The notes below the pieces were generated by a model. It saw only the letters and a list, made by a program, of their open reading frames with translations, ran no database searches and was not told where the DNA came from. From assembly GCA_040357565.1 (NCBI GenBank), contig JBDODJ010000019.1: 64,000 nucleotides of DNA; one strand, 5' to 3'. A program made the position numbers and the translations under genes. The stretch comes from Cercozoa sp. M6MM. Its lineage: Eukaryota; Protista; Endomyxa: Ascetosporea. Positions 1 through 64,000 of the stretch are shown here, piece after piece. Numbering within the stretch: the stretch's first letter is position 1; the number at the start of each line of letters is the position of its first letter.

Positions 1-1544
1 CCCCCCCCGCGACTGTCGTTGCAGCTGAGATCGCCGAGTTCACTCGTGATCCCGAAGGTTGGTGCCAAAGGCATAATGGCGTGCTTCCAGTACTGCTTAT
101 TTGGCACGACGAAGCGTCTGCTGCATCGAAGGACAAGGAGCGTTTCTTCTGGGGCAATGGTCATTGATTTTCGTATTTGTGCACGTCAGTAACGATAGCG
201 GATCATGACAGAGAATGTCGCCTCGCACCGCTTGAAGACACAAGGTGCATCTGTGATGTTTTCGAGTTTCATTACAGCTGCCATGGGCACTGTTCGACTT
301 CTGGATGGCGTTCCCGCACACAGACGACCTGTTCCCGGTTCATTCAGTTGCTTTCTTCTTTTCTGCTTCACTTCTCCCTTCAGAACCTCTTCCGAACGCA
401 AGATATCAGTATGTGGAGGGTTCCTCCTCCTTATTGATTCAAATTGGTGGTGACAATTACTTCCGGAACGATATCTTTTTATCGCAAGTTCGATACGCCA
501 ACGGTACTCCGTCCGAAGTTCCCCTTCGCTTCATTTTTCAACTTTCTTGCTGTAGCCATCATTCGCGCTAACTTTCCGCCCATTCTTAAGAGCGGGAAAG
601 TGTACCAAGTTCACCCTGTCTTCATGTTTGATCATTCTCCGGTCCACAAGACCACCTCAGAGAAGTGGCCGAACACTGCGCACATCATCCGCAGTGACGG
701 CGGCAAGAATCAACCGAAGTACCCGCCGCAACTTGTGACTACTGAAGCCGGGCTTCAAAGTACTGCTGCTCTTCTTTGCCAGTCAGTTCAGCTCTCTCCG
801 CGCAGCGACGTTGCGGTTCTTCAATCCAATGACGGGCGTGACGTACGGCTTGGACACGATCGCTCAACAGCTCAAGGTGCTGTTCCCGACAAGGTGCCGT
901 CGGCTTGACTTCGCAACGGTCAGCACGCTACGAAGAAGCTTGTCTGCAAACTTCCCAAGCATCTTCAAGAACGAGACACGACTTGACGATCTTGCGAAGT
1001 CTTTAAACGTCACAGTGCTGTGGCTTCCGAAGTTTCACTGCGACCTCAATGGTATTGAGTTCTTCTGGGCTTATGTGAAGAGCAAGCTCAGGAGGTCTTC
1101 GGAGGTGAAGGGTGATTCCGGACTCGCTGCCTTCCGAAGACGATGTGCCAAAGTCGTGGAGAGCGTCCCACTGGTACTTTCTCCGCGTCTCATCACTCTC
1201 TATCCACGCTTCCTTGATAGCATACGATTTGCCGGATGCTACGGCACGTGGTTGAGGTGGAAATGGTCTATCTCGGCGGCGCCAGCGACTCGCACGAGGC
1301 AACTCGAGCTGTGAAACGCCGCCGGAACCAGGTCAACAAGTCTCACGGAGTTCAGCCGGGCTCCTACCTGTTCACCAAGGTTCCTGGGCGCGAAGAAACC
1401 GAGAGGAACGACGAGTTCGAGAAGGAATTCAAACGACAAGTGACGTCGCTCGTTGCAGACGTCGAGCAAGCCATGAGAAACAGCCAGGCCGAGCACGAAA
1501 AGCGCCTAAGAGCGCTTGCACCACTAGGTTTCCGCCGTTACTAG
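1..1544 (+). mobile_element. IS630/Tc1/mariner-superfamily DDE transposase gene, spliced, 5' part outside window
   Basis: Stitched exons give LLIWHDEAS (first D, ~105), GASVMFSSFI, PVFMFDHSPVH..GGKNQP (second D, ~628), WLPKFHCDLNGIEFFWAYVK (E, ~1057) and a C-terminal KSH motif. Stop TAG at 1542-1544. Several ~50-nt GT-AG introns. Terminal inverted repeat not identified. Confidence 0.85.
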
Positions 1545-2362
1545 GTGTTCTAACTAGAATTAGTCCGTAATTAGTGGTTTATAGCTCCTTATGTCGACTT
1601 TTGAAACTCGACCGACAGTGACGCATGAATTTCAATTCCATTGAATTTCGTCAAAACTTTGTGTCTCCATAGTGGCCCAAACTTCACTAAGTCTAGTTTT
1701 TAGTACATTTGGATCACTTGGTGTGCGGGCTACTCTAATAGCAGTCGTTTCGGGCTCTTTTGTCGCCAATCGGCCAACTTCACTGCATTTAGCTGTAAGG
1801 TCGAGTCGAGTCTGGAAAGGAAAGGTATTGAAGACAAATATAAATAAAGAAGTAAAACGTCAGTTACAATTAGAATGGCGTCGATGCCAGATTAGAGGAC
1901 AAAAGGTCGAAAGCTCGAAGGCTTGTTGATGGCAATTAAAAAAGAACAGCCAAGCACATTTGACATCCGCGCTGACGAGTAGTCATATGACAACTTGACT
2001 GGTTGAGAAACGCTATGCCGTAACATTTACGTTTAAGTGGACGATTTTGACGTGATTCGCTGATCTCCTGATAAAGCAAGCAATCGCCACGCAGATTCAG
2101 GACGAAATTTATCCTCTTTCCTCTCGTCTACTCTGAAAAAAAAACTCAGCGGCCGCCTGGCGCGACTGAACTTCGAAATTCCGTTGGTTCTTCGGCTGTC
2201 TCACTTTTTGAGCCTTCTTCAGTTCTATGCGGCAGAGGAACAATGGCATCACTTGCTGCGAAGAAGGGTGCGACTAAGTTAGTTCAGTCTACGCTAGTAC
2301 AATAAAAGGGAAAACGACGGAATTCGAACCGAACACCGAACACGCACGCCAACGCGGTACGG

Positions 2363-2813
2363 TTAAGTACGGTCACCGAACCAACTACAGGGCTTGCGGT
2401 CGTCGCCCCACCAGCCGTCGTTGTTGCGACAGGTACCATCGGCGTGGTTAACGTCGAGCAGCGCGTAGTCTTCCTCTGTGCAAGTACGCATGGTTGTATT
2501 AGGGAGTATCGGAAGACATATGATAGCGATACGGTAGCCCGACCGCCACCGCTCGTCTCCTGGCGAGTAGCGCTCGTTGCTCCAGTCGTCATGGTGACCC
2601 GGTTTGTTTAGAAAGTCGCATCCGATCAGAGGCACTGTCAGGTGCGATCGCGAATAAAAGTACCCTGAGTCAAACACAGCAAATGGGTACCAATGCCATC
2701 GTTGGGTTTCGCAGTGCCGCTCATCGACGCGATCAGTTTGAGACCGGGTGCGTACACCGTGTTGAGTCCACTTGAGGACACGCCGCACATGCCTGCAAGC
2801 GTCCATTATTAAC

Positions 2814-2863
<50 letters not shown>

Positions 2864-4908
2864 TGAACACACAGAGATAAACAGATACCGCCAACGGCAG
2901 TGCGAGCAATGATGCCATTGAGTGTCTCAATGTCGGGCCACTCCGGGTGACACGTCTGGTAGCCATAGTTCGGCACGCGGTCGGACTTGTCGCAGTAGTT
3001 CATCAACTCGGCCACCCTGTGCATCGAGAGGTATCTCAAAGTCCAACAAAATGAAGCAATAAACACTAGGCAATAAACACTGGGCAATAAACATTAGGCA
3101 ATAAACACTCGGGAGGAAAAACGGAAAAGTACTTGCGAACAGCCGGGTCAAAGAAGCCACTGTCATCGCCGCACAGTTCGTACAGCCACTCGACTACGTC
3201 GCTGCCATGACTCGGTCCTTGCACGGCATACCACGTGACGGAACCGTCTTGAGCAAACGAGCATCTGGCAACCAACACGACTTTGCTTACTTACTGAACA
3301 AGCTTTTGCTTGCAGGGAAAGCGAACAACGCACCGACCAGACTTGAGTGCAGCAGCGATGGCCAGATTGCCCATCGAATGCGCGAACACAATCACGTCTT
3401 TCGCCACTCCACCGCGACGCTCGCCCGTCAGTGCCTCGCAAGTCGCCATCTCGAGGTCCTTCGTGTCCCAGCCCGAATGAATCGAGTCTGCAGAACGAAT
3501 TTATTGAGATGGATGGTCAAAATGAAAAGATGTGTGGGAGGAGTAGGGGTACCTGTGTTCAAAAACACGTGTTGCGAACACTGCGGCGTGTGCTTATGCA
3601 CCTTGCCTGCGATTCGGGAACACACCCAGTTTCATGAAAATCACAAAAAAAAAAAGATAAGTTGGAGCAAAGAAACTACCCCAGTAATCCTTAAACGAGC
3701 CATGTTGCACCGGATCGAACGAGCGCTGGCGATTGCCAGCACCATGAATGAACACGCAGCGTTTCTGGTTTTCGGTCTGTGATCAACAAACCAAATTCAG
3801 TGAAGAAACCAGAGTGGACGAATACGAGGCGAACAACCTTGTCAATCGGCATCCAGAAGGGTCTGCAAAAACAAAACAATTAAACAAATCGTTCAGACGG
3901 AGCAAACAACGGAACTGGGGCACCTCGTTGGTGGCACAGACACCGATTGCAGGAAACTATCGAAAGCGGCGTTTTGAGTGGAAATTGCGGCGCTGCTGCC
4001 AGTTAGAAGAGCAACGTCGCCGTTGGATTCGAAATAGATTTCGAGCCACTGTGCCACAAGCTTGTGCAGATGCAGAACCTTCTCGGAATCCTCTGCGAAA
4101 GTTTGCCGCTTCTTCCAGCACAGAAGCACCCACTCCTGCGAGGCCGCATTCAGCGCAGTCACTTTGTCGCACTGTTGGACACGCTCATCCGTCAAAAGAC
4201 GGTTCTCAAACAGTTGCTGCGCCAGATCCGTGTCACTGCGGAACTTGGTCTGCAAGCAAGTGCAAACGTCACACAAAAGGAAACTGAACACGAAAGGTAC
4301 CAAGGAAATCTCGTGCAGCATCGTGGCGATCGAGACGCCCAGTTCGTTCGACACGCGTGACACTCGCGACAATGCCTTCAATGTCGGTGCCTACAAACAT
4401 GCTCGAGTACAGGTACATAGTCCAGCTGTTGTTCCGATCAAACTACCATTGGCATCAACAAGTCATGGGCAGCAACGTCGCCTACAAACAACGAATCCTC
4501 ATGTGCATCACTCATTGCATCAGTCTCAAGCAGTGTTTTACCTGTCGAATCAACACGAGCACCGACGGTTTGGATAACGTCTGGCACATTCAGCGTCTCT
4601 CTTGCCTGTGCAAAACAATATTGACATCGCTTCTGCCTTTTGCGAGAGTACGGTCGTGGTACAAAATCGCTGAGAGAAGCCTTGGCCAACAAGGCGCCGC
4701 TATCGAAGAACTCGGCTTCGCCCGCGAACACTTCCGAATACTGCACACCAAGCCACACACACACCAACGATTGCAGTTCACACGAAGTTCTTTAGTGCGA
4801 GAAACGCACTTCAAACCCGTCCTCGTCGGCAAAGTCGCGGACCACGCCGCGGAAGGGAATTATTAGAGCATGGACGCTTGTAACAAGCGCAAGCAACAGC
4901 AGCTTCAT
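2363..4908 (-). CDS. Secreted alpha/beta-hydrolase (lipase-like), multi-exon
   Basis: Signal peptide MKLLLLALVTSVHA at 4908. Spliced motifs: RCVFIHGAGN..KDYWG, HTPQCS..FLNT, VIVFAHSMGNLAIAAAL (nucleophile elbow, ~3375), NDGIV (acid), VNHADG (His), KPCSWF near the stop. Confidence 0.8.
2814..2860. repeat. (CA)n microsatellite in an intron of the hydrolase gene
   Basis: Uninterrupted CA run seen directly. Confidence 0.95.
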
Positions 4909-5383
4909 TCGGCTGCGTCGGCTAAACACACAAACACAGGCAAAATCGAGTGCGGAGACATCGCACAATCGCGCAGAAAACTCTCGAAACCAAAACGCAG
5001 AACGATCACTCCAACCTGACAAGAGTAATGATCGAAACAGCCCCAATTTCTAGAAAACACACACAGACAGCGATTGATGCACTCACGCCCACGATCAGCC
5101 TCAATCAAATCACAAGACAAAAAACTCATCGAGCCCCCACGTCAGTGCAGAACCGAATAAACTGCATAAAACTGTTTCGAGCGTACCCCAACGTTCTGTT
5201 AAGGACCGTAGGCACGTTAGAAAGAGTCAAAGCACGTTTCAGAATCGCTTTGCTTAGTGGCTACGCTGACAGGGTATTTTATTAAACAACCCGTAGCCAG
5301 ATCTTTAGTGGTCGACCAGCCGCCAGGACATTCTTTGCTTTTGTGTTTTGAAAGTGCTAGTGTAGCAATATCGTAGTATAGCA

Positions 5384-7652
5384 ATGTCGCAGGTGCTCGT
5401 TCTAGGCTGTGGATTGGTAGGATTCGCACTTCATCTTCCGATTCTCCAAGATTGAACTTTCTTCCGGGTGGATTCTCGTCGCACTTCTTTGCAGGTGTCG
5501 CCGCCGCTGGTGCAGTACTTGACTGCCCACGGTCACACTGTGACTGGTACAAAAGAATGATACTCATCCATTCTTGCCAAGGAGGAGTTGCATGCGTGTG
5601 CAGTGGCCACGCGCAACATTGAGTCGGAGCGTGCCAAGGCCATCCGCGCACGTATCGAGAAGAACGGGCATACCGGTACACTAGACGCAAATGAACTGAC
5701 AGCACAAAAAGTGCCTTTTAATGTCACAGATAAGCTGAAGTTCGCTGTCTTTGATGCCACAACTGATGATGCCACGGTTCGTTGCCTTTTGATTGTATTG
5801 CTCTCTGCCGTGAATGCAAGTGTGAATGCAACTTGATGCTGTAGGCCCGTTTGAACGAGCTGGTGCCGTCGAGCGACTTGGTTGTCTCGTTGCTGCCGTA
5901 TATCTACCACTGCATGGCTGCACGCGTTGCTTTGGTAGTGTTGATTCGTTTATTTCTTGTACGAGTCTGTAATTTGGGAGAAACGCAAGTTCGTTGTTGC
6001 TGCTGATAGGCGCATGAGAAGCACTTTTGCACGTCGTCCTACATCTCGGGTAACCTTTTTTTGGCTGAGTTAGTCTGTCCTGGTACTGTGTTATGGGTTT
6101 GCAGACGAGATGGCGCAGATGGACGCCGACGTCAAGTCCAAGGGCCTCGTGTTCCTCAACGAGTGCGGTAAAAAGGACTCGAGATTAAATCAGACATGTA
6201 GTTGCTATATTCTGTTGTCAGGTGTCGACCCTGGCCTCGACCACATGAGTGCCATGTCGGTGATCGACAAGGTGCACGAGGAGGGCGGCAAGGTCGTTGG
6301 CTTCTACTCCATCTGCGGTGGCCTGCCGGCACCGGACTGCAACGACAATCCGCTCGGCTACAAGCTGTCATGGGCTCCGCGTGGAGTTCTGCTTGCTTCA
6401 GTAACATTGTTCACGCTCTTTTTCGCTGCTTCTTTTATGTTGCAAACGTAGAGAAACGGCGCGACGTACTTGGAGCACGATCGGTATCGATAAAGTGAAT
6501 CGAAAGATGACGGTTTTCGAGGGTTGTTTTGTGACTTAGTGAGACCACGATCCAGCCTGGCCGTCTGTTCGACGCTGAGAACGTGCGATTCGACCAGGTG
6601 CAAGACATGGCTCTCGAGTGGTACATGAACCGCAACAGCGTGCCGTACCAAGCGCACTACGGCATTCCCGAGGCTCGCACCGTCGTTCGTGGCACCTACC
6701 GTTTCCAGGGTAGCGACTTGTTTTATTCAAACAAGGTTGTTTGCTAGTGAACAAGCTTGCTGCCTGAGCAGGTTGGTGCCAGACGCTGCGCAAGTTCGGC
6801 GATCTGAAGCTTACGTCGCTGGACACGCTACCCTTGTATCTAAAACAAGTTTGTTTGTTGCATTTCAGACAAGCATGGTTTTGGTAGCACTCAAGACATG
6901 TCCTACATGGACGCTCTTGCTCTGCTCTGGGAGTGTGAGGTAGTTTTTTTTTTTTTTGTATTCTCGCCGTTGACCCGATCACGAACAAGTTTGTTTCTGA
7001 AATAAATAGAACCCGGTGGAGTATGCCAAGTCGCAGGTCGAGACGAGCGTGTTTGAGACGCTCGAGTGGCTTGGTCTCTTTGATAATGAGGTATCTCTAA
7101 GCTTCAAGATTTTTGAGTCGTGTTGCTTAGCTCCGACAAAGTTGAATTGGGTTGAGTTGCTTTGAGTGCTTTATTTCGAGTTGCGTGCAGCGCAAAGTGC
7201 CGGCAGGCGTCGACAAGGCGCTCGATCTCGTCTGCACACTCATGTTGGTACTGTGCTTACGGTTAGTTTGTTCCGCTGGTGTTAAATATACGCATATTTG
7301 GGAGCAGGAGAAGATGCAGTACAAGGAGGGCGAACGCGACATGATCGCGTACTTCTTTATTTAGCTTTTGCTGTTAATCTATAACAAGAGTGCTGCAACA
7401 GCATGAAGCACACGTTCGAAGTGGAACGCGCCGATAACACACGCGAACTCATCTTCTCCGAGCTTGTGGTATCCTTGCTGTCTTTTCCTTGCTGTCTTTC
7501 CTCTTCTTTTTATTTTCTATCAATCCTCCCCTGGTAGTGTAAGGGCGAGCAGCACAAGGGCGGCGACAGTGCCATGGCGCGCACCGTCACTCTGCCACTC
7601 GGCGTTGCCATCCGTCTCATTCTGGAGTACTGTTGAAACTTTGCTTTGTGTT

Positions 7653-7705
<53 letters not shown>

Positions 7706-9932
7706 CGAACTCTGGTCTATCTCTGCCACACACAGAGGCAAGATCGAAGGACACGGCGTGGTGCGACCCACAAAGAAGGAGTTCTACCGTAAGTCTTTGT
7801 TTTATTCCAATTCTCCAACCCGTCTCACGTGAGTTTTCGCCATTAGAACCGATCCTGGCGGAGATGTCGAACGAGTTCGGCGTCACTTTTGTCGAAACGT
7901 ACGTTGCTTGCTACGATGAGTCCTTTTGAATTATGCGCTAGCTCCGTTCTTTCCTGCAGCAAGGAGGAGAAGACGCACTTGTGGCTTCGTGCCGAGATTA
8001 AGCCTGGCGAGGAGTATCTTCAGTTCTTCTCTTCCTTCTCCAGTTTTTCTCTTCCTTCTCCAGTTTTTCTCTTCCTTTCTCCGGATCTGTTTCAGTATTA
8101 ATCATCCATTTTTTTTTTTTTGTTCCTAACAGGCGAACGATTCTGCCGCCGGCGCAGTTGAAGAAGCTCATCGGTGATGGCGCTGATTTCCGCGTCACGG
8201 TTGAAGAATCTGCCGTAACTCTCATTTTTTATTTTTTACTCTTCCGCGCGAACGGACAATAGAGTTTGATTGGTTCAGCAATGTGCGTTCAAGAAGGAGG
8301 AATACGCAGGCTTTGACATCGTAGCGTGCTTTGTGCAGTGTAAAATGAAGTGACATTATGCTTTCGCAGGTTCCGGCAGGTTCGTGGAAGAAGGCTCCGG
8401 CCAATGCTTTCATCTTGGGACTGAAGGAACTGCCTGTATGCTGTCTCTTTGACTGGCTGGACGATTTTATTTGAATGCAAATGATGCAGGAGGGCGAGGA
8501 GTCCGATTTGTTGCACCGTCATGTGTTCTTTGCGCACTGCTTCAAGCATCAGCCAGCTGTACATAGCGTTCTCCTGACGATATAGTTGTTTGCCTGTTGT
8601 GACTTGAAGTTGTTTTCCAGTGGCGTGAGGTGTTGATGCGCTTCGCTGACTTGCGCGACGTACTTCTGCTTGTGTAAATGGTATCTACGGAAACTCACAC
8701 GAAATATTTTCGCAGAAGAAGACGCCGCGTGGTCAACTGTACGATCTCGAGTTCTTGACGGACGCGCAAGGCCGCCGTGTTGCAGCTTTCGGTCGGTACG
8801 CGTGTTTTGTAACTGTACCTGTCAAGTTTTGCTTAGGTTGCTTTTCATTTTTAGTATGGCCGGTATCACTGGAATGGCTGTCGGCATTCTCGCTTGGTGC
8901 GCGCGTCAGAAGGGCGAAGTCTTGGGCGCCTTGTCGCCTTGGCAGAACGAAGGTGTGTCAACTTTGTTGCCTTGTTCTCCGGTCATTTCGGTGCTGTTCT
9001 CAGAGGCGATGGTCGCTCATCTCAAGCGCGAACTGGAGTCAGTGCGTTGACGTTTTCCAGAACAGCTAAGTGTGTTGATTGAGTGTACATACAGGTCGGC
9101 AAGAAGCCGACGACGATTGTGATCGGAGCGCTGGGTCGCTGCGGTCAGGGTGCGCTGCACACGGCCAAGTTGGCTGGCCTCGATGTCACTCCGTGGGACA
9201 TCGCAGAGACTAAGGAACGTCCGGAAGGCCAGTTTGAGGAACTGCTGCAGCATGACATCTTCCTCAACGCCATCTTGCTGCCGCCTGGAGTCAAGTTGGC
9301 GCCGTTCCTCACCATGGAGATGCTCGAAGCCTCTTCTGACAAGGTTTGCGACTCTCCTTGCTCTTGCGTGTGTTCGAGATTTGTGACTTACTTCAAAAAC
9401 AACAGAAGCTTTCGGTCATGTGCGATGTGAGCTGCGATGCTGGCAACCCGAACAACCCTGTGCCTGTCTACCAGACTGTATGCTGTCTTTTCTCCTGTGT
9501 ATTTTTGGTGTTGTGCTGTGCCTGATGTTTGCATGCCGTGTTTGAAGGAAACGACGCTGTTTGATCCGGTGCGTCGTGTGTCTGGTGACCTTGACGTTGT
9601 TGCCATCGATCATCTGCCCTCGTTGCTGCCTCGCGTACGTTGTTTCTCTATCTTTTTATTGCTCTATTCGTGAGAGCTTTCGTTTTTTTTATTTTGTTGC
9701 TTTGAACAGGAGGCGTCGGAGCAGTTCGCCGAGGACCTGCTGCCGACGCTGCAGCAGTTGCGTGCACTCGACACTCAGAGCAACACTGTAACTCTACCCT
9801 CGTTCCTACCAGTCTCATTCGTCTTTGTTCCTTTCATGGTGCTGTTTCTCTTGACAGGAGGAGACGCCATGGACGCGCGCCCACGGCTTGTTCTTGCGCA
9901 ACTTTGCCGAAGCTGCCGCCTCTGAGGAATGA
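5384..9932 (+). CDS. LYS9-LYS1: Bifunctional saccharopine reductase (Lys9/SDH-type, N-terminal) - saccharopine dehydrogenase, lysine-forming (Lys1-type, C-terminal); ~33 exons, ~820 aa
   Basis: Lys9 motifs: MSQVLVLGCGLVS (Rossmann), DLVVSLLPY, TSSYIS, NECGVDPGLDHMSAM, FYSICGGLPAP..NPLGYKLSWAPRGVL, RGTYRF, MQYKEGERDMI, SAMARTV. Lys1 motifs: HLWLRAEIKPGE, ILGLKELP, HVFFAHCFKHQ, LYDLEFLTD..GRRVAAFG, VIGALGRCGQGA, DVSCD, AIDHLPSLLPREASEQF. The junction GAA AC|gtacgt...ctgcag|C AAG (intron 7899-7959) is in frame. Confidence 0.93.
7655..7700. repeat. (CA)n microsatellite, intronic
   Basis: CA run within the Lys9 intron at 7627-7734. Confidence 0.95.
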
Positions 9933-10422
9933 AAATCTTTCGCGTCGCCTTCTGCATCATTTATACCTTCGTAGGTATATATGTGGCATGCCACTTTCGT
10001 TATCTGCGCTACGCTAACCGTAAGTAAAAGGGTGGCGAATTCACCGCACACACCGCACGACGCCGAGTTGAGGAAATGCCAACGTAAATTTAACGTAAAG
10101 AAGGCAAGACGGGCGAATTCGATACGATATGACACGAACAGACCCAGAAACACGAGACATGGCGGTACGGAAGACAGATCTCCTGGGATGAAGACGTCAA
10201 ATCGGGGAGTTGTGCAACGTAGCTAATGGAACCGAAAATGCGGCTGAGCCAACCCCGAATTGGCATAAGGTCGCGCACGTGCTTGCGTCGGGTGTGTCAC
10301 GAGTAGTATCGGAAATGTCGAAACTCGCATTCTGCGCGCCGCGTTTGGATTCCCTTAGGTCCGTCTCTAAGACTTCTTGGCGCATAGTCAGCTTGGCGAC
10401 ACAAAGGACCCCGGACCAAAGG

Positions 10423-13400
10423 ATGTGGATTCTTTTGGCAGCACTCGTGGCTGTTGCCCATGAGTCTATTCTCGTCGAGGGAATGCTCTCACGAGCAGGT
10501 GCTCGTGACGTGCGCCATGGCATCCGTCTGTTTGGTGGCGGGCGAGCTGCGAACCAACCGATCGTTTCAGTTGGGAGGCCGTACGCTCGGCTAAGTCCGC
10601 CTGCAGCTCAACCACCACCGGAGCTTGAGGTAGATAGAATCTTATAGACACCTAAGACTTAAACACTCATGCTAAATTGATCTAAACGTGTGGCTCAGGG
10701 AGAATCCTTGCCTCAATTCGAGCCATCTCTGACACGCTCATTGTCGGACCAGCAACGAAGAGACGCACTTAATGTCATCGACGACGTCGCTCGTTCCCTA
10801 TCTGCGTCACAAGCTTTCGAGCTGGCCGACCTATCAACTGAGGAGTTGCAAGCTGTGCTGGCAGTCTTTCCAACTTGGCGCGATCTGCGCATTCAATCGG
10901 CACCCGTGATAGTGACGCAGGTGGCTCAAGTGATATCGAAGGCTTGTGCCGCGAATCCAGAGCTTCAACCAGTACTCGAAGAGGCGACTGAGGCTGAGAC
11001 TTGTGCTTTGCCAGAGTGTGCTTTTGAACTTGAAGAAGCCCCAGAAACACCAACTGCAGCCGCTGCTTATGTAAGTTGCTTTCATGATTGAACTTGTATT
11101 TTCAATTTGTTTTCTTTCACAGATAATCAACGCAATCGAAGAGGCTAAAGAGACTCCAGCAGGCCGGACCTTTAAAAGATGGCTGAAGGGAAGCGTTGCC
11201 TTCAACATGGGCGTTGCAAGCGGTCCTGTGTTTCAAGCACATTACTCGCTGGGTGCACTCGCCCAATCGACGCAACAATTGGCTGCGGGTTTCGTCTCCC
11301 CCGAAGTTGCGCAGTCCATTTTGCAGGCTTTTGCTCTGACTCGAGTTCTTCCCGGCTCAGACGACCGCGTTCGAGCCATGTGGTTTGTGATGGAGAAAGG
11401 TAGACGCGCGGCCCCTCAAGTTGCCAAAGTCGACAGTGCTGCGGAGATTGTGAAAGCTGAGGAAACCTGCAAACAACTTGTGTCGCATCCTGCTGCCGTG
11501 GGGCCACTCGAGTCGACACAAGCGATACAGCGCAGCTTGTGTCAGGTACTGACACCTGAGGTCTCGCCTGTGCAGCCTGAGGCGTCTGTTCCTCTGCTGC
11601 CACCCGGCGCTGAATTTGACGTTACTTCGCTTGCCTTGCCATTGGTAAATTGTTCGTTTTTACTTTTTTGTACTGTATCGTCGCGTGTATATTATAACCT
11701 TTGACTATAGGCATCTATCGGCACCCGAGGTTTCGAGTTGACTGCATCGCAAGCGCAACAGGCATTGCGAAGCTTTAAAAGCTTCAGTCAGCTTTCGCCC
11801 GAGACAAGCAAAGCTTTGGCAGGCATCGATGTGCTCCAAGTACAGTCGGCAACGACAGACATGTTGCTCTACGTGTCACCGGAGCAAGTGCGACAAGACT
11901 TCCAGCACTTGACTGCTGCTTTGATCGCTCTGGCCGAAACTCCGAAGCACATGGAATCGATGTTTGTTGTGGCACCCGAACTGACCCAACGACTGGCAGT
12001 CTACCTCCAAGCTTTAGTTGAACTGCCTGCTGAACTGCCCGAACGACAACTCATTCTCGCAAAGGTACATTGTCTGAACCTTTTGTCACATCCGTATGAC
12101 TAGAAGCTTTGTTTCGATAGGCCAGCGCAGGCATTCGCGAAGCCTCAATGACGCTCGAAGCATCTCCGTTTGAAACTGAAAGCGAACTACCGATCTCGAC
12201 TATCGGAAACATCGCTTCACGTGCATGCATTGAGCCGCCTCGAAGTCAGCTCGCGCAAGTCGCCTGTCAGCTGTTGCCGTTGCCACCAACGCAAACCACA
12301 TCATTGATTCAAAAAGGAGTGACTGATCTATGTACTGCCGCAATACCGCCTGCTATGCCTTCCGAGTTGCAAGTCACGAAGCACACGGTTTGCGACCTCA
12401 CTCTGCCGGCAACTCGCGAAACTGCTCTTGTGCCTGCTAAGAAAGCACAAGTGATTGCTGCAGCTGACGGAGTTTTGCAACTTCTGGTACCAAAGCTTAG
12501 ATTGTTCAGTTTAAAATGTGATTCCCGTTTGTTCTAGCTGCTGGATTCAATCTCGGGTGTCGAAAGTGCGACTGTTCTTGCACCGACAACAGCTCGAACA
12601 ACGATGCGCGTGCTGCGCTCGTTGCAAACGGGCTTGATGGAAGTTTTGGATTGGGAAACTGGGCCATTTGCGGATGTTGTCATGTTCGAATCGCACGAAG
12701 TCAGTGTGACTGGAGGCGCTATCGTTTCGACTGCACAAGTGCGCCAAGATGTCAGTTTGCTGATTCAGCTGCTTTGGGCACGCCAGACGTCACCGGGAAC
12801 CGTTGTGCTGCTTGAACCTGCCGTGCAAGAGAATTTCACTAAGGCAGTGAGACGTCTAAGCACTGTGCTGACCTGTCTTAGCCAGCTCCCTGGTCAAAAA
12901 ACTGACGTGCGTGCCTTTGACTTGAGAAACGCGGTCAGTTTTTTTTTTAACCTTTTTCAACTGACCCAAATTTGTTATGAATGAGTTCACTTGGCGGTTA
13001 TAGATCGTCCGAGGTGTCCGAGATGCTGCTTACACGATCCAACGGACACATGGTGCCATTGCTGCGTCTGAGCCGACTGCAGAAACCACAGAGGCAAAGC
13101 AACTCGCACAGTCGATCGCTTCAGTCGCTTTGCTGGCACAAGCTCCAAAACTGAAGAGCGAACGGCAAGAAACACTGCAGCAAGCGATCCTGCCTGTTTT
13201 GCAGCGACGAGCGCTTCCGCCTTTCGTCGGAACTGGTCCTGAGACTATCTTCCGCCTGCGTTCAAGTCCGAGCGGTCGTCCGGTTGATGTGACCCCCGCG
13301 GTGTTGGAAAGAGCCATGTCGGAGCTCACTTTGGAAGCATCAACTGTTCCAACGGACGAGCAGCGCGTCAAAACAAACGAAACACCGGTGATTGCTGCTT

Positions 13401-16400
13401 TGGCAGTTGCAACGGCCGATCCAAGCCGAACAAACACGTTGTTCGCTCCGGTAAAGCAGACATTCGTTGTAAGTTTTATTATTTAGGATCGATTTTGTAT
13501 TGACTGCAGTTGCAACGAGGCATAGCCGAAAGCTCAAGCTTGTTGAAACGAGTGTTTCCAGCGCCTGGGCCACTGGAAACTTCAGCGAAAGCTTCGCGTT
13601 CTCTCGTGCGAAGCGCATGTTTGTCGACAGCTTTGGCACCAGTTACAACCTTGTGCACCTCGCTGGTGCCAGTTCGTCCCGGTCCTCTCGCAGTGGTGCA
13701 ACCGTCTACGACTGCAGTTGTGCCTGTTGAGACGACTGCGATCACTCCGACGTTTGAATACATGCTGGGTCACCACTTCAAAACATTGCTCGACAATGTC
13801 GTCGTATCGCCCATGTTCGAGCGAGGAGAATTGCGTGCGGCGTCGATCTTTGTTCCACCACAAGTCGTTGGGTCCTTGGCCTTCCTGGTACAGATTTACT
13901 GATAATTGCATGTATAAGTTGTATAAATTTATATATAATATATAAAACTTATATATATATATATATATAAATCTTATATATTTATATATAAATTACGTAC
14001 GATATTTTGTTAATTTGTATATTCTTACAGCTCGAAGCAGCCGAACGAGAAGCGGAGACACTAGCGCGCTTGCTGTGTCGCACCACTAACACTTGCTTCG
14101 AGGGTCGAAACCTTCTGAAAGCCGGGCAACAAGCACTCCGAGCGATTGGAGGCGACTGCGAAGAGAATCAAATGTGCGTGCTTTCACCGGTACCATTCCT
14201 GTCAACTCAGTGCGTTTCAAGACATATCAGTCATGTATAATAAGTGTATCTCCAGGGAGGTCAACACAAGCGAAAGAAAGAGTTTCGCTATGGCATCGGA
14301 GCGACACTGTTGCTGGTGTTGAGTTCGCTGACAGGCGGCCTGCTGGATGACAAAGACCGAGTGCGTGTGTACTGGGATGGAAATGCTGCTCTCGGTGAAG
14401 AGGGCGCTGTGCCAGAGTCGGCCGACCACTACGGATTCTTTGTCGGCGTCGACCTACCTCGCATCCAGGAGGCTAAAGCACTGCCTGCCGAACCAGAGAC
14501 TGTTCTGTACGGAGTCGAAACTCCAGTTGAAACAACGGCCAGAGTCGAAGTGACTCCAATCACCAACACGGTTGTTCCATCGGCCGCAGAGACAGTGCCG
14601 CCGATGCGACAGCGCCTATTCGAATTGTGGAAACTTCTCACGTCAAAAATGGCCCTTCAGGGACTGGAAATGCCCCCTCCGGGTGTGCTGATTCGAATGA
14701 CTGCAGTTCCGAAACCTGTCGTTGTCCCCGCACCAACTCCGCCTTCTGGTGAGTTTTTCATTTCAATTGAAAACGACTGGACTAATTTTCTTCGCTTAGG
14801 TTTAGCCGTACGCGTAAAGAAGGTGCCTCATCCTGTCGGAACAGCAACGAAGCGAGGACCTGCTTTGCCTCCAGCGACTGCCGAAATCGGCACTGTCACT
14901 GGTGAGTTGGATGTTGTTTTTTAAATGTCAATCTTGAGTCATCTTGCTCCCTGTAGAACCTGCGCCTGTCACTGAAGAAGCGGCAACCGAGCCAGTTGCT
15001 GAGCCGAAACGTCCTGTCCTGATGGACCAGGCAGTGGTCACTGAGCCTGTTGCAGGTAAGTCATGCCTTCCTATATGTTAGTAGTACCGTATCAATTGCC
15101 TTGCACAGAAGTACGTCGTACGAAGCACGTGTTGCACGAAGCACCTCGAGAGACCAAGGTGCGAGGACCGACCTTGCCTCCTCATGTGACTGTTGAAACT
15201 GGCACCGCAACTGGTCAGTTGTTCTCATCGTACAAACTAAATTTAAACGTTTTAATGTCGGTTCTACTTGGTGTGAAGTAGAACCGACTCCTACCACGGC
15301 AGAAATGCAGGTGACCACTGAGCCCGTCGAATTGTTCACACGTGGCACCGAGACTGAGCCAACAGTGAGCACGAAACATGTGTTCCACGCCGCGCCTCAA
15401 GTTACGACTTTGCAAGGTCCGAGAGTGCGTCCAACGACGGTTGAAACCGGTGCTGGACCTGGTCAGTTTTGCTTTTTCTAAGATACTGTATACTTTGGAA
15501 TAAACAACCGAATTTGAATGAACTTGAGAGAATACAGAGACTGCAGCGGTGACGACAGAGCAGGTGACACAGGTCACTGCACCAGTGCGTACACGTGCCG
15601 CCATCGCCGTGCCGGCAGAACGCGTCACCGTCATTGCCCCTCCGATGCGTCCTGTCATGACAGACCGAGAGGTGATTACAGAGACTCCAGCCGTCGAAAC
15701 TCTCGGCACACAGGTCGAAACACCGACTCTCGAAGCCGGCACACAGGCTCAGCCAGGTACAGTTCACTTTGTGTGTTTATTGGAACAGTACAGTAAACTT
15801 ACATTGGGGCACGCGTGTTTGTGTATCGTATAGTGAGCGCCACTGTTGGCATACAGAGCGTTTCCGAAACGACTGGAATCGGCATCGAAACTGGTCAGTT
15901 GTGACCATAGTTTAATTTGGGAAGGGGTAGGTAGGACAGCTGTGAACTGGACTCAACTAAACTGAACTGAGCAGAGCCGGAACCGGTTGCAGTGACGACA
16001 AAACAGGCCACCCAGGCTACTGCACCAGTTCGTGCGCGTGCCATCTTTGTGCCTACAGAACGTCTGACTGTTAGTGTGCCGATCCGTCCAGTGGTCGAAA
16101 CAACTGGCGTACAGGTCGAAACACCCGCGACACGAGCGGCAGGCGTACAGGTCCGACCAAGCGCCACTACTGCCGCTACACAAGGCGGTCCTGTGATCAC
16201 AGCGACTGTTGGTATACACATATAAATGATACATCGTATATATATATATATAGATATATAAGATTAGTATTGATGAGTACGGGAGTATGCACTTGTGAGG
16301 ACAGGCACAACACCCACTGGACCTACCACGGCAACGGTCGGCTCGCAAGCTGGCTTCGGTCAGGGCTTGCCGCCTCCACCGCCAACGCAACCGCAGCCGG

Positions 16401-16888
16401 AGCCGGAACCAGAGCCAGAGCCGAAACCAAAGCCGCAGCCCGAACCCGAAGGTTTCGGACTCGGCTTATTGCCGACCGGTCCTCCTCCACCGCCTCCGCC
16501 TTCGTTTGGACCCGGTTCGCCGCCTGTTCCAATCGACTTGCTCCCACCTTCGCCTGTGATTCCGGCACAGCCCGTTCCTGTGCCGGTGCCACAACCTCCC
16601 ACTGGGCTATACAGACCTGCTGCAAGAGTTCCGTCCGTTCCGACAACGCAGACTCCGACTACACCGGCTACTCCGGCATTGCCGACACCGACACCCGCTG
16701 TCGGTCCTGCTGGTCCTCCGACCCCGCACGCTGCAGGAACTGTGGCCGGATTTGGACCTGCCATTGGCGGACTGGCTCCTCCTGTTCGTCCAGTGAATCC
16801 TCCCAGCGCGGCCCCAAGCGTGTGGCAGCATGGACACTACGCTACAGTTGCCCTCTTGGTGGTGTCGACACTCATTGCTTTCCGTTAA
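10423..16888 (+). CDS. Large secreted/surface protein with duplicated Thr/Pro/Val-rich exons, a Pro-rich stalk and a hydrophobic C-terminus (GPI signal or TM anchor); no recognisable family
   Basis: Signal peptide MWILLAALVAVAHES. About 18 exons linked by GT-AG introns. Repeated modules at 14800-16210. QPEPEPEPEPKPKPQPEPE and poly-Pro. Ends ATVALLVVSTLIAFR-stop. Confidence 0.7.
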
Positions 16889-17396
16889 ACTGAACTTGAA
16901 AAAACGGCGATTCTCGTTTGTCGCTGCCAGTGAAGCTTAAAATTTACATGACGGATATGCAGATACCGATCGAATTTGGACACTTATCATGATACTAAAT
17001 CTCCATTAGTATCCCAGTCGGTCAAGTACCGTGGATTCGGTTGACAACAGACATCCTTGGAAACCTGCTGAGAATAGCAAAGAGCGATCCAGAGAGCGCA
17101 AACTCGGCTACGCACCAGGTTCTCCTGGTCCGAGGAAAGCATCTGTCGATAGACAAAGCCACCACTCATTGCAGTGGTGGCTTTAAGTCTATGTCCGTCT
17201 GTTTGTTTTGCTGAGTTATCGAGTGGAGAGACGGAAGGACATGCAGAAAACTACTTCCTTGGTTCCCATAGCCCAACAAACTTAAGTAGACAACTGAGTG
17301 TTGACTGACGTGAGTGAGAATCGCGATGCCGAAACAAACATATATCGTAGGGAAAACGAAAGTGAAATACGATACGATCCGGAACGGGGGCGGACG

Positions 17397-21026
<3,630 letters not shown>

Positions 21027-21064
21027 CCGCGCGTCTACAGACAAAAATGACAATATAATTTAAT

Positions 21065-21072
21065 TTTGGCGC
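21065..21072. promoter_or_regulatory. Putative E2F/DP binding site (TTTGGCGC) ~40 bp upstream of the CDC45 start
   Basis: Exact match to the TTTSSCGC consensus. CDC45 is a classic E2F target in plants and animals. An 8-mer can occur by chance. Confidence 0.45.
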
Positions 21073-21248
21073 TCAGAAAATCACGCTCCATCGTGAAGCA
21101 ACGAAAGTTGCACAGACGACAAACAGTGAGTCAACGATCGAAAGGTTGCCCCAGGGCACTGCGTGCACGCGCGTCGGCACCCTCTGGGCCAGTATTCTGC
21201 AGAAAAAGTGTCCAATACCGTCGATCGCGAGCTGTTGAGCGCGCTAGT

Positions 21249-23180
21249 ATGTCGATAAGTACACGAGCACGCGAGGGATCGAGCGTTTTAGTGCTCTTGT
21301 GTGCCAAAAGTTCACGTGGCTACAAATAACTTGATTCAGCTAACTCTCGTTCCAGCACCGCACAGTGGTCCCGCAGCTGTGCTCTGCCAGCGGTGTGAGG
21401 TTTAACAAATGTTCTATCTTCCAGGATATTTGTTCCCAAAGCAGCTCGGTAATTTGTTATTTGCGGCTCATATTGATCATATTGATCGTGGGGGTGGGGT
21501 GAGTTGTTCTTGAATGATGAATGATGCTTGTGGTTTGCTCTAGGCTCGCGCATCGCGTCTGCGCCGGTGGAGGTGCGAACGCCTTGACATTGCTCCGTTG
21601 TTTTCTCGAGTTAAACGCGCAGGATGGCTTTGAAGGACGCGGCTTGCACGTGGTTGGCCGATCCTTGGCGGCCTACATGATCCACCACGCGCTGGTTCGC
21701 GGCCCTGCCTCGATCTTTGTACGTTGGTTTCAACTGTTTCTCGTTGTTAGATCCCTCTATGCACGGACAGGCGAAAGATCCTGCACTGGCCGATCAACGC
21801 CGACAAAAGCTCAGTCGAAGTCTGGTATCTGTGCGTGATCAGTGCTCAGGATACTGAGATCTGTTTCCTGTGTGTGTGCAGAACAATACGAACATGTGGT
21901 CCCTCACTGTCGGCTTTGGATCCGCCTGCACCTATGTTAGTTCTCTCATTTATATATATATATATATATATACTATACATATAATATATATATATATGTA
22001 TAGATGTATATACATGTACACAGCTTCTGTACGACATGCGACTCTGGTCGCGAATCGGAAAGAACAGATCGTGGCCAATTCGGGTAAAAACACAGCAAGT
22101 TGTGACTGAAGAGGTCGATTTATTTTGAGTGTGGGTCTCGCAGGTGGCATTCGCGAGTTTTAGTCTCGTGACGGGTGTTTTGGCCAGTGTGGCAGTGTCC
22201 CTCATGTACGAGCCATTCGGGTTTAGCGTGCTAAGTCGGCAGCTGGCCGAGTTAGATGCAGAGCATGATGATGGTACCCTACCCTCCAGGACCCTCCTTT
22301 CAGAGTACTTGATACTGAATGTAGTGTGCCCACTGAGCGCACTGTACAGAGCGACTTTGCGACAAGTGTACATGTCGGATAGAAATACAACGTTGGCGGT
22401 ACGCTCTTGTGTTTGACTAATGTTGTATTTAACTAGTGTTGTATTTGACTAATGCTGTGTTTGACTACTGCTGTGTTTGACTAATGCTGTGTTTGACTAC
22501 TGCACTGAGATAGCACTGTCAGTTGAGTTGTGTTGTTAGTTGTGTCGTTCTTTGTGCAGGAGAACAACGTGAGCAGCTCGCGCGCAGCGCTGAATCGCTT
22601 CCTGTGTCCTCTGACGCGGCCTGTCGATCTCGACATTGCTGACAGTGAGCGCGACTGCGACTTTTCCGAGCTGCCCTTCATGATCTCGCTGGCTGGTCTG
22701 CCGGGTCTCAAGGCGCTGTCGAGAGAGCGCTGGCCTCGGCAGCTCTCTTCCTCCACGGCTTGGTGTGAGGCCATGCTCGCCTCCCAGCGGATCGCCTCTG
22801 GTATATCTGGATACTGGTATATCTAGATACTGCAATATCTGGGTACTGCAATATCTGGATACTGATTTATCTGGATACTGATATATCTGGATACTGATCT
22901 GGATACTGATCTGGATACTGGTATATCTGGTGTTTTGTCCAGGCGAACTGCAGGTGCCTGGCATGACGCAGCAACAACTAGCCGACTTCAAGGCCAAGGC
23001 GCCGCTGCTGCGCCAGTTGCACATGGTACACAGGTTTCACTCTGACAGTGCCGGGTTCACACTCTGCTGTCCCAGGCCACCGTGCTGCGTCGGGTACCGC
23101 GCTCCCGTCGCTCCAGCATTCGACGCGACGCTGGTGTCGTCGCAGGCGCCGTGTTGCCCAACTTGCATCTCAACTTGTAG
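21249..23180 (+). CDS. Hypothetical multi-exon protein, divergent from CDC45
   Basis: Exons with coding-like composition bounded by GT-AG (e.g. ENNVSSSRAALNRFLCPL..., GELQVPGMTQQQLADF). Ends ...PNLHLNL-TAG. No family recognised. Confidence 0.55.
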
Positions 23181-23233
23181 TTCTTTTAGTTACTCGTATG
23201 TGCTAATTGAGTTGTGCGCTCACTTTGCAATCG

Positions 23234-23334
23234 ACGTCGAAATGGGAGCTGTATGATCCTACCCTAGGCGGTAGTGACCCACCCCAGTCTGGTGCAGGGG
23301 AACTACATAGTTGGTTTCCTAGAAGACTCCACTA
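23234..23334 (+). repeat. Dispersed ~100-nt repeat with terminal hairpin, copy A
   Basis: Shares the exact 29-mer AACTACATAGTTGGTTTCCTAGAAGACTC with 60518-60632 (minus) and 32/33 nt with 63968-64000. Confidence 0.85.
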
Positions 23335-23706
23335 TCTAACTGAACAATCGCGTGTTTTTTAATTGAAATCCAGCGATCCGGCTGGGGGAACGAGGACCCC
23401 TCTGCAGAGGCAGTCACGACGCACTGCACCAACTGTCTGACGGCTGAGTCAGCATTGTCATGGCTGAGCGCAGTGTGCTCTCGCTTGACGTAAGCTATCA
23501 ATGAGATTTGTATTTTCCAACTCTCGAGAGATGTGTTGGGCCTTGGCCAATTTTGGCGTGCTACAGTGTGCACAAGCAGCATTTCAATTGAAATGGGGTC
23601 TGTGGCTCGTTGCTAACTTTGCAGAGTTGCAAGGGAAAATTAAAAGAGACGATCGCTGACCACAACTGGTGTTTGTGTTGTGACGTAGGATGTTGACCGC
23701 GAGCGC

Positions 23707-26700
23707 ATGATTTATTCGTGGTGTCCACCGCGTGCGCCACGTTGGGAGGATTCCCGACACGCCAAGGTAGGCGTGCGAACATAATCAGACCGCGTGTTGC
23801 AACAAAGCAAGAGTGTACAAAGCAAGAGTGTGTACAAAGCAAGAGTGTGTGTGCAGGCGTGTCATCATTGTCGAAACAAACTCAAGAAGAAGCGGCACAA
23901 CTGCCGCGTGTGTGGCCATGTCTACTGCAGTCTGTGCACGCAGAAACTTGACCTGCCGAAACGCTTTCGCAAGAAGGGCAAGTCCGGGCCTGTGCGCGTG
24001 TGTTTCGGCTGTCGCGATGATGGCATCGACCGCCGCTGGAAGGAGGAGGTACACGTCCGCGCGGATGCTTTGCTACTGTGTTTTCACTGCTGTTTTCACT
24101 GCTGTTTTCACTGCTATGTACTCACAGGGCAGACGAGTCGATGTGCGACCGCGTGCCAGACTCTACAATCTGTAGCTTTGGCCCTACCCTACCCCCTACC
24201 CCCCCCCCCCCCCCCCCCCCGTAGAACACCAGCGATGGAAGCGACGGCGCAGTACGCTGACGCTGACGAGGACTGGGACAGCGACTTGTACGACGCCATT
24301 CACGAACCCATCGAAGCCGCTATCAGGTATCGTATCTCTATATTTGTATAAATATAAATTAAATATAAATGTAAATAAGTATATATAAGTATAAATAAAT
24401 ATAAATATATAAATAAATATAAATCTAAATAATAAATATAAATAAATATATAAATAAATATAAATATAAATATATAAATATATAAATAAATGTATAAATA
24501 TGTATAAATATATAAATATAAATAAATATATAAATATAAATAAATATATAAATAAATAAATGTATAAATGTATATATATATCCTAACTAATATACTCTGT
24601 ATCTGCAGTGTATATATTAGTGTACGCGTGTATGCACATACATTATATCTTACATTATGTATATATATATATATATAGGTGTATATAGTATATCTAGTAT
24701 ATCTAATCTTTGTGTCTCTTACAATATATCTAGTGATAAGGACATGTATGAGGACATATGTACAGACAAGGCAGTGAGCCGGCAGGTGTGGTACTGCTGG
24801 CTCCGCGCGACTGGAGCCGTCCCGGCTCTCGTACCGGCTGCTGGATGTGCAGCGAGCTGCTGCCGTCGCATCCGTACAACTGCCGCGTCTGCGGCGAGCT
24901 GCTTTGCGGCGGCTGCACCACGTACCCCCCCTTTACCCCCCTCCCATACCCCCTTTATCCCCATACCCCCCTTGGACAGGAAGGAAGAAGTCGCATTTAG
25001 TTTCCGAAAGAAAGGCAAAAGAGGTCCTCAGCGAGGTGCGTTGGATTTATACCCCCCTCCCCCGTATGTCCATATGGGCAAGATCGTACATAGTGTGCCA
25101 CTCGTGTCGCTGGCTACTCAAGGGCGGTGCAGGTATTTTTCTTTGCTTAAGGCTGCTGGTTGTTTGTTAAAGGCGTGTCTGTAGAAATGAGGGATCTGGA
25201 TCCGTTCGAGGACCGTGCGCCGTCTGTCAATCACTTTATTGTAGCCTCTCTCCCTACCTTCCTTGACCCTCTTGTACCCCTCTGTGGGTAGTACCCGCCA
25301 GAGCACCTGATGCCGCTTCCGCGCGGACTGCGACGACACCGACTACCTGTACAAAGAGTACTCTCAGTCGACACAGAATGAGTGGTTTTGTGTAGTACAA
25401 GGCGACACGTGCCACGATGCCTCTGAATGCCGGCACGCCCAGCGCATGTACCACCTACTACTACCCCTTACTGCCTACTGCCTACTACCCGCCCTACTAC
25501 CCTACTACCTACTACCCTACCCTGCCTACCTGCCTACCTTACTGCCTACCTGCCTACCTTGCTACCCTACCTTACTGCCTACCATACTGCCTACCTACTG
25601 CCTGGGTTCAGTACTGATCAAGGGTCTGCGGTCGCGCAGTGCGTCGCGACGGTCGGTGAGTCATTCACGCAACAGCAGCAGTCTCTCCGACCGGCCGCCT
25701 GCTGTGTCGGCGCCGACGTCGAACGGCAGCACCAAGGCCTCGGCGTCGGCCAGTGCTCTGTACAGCTTTTACCTTNNNNNNNNNNNNNNNNNNNNNNNNN
25801 NNNNNNNNNNNNNNNNNNNNNNNNNNNNNNNNNNNNNNNNNNNNNNNNNNNNNNNNNNNNNNNNNNNNNNNNNNNTGGTAGTTTTACCCCCCCCCCCCCT
25901 GTCCCCCTGGGTCCTGTGGGTGTCCCCCTTAACCCCCTGTCCCCCTTAACCCCCTGTCCCCCTTACCCCCAGACGAAGGCAGCAGCGATGTCGAATCGGC
26001 GTTTGGCACGGTGGCATCGCCTGTGGCATCGACTGATAGGTAGAGTTACCCCCTGACCCTTTCCTTACCCTTCCTTTATCCCCCCCCCCTTGCAGTGGCA
26101 GTGGAGGTGGCGCTTTCGACTTTGACATCTCCGGCGGTGTACAGGTAGTTTCTTAACCCCCCCCCCTTCCCATAGCACCTTTTGTACCCCCTCCGGATAG
26201 ACAACGGAAAAGAAGCCACCGGCACGCGCGAGTATTCTCAACATGGGTAGCATTGTACAGTCTTACCCCCTTTTGACCCCCCCCCTTGACCCCCCCCCCC
26301 CCTTAACCCCCCCCCCCCCCCCCCTGGGCAGACTGGTCAGGCGTGGATGCGGCGCAGCAGCGCATGCGATCGAAACCGTCGGGCGGACGCAAGAGTGTCT
26401 ACACGATGCCGCGATGTGCACGACCGGCGAGGGCAGGCGTGTCCACCAAGAAGGCTCGCAAGTCCGTCGTCGAATCCTTCGATGTGCAGTCCATTCGCGC
26501 CTTCTGTATTGAGGAGGTACACCTACCCCCTAGTCCCCTACCCCCAAGTTCCCTACCCCCAAGTTCCCTACCCCCAAGTTCCCTACCCCACCCACCCTAC
26601 CCTACCCAACCCCCCCCCCCCCAGAGAGAGTTAGGACGCGCCTTGAAGCGCGGAGGCGACCGGACACAGCCGTGGCGCGAGCGACGTTGGACAGTGCAGA

Positions 26701-26981
26701 AGGGCGTGCTCAAGTACCACAAAGGCAAGCGTCTGCGCGGTGCCGTGTGTCTCAGCGACGCTACTGTGGGCCGTGCCATGCGCGGCGAGACCGGTGTCGA
26801 CCGGCCCTTTTGCATCAACGTGTGCGCTGTGATCCCGTCGCAGCGCAAGTACCTCATCGCACTGCCCGACGAGGAACAGGTCCGTCTCTGGATCATGACG
26901 ATCGAGAACCACATCAAACTGTGCCGTATCGCGCCCGACGAGGTCTTCTGGAACGACGAATGGGGACGCATGGACCACTAG
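23707..26981 (+). CDS. Tandem FYVE-type zinc fingers plus C-terminal PH domain protein (start uncertain; spans an N gap)
   Basis: RWEDS..ACHHC..KKRHNCRVCGHVYCSLC..RVCFGC; second finger GCWMC..PYNCRVCGELLCGGC..VCHSC; PH domain GRALKRGG..WRERRWTV..LKYHK..W-IMTIE. Confidence 0.8.
24345..24680. repeat. AT-only low-complexity tract (TATAAA/TA) inside an intron
   Basis: Seen directly. Confidence 0.9.
25776..25875. other. Assembly gap (100 N)
   Basis: N run, flanked by C-rich intronic sequence. Confidence 1.
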
Positions 26982-27034
26982 CCTACATCTCTAGCCTATA
27001 TCACTAGCCCACATCACTAGCAACATCACTAGCC

Positions 27035-27439
27035 TGTTACTGCGCGGCGGCTCAATGACCCAATCAGTAGAGGAAAGAAGAGACTAAATCATTCAATTAG
27101 ATAAGTCGTCACTCAGTTGAGTCAACGTTAGAACTGAAGGTGAAATACCCCTACTGGGTCTCGAAGTGATCCCACTGGATCTCGACCGAAGGAAGACGTC
27201 CTTGGTCGTAGCAATGCGTTGAAGAAAGACCGGGCTGAAGCCGTGGCGGAGCTTTCTGCTTCTCTGCAAGGACTCTGTCCAGGCAAGATCTACAGCAGCA
27301 GCAATCCACAGAGTCAGTAGTTAGGTCTCAGAGCAAGGTACCAAACACTCTTAAACTCTTTCCTGTCTCAAACTTGTTTAGACATCGCTTATGACCTCCA
27401 CGCGGACGGGTCAGAGCAATGTGAAAATGTGCAGTAACA
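27035..27439. mobile_element. Solo-LTR-like element (TG...CA termini, 4-bp TSD AGCC), copy 1
   Basis: Begins TGTTACTGC, ends GCAGTAACA (9-bp inverted repeat). AGCC at 27031-27034 and 27440-27443. Highly similar to 63267-63640. Confidence 0.85.
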
Positions 27440-27584
27440 AGCCTACATCACTAGCCTACATCACTAGCTTCGTGCACAAGGGCTTGTCCAGTTCAGCTAA
27501 TTTCCGGAAGCGTTTCTGGCGGGATTCTCGATCGATTGAAAGGCTCGCAATGCTCGGACCTAAGATAGATGGATAGGATTCCAG

Positions 27585-28509
27585 ATGCCTCTGCTTCGCC
27601 GACTTTCGTTGAAAGTACGCTCGCCTACACGGCGCAGTTCCGAAACTGACGCAGTCCCGAGAGCTCCCACATTGCAAACAAGCAAGCGTCGCTCTCATCA
27701 AGTGTATCCCACGGTTGTGCATGACGTTAAGAACCTTAGCATTGATGTTGGTTCCTGTATCGCACCCAATGTAGTGATCGATCGTTGTTTTCGATCAGTT
27801 TACTTCAGTATTGACCTACCCGCGCTGTAGGTGGCCAGCCGAATCGCACAACGCCTTGTTAACTCGTGCGGCGCAACTGTAAATGTGTCAGACAGGAACG
27901 AGAATCAAAGGTTTGCTGTCAGACGAAACGCCAAACGCGAAAAAGTCCTTAGATTGCTCTTTGATGTACTCGTACAAAATGACGGCAACAAGAAACAAGT
28001 TCTCCAGCAGAAACACCTTTTGCGTGCAATCAATGCGTTTGGCCTCGCCGAGGACCAGAGCTCTTTTGAAGAGCTCGGACGTGTCAAGGTACAGATGGGA
28101 CTCACTCAGTTCGCAGTTCACATTACAATGTACACCGTAAACTTAGCGAATCCTCAATATCGCTGAGACCGACGATGGCGATGTGCACGTGTCAAAACAG
28201 CACTGGACGCAAGCAATGCTGCTCTCGTTTCGCTCTCTCAGCGACAGAGATTTCGAGTTTCATGTGCAGGAACTGCGCAATGTGTTGGCCAAGTGGGACT
28301 TGGCCGAGGGACAACGTCTCAGTGGCAGTGGCACTAGCGGCCTCAAGTTCGCGAACCGACTTCAGCACCAATTCAAACGAAAAAAGCTGCGTATCGTTCC
28401 AGAATGCGAGCATCGCTGCTCGCACACGACGATGCTGTCGCCGACAGGTGCAGCTTCTCTAGCTAGCGAGCTACGTCTCGCCATGAGCAATGACGAATTT
28501 GAAGCTTGA
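27585..28509 (+). CDS. Degenerate EF-hand pair protein (3 exons)
   Basis: After splicing: LRLLFDVLVQNDGNKKQVLQQKHLLRAINAFG ... VKRILNIAETDDGDVHVSKQHWTQAM, resembling a calmodulin-type helix-loop-helix pair. Confidence 0.55.
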
Positions 28510-28829
28510 TTTTTAAGAATACGCGTCCGTGACTACTCGAATTACAGTGCAGTAATCGACTATATTTACATTGCTTTCCCAGCTGGAGTGGCGACGTGGC
28601 GCGAAATTCTCACGCGCCGAAAAATATGTGTTTTTGAATTCTGCGAAGTGAGTTTCTGCAATTGCAATCTGCGAAAGGCCACACTAGCCAACGGGAGTGC
28701 GCGAGTGCACAAGCAGCCGCTGAATCCGAAATACTGGGGCTTCAGTTCGTCCGTCAGTGTCCGAAGCGACAGTACAGGTGACGTGAATATTGCGCGAAAC
28801 TGGAGCAGAGGCTTTTAGTAGCAGAAACA

Positions 28830-29705
28830 ATGGAAGCAGGTGCGACAAACCGTGACCAGAAACAGCCTTCCAACAACGACATTGCAAGTAGCGAAACTTC
28901 ACTGGGGGTACGTTACTGCGCTTTTTTGGATCGGCCGTCTTCCAGCATTGCTTCGCCGCTCTCGGCGCTTTCGGCCATGTCAAACACTTTCGCGGCACAG
29001 CAGCACACACAAACTTCACCAAACGCACAGGTTTCCTTTTTTAGTGAGACCGTTTTTCAGTTCGACTGAATAAATAAACTAAAGTTGGACGCTTTATTTA
29101 GCAGCAAGGCGGCTTTTCTCCGACGCATTTTCGAGCGACAACGCCCGTGCAGCCTGGGGAAACAACCGCGACACCGTCGGTGACCCCGTCTCTAGAGACG
29201 CTGTTGTTGTCGGCTTCTTCCCCAAACTCGAGTCTCCTGTCATCGTTGCTGCGACAGGTCACTCCAAGCAGCGTTTCTCCTCAGCCACTGTGTTCACTGT
29301 GGCGCTGTGTTTTCACCACTTGGTACTGCCATCAACTCTCTTTGGCCTGAGTCGAGACCCAACGTTCAGTTCCTTCGTGGCGGACGACTTTGCCGTGCTG
29401 CAAGCGCACACACGCACGGTGCATGACATCTCCCTCGACGTGCTGCCCGTGAGCAATCGAGCCGAATCCGCTTCGCCTGCTGATCGCGAGGTAAGTCAGC
29501 TTTGGTATTGAGGCAATGGGATCAGAGGTTTTGCATGCACAGTACTCAGTCGACGGCTGACGCACTGTCTTTCTGTTTCTAGAGCCAACCGAGTTTCTTG
29601 AATTTGATCCAGTTTCTCTACACGGCGGATTCGAGCTGCTATCGAATGATGTCTAAAGCAATCAAATCTAATTTCTCAAGTAGCGTTCAGTCGAGTGAGA
29701 TCTAG
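28830..29705 (+). CDS. Hypothetical Ser/Pro-rich protein
   Basis: ATG plus plausible GT-AG-bounded exons. No motif recognised; boundaries uncertain. Confidence 0.35.
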
Positions 29706-32700
29706 ACCGACGAGATCGGATATGCCCGGCGGCAATTCATGACTCAAGCGTTTTTTACTTTCTGCCTCTTGCATACAAAACCTTGGCGAGCGCAGGTGAT
29801 ACAGATACATGCGTGTGCGTGTCTTTGGGATCACAATTGACTCAGTCAAAGAAGCGCAGAACGTCGTAGCTGGCATCACCCTCAAAAGCCTGGTTTCTAA
29901 AAACACAGTGCAGACATATCAGAGTTTCTGTAAACTCGAGCAAACAAAAGAAAGAAACGCACCGTGCACGCAGCAGCGATCGACGGCCTTCGACCCAACT
30001 CATGGCCTCGTCGTAAGTTTCGGGCAGCACCAACGGCATCTCGCTGGTCTCACACCCGAACGTGAAGGAGAACACTGCCAAAGCAAACATACAGATGCCT
30101 TGAATGCCATTGACAAAAGATGCTGTCGATGAGAATGCACCGTTGCTCAGCACCGACTGCTTCTTGTGCACGTTGGAAGTAAGATCCATAATGCGCGTGC
30201 TCACTTGAATTTGACATGCCTGGAACCAAGGGAAGGCAGCAAGAAGGTCAACACAACACCTCAGTCGGGACACGAGGCTACCTGGGCAGAGGAGTAGACA
30301 ACCTCGGCGTCAAAGCACAGCATACTGCCGATTTCGACCTGGGTCAAAAAGAAAGCACTCAAGAAGAAGCACTCGAAACGGTCAAGTCCATGCTACCGGA
30401 CGCAAGAAAGTGACATCATCAACAGCCAGCAGCGAAGGCGTTTGCGGACAGAACTGGTAGGCCGCGCATCGTGCCTATTGCTCCCAAGAAAGCTTGCTTG
30501 GTCATGACAGGTACAATCAGAGACAAGAGAGGCACCAACTCAAAGGCACGACGCATGAGAAAACCACCAAAGATCTTGTTGGCCATGTTTCTGTGTTTCT
30601 TTCCATACTACTCAACACCCCCCTCCCCTCCCGAAGAATCACAATGTGATACCGTTCCTGTGGCATGCAGATCTCGGTGCTTTGCATCTTGGTCAGGTCC
30701 ATACGGATGGCCTGGATTCAACAGAGAGGGTGTGAACCAAACAAAGGAGAGTGCTCAGGATACCGGTCCCTGGGCAGTGCACTTGAGTGCCTGTCGCAGT
30801 GCCTGCGGATCATCACGCCGCACGTTGCGCTGCGCCTGTCGCTGCGCGAAGAAGTCATGCACTATCGAACCAAGAAACAAGGTCCAAGATATCCAAACAG
30901 GGTCGGAACTTGAATTTACGCAGCTTTGCTTCGTCACGCAGCGGCATCGCATGCGACAGCGACTTCTCCTTCAGTTCGACTGAAAAAAGCAAAACACTGC
31001 AACAACCGAAAGACGCACAAGAATAAGACAGTACTGCGTTGTTTTTGATCGCGTTTGCCACGTGCGAATGCGCGTTTCTCTGCCTCAGTGCTTGGAACGA
31101 CTGGACCGACCTAGGTGCCCAATTATTAAAAGAGAGAATATACAAGAAGGATTCAATTACAGATTCAATTTACGGGAGTGCTGGTGCCAGTTCGAGGGTC
31201 CAGTGCGACCATCAGAAAGTGCGCCTCGGTGATGATGTCATCCGCGTCATTCTCCGGGTGGATTTGCTGTGTCATGAGCGAAATAAACAAAGCGTTATAC
31301 TGGAGTCGAAAGCACACGCACCATGCGAACATTCATCGAGGAGCGGCCAGTCCACGAGACGTTTCCTTCCACCACCAGGTCAGTGTCCCTGGGAGGTAAG
31401 CAAATTACACATCTGTATTAACGGCGAAGATTGATCTACATTGGAAAAGCACGTCGCATATCGATTCTGTCGACAGCAGCGGTGACCATTGTCGGAATTA
31501 GCACCTTTTCTGAGACACAACGCATTTCCAACTGAACTGACGACAATAATCAACAGGAATACGAGTGCAATCAGCAGGAGCGACATGCTCGAAACAGATG
31601 TTTCCTGAGCACAGTTATAGAAGCACTAACAGGTATGAGGTCTGTCCAATAGTACCAGCCATGGCATCCAAATCCTCCAACAAACGGCCGAAGCGAATGC
31701 CGCCTAAGTAAGCTTTTTATTAAGCAAGCTCCACTTCAACTGAACAAGTCATACCGTCGAATCGAGCATACGAATTGCGCATGGCAAGGTTGCTTCCGAA
31801 CGGCAACTTTACTCTGCTCGAATACTCTAACTCGACTCGACTCTCTTCAACGTGCACACCAAAAGAAGCAAAAGCCCAAACTACATGGCAGAGGAATCTG
31901 ATGCTTTTCGAGGTTCCGTCGGCGGCAGAGGCAGGTCTAAATTCACGACAAGATTCTTTCAAAAGAAGTCACAGCGCCAATCAAAGCTACTTTGTGCTTC
32001 CGGGTGCGCTGGGTCGTCTGTTCCGACCTGCGAGAGCATACGAATGCTGGAAAGAAAATTCACTCATTGGAACAGCGCTACCTGGGCCAGACGCTGCTTG
32101 CGTGCCTCCCACATCTGACGAGTCACGCCAGTGCGAGAATCATTTATGTACGAATCATAAGTCACGTCGTAGTCTGTCGCTGCGCAAGAAGGTTGCCAAC
32201 GAAACCAGAGCATCAAATGAGCAAACCTGACGAGACGAAACGGCAAATCGCGGGCCTAGATCGCCGCACAACACGCGCTAGCATGTATCTTTGTGGTTCG
32301 GCACTGTTTGGTACTGTACAGAAGACGTTAAATCAGCTGTTTCCGAGTCGACCTCGGAAACCAGCGGCTCCATGCGGTCGATCTGATCGACATATTAATG
32401 CTGTACGTCGTACGCACGATGCGATACAGTACATTTCAGTAAGGGCCAAACTATGCCACGATGCGTCGCTCGTGCGATACGATGGATGGTGCGACGTGAA
32501 TCAGTCAAATGACAGTGCCCTTCAGATCTCGAGTTCCATGTAGTCGGTGCGTGCGCTGCACAGAGCCCAACTCGACGACAATTCAAAAAGCAATGTCAAG
32601 CACAAAGTACGCGATCTTGGAGCCAGTGTCATCGCCAACAGAAACCCCACGTGCCAGGCGACGGCGCCTTTCCTTGTACTGCACACATGTTTGAGACTCT

Positions 32701-34200
32701 CGGTCAAGAGGAACAAAAGACATGCATGTACTGTACCAAGTAGGCAAATGCAACAAAGCAGCCGAGCACGGCGAAACTCGAGAAGATAATGATGGCCAGA
32801 GTCGACACGCTGATGTTGAATCCACCATCGTCTACTTGCAATTGCATCCGATTCAGCAAAAGAGAGTAAACAACAATAGCGAGGATACCAGGTCGTTCAG
32901 AAGGCTCTGTTGTCGTCGAGAGACAAAGCGACTGCGAAAGACTTGCAAGGAAAGGCATGGTGACACAAAACAAAGATGAGCAAACCTTGATGTCTTCATA
33001 ATCGTTGTCGAGTGAAAGCTGCGAATAGTCGCGAACGTTGCACGGAAGTTCTTCCAATCCACTGCAGGCAGCAGGAAACATATGACCTGGGCCAGACATT
33101 CAGGTACACCAGAAGTGGTACGGATTGTGAGCCACAGTGGTGGCGAGGATGCGCACACTGCCGCCCCTCACGAGCGGTAGATCGAACAGATATGACACAT
33201 GTTGGTCTGGTAGTTTGTTGTGATCCAATCGCACTTCGTTCAGTTGCTGTCACGCGTCACAGCTTATGAAACAACAACCAAACTCTAGCAAAGTCAAGAT
33301 ACAGAAGCAGAGGGCCAAAGTGCGTGCGCTTGTATCGGCTGATCGAGCAAATTATTGGACAACACCAGCGAGGTCAGTTGGTCCAGGTTCGCCCATTCAC
33401 TGACATGTACATTCACACTCACGCACGAAATGAAAGACGTGTAGGCAATATACCCAGGCATGCCGCCAGTGAAATGATTGTTTGACAGGTTGATTTCTTC
33501 CATGTCGGTGTTGCATCCGAGCGAACGCGGCAGTGTACCTGTCAAATTGCACTGCACCAACTGTAACAGCACACACACAGGAAGCCAACACAGGTTAGGT
33601 TAATACAGAACTAGCGCTGAATGAAACGAGCGTTTCCAGTTTGTGCAGCACTTCTGGCAGACTTTCACCGCCAAAGTCTTCGTCCAGCGTACTAGGAACA
33701 GTGCATATCTGCCAGGTTTAAATCCAAACAAACACAACTATCGAAGAAAAGAACGTACACTGAAGACACTCTCGTGTAAGCGTTTGAACAATGAACTTCT
33801 TTCCATGTGCACGGATCCGAGTATCCATCTGAACAAAGTTGCCTCATATTTTTACAAGAACGGTTCGCAACAGTTTCAAGAAAAAGAGAAAGTACGTTCC
33901 GTAAAGTCCCAAGAAGACAGAGCACTGGCGTTGTTCACGCGTGCTGCATCAGCGATCGACCACTACAAGGACAGGCGGCTTTCATTGTCCCTTCGCCGGA
34001 CTGCAAAATCAATACACTGGAGCTGACGAGAAGATTACCAAAGCATCAATCGCTTTCGCAGGAAGACCGGTCCGTTTTCCCCATGCCGCAGCTACGTATG
34101 AACACGTAAGCAGTTTGTCACAAAATTGAAGTTCACACGCACCATCAATGCGGTGCACCAGAGCTGTATCGCCGCAATCAAAAGAATCCGCCATCGACAA
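29676..34200 (-). CDS. Leucine-rich-repeat (plant-type LRR) membrane protein with several C-terminal hydrophobic segments; start uncertain
   Basis: Signal-like WRILLIAAIQLWCTAL; LRRNT DPCTWKEVHCS; LRRs NLTGTLP, INLSNNHFTGGMP, LTSLVLSNNLL; TM-like LLLIALVFLLIIVVSSVG and WISWTLFLGSIV. Confidence 0.65.
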
Positions 34201-34360
34201 TTTTGCCTATCGTTTTCTGACGACGCAAATAAAAAGTGCCGAAACGCTCAGCTGCAAGCAGGTGGTGCTTCACACTCTAGTTGAGAGTAGAGAGCTTCTG
34301 TTGTGGCAGACCAGAGACACCCTGAGCGATGACGGATCGAGAAACGCCTGACCATCAAAA

Positions 34361-36550
34361 ATGGACGATCCGAATAGTCAGCAACTCCATCATCTTCTGA
34401 AGCAGCAAAATCCAGCACTATTACAGTTTTACACGTAAATTCAGATGAACTGCCTGTGTTTTTAGTGGATGCAACACTGAGCGCTGGGGAGATTTTTTAA
34501 AAGAATAATTTTGCTAAAAACGGCGGCAGCGATTTGTCTTTTCTTCTCTGAGAATTAGGAGGGATTTTCAAACGCTAAATGTTTGGCTTTGGTGCTGGTA
34601 CAGTTATACCAGTAGATTGAAGTGTTTGTTGTTTTTTTTTTCTTTGGGGGACACGAGTGTTGGGTTTGGCTAGCCGTGGCTGCCGGTGCGAACCAGCAGC
34701 AAGACGACGTTCCCGAAACGCCGGAGCAAAGGATTTTTCTGGCAGTTTACAAGGCTTCCTCTGCGGTACTCCCTACGACAGCAGTTATTGTCGAAACGAA
34801 GCAAGTGCACACGTGTGCAGGACGAAGTTCGAGCTGCCGTGGCGGCTTTCCGTTCTGAGTCCAAGTAAACTCAGTGCTTTTGCAAAATGTAGCTTGCTGG
34901 CATAAATTGTGCTGCTCTAGTGAGTCGCTGTTGAGTGTACGCGACCAAGGACGCACGCTGCTGCAGGCAGTGCTGATGCCAATCCAGCAGGACGACGCCA
35001 CTGAACGTGCGGAGTGCCTGCAGGAGCTACTCACTCAAGTGGAAGGAGAGAAGAGGTAAAACAAGGGTTTTACGCTCTTTCGGTCAATGCGATCAAGGTC
35101 GCATCAATGCGATCAAGTTGTGTTAAATTAATGTTGTGTCAAATTATGTCGTGTTAAATTCTGCTGAAACAGCTGCACGAAAGCCGAGATGGCGGCGTGG
35201 GTCGCTCACGGCAACTTCAAGAAGCCCACTGATCGCGATCTCAACGTGAGTTTTTCCAGTTTTCTTCAGTCAGAAAGCAGTCAGTTGAGGGTGTTTTGAC
35301 TGAGTGCGATGTTTTGCAGAACGTACAGGTCACACTGCACGGCGTCTCTAACGGTGGCGTGCTCAGCGAAACGGCGGCCAACCTGCCGCCTGCACTGCTG
35401 CTGGCGGCGTAGTTTACTTGCCTTTTTTACTTGCCTGACTCTCTCTTGTTGCTGTGTCTATAGGTCTGTACTGACACTATTGTCTGCACAGACTGACGCA
35501 GCCGACTTCGCCGCTGTCGGTGATGCGCCTGCTGCTGCCGTACGGACGGCACGATGTCCTGCGCTCCTTCTTCAACAATGTGAGTCACTGCCGGACCTCA
35601 GACTGACACCTATCGTCTTGAACCTGTGTGTCTTATCTCTGTGTGTCATGTACACAGAGCATTGTGCACTTTGCCTTGTTTCCCTTCATGTGCTGCGTTC
35701 TTGCTGATTGGTGTGTTTGGAATACTTGTTGACTCTGTCTTTAACTATACACTCTGTATATTGTATGCACACCACAGGGACCAGCCGGAGCACGCCGAGC
35801 ACTCGGTGTGCACCAGTGTGCTGGAGGCGATGAGTGCCGCCGCCGCTGCTCTCTTCGTGGACGCTTTGTCGGCCCAGAACGCGCCGTCCTTCAGCTCTTG
35901 TGTACTCTTGACAAAGTGTGTGTGTGTGTGTGGGTGTGTGTGTGTGTGTATGCCAGTGCATTTGCAGCCACCGTCGCTGGACTTTTTTGAGGGCATGCAC
36001 ACTCTGGACGACCTGGCTGCGCACTGCGTGGTACTCCTGTGCACCTCTTTGGACTCTCGTGCAAGGAGTGCCTTAACTCTGACACAACAGCAGCAGCAGC
36101 AGCAGCAGCAACGGATGACGCAGCAGGAGACAGCGACAAGGCACGCCGACATTGTGCGTCGTCTGGCGGTGCTGCTGTGGCGCTTCGCAGCGCAACTGGA
36201 GCAACGCATGAGTGCCTATCCCTTCGATTTTCATGGTACGCACACACCCATATATCTGTATACACATACATATAGATAATTAAATGTATCTCTATCTCTA
36301 TTTCTCTGTCTGTCTACCTCTCTACTCTCTCTATGTCTAACTATCTATCTATATACATATATATATATATATACATTTATGTATCACTCCCTGTCTATAT
36401 ATCGTCTATATATCTCTATCTATCTATCTCTATCTTTCTAATTCATCTCTCTGTTTATCTATCTCTTCACCTATCTCTCTATCCACCTATCTATCAATCT
36501 ACCTATCCATCTATCTATCCATCTATCTATGCACCTATCTCTCCATGTTA

Positions 36551-36588
<38 letters not shown>

Positions 36589-39018
36589 TATATATATATA
36601 TATGGATACAAAATATAGCGGTGAGCGAGCAAGTGAAGCTGCCGAAGCAGCTGAGCGGACAGCATTTCGATTCGATGGCCGAGCTTCGGACTGCTGTGGT
36701 GTGTCTTGTGTCTCCCACTTTACCCTTCCTCTCCACTCCTCTCCTATCACCCCCTTTCTCGAGACAGAACGCGTGTTTGCCCAACCCGTCAAGTGGACTG
36801 TTTGCCAACACCAGCAACTACGTTGCCGATCAGTTGAAGCACATGGACCACGAGTCGGTCAGTTGTGTCCGGTCGGACATGTCAGTCGGTACATATTAGG
36901 TATTGCTGGACAGGCTGTCCGCAATGTGCGACTGCTGGTGCTCAAGTCTCTGGTTCCCAAGGTCGACACGGACCCGTACTACCCTCCCCACCCCCTTGTT
37001 GACAGTCATATTGATGGGCATACTGTATGATGCAGGACTGAGGTGACACTACACGATACTGCATGCGACATGCAGACGCCCATCGTACCGATCGACTTTG
37101 CCTCAGTCGAGGGCACTCTGGGTAGTCTTTCTCTGCCGACTCAACGTGTGTTATGTCAAAGAGTGAACTGATGCGAATGCAGCCGATATGTTCGACTTGG
37201 ACAACATCACCTCTTCGGCTGATGGTACTTTTGCTCCTTGTTTCATTGTCTATCTACCTCCCTCCTGTTTAGACAAACTGGCAAGCCAGCTGGCACTAAG
37301 GGCACTGCATCAGGTACACTCTGACCCGAACTTAGCTTTACTGATCCTGACTTGATTTGGCTTGACTTGACTTAACTTGATCTGACTTGACTTAACTCGA
37401 TCTGACTTGACTTAACTTGATCTGACTTGACCCTGACTAGAACAATGCGCACGTGCTGTTGCTGCTCAGCAAGGCCGGTCACTCCGTGTTGGATCTGGTA
37501 TTAAGACTGTCCCGGCGGAAGGAGGTATCACTCTACGTGTGTGTGGTAGGACACTTCGCTGTGGTACAACATCTGCGGCAGTCCAACTTGTCCGCTCACT
37601 GTGGCGAACTTCGACGCGCTTGTGCAAGTACTGTTCTCTTTTACCCCCCCCCCCACCCATTTCTCCCCACCCATTTGCATCTCCTCAACAGGTCTCAATC
37701 AAGAGTGCCAACAACAAGAGTAGTCAGTTCGCCGAGTACCTGAGTGTTACGGTAGTGTTTGACCTGTAGTGTTTGACCTGTAGTGTTTGACCTGTAGTCT
37801 TGTGAGTGACCCCATCCTATGTCTTCTCCTTGGTGTGCGTAGTCGGTGTTACACACGGTGGCACGCTGCTGCACACCCACATTCGTGCGGAACTTTGCCA
37901 CTCGTCTGCGTATGCATGGGTACTCGCATGTCTCTGTATATATACATTACATATCTGTATCTGTGTTTATTATATTTATTATATATGTAATTATATATAT
38001 ATATATATATATGATATACAAATATTTATATTATATTTAATAGATATATTTACATATATTTATTTATTTGTAATATATATATATATATACGTATATATAG
38101 TATGTAATAGATATATAAACATGTCTACATGTGTGTAGAGTCACTCTGGACTGGAACAACTGTCACAGCGACTTGGGTCAGTTTAAGGACTCGACGCCTC
38201 TGGCCCAGGTGCGAGTGTGTATTGACATATATTTATATGTATGTCTATATGTCTATATGTGTGCAGACACTGTACAATGTGCAAGGACACAGTGCCTTTC
38301 AGTCGGCGATGGAGTCGGTCTTCGATCTGTCGGTATTGTGACTGTCTGTATCTATCCTGTCTATGATGCTGTCCATGAGTGCACACAAATACAGGACCCC
38401 AGTGTGATCACCGACGACTCCATTCCGCAAGTCGATGCTGACCTCAACGCTCTGTACTAGTGCTATGGAAATGGGGGGAAGGGATGGGGGAGGGGTCAAG
38501 CTGACTGATGCCTTGTTGACCCGCCAACAGACGAAGCACCACACGTGCCGTCTGTGTCGCAAGGGTATGTTCTGCCCCTTGCAGTACAGGGGATGTCTGG
38601 TATCTTCCTCCCTCAGATCTTGCACCGCGAGGGAGCTCGCTTCCGTGCCAAGAACGCGGCCGGTGTGCCTGCCATTTTCCAGACCATGGTGCACCTTGAG
38701 GTAGCCTCTTTGACTCGACTGTATTCACAGGGATGATGTACCTCGTGTGCTTGCAACACAGGACGTGCACCTCATGTACAACAACAAGCGAAGCATGCGC
38801 GACTCCGAGTGTCCCACGGCCAGCTTGCTGCGCAATATCTGGGGTGCCTTTTCCATACCATTGTGTCTATCTATATCAGTATGTATATCTATATATATAT
38901 ATATGTATGTATATTTATTTATATACATGCTATTCTATATCTACTAGGTAATTCGTGATATATATATATATATATAGATATATGTTATAGTTATCTATAT
39001 ATACATGTTATAATTATA

Positions 39019-39056
<38 letters not shown>

Positions 39057-39169
39057 ATCTTATAATTATTATAGTATATATATATATATAGATGTTATAG
39101 TATATATAATATATGTTAGTTATATATATATATATGTTAGTTATATATATATATATATATATGTTATAG

Positions 39170-39210
<41 letters not shown>

Positions 39211-40800
39211 AGGCAGTGCACCTGACGCCGATGCTGCGCGAGGAGTACGGAGTCGACCTGTTGGACATGCAGCTGTGCACCGACCGTATCGAGATCGACA
39301 TCAATGCGTAAGACGCACCGTGTCTATCCTTCCTCAGTGACCCAGTCTGTGTCTGTTAGTGAGCGTCGCCGTCTGTTCGAACGGTACAACGATGCCATCG
39401 CCAACAACAACAACCAGGCCGCCCAGCCGCAACAATTCGGTCTCTTCCGGCAGCACCCACAGGTGCCGCTGCCTGATGTGGCCTTCGACATTGACGCCGA
39501 GTTGGAGTACACTGCTATAGTCACCTAGGCCCAGGTCATGCTCCTTGTTTAGACACGTCGAACAGCGGTCGGAGGTGCCCTTTGAGGATGCCAAGTTCGA
39601 CCTGTGGCGACAGGACGCACGTGCCTGTGTGCAAGCTGTCTTCAGCCAAGAGTGTGCTGATTCGCGTCGTTCCGTCCCTGTCCTACCGACGCACTGGTTC
39701 GACATACACACAAGGAGGGCTAAGAACAGTACAAGAAGTGTGTGTGGGCAGGTGTGTTACCATGAACCAACCGCGTTTGTTGCGTCTGTTGCTGCCTCTG
39801 TTTGGACACAAGGGTAGACTTGTATTATCTGTGTTGAGGAGTACCTGTAGTATCTAGAAAGAGAGGTGTGTATGGAGTAGAAACACCGCTGAATGTGTCG
39901 CCTCTGAGTGCCACACTGGCCTGTGTTTCACCTCGTGTGTCCGACATGACGCGACTGGTGACATTGCTGCTGCGGTACCCTTCCTTCTGTCTCTTTACTT
40001 CATGCTAATCTTTTTACTTCATGCTAATAATACTTACTGTCTGTAGAAACGGCGCACAGCTCGACGAGTCCAGCAGCTGCTTCGACGCCGAGCCAGAGTA
40101 CCAGACGTACATGTCTTTTTCTACCACCTGCATTTGTGTGTGCAGTGAAACGCAGCCCTTCCTCTCTCGTTGGCTTTCAGACTGTACCCTATACATATAC
40201 ATATGTATATATATATACATAAATATATATATATATATGTCTATATGTATGATCTGCCTGTTGTACCAGACCTCCCGAGACTGCAGTTCGAACGCGAGAC
40301 CGTCGTTGTCAATGTTGCTTGGTAGGATACCATTTCTGTATGCATATATACACATACATATACATCTACATATACATATCTATATATATATATATTGTAT
40401 ATGTATATGTATATATATGGATACAAAATGATATAATAATGGACACAGTGCGCCGGTGTCATCTTGGGACACTGACGCTGACAAGATCATCACCTTCTCT
40501 GCACATGCTGTTGCTCACTCGTGTACCCTGACCCCACCGGATGTTTGTTTGTGTATGTGTGTATGTGTTTGTGTCTGCGGTAGTGCGTGCCATCCTGGAG
40601 ACGCAGAGCAAGGCGAAGCAGTGCGTCTGACCCTTGATTCGTTCCTGTCTATGTACCTGCTCTTTGTGCTATCTCAGGGAAGAACTGGTGCGACGCACGC
40701 CTGTCAGCATCAAGACCGCTGTAACATAGCACATATATAAATATCTATAAATATATATAAATATATATATATCTATAAATATATATATATATATATATAA

Positions 40801-40836
<36 letters not shown>

Positions 40837-42298
40837 AAGATAATATTCAAGATCTCTGGTGTACTGCAGTTGAGCCCCATCGTCGGAACTTTCACGTGCC
40901 CAATCTTAGTTGCATAAGTGTGTCTATATCGAAGCGACTGGACCTGCCTTGCGTGTACAGTTACAACCACACTCGGTGCTCGGTTTCTCCACTGGCAGCA
41001 GCGCTGTCGCTGCCGTTCTTTGAGCGGGCAACAGGCTTCGGTCACCAGGTCAACACGAGTTTCCGCGCGGCTGTAGGAACTTCTTTATCCTGTGACTTTT
41101 TTAACTAGCTAACAGTGCTTTGGAGCAGTGGTCGCGCGCACTGGCGCAGGTGCTGATCGAAGCTGGTGCACCTGTGAGTGACGCACGTGCCTTTGTGTGC
41201 ATCACGGGACACTCTGACTTCTTAAACAAGGTGAACATACACACCTGTTGTTGGAGACTATCGTGTGTGACTATCGTGTGTGACTATCGTGTGTGACCAT
41301 AGGATGCCTCCAAGACTGCCAGCAAGGAGATGCAGCAGTTCGCTACGATTGAGTGTATTCCAGTTAGTCTGTGTTATCCCAACTGACAAGTTTAGACTTG
41401 TGCTGCAGGTGTCAGTGGCGTTGAAGCACCCAACGGCGGTTTGTTCGGACGTCCTGTACGACAACCTTTTCTTGCAACCTTATCTTGCAACCTTATCTTG
41501 CAACCTTTGTGTCTGTTGACGCTCTTTACATTTCTGTTCGTAGGCGCCGTTGATTCCGGAAGGTCGAATCAATGAGGATGCAGTCTCGTCCGTGTACCTG
41601 ATCATCAACCGACATGGTTTTGTTGTTGTGTGTATGTGTGTGTAGCATGCTCTTGCTGGCCAATGGTTTCGACCCGCGCTGTCTGGAGGACGAGAGTGTC
41701 GTCGGTTGCCACGAGGAGGTAGTGTCGTACATGTCACAAAAGACAGGGAGTCTACCCTTGTACCTTGCATGTCTGTGTGGGTGTAGACGCCGGTGGTGCA
41801 GATGCCTGTCGTTGTGCAAACACTAGAGAGTTGCACTGAAGTCCTGCGGGCCCATGTCACCAACCTGGCGCGTCAGCTCTCCAGCTGTGTCATGTTCGCA
41901 CGTGCGCCTCAGGAGCTGCAGGCCGTCATTGTCGGGTGCAAACAAACCCTTGAGACACCTTGCTGTTTATTTGTTGTTGTATTTGTGTGTTGCCATGTTT
42001 CTCTTTAGGTACCTGGTGGAGAACAAGGCTCTGCAGGTTGACGAACGATTCGTTTTTGGCGAATTGGCGCGTGTTGGACGTCCTGCGCGCATCCAGGCTA
42101 CGATGAAACTCATGCGACGCACGCTTGCGGAATCTGACCTGTACGAGTCCTTTTCACTTCTGACTGGTCAATACTTTTGACCTTCCTCGTTTTATTTAAT
42201 GTTGCAGCACCCTGGAAGAGATGAAGCACCGTCTCAACCAGCTGCTGTCGATGGCCGAGAATGAAATTTCGGCCTTGGTTGACGAAACCCTTTTTTGA
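34361..42298 (+). CDS. Large multi-exon protein with degenerate ankyrin-like repeats (could be more than one gene)
   Basis: Exons read GRTLLQAV..AECLQELL, ILHREGARFRAKNAAGVPAI, LVTLLLRNGAQLD, AQVLIEAGAP, MLLLANGFDP. Ends ...ALVDETLF-TGA. Introns are heavily (TA)n-expanded. Confidence 0.55.
38860..39210. repeat. (TA)n-rich intronic low-complexity tract
   Basis: Seen directly. Similar tracts at ~36250-36605, 37930-38130, 40190-40440 and 40730-40840. Confidence 0.9.
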
Positions 42299-42517
42299 CT
42301 GAGCCAGTAATGCGATGCGGCGCGATGTGTGCGTTTCAATTGACGACTGGCGTGTCGTGTGCCGTTTACTGGAGTGTTGCTAGTCGTAGTGTGGCGTACG
42401 TAGCTCAGCCCTCTTCGCGTCGCCTGCCATGCCTGCGCGTCGACTTTTTACGTTGTTTCGATGAGTGTTGGTTTCTTTGCGTTGGGTGATAGCATAATCA
42501 AGGTGAGCTATGTGACA

Positions 42518-45500
42518 TCACGATAGCCTGAGTCTATTCGTTTTGAAACTACACCAGCACCTGCAGTACGCCTGGTCCTGCAAAGATAACACATGCATGC
42601 AGAATTACATTCAAGAAGTCGAAAGACAAGAGTGAATGGTACCTGCAGAGTGAAACTTTTTGTGGCGCCGTCGTCCGCCGCGCCTTTGCCTCCTCTTTTT
42701 CGTTTCCTACAAGATACGACAGTATCTAGCGATACCACAAAAGAAGAGGTATGTCGGTGTGTTCATGTTTGCCTGTGGGGGTGAAAGTGGCGGTTGTGGC
42801 GGCAGTTTTGGCGACAACTTTCGCAGCTTTGGCAAAGGCGGAAAGTCCTCAGTCTTGCTAGTGTCTGCTGTGCTTGTCTTTGCTTTCGGTTGACTTGTTT
42901 TCGCATCTTCAGTCTTTGCTGCGACAGCTTCGTCGCGGGTTGAGTCGGCGTTCTTCTCTTCTTGAACAGTGACGTCCATCACGGACATTGGTGCCTGACA
43001 CACAAACACAACGGTGCCAGCAACAATAGTAAAGACTCTCAAAATGGTACCTTGTCAAATAGCAGAAACTTTTGACCGTTTGGTGCTTCCGCAAGAGCTA
43101 ACACACGGGCTTCTCCCTGTGTCGGTGCACACAGAGTAAACACAAGAGAAACACAGGAGAAACATGGGTGCGTACCAGAGGCAGAAGTGCAAAGTCGCTC
43201 AAGCGCTGCAGAGTGCCTTCTTCTACCTCCTGGAGAATGCGAACATCCTCAGTGCTTGTGGAGAGTGGTGTTGACGTTGTCGAAGTCTGTGTCTCAATCT
43301 CTGTCGCTCGTTCCGTGTCCACTTGCGAGCTGAGTATCACATCCCCAGCGCAATTAAACAGTGTAGTTTAACAGTGTAGTTTAACAGTGTAGTTCAACAA
43401 GAGAGCATGAAAGAAAGTGTACGCAATGTCAGGCGCACGGGAACGCACGTGCAGCTGGTGCATGACCGCGAGTGTCAGCACAAGTGCCACGAGGAGGGTC
43501 AACACGAGTGCCCACAACATGCGCATCTCACGTCGCACGCGATCGCTCATGTAACCGTCTGGATCGCCGTGGAGCGCGCCGTGGTACTCTGCATCGCGAT
43601 CAGATCGACGGTACTCGCGACCGTAGTCACCGTCAGTATTGTAAAAAGTCCTTCCATCGCGATCGCTCGAGTAACCGTCCGTGAGAGGAGGAAACGCCAT
43701 TGACAAACGCATGCGCCACAGTGCTTCCACGCGCTTGGACACGCTGTTTCACACAAGCGACTCCACACAAAGACAGCGGCCAACTGACCAAAGAAAAGCG
43801 TACACGCCAAGCTGCTTCGCAAGTGTCGCAAGCTGCTGCTGCGTGGCCTGCAACAACCAAACAAATGCACAGACACGAAGAAACAGTCAACGCAGAAATA
43901 CCTTGCGCGAAGCGACAAAGCGCGCGTTCAAAGCTTCCACAAACGCGTTGGCAACGTCTTGCTCCTGTGCATGATACAAAGCACACAAAACATGAAACAA
44001 AGCACCACAAACGTCAGATGAAGAAGCGTGTACCAACTCAACTCGGTGCAATCGTTCCGTCAAAGCAGCGAAAATGTGTTTTTTCTCACTTTTCTCGCTT
44101 TTTTCGTCTTCTGGAAACGAAAAGAAAACTCAAGAAGAAGTAGAAAAAGTTGTAAAAACCGATTACCGTCCTCAACAGTTTTATCACGATCGCGAGTATC
44201 GTCAGTGATATCAACGACAGGCCGATCAAGAGCACCAACACCGTCGGTGTCCTGATTAAACTCATGATCCACGAGTTGTTCGGTGTCACTGGCACTGTCA
44301 TTGTAAACATTGAAGTCTTCACTCTCGTTTCTGTTTGAAAGCAAGTCGGTTTTCGAGCTTTCCGCGATCGCTTTGCTGTGAAAAAGCAACGGTTGTATTT
44401 TCTCACAACGAAACTAGAAGGTCTAGAATGGAACAAATAAAACCGACATGGAAGCAGCATCAGGCAACTCGGGCAAGCAGTCGACACAATCAACTTGAAC
44501 AACGTCTTTGGCACTACTGGCACGCACTTGAGCAGTTGCTTCAGCGTGCGCCGCCTTTCGCAGTGCATCCGTCGCTTTCTATTGCAAAAAACACATTTCA
44601 AAGATCGAACAAAGTACAAATGGGTCCTTCACCTCATGCTCACGCGCATGCTGTCGAAAAGTCTCATGAACGACTTGCAAAACAGGAGTGCCATAGACGC
44701 CCAGTTGAGTCAAAGTGCACACTGACTCATCACCGCGAATCGCCTCGACCGAAACCAACAGGTATCGAACCCACGTGTGCTCCGATGTGTTCACCTGCGA
44801 AACTCATCCGAAAGTTGAACTCAAACAGACGCAAGGTACCCTAAATCGTCTCACACCGCGTTCAGGATCACTGGCTCGCTCGCCCAGCACACCTGCAAAA
44901 TTAGTTATTTTGTATCTTGTCCGCGCGGAAGAAAAGCAAACCCAATAGTTTCCAGTCGCCAAACTGCGCCGGAACAGGCATGTCTAAAACGCGTTTCAGT
45001 TCTTCGCTTTCTTTTCTCTCGCTTTTGGTTTCCTAAAAAAGAAATAAATTCTGAACGACCAAAAAACGAATGATTCAAAAACCTGATATGCGAGCAATTC
45101 ATCGACCAGGGAAGAGTCCAAGGGCGGCGTGAACAACGGGCCAGGTGGCGTAATCTCGGCAGGTGCAGTTGCGCTGCCAAAGACTCTCACCACGCCTAAA
45201 AGTTATCAAAGCATACCACCTGAGGAAGGTTAAATAAAGCAGTAAAATGTGAAAGCAACCTGCACGAGCCGCGTAATGTTCCAGGTGCGTCAGAGTGAGC
45301 GATGACACAACCACGTCTTCTGACAGTTGCACCACGAACCACCAGGGTGAGGCACATTCTTGTCTCTATAAATAAGTGTGCTTGTTTAAATGATCGTCAA
45401 AATTAGAACGAGAACATACCATGTACTTGTCGCCATTGTCGGACAGAATCGCACCTAGGAAAAGTAGAATGATTGCAAGTTCAGTTGTAAAAATAAGCGA

Positions 45501-46347
45501 TACCAGCTTTCTGAACGCCTTCGCTTTTTCGCAAAACAGCAGCGCCTGCGTCATGTGACGCAAAATTAAACGTCTTTTCCTCTGTGGGAACAATCCGTAG
45601 AAATGAGCCAAGGTCGAAAAAGAAAACCAAACCTTTGAATTCGCTCGAGAGGGTTAAAAGCGAACGAAGCGTTTTGATTTTTTTCTCACTCTCGCCAGTT
45701 TTTTGCTCTTTGACTGTTTTTGCTGGTTTGGTTGCGTTCGGTGCACTTGTTTCTTCAGCCTCCTCGTCCTCATCGCTGTAAAAACAAGGTCGACAATCAG
45801 GGATAGAAAACAGTCATAACCGACCCGTTGTTTGAGTCGTCATCGGTTAGTTTCAGCACGCGTTCGCGAAATTCTGCCAAAGATACTTCGTCGCTCTGAA
45901 AACACCCAAACTTACTTTCATTTGCTTTCTTGTCACAAATAGAAAAGCAAAAGCATACCGAGCTTTGGTTTTTAGTTTCGGCATGTTCTGCATCAAGAAC
46001 AACCGGCGCTTGCAACGTGGCTAAAACGCAAAATCGCCTTTAATCCATAGAAGAACAGAAAGCGCAAAAGTGGAGCTACACTGTGCACGTTGCTCGCAGA
46101 AAGCATCACAGAATTCCGTGACTGCATTGTCTCGGTAGACACCGTCGATGTAGCCATCCGTAACCACGGTCAGCACTGCCCGAGGCGAACTGTCGGCGCT
46201 GTCCAAGTCGAGCGTGTCCTCCTCGCCAAGAGATACTTCAAAGTCAACGTCACCGTCACTCTGACTGACAGTGGCGCCACCGTCGCACGTGACACCCACA
46301 ATGACGTGGAACAGCACAAAACAGGCTAATAATCGCCTCAAAATCAT
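42518..46347 (-). CDS. Hypothetical type-I membrane protein (signal peptide, one late TM helix)
   Basis: MILRRLLACFVLFHVIVGVTC signal peptide; MLWALVLTLLVALVLTLAVM TM helix; GT-AG linked exons. Family not recognised. Confidence 0.55.
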
Positions 46348-46618
46348 TTTCAATCCAAATTAAACATTTCTTCGTAAACTAGGGCGTACTAGACGTGCTG
46401 TACGAGCGTTTTAGAATTATTTTAATTTCACCGAATTGTAGCCACCAAATAGCTCACACCACGTTGTTGTGTCAGCACGTGCCTGGTGTTGTGCTTAAAG
46501 TGTGCGTTCTTGGTTCTAGCGCGGCGCTGAAACAGGGAAAGTTGGCGCGTATTTGTGTTTTGAAAAATCTTGCGGGTACCGAGACAAGACAAGCAGCAGC
46601 AGCAGCACACAGGCCACG

Positions 46619-47947
46619 ATGAGCAGCCCGGAGGAGCGTCAATTTGCGCCCAAGGTCCGGAAGGACAAGGACAAGAAGAAGCGCAAGAAGAAGGTAGCGT
46701 TTATTGAAACTAAGCGGAGGCTTTGCCAGGCAATGATCGGTGTGTGCGTTTCTCCAGGAGAAGAAGCAAGAGACCATCGCACAGTTGCAAGACCAGCCGA
46801 AGCGCCGTAAGTCGCGTGTGAAGAAGACCAAGTGAGCTTGCCTTTGTTTTCTGCTTCATCTAGGTGTCGAATTTCGCGTTTTTGTTTAGGGAGTTGCGGC
46901 GCAAGCCGAGACTGTCATCATCCGATGATGTTGAGGTCGCTTTCCAGGCACAGGTATTTCGAGTCCAATTCTAGCATTGTACTTTCAGTATGTTACACAA
47001 CACTAGGGCGGCCCCAACAAGCGCGACAGACAGCGCAACCGTCTGTCCAGTGCCATTCCGGACAGCATGGACGGCAAGTCTGTCCCCATGGACATTGATG
47101 ACGACGGTAAGCAGCCGCGCAAGGCCTCGCGACGCGTCCAGCAGAGCACTGTGATCTACGATGAGAACGACAGTTCTGACGACGAGGACATGCTGCCTGC
47201 CGATGCCTACGCCTCCTACGTGCCCATCGAAATGACCTCGAAACAAAAGCGTACACCCCATTTTTTCTTGTGTTGAGTTTCTTCCCTTGTATTTTTCTAC
47301 TCTACTGCAGCGCCAGAATTGGCCCGAAAAACGCCAACTAGTGACCCAGTCGAGGCGCAGGACCTGCACGAGTTCCTTCAAACTGCTGCCGAGTCGCTTG
47401 GTGATCAGACGCAGTCGCCGCTCCTGTATTTTTTGCGCTATGCACGTCACCCTGACGTGCCGCCAAAAATGAGTTTTGTGTGTTTTTGCTCAACAGGTGG
47501 CTGCAGCTGCCGCCGAACCTCCCGATTCCGGAATCAAGTGAGTCGCGTGTCGCTGATCAAGAGGAACAGCAGGAGAAGCAGGTTTGCTTTCGTTTTTTAA
47601 CGTTTCCTGGTTTTGTACGCTATTTGGTCCAGGATGCCGAACCAGCCAAGAAATTGTGGCCAATGCCGCGTGCTAAGATGGCACCGCGTGACTCGTCAGT
47701 GCACCACATGGAAGGCTCACAGATCGGCACCATTGTGCTCAGGAGGAGCGGTCGCATGACACTCAACATGGGCAAGTTCGAGCTCGATCTGACGCCTTCC
47801 GTTCCGTCGACGGCGCACGAGGAGGTGCTCGCTGTCGATCTCGAACAGGCCAAGTTGCTCCGTCTCGGAAACGTCACGCAGCGTGCCGTGGCCTCCTACA
47901 ACGTCGCGCAGCTCCTTGAGATTGAGGGTGGCCTCGATCTGCTCTAA
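46619..47947 (+). CDS. POLR3D: RNA polymerase III subunit RPC4 (C53)
   Basis: WLQLPPNLP and GSQIGTIVLRRSGRMTLNMGKFELD..LGNVTQRAV match the Rpc4 domain. Lys-rich N-terminus. Confidence 0.85.
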
Positions 47948-48134
47948 CATCATCATGCGCCGCACAGGCACCACGCCATCGCTGAGACGAGAAGCCGAGC
48001 GCTAGCAAACGTGTATATCGAGACGGATGGCCCGCAGTTTCCGTTTGATCAGCTGACTAAGTGTAACGTAGTGACTTCCTTGGCGAGCAGGGATGTTAAC
48101 TGGAGCCGCGGACAGCTAAATTCAGTTCCGTAGT

Positions 48135-49276
48135 TTAGTAGTTGACATTGTAGCCAGGGCGACGCTCAGAGCGGCGTTGCTCGCGGCGCTCCCAGACTTC
48201 GGACCGTCTTTGAGCGTTGCTGCGACGCTCAGCAGCACGCGGACCGAGACTACTGATTTCCGTGGACTCACGGCGTCGTTGTTCCTTGCGTCGCTCAAGT
48301 GCACCCTGCAGTTCCGACGTCGCGACACCTTTTTCGCCACGCGAGGCGCGTTCGTCGTGCCGCTCGAGTTGCTTGGTGTGCTGCTCGGCGTGCAGGCGTC
48401 GTCGTTCGCGAGAGTTGAGGCGTGGCGAGTGGTGCGAGTGACGCTGTGACAGAAACACCTTGTTCTGTAGGCTGGAGCTCGTTAGCTGTGTAGTACCTCG
48501 CCACGTTCCGGACTGCGACTTGGCGAACGACGGCGCTCGCGAGTGGGAGTAGCCACTGCATGCGGCGATGCCGAGCGAGAGGCACGCGAGCCACGGCGGC
48601 CTGGGCTTCCGCGCGAGACTACAGGCATCTGCAGCTTGCTCAGTTCGCGTCGGAGTTCTTTGTTCTCGTCGCGAAGCAGTCGCATCTCCTCCTCAATGTC
48701 ATCGAACACGCGTTTAAGACGCGTCTCGATGTCGTGTACTTGTTCTTCCATCGTTTTGCGCAACTGTTTCAGTGTCATTGCGGGTTGCTGCTCACACAAA
48801 AAAACAAATATGTGAACAACAGATTTACGAGCTAGTGCTGTAAGTTTATCGCTACGGGCGAACGCGAGCGACCACGCCCTGGGGACCGCGAGCGTGAGCT
48901 TTCGCGAATCGGACGACTCTGCTCCTCGCCCATGCGCTTCTCTGTCCGAAAGTTACTCCAAAAAGTAGAGGCTGGGGGAGCTCTGGAGACTTGAGTTGGT
49001 CGAAGTCGACCTCAAAGAAAATTAAAACTCGCCAAACTCGACGTGAAAGACCGAAGAATTGAAGCACCCCCTGCAGTTGGCAGGCTTGCCGTTTTTGCCA
49101 GTGACGAAGTCGCCAGCACGTGCAAACGACGCCCAGCTCGGCTTTGACTTGCACACTCTGAGCCATAACTCCAGTTAAAAACATTGACCTCCACCGTCCC
49201 GTGTGAGTGCATAAGAATGCTAAAGACAAGAACCCAGTTGGGGTCAATCTTCACTTTGCTTTTTCAAACTGACATC
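48135..49276 (-). CDS. Hypothetical coiled-coil / RS-rich protein (start uncertain)
   Basis: MEEQVHDIETRLKRVFDDIEEEMRLLRDENKELRRELSKL coiled coil followed by RSPSRSPER. Confidence 0.5.
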
Positions 49277-49471
49277 TCGTCTAATTGACGACTCACTTCC
49301 CTTAATTCGATTTAGTTCTTTTCGTGTAACTGACAAACGCCAGGATCTGAACAAGCGCAAGTTCGGTTACTCGAATACGATACGTTCGACCTTCGTTTCG
49401 TTTCAATTCTAAATTTTAACCTGCTGGCGATCCTTTCAGTAGAAATTATCGGGGAGGTTTACGTGACGTGG

Positions 49472-50659
49472 TTACTTGTCTTTCTTCTTGAGCGCGAGCT
49501 GCACGGCTACTCTGAGTTGCGGCATGTTGCGCGCGTAGTCCTCCTGCACGCTCCTGCCGTCGCTGTCCTTGAGTGCCACATCGGCACCGTGCTATCACAG
49601 AGAGACATGCGAGACACCAAGAGGCAGGAGTAATGCGCGTACCTGCACGAGAAGCACGGCGACCTCCTCGTGTCCACTGTCGGCAGCGATGTGCAGCGCC
49701 GTGTCGCCATCCGTCGTCAGCACGTCCACGTCGGCCGATGCCTCCAGCAGTGCGCGCACGCAGTCTACATCGCCAGCGTGAGCCGCACAGAACAAGGGAG
49801 TCTCGCCGTCGCTGTTCTGCATCTGCACACCCAACTCAACTCAACTCAACCCACTCAAAGCAGCCCAACCCAACCAGCAACCCAACCCAACCAGCAACCC
49901 AACCCAACCAGCAACCCAACTCAAATCAACTCAACCCAACTCAAAGCAGCCCAACCCAACTCAAAGCAACACACAACTCAACGAAAGTCAAGTTAAGTCA
50001 ATCAAGTCAAGCCAAGCCAGGTCAAGTCAAGTCAAGTCAAGTCAAGTCAAGTCAAGTCAAGAAAACTAAAACTCAACTTAAAGCCAGTCAAGTCAAGTAA
50101 ACTAAAAACTCAAAGCAAAAAAAAAAAAAACACAACGCACGTTGACATTGGCGCCGTTGGCCACGAGCCACTGCACTACGTGCGTCTGCGCCTCCACGGC
50201 AGCCCAGTGCAGCGGCGTCCATTCGTCGCTATCGATCACATTGACCTGCCCACAGCATTTTCGTCCAACCCTTCTACCGTGCGTCACTGCAGGAAACACA
50301 GAAATGCTGCAGCACCTCGAGATCGCGCGGAATCATCTCCTGCACGGCTGGCAGCTCGCCTGACGCTGCCGCCTGCATCAGAAAGTCCACCTGTAGTGAC
50401 CGCAACTCGCTGATCTGCGTCCCTCTCGTCTGCAGTTCCTCGCTCGCTCTGGCTTCAAACTCCTCCACACTGAGCGCACTGTCGATCGGCCTCTGCACAT
50501 CCAAACACAACATGAAAGCACCCACAAAAAGAAATATGTGGTCATCGGTACGGCATCTGTGATGTCGACCTCGTCGTCCTCCATGCTCTCCTCAATCAGA
50601 GCCAAGCGTGTGAACACATCACGCTGCGGTTGCCCAGGCACCTCCTCGGGCGCCGACAT
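49472..50659 (-). CDS. Ankyrin-repeat protein
   Basis: WTPLHWAA..LVANGANVN, GETPLFCAA..LLEASADVD, GDTALHIAA..HGADV. Stop TAA after LKKKDK. Confidence 0.9.
49830..50100. repeat. Intronic pentamer satellite (CAACC/CAACT, then AAGTC)
   Basis: Degenerate tandem 5-mers seen directly within an intron of the ankyrin gene. Confidence 0.9.
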
Positions 50660-50889
50660 GCTTCACTGAGATCAGAAAAAATAGTTTTTCGCCACAGCGC
50701 TTGATATCGGCTTGCTGCTACGCGTGCGCCGTCAATTATGTATGAGCACACCTCGTCGTTCGTGAGCGCGGCCCCTGGCGGAAGAACAGGAACGCTGGTA
50801 CAGATTTCATTAATTTTTTAAATATCAATTCAGGCGGCTGACGGTTTTGTTTTTCCATTTTATTGTGGACCAGGTGGGAATAAAAACCA

Positions 50890-52955
50890 TCAGTCTTTCG
50901 AGCTAGGCACATTCGGGCACGAACACGCAGCAGGCTTGAGCACCTCGAACGCCGAAATTGCAGAACACGACATGAGTTGCTCGACTGCCTGCTGGAGGAT
51001 GCTGTCTTCGCCGTGGTTTTGTGGATCCGTGAACCCCAGTTTGCGGCACAAAAGAGCGTCATTGAGCAGCGCGACCATCTGTACACACGACAGAAAATGG
51101 TCAGGTTGCAACGTCAGTGAGGGTGAAAACTGAGAAATTTAAGCTGACCTGACGGCAGACTTTCCTCGGACGCGACTTTCGTGTCGCCTTTTGCAGCTGA
51201 TGGATCGTGTTGATGTTGCGGACCTGCGTTTTACAAAAAACTTACTGTACAGTTATAGTATACTGAAGATGTACGAAGCGATGTTCGAGAACTGCCGGGC
51301 GTCTGGCTTTGCGCGACTGTGGATCCGCGAAGAGCTGCTGAGGGTTGTGGCAGGACCTTCGAAAAGGAAGTAAAATAGATTTTCCGTTATGTTTATACGT
51401 ACCCTCCAACGTAGAGACTTTCCAAGGTCGAGGGCCCCCCAATCGACTTCAAAATAGACATGAACAACGAACTGTAGTGCTCGCCGATGCTGTTATTCGC
51501 ATATTGTCGTATCTCTTCTTCTCGCCAGTGCTTTTTGGAAATGAGAGCCGCCAGGCGGCATCTGAATTCACAGTGCAGGCTCATTCAACAGTTAATATTA
51601 TTATCAAACATAGAGAATTACAAGTAGTCTGCGACTGAAGCAGAGTGGTGTAGCAAGCGCACACTATGAGAATTCCGATCCAACACATAATCCAGACCAC
51701 CTGCTGCAATCTGCCGAGTTCACAAACCGTGTGACAACAATCTCAACTGAACGAAATGCAAGCATACTGCCAAAGATTTGTAAGCCACAGGAGCTGTCAC
51801 TTCGAACACCAAACGTGCAGCTCGACGGTAAACCTCAAGCATTGCGCGAGTTGCGTTGCCGTTCGCCCGTTGCATAGCGTGTCTGAGAGAAACAAACAAT
51901 CGGAGAAATGCACACAGTAGTTGGATTTCTGTACCGCACATACGAGTACCTGGCAAGGTCTTGTCGTTCCTCCAGGTCAATCAAGTAAAAGCGCCAGTCT
52001 TGCGGCCACACTTGCAGCTCTCTTTGCACAGAAGTACAGATACAGTTAAGTAGTTGCATAGGCAAAACCTAAGTGGGGGGGGGGGGTAGTACCGATTTGC
52101 AGTCCAAATAGGCGTGACTGCAGAGATGTGCGAATTATGCACCTTGTGAGTCCACTCACGGACCCGCGTGGCACGCGTGTACAGTTGTTTCTGCATTAAA
52201 TTGCAAAAGGAAGAGTCTAGAGTGTTTTAGATCTCGAAAGAGCTAGATGCAGTTACCTCTTCATCACTTGAAACGTGAATCTGTGAGCACAGGAATTTCT
52301 CAGGCGCGCCCGTGATTAAAACGTTCGTGGTGACCAAGTCGAGTCTGGCATTAAGTTGACACACCAAACAATGATGCAAGTAACACAACTAAACTCCTAA
52401 AACAGAAACTAAAGTAAAACTGGAAAAAATACAACTGAACGTTGCGCTGGTGAAGCACATGAACAGTGCAAAGGAGTGCTCGAACCGCTTGGCTGTTGTG
52501 CTCGATTGCTTCGTTCATTCCTTTCGTGTCGAAGTGATCATTCACCAGCAGCGGTCCACACTTTGACACTATGCACACAGACGCTAACATTTTCTCCCAG
52601 GTTATGAGTAACTGTATACCTGCCTGATTCATTCGTTGTGTAGACGGGAGAAACTGCATCACCAACACAGGCACGGCAAACGTCTGATTGCTCTTCAGTT
52701 CTCGAGGGCGCAAGGACATTGCTCGATTTAGTGCATTTCCAGAATCCATGAACTCTTTTTGTAGCACACACATAGCAGTACAGTACGAGAGCAACACTCT
52801 TAAGAAAGAAGATCATCGGTGGTACCGAGGACAGCAAATGGCTTGACCAAAGGAACGTAATCGAGCTTGGTTAAAGCACCACACTCGTCGTGTTTTTGAG
52901 CTTGCTCTACGATACTGTAGGCTTGCTGCATGCGTGCTAAATTTACAGTTGAATA

Positions 52956-52998
<43 letters not shown>

Positions 52999-53098
52999 NN
53001 NNNNNNNNNNNNNNNNNNNNNNNNNNNNNNNNNNNNNNNNNNNNNNNNNNNNNNNNNNNNNNNNNNNNNNNNNNNNNNNNNNNNNNNNNNNNNNNNNN

Positions 53099-53137
<39 letters not shown>

Positions 53138-53856
53138 CGTGTGTGTGTGTGTCATTACATTTGATACTCAACAGTTCAATGCACTGTACCTCCTTCAGCC
53201 CGCAAAGCAGTACGCGACTTGCGCATCCACATGTTGTTAACGACTGGTACACGCGGACGAACTGCGGCCTGTACCCAATCAATATGACAACATTAATATC
53301 AATACCGTATCAAGGTACGACTCACCTTGACTGCAACCTCTAGTCCCGAACACAACGTGGTGCGAAAGATGCAGAAGCGAGTTCCGCACATGTGAAGCTG
53401 CATCTCACGTAGACAAGAGAAGTCGGACTGCGAAGAAGTGTCAAACAGCTGTCGCAGGTGCACGTGTTCGATTCTGCGACTGCGAGCAGGCGGCGGAGGC
53501 ATCTCCTGCAGCACCAGTCTTGCAGAAAGTTGCGCAAGCGATACCGATGCAGCAGAGCCGTTGGACAACGCACTTGACGAGCTTGATGGCAACTCCACGC
53601 GAATGGACGCCAGCAGAATCGCCATCATTATGATCGCGAACACGAACACGAGCGGAGCTGGTGCTGCGCCCTTCGTAAGTCGCAATCAGTTTTGCAACAG
53701 CTACTGGTCCGACCAAAAGCAACAAAGCACCACATTCTGCGGACGACGAACTGTCTCGGCAGCAGTTTCAACCGGAGCGGCAAACTGCAATCGGTTATAC
53801 TCTCGAACGGCACCCGGGTTTCCTTCATGCGCTTGCACGACGGCCGGCGCGTGCAT
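50890..53856 (-). CDS. Type-II membrane-anchored atypical protein kinase (PKDCC/POMK-like features)
   Basis: TM PLVFVFAIIMMAILLASI; EVAVK; VLVMQFL; spliced catalytic loop VHVLHQRNVQLLDLVTTNVLI; FYLIDLE at the DFG position. Spans an N gap. Confidence 0.65.
52999..53098. other. Assembly gap (100 N) inside a (GT)n microsatellite
   Basis: N run flanked by GT repeats. Confidence 1.
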
Positions 53857-54097
53857 TCGGCGACTCCTTGCGAATGAGCAGAAGATGAGGCAACTCAAAC
53901 GGTCTTTAGGGCCGCTGTGGAGTGTTTCACTGTGCCAAGAAATCTGGCACGAACACCGAAACTTTGGTGTGCCTCCTCGACGTGCAATCGCCCAGTTTCA
54001 GCACACGAAGCGGCGTCATTGTGCTGCGTGTGCGCGTGCTTGTTGTGTTGTTAGCAGGCTAGAGTAGTCTATTGCCTGATCAAAGCCCTCGGTTGGC

Positions 54098-56101
54098 ATG
54101 GCGTTTCTCGTCTTGCGGCAAGTGCTTGAAGGTCAAGAAGCCGCACTCGGCCGTTTACGCACCGAACTTAGCATGTACAAATCATGCCAACATAGCCCTA
54201 AAAGATGGTAAGAACCGATGACAGGCTCCTTTGTGCAGGCACGGTTTTTGTGTGGTGCAACTTCCGGACGAGTTGGCAGCTGATGCGTTGAAAGTGAAGG
54301 ATGCGCTCAAGCTGGCGATTTCGAGGGAGTCTCGGATCGAAAACGGCGTGCAAGTGCTCCACTCGAATGTTCGCGATGGTTTCTCTGTCGGCACTTGCGA
54401 TCGATTGTAAACTTCAATGTTTTGGTTTCTTTCAAACATAACCTTTGGTGTGATGTGAGAAAGGTTATGTTTGAAAGGTTGTTTTCAGACCAGCGACGGC
54501 GCGCTGGCCTGCGTCACTTCGTTCTGTCGCTCCTAGTCTCGCCTTGAAACTTGACAAGGTAGAGTAAACTGAAAGCTTAAAGTGCGTGAGTTTAAATTGA
54601 CTGTGATGTTTAAATTGACTGTGATCTGCAGATTGTTCCGCAACTGGTGCACTCGCTCGGTGAGGAGTTCTTCTTTGGCGCGCCTGTAAAGGAAGCGACG
54701 ACAACGATGCGCCGAGGCATGCTTGCGCCAACACGCAACGTGAACTCATTCGCTCTGAACAAGAAGCAAGTTGACATTCCGATGATGTCGTCTCACGAAG
54801 CAAAGGATCGTTTCGGTCTGTTCGACGCCGTGTGCTACAAGTCGGGCTTTCACATTCACGATGATCCTTCGCTGGTCCGTTTGTTCCGTTTCTGTTCACA
54901 CTGTAGAGATATATTATTTATGTATTTTATAAGATGTTGTGCTTTATACTTTGGTATTTGTATATACGGTTTGACAGATAATGACGCAACACGCCGACCC
55001 GGGTCTGCTGTCGCTGAGCTTGTGTCAGTCGTCGCCCGGACTGCAGTTCTTGCGCCAGGACGGCGAGTTTCGAGACGCTCCGTTAGAAGCCAATCTCGGA
55101 GTTGTCGTACAGCACTCTGCTTTTCCACTGTCACATCGTGTCAAATGCCTCTGACCGCTCAGTGGCTCGGTCAAGCAGCAGTACGCGCCTCGGAAGGTCG
55201 TCTGTATGTCCACTTTTATCTTTTTGGTTTATTTTATTCTTCCGCGCGCAGGCCGCCTGGCATGCATCGAGTCTACAACTACGACACCGAGGAGAGACGA
55301 ATCGCGATCTGGTATGAACTGTGTGAGCGCGGCCAGGGCGAAAACCTCGAGACTGCTGCTTCCGCGCGGAAGCTTGGTGATCCTCTGATGCTCCGGGATG
55401 TCAACACTTCGCTCAAGTCACTGGGTATCACGGAGGGCTTCGTTCTGCAGCTCGATGATTCCGTGCGACCTCCAAAAAACACGTCGACTGTAGTGGAAGA
55501 GTACACGAATTTTGGCTTTCAGTTTCTGTTTCTGTTTCAGTTTTGGTTTCAGTTTTTGTGTTGTTAACATTTGTGTTGTGCAGTTTTTCTTCCTTTGACG
55601 AATTCGTACTTGGCGCCAATCAGTTCGAGCGTGAGGTACTCGTGTTCTTTGGTCTTTGGCACGCTTAGTTCCTCCCAGTTAGTTTGACCTGTATTGATTG
55701 TAGGATGAAAAGGAATTCTCTCTCACGATTTGCGTGCCGGGCAAGGCTCCGTTGAAGCTGGTGCATTGTTTAGTTTAAACGTAACGTTCTCGACGCACTT
55801 GTGTGCACAGGAAGGAGTCAAAGCCTGCGACTCTGTTGGCACTGTGTTTGAGCGGATTCGCTCTCACTTTGGCCTGCCTCCAGGCAAGATGCGCTTCTCG
55901 TACGCACGCCGCTTGTTGCACTCTGGCGTCTGGTATGCGCAACGCCAAGCCTCGGCCGACAGTGCCTCGTAAGTAAACCTACCTGAGCTGTGGTTCAGCC
56001 TAGCTCAGTTGTGGTTTAGGGAACAGCACGTCCAAGCAGCGGCAGTGCCAAAAAGCAACAACAGCTTTGAAGGGCTTGGCACTTTCGGTCTCATGCCATA
56101 G
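54098..56101 (+). CDS. 2-oxoglutarate/Fe(II) oxygenase (IPNS-like) with a C-terminal ubiquitin-like segment
   Basis: HGFCVV; spliced QHADPGLLSL..SSPGLQF (HxD); WLGQ; GMHRV (distal His); RIAIWY. Tail DSVGTVFERIRSHFGLPPGKMRFSYARRLL. Confidence 0.75.
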
Positions 56102-56259
56102 GCTTTACTGTTCGTCCAGGACTGCAATTGTTGTCGCACCATACACCATTACAGTCAGTATTCATCCGGCTCAAGGAACGACGAGAATTGCAAGATTTGC
56201 AGTTGAACCAAACACACATATTAATGTTGTTTGAGTGTGATTGATAACGTGCTCAAATA

Positions 56260-57087
56260 ATGCTGTTGACTCTCCATCCGTCTGCCTTGCTGGACGCGGT
56301 TGTGCGGTTCTGCAAGTTGGTGCTTTTCGTTTGGATCCAAGCCCGCGTGGGTGTTTTCTTGTTCACTGCGCGTGTGCATAGGCGTTATTTGTGGCATTGA
56401 CGCCGTACTGGCTCGTACTGCTGCTTCCCGTGACAAAGGCCGTGCTGAAGCAGGATGTCGGCACTTTGTGGCGCCATGTCGAGCAAAAGCGTATAATTTT
56501 GTTCTCGCATATTAGTTGGCGGTGTTGTAAAACACGAGTGAACAAGTAGCACTCGGCAAGTGGCTGTTCTCGATGGTGTTCTCGAGTGTGACGCCATTCA
56601 ATGGCATTCTGGACGCGTCGGTTCGCGAGTTGTCGGCGCAGCGGTGCGTGGTCGCTGTGAAGACCACAGGCTGTCTGTTCAATCCGTTCGGCTCGCTGCA
56701 TCTCGGCGCGCAATGTGCCCTGGCCGAGCTGCCTACGTAGCCTTTGTTTGCACACCGATGCTTTGCTCCACACAAGCGACATTAGGATGTGTCACATGCA
56801 GAGGACTCATGGTGTTCATGCAAGCCGCCGGCACTGAAGGCGGCGTGAAGGCCTTCTCGTTCGCGCCGACGAAGGTGGAGTCCGAGTACTCGCGCATGGC
56901 ACGCGGCACCGTGCTGGCCGAGTGCTCGCTGGATCACTCTGCTAGTGGTCTCTTTGACGACGTTGGAGAAGCGCCCGTCGAGCACACGTTCACAGTGACT
57001 CTGCGCGATGAGCAGCTCGGCCTCATCGTGTCGACACACAGCGTCACCTGGCGTCTGCGTCGCCGCGTCCTCAAAAAGAACGAGTAA
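56260..57087 (+). CDS. Hotdog-fold (PaaI/DUF4442-like) thioesterase with hydrophobic N-terminus
   Basis: PLGKWLFS..TPF..; NPFGSLHLGAQCALAE (PaaI motif); EYSRMARG. Confidence 0.75.
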
Positions 57088-57330
57088 ACACGATGTTTTA
57101 CCGCGGACAGCTTTCTGCGCTACGTGCTGCTGCCAGATGTAACTGTGAGATTTAAGAAAACTGAATTCCGAATCGACCAGAAATGAAAGCGAGGCGCAAA
57201 CTGAAGAACAACTTGAAGAATCGAAACGGCCAGAGTCATCGGGCCTGTGAGCACGTGGCTCTAGTGAGGCAAACTGAACTTCTCGCGTCGCGTCAATCCG
57301 CCAAAAGATCGCCATGCAAGAGGACGCAAG

Positions 57331-58235
57331 TTAGATCGCGTTCTTCTTGCACTGACGCACCATGAGGCCCATGGCAGCCACACCGACAATGCCGATGATC
57401 ACAGCGACGGCAATGGCCCAGCCCGGCACCTCGCAGGCCTGAACACACCACATGTGTTCCCCATATGACCCATTCAGCAAAAAACGGCAACAATTACCTC
57501 GGACTCGCCGACACCGCCAGCAGCTCGCAATGACTCGTCGTACTGCTCGCGCGCCTTGTCCGCGGCGTCCTGACCACCGCATGAACACATTTTCGACAAA
57601 CACGAATCCCAACAACAAGGAAGAAAAGTGGGTGCTACCTCACAGAAAGTAATAACCGGCCACTTGACTTCCAACGTGAGGGTTTGGTTGCCCTCGAACT
57701 TCATCCTGCAACAGAATAAACATATATTCCTCAGTGCGCCCGCGCGGATTCAGAAAGGTAACGAACGTGGTCTCGGTGCAGAAGTTGCTGATGCCACTAG
57801 GAACGTGCTTGGTCAACTTGTGGTAGCAGTCGCAGTCCTGTGACTTCTGCTCTGACTGCAGACGCGCCTGTGGGAAACGGAGTGTGACAGAGTCTATTTC
57901 ATGTGCGTTGTGTTGTATTTAAGCTTACCAAGCACTCGCTTTGGCACGTGGTGACCTTCTCAACGCGTTCCGTGTAGTCATCGAACTTACTGAGCGAGCG
58001 TTCGCAGTCCTTGAGCGCTTTGTCGCAGTTGTCCTTGCATTTCGATGACTCTGTGAAACAAAAAGTTCGGCACGCCAAAAAAAAAGACGCGTTGTTATAG
58101 TTATTTTTATTGGTCTCCACCCTGCGTGCTACACATCTGCTTGATGGACTCGCAAGACTCAAGGGCCCACACTGGCGCCAACATGGCGATCAGCAGCACG
58201 GCCAGGCAAGCGAGGCGTCTCACGTAACTCGGCAT
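57331..58235 (-). CDS. Small Cys-rich type-I membrane protein
   Basis: Signal peptide MPSYVRRLACLAVLLIAMLAPVWA; many Cys residues; TM WAIAVAVIIGIVGVAAMGLMV; short tail. Confidence 0.65.
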
Positions 58236-58938
58236 CTCGTAGAGCACCACTGGAGACAGCCTTGTACTCTGCGAACACCTATACACACGCCCTACGTTAC
58301 TGAATGTGCGGTTCGCCTTCTTGCACAAGACGACTTGACATGATCAAGATCCTTGGGACTGGCCAACGACTCTCTTTTTCGATGCAACCAGGCCGAACAG
58401 ATCTTTTGAACGTAGTTTTTCACGCGTCCGCAAATGAATCTTATAGCTAGCTTGAAATACTGAACCCTGGTTTTGGGAGAATGATAATTTTTGTCTCGTC
58501 CTGGAAGGCTACTCGTCAGTCTTGTACTGTCCGAATGGTCCGCTTAAAGCAACGCTAGTAGTATCCCGCCCTTTGTTTCCTGCGTGCTGTCTGAATCCCG
58601 GAAGCGTCGCCGAAGTTTAGGCTGCTAACAGGTAGGGAGACAGCGTATTGGTGCTCGAAAGAGTCTCTTTTTCCAGGCGGCTTTCAGCCCCAGAACAGGG
58701 CGGAGCGATCTTTTGAGGGCTTTTTATCCTCTGCTGTTTCTTAGACGCTGCGTCACTTTCGTACACGACTATAAAAGCTAGTGACTCGCCGATCAGAGTG
58801 CGTTCTTGTTGATCTGCGGCGTTTGTGGTCGTTTGATTCCCCCTCACTCCCTTTGTGCGTGTGTTTGCTTAGTAAAACCACTTTTTTGCGATTCGTTGAA
58901 CTGACGCGCACCGTGGAGCACCCCAAAACACTTGGCAG

Positions 58939-60383
58939 ATGGCGTTCATCTTCGGCCGCGGTAGGAGCTCGCCGCAGCAGCTCGTTCGCTCGACGCACAA
59001 CTCGATCCTGCTTCTGCAGGAGCGACGGGATGAGCGCAGCATCAAGCGAGGTACCGCTGTGCTCTTGCTGTACTGCACGTGTTTAAACTGGTGCGTCTCT
59101 GTTTTGCTTGTCGCAACAGCGAGCGAGAAGATCGCGCAGTCGCTCACGGCGATGAAACTGATGCTGTACGGCGACGGCGAGACGGCGCCGCGACAAGACC
59201 AGATCGAAAAACTCAGCGAGGAACTGTTCGAGAGCAACTTGCTCGAAGTGGTACAACCCAGGAAAACACGAAACACCCCCTCACATCCCCAACACCAATC
59301 AACAACCCTGCGCAGCTTTTGAACAATTTCGTGCACTTTGACTTCGAAAGCAAGAAAGAAGTGGCGTTTATTTTCACATATTTACTGCGCCACGCGGAAG
59401 GACAGCAACGACACGCTGTTGAGTACGTGTTGACACACCCGCAGATTCTTGACAAGCTAGTGGTGCGTCCGCCTTGTTTCCTCAACAGTGTTTGCTTTTT
59501 GAGTGCGACTTTGTGGTGACTTTTAGGATGGCTACGAGGATCCTCTGATCGCTGCGAATTGCGGCTCGATTTTGCGTGAGTGTATCCGGTACAGTTCCCG
59601 TGTTGTATGAGGACCGGATTGAGTCGCCTGGAGTGTGAAGCATATGCGCATGTAGGCACCCGGAGCTGTGCGAGCAATTGCTGAACTCGCCGAACTTTGC
59701 GCGTTTCTTCACGTTCGTGCAGAAGCCGAACTTTGACGTGGCGAGTGACGCGTTCAACACGTTCAAAATGCTGCTGACGAAACACACGGCATTAGCTAGT
59801 CGTTTCTTGGTACAGCTGAGAGTATTCTTGTGAGTTATTCTTGTGAGTTATTCTTGTGGACTGATAACTGTACTCACTCCCTGCGCAGGAGCAGAACTAC
59901 CAGACAGTGATTCCAAAGTACAACGAGCTCATCCAGAGCAAGAACTACGTCACGAAGCGTCAGTCGCTCAAGCTACTCGGCGAGATTCTGCTGGATCGCA
60001 GCAATTTCAACGTGCTCATCATGTACATCAACGACCCGGCCAACCTCAAGATCATGATGATCTTGCTACGCGACAAGTCGCGTATCCAGGTCGAGGCCTT
60101 TCACGTGTTCAAGGTCTTCATCGCCAATCCAAAGAAGAGTCGCGCCGTGCAGGCCATTCTGTGGCGCAACAAGGACCGTCTGATCGACTTTCTCGCGCGC
60201 TTCCGGGAAGGCGACGAGGACGAGCAGTTCGTCGAGGAGAAGCAGATCCTTCTGTCGACGCTCGAGAAGATGGGCCCGCCGCCACCCGAGGAGGAAGAGG
60301 AGGTGCACTGTACCTTCTCCTTCAATCTGCCTCTTGTGTCTCCTGCGGTATGCTTACATTACATCTGTATCCTGCAGGAGTAA
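58939..60383 (+). CDS. CAB39: MO25 / calcium-binding protein 39
   Basis: MKLMLYG, DFESKKEVAFIF, CGSILRECIRH, NFDVASDAFNTFK, SKNYVTKRQSLKLLGEILLDRSN, IQVEAFHVFKVFIANP. Confidence 0.97.
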
Positions 60384-60517
60384 ACTTGGCGTCACTTTTT
60401 GTCCCGACTTTCCCGCCGGTGGACTCGCCCGTCGATTTCCCGTCCTCCGTAACTGTCACACTTTTCGTTGGAACCAACCGTAAATTTGCTCCGAGTTGAA
60501 TTCGATCTCGCGGCGCT

Positions 60518-60632
60518 TAGTTGAGTCTTCTAGGAAACCAACTATGTAGTTTCCACCAGTCCGGGGTCGCGGGAGCATGGCCGTGTCTACCATCCGCTTT
60601 TAGGGTAGGACCATACAGTTCCCTTTTGACGT
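60518..60632 (-). repeat. Dispersed ~100-nt repeat with terminal hairpin, copy B
   Basis: Reverse complement aligns with 23234-23334. Confidence 0.85.
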
Positions 60633-60837
60633 TCCCCAGACACCACGACGCCAGGTTGGTGCAGATCTGGTGACGTGTAATTTCGCTTTCTTGCATTCTG
60701 TACATGTACCTACCGCACAGTAGATGTACCGTACGCGGCACGCGGCATGTACATCGAGTGCTGAACGGTACGGGCTTAGTTTTAGTCCTAGGCTATGCGT
60801 CGGCAAGTCTGACCAGCGCAGCCGAACAGAGTGGTGA

Positions 60838-62524
60838 TCAAGAAAAAATGAAGTCCGCGAGCGACGAATCCTTGTCGGCGTTGACGCGCATTTGTGCAAG
60901 TCGGTGCTCCAGCACTTCATCCTCCCTGCAAGAAGGTGCAGAAAATTAATGCAAGATTCACACAAAGCAACGCGGGTTGTTTTGATACAGGCCATGACGG
61001 TAGAAGCATGAGGTGCCGAACGGACATTCGCCAGTTTCCGCATAGTGGCGGCACGGAATGCGACCCAGCGCAGCTTTGTACTCGTCAACCACGCGTTCCT
61101 TCTCCGCATCAGTGACAAAACGAGTCGAAGGAACGACGAAATGCGACGGTTCACGACACAACGGGCAACCCTGATGCAACAACAACGCATTTGGCTTTTC
61201 TAAAATGATCCGATCCAATCAACGGCGAGACTTACCAGGTGTACTTCTTCAGCAGCGCTGCGAGCTCGTTTCGAGCGCCATCTTCTCTGCGGACATCACT
61301 CAACACTATAAACAAAACCACCACGGAGAATACTCAAACATGAATTACGATGCAAGCGAGACAGAAGATGTGGTCACAGTTCAGCAAGAGTCCGTAGCGA
61401 GTCGTCACGTCGTCCAAACAAATGCCTGGAATCGCAAGTGACCAATAAAACTAAATCTATAACAACGTTGGAGAGGAGAAAAGAAGTGAACCGCATTCAT
61501 GGATAACCGGTTGTGACAAAGATCGCCGATTCGCAACTTCACACTCGCGCTTGTGCCTCCTGTGTTCTTCAGCCTGTTTGTGCAAAGGAAATGCTTGCTT
61601 TCAATTTGTATATTTTGCAATTTTAGATTTAAAATACAGCATTTGGAAGTTCCTGTCCGCAAAATGTGCACTCCAGGTCGGGAAACACGTGCGCATGGCG
61701 GCAACGCGAGCCAAAACGGCATTCTGTAGTCAGAAAGAAGGGGCACTGGCCACGTCGCAACTCACTCTGCACCGATGCTGCGCAAACGAACTCATCCGCG
61801 CGGACAACCCAAATGCGGAAAAGAAAAGAAAATAAATACGTCTCGTGGAACGGGAATCCGCAAACAGATCGGCCGCTCGTTCAGTGGGTCTGTTTTCAAG
61901 TGCTTGATACAAATGTTGATGCTAACCAGACACGCTATCGCTACCGATTGATTCGAAGTTTTGCCAATCTCCTTGTCTCGTCGTCAATATCGATTCCAGT
62001 GTCGGTGGCACTTTGCGTGCCAGGTGCACCCAGAAACATGGTCTGCATCTGCATCAAGGCACACGTGCAGACTTAAGTGGCTCGTTACATTCACGAAAGC
62101 ACAAGCGTTGTACCGCCCTTCCGTCTGAGCGCATGGTTTGCACGACAGAAATCTGTGAACTCGAGCCGTCCGACGATGGCAGAGTAACGCGGTGCTGCCT
62201 GCGTCACCACTGACTATGCAGACTTGGGACAGCACACGGACAAAGCCAAAAGGTACACTTCGGGCGCGTATTTGAACTTGCGGCGACTCTTCCGGCCCAT
62301 ACCATCACTGCGTTCTTCTTTCTTCTCCTGTCGTTTGGCATGGTAAAAGAAGCAATCCCGACCTCGCGCACAGTAGCCTGCTCGCCAGTGTCTGGGAGCA
62401 ACAAAGATTGTCTTAAACTTAGATGAAGAAAAGACAAAACGACGTACTTGCAAGGGATCGTAGATTCTTTCTTCTTCTGTTTTCTTTGTGTCGCTTGTCG
62501 AAACGTTGGCTGATACGGTGGCAT
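60838..62524 (-). CDS. MKRN: Makorin-family E3 ligase (CCCH zinc fingers + RING + CCCH)
   Basis: CKHWRAGYCARGRDCFFYH; RING CGIC..RYGLLLNCDHIFCLACI..CPLCR; FVVPS; YKAALGRIPCRHY..CPFGTSCFYRH. Confidence 0.9.
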
Positions 62525-63266
62525 CTTCAAAGTCCTTGAAGTAGTAACACACTTGCGAACACCCTGACACCGGACGACGGTGCGCAAACCGGTGAGTAAT
62601 TAGTTTTAATACTTATCATGAGCGCCGGGAAGGATACAATGGTCGCCAAACAGAAATTCACAAAACGGCGACCTTGGCATCATTGTTTAGATGCAACGAA
62701 ATGCTTGAAATACTCGCAGTATTATTTAAGTTTGGTGGCTGTTCTGAGAACTGCTATGAGCGAAGCGGACTGTCAATGAGTGACTCGGGTCTCGCACGCG
62801 AAATAATTAGAGATTCATTCCTTGGCATGCTCAGGGTGGGCTGCGTGCTAAGTGAACATCTGTGCGGTTGTTTAGTTCTTGTGTTTCGCTAATCTAGGAA
62901 GATTGGTGTTGAGAGAATAATTGTTGATCACCTCGTTTAGGGATATCCATGGGGGTTTCGGGTGGTAAGGGGGCTTCAAACCACCTCTGGCTACAAGCAT
63001 GTCAGTTGGCTTTCCTGGCCCATTTTAGTCCTGATCGTGGGAGAAACGCTTCAAAAAATGCCCCAAGATTCGACACTGTTTTGGATTTGTCCTGAAAGCC
63101 ATGACACGTTCACAACTAATGCAAGATTGAGCTGCGATTCGACGTGCCCCTACTCACTCGCCAGTACCTTCACCTTGCAGTTTTGTCTTGAGTTGGTTTG
63201 TTTTAACTGGTTTGTGTGTCAAATGCCACCCAAAACGATGCGGTTCTACCGATTTCAGTACACAGT

Positions 63267-63640
63267 TGTTACTGCGGCTCAATGGCCCAATCAGTAAGGG
63301 AAAGGAGAGACTAAATAAATAATTCAGTTAGATAAGTCGTCACTCAGTTGAGTCAACGTTAGAACTGAAGGTGAAATACCCCTACTGGGTCTCGAAATGA
63401 TCCCACTGGATCTCGACCGAAGGAAGACGTCCTTGGTCGTAACAATGCGTTTAAGAAAGAAAAACTCCGCCAGGCTGAAGCCGTGACGGAGCTTTCTGCT
63501 TCTCTGCAAGGACTCTGTCCACGCAAGATCAAGCCAAAACACTCTTAAACTTCTCTCCAGTCTCAAACTTGTTTGAGACATAGATAATGACCTCCGCGCG
63601 GACGGGTCAGAGCAATGACTACTGAAGATGTGCAGTATCA
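63267..63640. mobile_element. Solo-LTR-like element (TG...CA termini, 4-bp TSD CAGT), copy 2
   Basis: Begins TGTTACTGC, ends GCAGTATCA. CAGT at 63263-63266 and 63641-63644. Aligns end-to-end with 27035-27439. Confidence 0.85.
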
Positions 63641-63967
63641 CAGTACTCGCATGCTGCTTGACTTACTGTTCCAACAGTGAAACTTATTGTTGGTTAACAT
63701 CTTTATCAAAATCAGAATGGAAGTCTGTACTACGTAGGCAGTCTTGAATTCTTCTCTTCTCGTCGCCCATCGTCGCCGGCGCCAGCATTCAACACGTGCA
63801 CCCGGGCCTCGACTCCACCAGACGAGAAGCAAAAGTGAAAGGCTCAGTCCGCTTAATCCTATGAAGAGGGGAAGAGCTAGACTCTAATTCATGTCAGCGC
63901 ACAGTACAGCAGGACAGGCAGTACGCTCGTACTGGTCATGTGTATGAATAATAATTTCATGCTCTTA

Positions 63968-64000
63968 TGACCCACCCCAGACTGGTGCAGGGGAACTACA
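63968..64000 (+). repeat. Dispersed repeat, copy C (5'-shorter, cut by the window end)
   Basis: TGACCCACCCCAGACTGGTGCAGGGGAACTACA matches 23275-23307 with one mismatch. Confidence 0.85.

What the first reader, a model, noticed from the sequence alone, without database searches (positions are those of the whole stretch)
5384..9932. In-frame Lys9-Lys1 fusion with domain order reversed relative to animal/plant LKR-SDH
Seen: a complete saccharopine reductase domain runs through a normal intron (7899-7959; ...FVET|KEEKTHLWLRAE...) into a complete Lys1-type domain, with no stop, no new ATG and a linker of only a few residues. Known: fungi encode Lys9 and Lys1 separately for the last two steps of alpha-aminoadipate lysine synthesis; animal/plant AASS is fused LKR(N)-SDH(C) and is catabolic; basidiomycetes fuse Lys9 to spermidine synthase. 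Here the second domain has fungal Lys1 signatures (LWLRAE.KP.E, LYDLEFL, AIDHLPSLLPRE), the order follows the biosynthetic direction, and no transit peptide precedes the Rossmann motif. Inference: an independently evolved cytosolic bifunctional enzyme that may channel saccharopine, implying a fungal-type lysine pathway in a protist. I do not know of this architecture being described, but cannot search.
Basis: partly seen in the sequence, partly recalled or inferred. Interest (0 to 1): 0.85.

Follow-up and report, generated by a model that had tools for sequence, protein, structure and literature searches.

The report
Fused saccharopine reductase–dehydrogenase (Lys9–Lys1) gene
A marine rhizarian amoeba really does encode the last two enzymes of the fungal-type lysine pathway (Lys9, then Lys1) as one protein. 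The same fusion is conserved across Rhizaria and some green algae and sits unstudied in public databases, and it is still open whether it makes or breaks down lysine.

Summary
Window 5384-9932 (+) is one 33-exon, all GT-AG gene. Its 820-aa product is identical to GenBank protein MHM6MM_001322, a 'hypothetical protein' of Cercozoa sp. M6MM (= Lemnamoeba sinaloensis, Rhizaria). Intron 7899-7959 joins a complete Lys9-type saccharopine reductase in frame to a complete Lys1-type saccharopine dehydrogenase.

The C-terminal half matches yeast Lys1 at 291 bits but the human AASS LKR domain at only 37 bits. It is therefore not a permuted AASS.

The fusion is not unique. About 40 protein clusters share the architecture and the same short linker: chlorarachniophytes, Paulinella, Mataza, Leptophrys, a foraminiferan, Lapot, the green alga Chloroparvula and unnamed metagenome sequences, several of them complete transcript ORFs. 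Both domain trees place the fusions in one clade next to stand-alone euglenozoan enzymes. I found no paper describing the fusion.

The 'fungal-type lysine pathway' reading is not supported. No homocitrate synthase or clear aminoadipate reductase was found, though six-frame searches are weak on these tiny exons. The genome also carries a separate AASS-type LKR-SDH gene.

My best reading is a terminal or salvage module running aminoadipate semialdehyde to lysine (about 45%). The main rival is a second catabolic route (about 33%). No RNA reads could be obtained.

The parts
5384..9932 (+). Whole coding region of the Lys9-Lys1 fusion gene (33 exons, 820 aa; GenBank MHM6MM_001322)
   Evidence: Exons: 5384-5416, 5495-5546, 5604-5675, 5730-5776, 5845-5934, 6010-6049, 6105-6167, 6222-6400, 6452-6483, 6540-6709, 6772-6835, 6888-6939, 7010-7090, 7191-7247, 7308-7348, 7402-7468, 7538-7626, 7736-7788, 7847-7898, 7960-8013, 8133-8214, 8279-8320, 8370-8435, 8490-8558, 8621-8659, 8716-8795, 8855-8952, 9004-9041, 9095-9343, 9406-9477, 9548-9634, 9710-9787, 9858-9932. 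All introns are GT-AG. The translation is identical to P0197.
5384..7898 (+). Exons 1-19: saccharopine reductase (Lys9-type) half, residues 1 to about 445
   Evidence: Pfam Sacchrp_dh_NADP and Sacchrp_dh_C. Residues 3-442 align with residues 5-444 of Magnaporthe saccharopine reductase 1E5L/1E5Q at 299 bits. The end of Rossmann strand 2 reads VTVATRN against VTVACRT in that NADPH enzyme.
7899..7959 (+). Junction intron (61 nt, phase 2) that joins the two halves in frame
   Evidence: GTACGTTG...CTGCAG; length and donor are typical of this gene's other introns. It contains a TGA at 7927-7929 in the upstream frame and an ATG at 7916 in the downstream frame. Its removal gives a linker with the same length as in 15 aligned homologues.
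7960..9932 (+). Exons 20-33: saccharopine dehydrogenase (Lys1-type, L-lysine-forming) half, residues about 446-820, plus the stop codon
   Evidence: Pfam AlaDh_PNT_N and AlaDh_PNT_C. Residues 451-815 align with the whole of yeast Lys1 (2QRJ, 2Q99, 3UGK) at 287-291 bits, against 33-37 bits to the human AASS LKR domain. The motifs LRAE.KP.E.R, GLKE, FAHC.K, DLEFL, GRRVAAFG, WD..ET and IDHLPSLLPREAS are all kept.
5676..5729 (+). Small 54-nt intron inside what could also be read as one long exon 3 (an 18-aa difference)
   Evidence: GT-AG. It is removed in the GenBank model. Removing it fits the family alignment better, since this stretch is already an insertion relative to the homologues. No RNA evidence was obtained here.
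7305..7307 (+). NAGNAG acceptor: the exon may start at 7305 (adds one Gln) or at 7308 (GenBank model)
7627..7735 (+). Intron holding a (CA)n microsatellite

Best explanation
Shown: window 5384-9932 is one gene for an 820-aa two-enzyme protein. The N-terminal half is a Lys9-type saccharopine reductase, which interconverts 2-aminoadipate 6-semialdehyde (AASA) + glutamate + NADPH with saccharopine. It is joined by a linker of about 6-10 residues to a Lys1-type saccharopine dehydrogenase, which interconverts saccharopine + NAD+ with lysine + 2-oxoglutarate + NADH. The protein belongs to an old, conserved eukaryotic fusion family (Rhizaria, a green alga, unnamed metagenome sequences). That family arose once from stand-alone Lys9 and Lys1 genes, independently of animal/plant AASS.

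Inferred: the protein is cytosolic and works mainly in the direction AASA to saccharopine to lysine. It would act as a terminal or salvage module, with AASA/piperideine-6-carboxylate coming from pipecolate, aminoadipate or similar sources, rather than as part of a complete de novo aminoadipate pathway. The separate AASS-type LKR-SDH gene of the same genome would handle lysine breakdown. The fusion keeps the two activities in 1:1 ratio and may pass saccharopine from one site to the other; this is not tested.
For: Gene and fusion:
- The 33-exon GT-AG model is identical to GenBank protein P0197.
- It is colinear end to end with P0038, P0130, P0070 and P0096 at 35-44% identity.
- A 16-sequence alignment has a gap-poor linker.
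- Complete transcript ORFs with the same architecture come from Chlorarachnion, Gymnochlora, Lotharella, Mataza, Leptophrys, Lapot, Paulinella and Chloroparvula.

Enzyme identity:
- Pfam domains.
- 299 bits to the Magnaporthe saccharopine reductase structure and 291 bits to the yeast Lys1 structure, each over the full length.

Single origin:
- In the Lys9-domain tree the fusions fall in a 31-row clade with SH-aLRT 97, next to a clade that holds Euglena's stand-alone enzyme.
- In the Lys1-domain tree all fusions fall in one 36-row clade with SH-aLRT 89, next to Diplonema's stand-alone Lys1 and then fungal Lys1.

Direction (inference):
- The Lys9 half keeps the A-x-R-T/N end of strand 2 seen in the NADPH-dependent fungal enzyme, and the Lys1 half keeps the W-D of the NAD+ enzyme.
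- The genome's other saccharopine gene (C53) has LKR-type exons followed by SDH exons. Its strand-2 end, VTIVSDD, resembles human AASS ITVGSD, the catabolic NAD+ type.
- Two differently wired modules in one genome are easier to explain if they run in opposite directions.
Against:
- Upstream aminoadipate-pathway genes were not found. Homocitrate synthase gave no hit, and the only HMGL-like gene looks like HMG-CoA lyase. The only TIGR03443 (aminoadipate reductase) hit is a generic adenylation-thiolation-reductase gene at 31.8 bits. The source of AASA is therefore unknown.
- The fusion also occurs in phototrophs that, from general knowledge, make lysine by the diaminopimelate route, so it cannot be essential for de novo synthesis there.
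- The A-S/T-R-T motif is also present in archaeal and bacterial Lys9-like genes that sit next to LKR-type genes, so it does not by itself mark an anabolic enzyme.
- From general enzymology, the Lys1 reaction is reversible and its equilibrium favours saccharopine.
- A bacterivore has ample dietary lysine.
Confidence: 0.45

Rival explanations
1. The same fused enzyme works in the catabolic direction. Lysine + 2-oxoglutarate go to saccharopine on the Lys1 half, and saccharopine goes to aminoadipate semialdehyde + glutamate on the Lys9 half. This would be a second, probably cytosolic, saccharopine route beside the AASS-type enzyme.
For: - No upstream aminoadipate-pathway genes were found.
- The fusion is kept in phototrophs and in phagotrophs alike, and all of them need lysine breakdown.
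- Prokaryotic Lys9-like genes with the same cofactor motif sit in LKR-SDH gene pairs.
- From general knowledge, the Lys1 equilibrium favours saccharopine formation.
Against: - The genome already has an AASS-type LKR-SDH gene with an NAD-type SDH motif, so a second catabolic enzyme would be redundant.
- A strictly NADP-dependent oxidation of saccharopine is unfavourable in a reduced NADPH pool (inference).
- Both halves group with enzymes of organisms that use the pathway anabolically, namely fungi and Euglena.
Confidence: 0.33
2. One reading: the fusion is the end of a complete fungal-type alpha-aminoadipate pathway that makes lysine de novo in this amoeba.
For: - Lys9-type and Lys1-type identity of both halves.
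- The sister position to euglenozoan enzymes.
- DapA and DapF were not found, so there is no complete diaminopimelate route either.
- One adenylation-thiolation-reductase gene exists on C577.
- Six-frame searches are weak on this genome's tiny exons: PF05222 missed the window's own Lys1 half.
Against: - TIGR02146 gave no hit, and PF00682 found only an HMG-CoA-lyase-like gene.
- The C577 reductase domain scores 62.6 bits with the generic thioester-reductase model but only 31.8 bits with the aminoadipate reductase model, and its adenylation exon looks like an acyl-CoA ligase.
- The organism eats bacteria.
Confidence: 0.1
3. The two halves have drifted to other substrates, for example another opine-type or amino-acid-aldehyde condensation. 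The protein would then no longer be a saccharopine enzyme.
For: No enzymology exists for any member of the fusion family. No paper was found.
Against: Full-length matches near 290-300 bits to both characterised enzymes, with the Lys1 substrate and catalytic motifs invariant in 16 aligned members.
Confidence: 0.07
4. There are two separate genes. Intron 7899-7959 is not removed: Lys9 ends at the TGA at 7927-7929, and Lys1 starts at the ATG at 7916.
For: Both signals exist in the DNA. No RNA reads were available.
Against: - The two ORFs would overlap.
- The intron is typical in length and in both splice sites.
- GenBank's model splices it.
- The linker length matches all homologues, including transcript-derived complete ORFs.
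Confidence: 0.03

Closest known systems
Fungal Lys9 (saccharopine reductase, EC 1.5.1.10; structures 1E5Q, 2AXQ) and Lys1 (saccharopine dehydrogenase, L-lysine-forming, EC 1.5.1.7; structures 2Q99, 3UGK)
   Same: Both halves align over their full length with these enzymes at 266-299 bits, with the same Pfam domains, cofactor-end motifs and Lys1 active-site motifs.
   Different: In fungi they are two separate genes. Here, and in about 40 related clusters, they are one polypeptide with a very short linker. No upstream aminoadipate-pathway genes were found in this genome.
Animal/plant AASS (bifunctional LKR-SDH, catabolic)
   Same: It is a two-enzyme protein covering the same two reactions around saccharopine. 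Its SDH half is homologous to the Lys9 half here (236 bits).
   Different: The domain order is opposite. The lysine-side domain of AASS is a roughly 450-aa LKR type that matches the window's Lys1 half only weakly (33-37 bits). AASS SDH has an acidic (NAD-type) strand-2 end, where the window has A-T-R-N. The genome has its own AASS-type gene elsewhere, on C53.
Uncharacterised Lys9-Lys1 fusion proteins in public databases (for example UniRef 'Saccharopine dehydrogenase [NAD(+), L-lysine-forming]' of Lotharella globosa, P0196; EukProt/MMETSP ORFs of Paulinella, Mataza, Leptophrys, Nonionella, Lapot and Chloroparvula)
   Same: Same architecture, same linker, 38-49% identity to P0197 in the 16-sequence alignment, and one clade in both domain trees.
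   Different: None in kind; the window's gene is one more member. None of them has been studied as far as the paper library shows.
Basidiomycete spermidine synthase-Lys9 fusion (PMC10051792)
   Same: Lys9 is fused to another enzyme.
   Different: The partner is spermidine synthase, it sits at the N-terminus, and it is not a consecutive step in the pathway.
Prokaryotic LKR + SDH gene pairs and fusions (Thor-, Hermod- and Promethearchaeota, Ignavibacteria and others; Thermoplasmata P0255, fused)
   Same: The Lys9-like partner is up to 48% identical to the window's Lys9 half.
   Different: The order is LKR first, and the partner is LKR-type, only 24.5% identical to the window's Lys1 half.

Membership tests
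Saccharopine reductase (Lys9 type, EC 1.5.1.10) | Sacchrp_dh_NADP Rossmann domain followed by Sacchrp_dh_C, full length about 450 aa | tested here: met
   Pfam 4-128 and 133-439. Residues 3-442 align with residues 5-444 of 1E5L at 299 bits.
Saccharopine reductase (Lys9 type, EC 1.5.1.10) | NADPH-type end of strand 2 (A-C-R-T in the Magnaporthe enzyme) rather than an acidic residue | tested here: met
   VTVATRN aligns with VTVACRT. R32 is nearly invariant in 16 fusions. Cofactor use itself was not measured.
Saccharopine dehydrogenase, L-lysine-forming (Lys1 type, EC 1.5.1.7) | AlaDh_PNT N and C domains in a protein of about 370 aa that aligns end to end with yeast Lys1 | tested here: met
   Pfam 453-593 and 674-794. 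Residues 451-815 align with residues 26-388 of 2QRJ at 291 bits.
Saccharopine dehydrogenase, L-lysine-forming (Lys1 type, EC 1.5.1.7) | Catalytic Lys in GLKE and His in FAHC (Lys77 and His96 of yeast Lys1; numbering from memory), substrate Arg residues, and the NAD-type W-D | tested here: met
   All are aligned and identical. K523, H542, R455, R583, W668 and D669 are invariant in 16 fusions.
AASS (LKR-SDH bifunctional enzyme of animals and plants) | Order LKR (N-terminal) then SDH (C-terminal) | tested here: not met
   The order here is SDH/Lys9 type first, then the lysine-side domain.
AASS (LKR-SDH bifunctional enzyme of animals and plants) | Lysine-side domain of the LKR type (about 450 aa) | tested here: not met
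   33-37 bits, partial, to human LKR structures 8DDA and 8E8T, against 291 bits to Lys1.
Conserved eukaryotic Lys9-Lys1 fusion family (uncharacterised) | Colinear over both halves with a short, fixed-length linker; falls in the fusion clade in both domain trees | tested here: met
   clade support 89; clade support 97.
Complete alpha-aminoadipate lysine pathway | Homocitrate synthase present | tested here: not met
   TIGR02146 gave no hit. PF00682 hit only C227, an HMG-CoA-lyase-like gene. Sensitivity is limited by the tiny exons and the draft assembly.
Complete alpha-aminoadipate lysine pathway | Aminoadipate reductase (Lys2) present | tested here: inconclusive
   One adenylation-thiolation-reductase gene lies on C577. 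TIGR03443 scores only 31.8 bits against 62.6 bits for the generic thioester reductase model.
Complete alpha-aminoadipate lysine pathway | Homoaconitase, homoisocitrate dehydrogenase, aminoadipate aminotransferase, Lys5 | not tested
   Not searched. Family models would cross-hit aconitase, isocitrate dehydrogenase and similar paralogues exon by exon.
Single transcript across the junction | RNA reads or cDNA spanning 7898/7960 in this organism | not testable with these tools
Only orthologous transcript ORFs support the single transcript.

The most novel reading that the evidence does not exclude
Rhizaria, and some green algae, keep a dedicated anabolic saccharopine module: a fused, possibly channelling Lys9-Lys1 enzyme inherited from an ancient eukaryotic aminoadipate pathway. 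It would run beside a catabolic AASS-type enzyme, so that aminoadipate-type lysine synthesis or salvage exists outside fungi and euglenozoans.
Probability: 0.3. Interest if true: 0.65.

Novelty: new variant of a known kind. Interest (0 to 1): 0.45.

Why it matters
Textbooks place Lys9 and Lys1 as separate fungal (and euglenid) biosynthetic enzymes, and LKR-SDH (AASS) as the only fused saccharopine enzyme. This gene shows a second, independently built two-enzyme protein around saccharopine. It has the opposite order and a different lysine-side domain, and it is conserved across a whole eukaryotic supergroup and beyond.

In this genome it coexists with an AASS-type gene. That makes a clean test case for how cells separate lysine synthesis or salvage from lysine breakdown, and for whether fusing consecutive enzymes serves channelling.

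It also bears on how widely remnants of the aminoadipate pathway survive in eukaryotes. KEGG-style reconstructions would count this single protein as two 'lysine biosynthesis' steps. The practical limit is that the architecture is already in databases and nothing here shows function.

Tried and rejected
- Prokaryotic origin of the fusion: a scan of 185,579 species genomes gave 80 loci whose match appeared to span residues 1 to about 800. Four loci were inspected: Thorarchaeota L017 and L064, Vulcanimicrobiota L062 and Ignavibacteriaceae L070. Each shows two adjacent open reading frames of about 430-460 aa. Pfam on L017 and L064 gives LKR-type first and Lys9-type second, so these are not Lys9-Lys1 fusions.
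- My first model kept exon 3 as one piece (839 aa). I rejected it in favour of the 820-aa model with intron 5676-5729.
- The exon 10/11 join first seemed to have no in-frame GT-AG solution. It was solved with acceptor 6887/6888 and confirmed by identity to P0197. A brute-force exon-chain search timed out.
- P0236 (Planoprotostelium, 923 aa) was taken for an AASS-type reference, but its N-terminus is not LKR. It was not used as such.
- The ESM Atlas look-up of the C577 reductase domain gave only generic NAD_binding_4 clusters.
- PF05222 found nothing in the whole genome, not even the window's own Lys1 half. This shows that negative six-frame results here are weak evidence.
- Joined-model step: my own joined protein was sent to no search, family, fold or structure tool. 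Database searches used single exons by reference and the database protein P0197.

Full report
ORGANISM AND GENE MODEL

An earlier follow-up note of this scan named the genome as Lemnamoeba sinaloensis strain M6MM. The paper library confirms this: a rhizarian (Apofilosa) amoeba, first sequenced as 'Cercozoa sp. M6MM', with on average 13 introns of 82 bp per gene and 99.5% GT/AG splice sites.

I read the region, translated it in three frames and built an exon chain by hand. The final model has 33 exons between the ATG at 5384 and the TGA at 9930-9932. All 32 introns are GT-AG and 49-119 nt long, with a GTA-rich donor. Its translation (820 aa) is identical to protein P0197, GenBank MHM6MM_001322, 'hypothetical protein [Cercozoa sp. 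M6MM]', which a homology search returned. The fused model is therefore already in the public annotation, unnamed.

My first model differed from P0197 in two places only. It lacked a 54-nt intron at 5676-5729, and it used the other site of a NAGNAG acceptor at 7305/7308.

THE JUNCTION

Intron 7899-7959 is 61 nt (GTACGTTG...CTGCAG). Its donor octamer recurs at intron 9635-9709 of the same gene.

An ATG at 7916 inside the intron is in the Lys1 frame, and with the intron retained the Lys9 frame would stop at 7927-7929. I reject the two-gene reading on comparative grounds:
- The spliced protein is colinear from residue 3 to the end with 824-957-aa homologues.
- In a 16-sequence alignment the linker between the last Lys9 helix and the 'W/H-L-R-x-E' start of Lys1 has essentially no gaps.

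WHAT THE TWO HALVES ARE

Pfam finds Sacchrp_dh_NADP (4-128), Sacchrp_dh_C (133-439), AlaDh_PNT_N (453-593) and AlaDh_PNT_C (674-794). Single exons given by reference already showed the Sacchrp_dh_C part.

Against solved structures:
- The N-terminal half aligns over its full length with Magnaporthe saccharopine reductase (299 bits), yeast Lys9 (266 bits) and the human AASS SDH domain (236 bits).
- The C-terminal half aligns over its full length with yeast Lys1 (287-291 bits) but only partially, at 33-37 bits, with the human AASS LKR domain.

The Lys1 motifs that carry the catalytic Lys and His, the substrate arginines and the NAD-type W-D are invariant in the family. The yeast residue numbers I give for them are from memory. 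The Lys9 half has A-T-R-N where the NADPH-dependent fungal enzyme has A-C-R-T.

THE FUSION IS A FAMILY, NOT A ONE-OFF

A full-library HMMER search with the 83-aa exon 9095-9343 found proteins of 824-957 aa that matched at positions 644-815 rather than near 200. Pfam showed these to be Lys9-then-Lys1.

A homology search with one of them gave about 40 clusters with this architecture. Those that carry names are:
- Lotharella globosa (UniRef, auto-named), Gymnochlora and Chlorarachnion;
- Paulinella micropora and P. chromatophora;
- Mataza, Leptophrys vorax, the foraminiferan Nonionella stella and Lapot gusevi;
- the green alga Chloroparvula japonica.

Many of these are complete ORFs from transcriptome assemblies, which shows single mRNAs in relatives. 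Unnamed members lie on metagenome contigs of up to 247 kb.

In quick maximum-likelihood trees:
- The Lys9 halves of the fusions form a clade of 31 rows (SH-aLRT 97). One unnamed fusion, P0199, falls outside it on open (unsupported) forks. The clade lies next to one that contains Euglena's stand-alone enzyme.
- The Lys1 halves all lie in one 36-row clade (SH-aLRT 89) next to Diplonema's stand-alone Lys1 and then fungal Lys1.

Several short 'stand-alone' rows inside these clades are fragments that extend into the other domain. Congruent placement of both halves, together with the fixed linker, indicates one ancient fusion of Lys9 and Lys1 genes. These are quick trees without bootstraps and deep nodes are open, so I claim no donor or direction of spread between Rhizaria and green algae.

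PROKARYOTES

A scan of one genome per prokaryotic species returned 80 loci, many in Thor-, Hermod- and Promethearchaeota and some in bacteria, whose match seemed to span both halves. I inspected four: L017, L064, L062 and L070. Each shows two adjacent ORFs of about 430-460 aa. Pfam on L017 and L064 gives an LKR-type AlaDh_PNT protein first and a Lys9-like protein second, which is the AASS order and not a Lys9-Lys1 fusion. The Thorarchaeota Lys9-like protein is 48% identical to the window's Lys9 half, while its LKR-type neighbour is only 24.5% identical to the Lys1 half.

PATHWAY CONTEXT IN THIS GENOME

These were six-frame searches of the 23.6-Mb draft.
- A second Sacchrp_dh_C locus lies on contig C53. 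Its open segments and a local tblastn with the Thorarchaeota pair show LKR-type exons (about 17233-19432) followed on the same strand by SDH exons (about 19534-21814). One exon hits the C-terminal part of the human AASS LKR structure. The SDH Rossmann strand-2 end reads VTIVSDD, like human ITVGSD. The genome therefore also has an AASS-type gene. Its fusion into one ORF is likely but not proven here.
- Homocitrate synthase: none. The only HMGL-like gene, on C227, carries the VEVGPRDGLQNE motif that I recognise as HMG-CoA lyase.
- Aminoadipate reductase: the single TIGR03443 hit (30.7-31.8 bits) is the reductase exon of an adenylation-thiolation-reductase gene on C577. That exon scores higher with the generic thioester-reductase model (62.6 bits), and the gene's adenylation exon resembles acyl-CoA ligases.
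- Diaminopimelate route: a clear LysA exon (92-94 bits) lies on C1141, but no DapA or DapF was found.

These negatives are weak. PF05222 found nothing in the whole genome although the window encodes that domain, because exons here average about 75 nt.

MECHANISM

Shown: one polypeptide with two complete enzymes whose motifs are intact, catalysing the two consecutive reversible reactions around saccharopine.

Inferred: its direction. Three things favour AASA to lysine:
- both halves are of the type used anabolically in fungi and Euglena;
- the cofactor-end motifs are NADPH-type on the reductase half and NAD-type on the Lys1 half;
- a differently wired AASS-type gene is present in the same genome.

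Against it:
- no source of AASA was identified;
- the same motif occurs in prokaryotic Lys9-like genes paired with LKR-type genes;
- the fusion is kept in phototrophs that do not need it for synthesis;
- prey supplies lysine.

I therefore put a terminal or salvage (anabolic) role at about 45%, a second catabolic route at about 33%, a complete aminoadipate pathway at about 10%, altered substrates at about 7%, and a mis-joined pair of genes at about 3%. Channelling is only a possibility suggested by the short, conserved linker.

NOVELTY

Paper searches for saccharopine together with fusion, Rhizaria, Bigelowiella, Paulinella and related terms found only the basidiomycete spermidine synthase-Lys9 fusion (PMC10051792) and general surveys. 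None describes a Lys9-Lys1 fusion. The library lacks most subscription journals, so this is absence in that library only.

The architecture itself is in GenBank, UniRef, EukProt and MMETSP as auto-named or unnamed predictions. I rate it a new variant of a known kind (bifunctional saccharopine enzymes). The window's gene is an ordinary member of an undescribed but database-visible family.

LIMITS

- No RNA reads were obtained.
- All trees are quick searches.
- Residue roles and equilibrium arguments rest on general knowledge.
- My own joined protein was sent to no search, family, fold or structure tool. Database searches used exons by reference and the database protein P0197. Exons were joined only inside scripts, to check the frame, to compare with P0197 and, for one local blastp against proteins already fetched.

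Noticed in passing
G000:C53:17233-21814 (+) (locus L016): A second saccharopine gene of the AASS type. LKR-like exons are followed by SDH-like exons on one strand, and the SDH Rossmann strand-2 end is VTIVSDD (NAD type, like human AASS). This genome therefore carries both kinds of two-enzyme saccharopine gene.
   Followed up: partly
G000:C1141:3950-4324 (-) (loci L010, L014): One long exon matches diaminopimelate decarboxylase LysA at 92-94 bits, while DapA and DapF were not found. This may be salvage of bacterial diaminopimelate to lysine by a bacterivore. The contig ends inside the gene.
   Followed up: partly
G000:C577:4741-7750 (+) (locus L013): A gene with adenylation (TSGTTGLPKG), carrier (GADS) and thioester-reductase (GATGFVG) parts. 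It has the Lys2-like architecture but scores only 31.8 bits with the aminoadipate reductase model. Its substrate is unknown.
   Followed up: partly
G000:C227:16194-18350 (-) (locus L015): The only HMGL-like gene found. Its motif VEVGPRDGLQNE points to HMG-CoA lyase. No homocitrate or isopropylmalate synthase was detected.
   Followed up: partly
L017:7653-10309 and L064:7764-10398 (Thorarchaeota); similar in many of L018-L096: Asgard archaea (Thor-, Hermod- and Promethearchaeota) and several bacterial phyla carry adjacent LKR-type and Lys9-type genes in the AASS order. The Thorarchaeota Lys9-like protein is 48% identical to the window's Lys9 half.
   Followed up: partly
Proteins P0255, P0084, P0219: Other fusions of the same parts. 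P0255 (Thermoplasmata, 911 aa) is LKR(N)-SDH(C) in one protein. P0084 (750 aa, metagenome) is Lys1-type(N)-Lys9(C). P0219 (1368 aa, metagenome) is Lys9-like fused to a 2-oxoacid dehydrogenase E1.
   Followed up: no
window 7627-7735 and 8014-8132: Two introns of the gene hold simple repeats: a (CA)n run of about 45 nt, and a 24-nt motif (TTCTCTTCCTTCTCCAGTTTTTC-like) repeated about 2.5 times followed by a T13 run.
   Followed up: no
whole genome G000: The Pfam model PF05222 found no match in a six-frame search although the window encodes that domain. Negative family searches on this intron-dense genome (exons of about 75 nt) should not be read as absence.
   Followed up: yes
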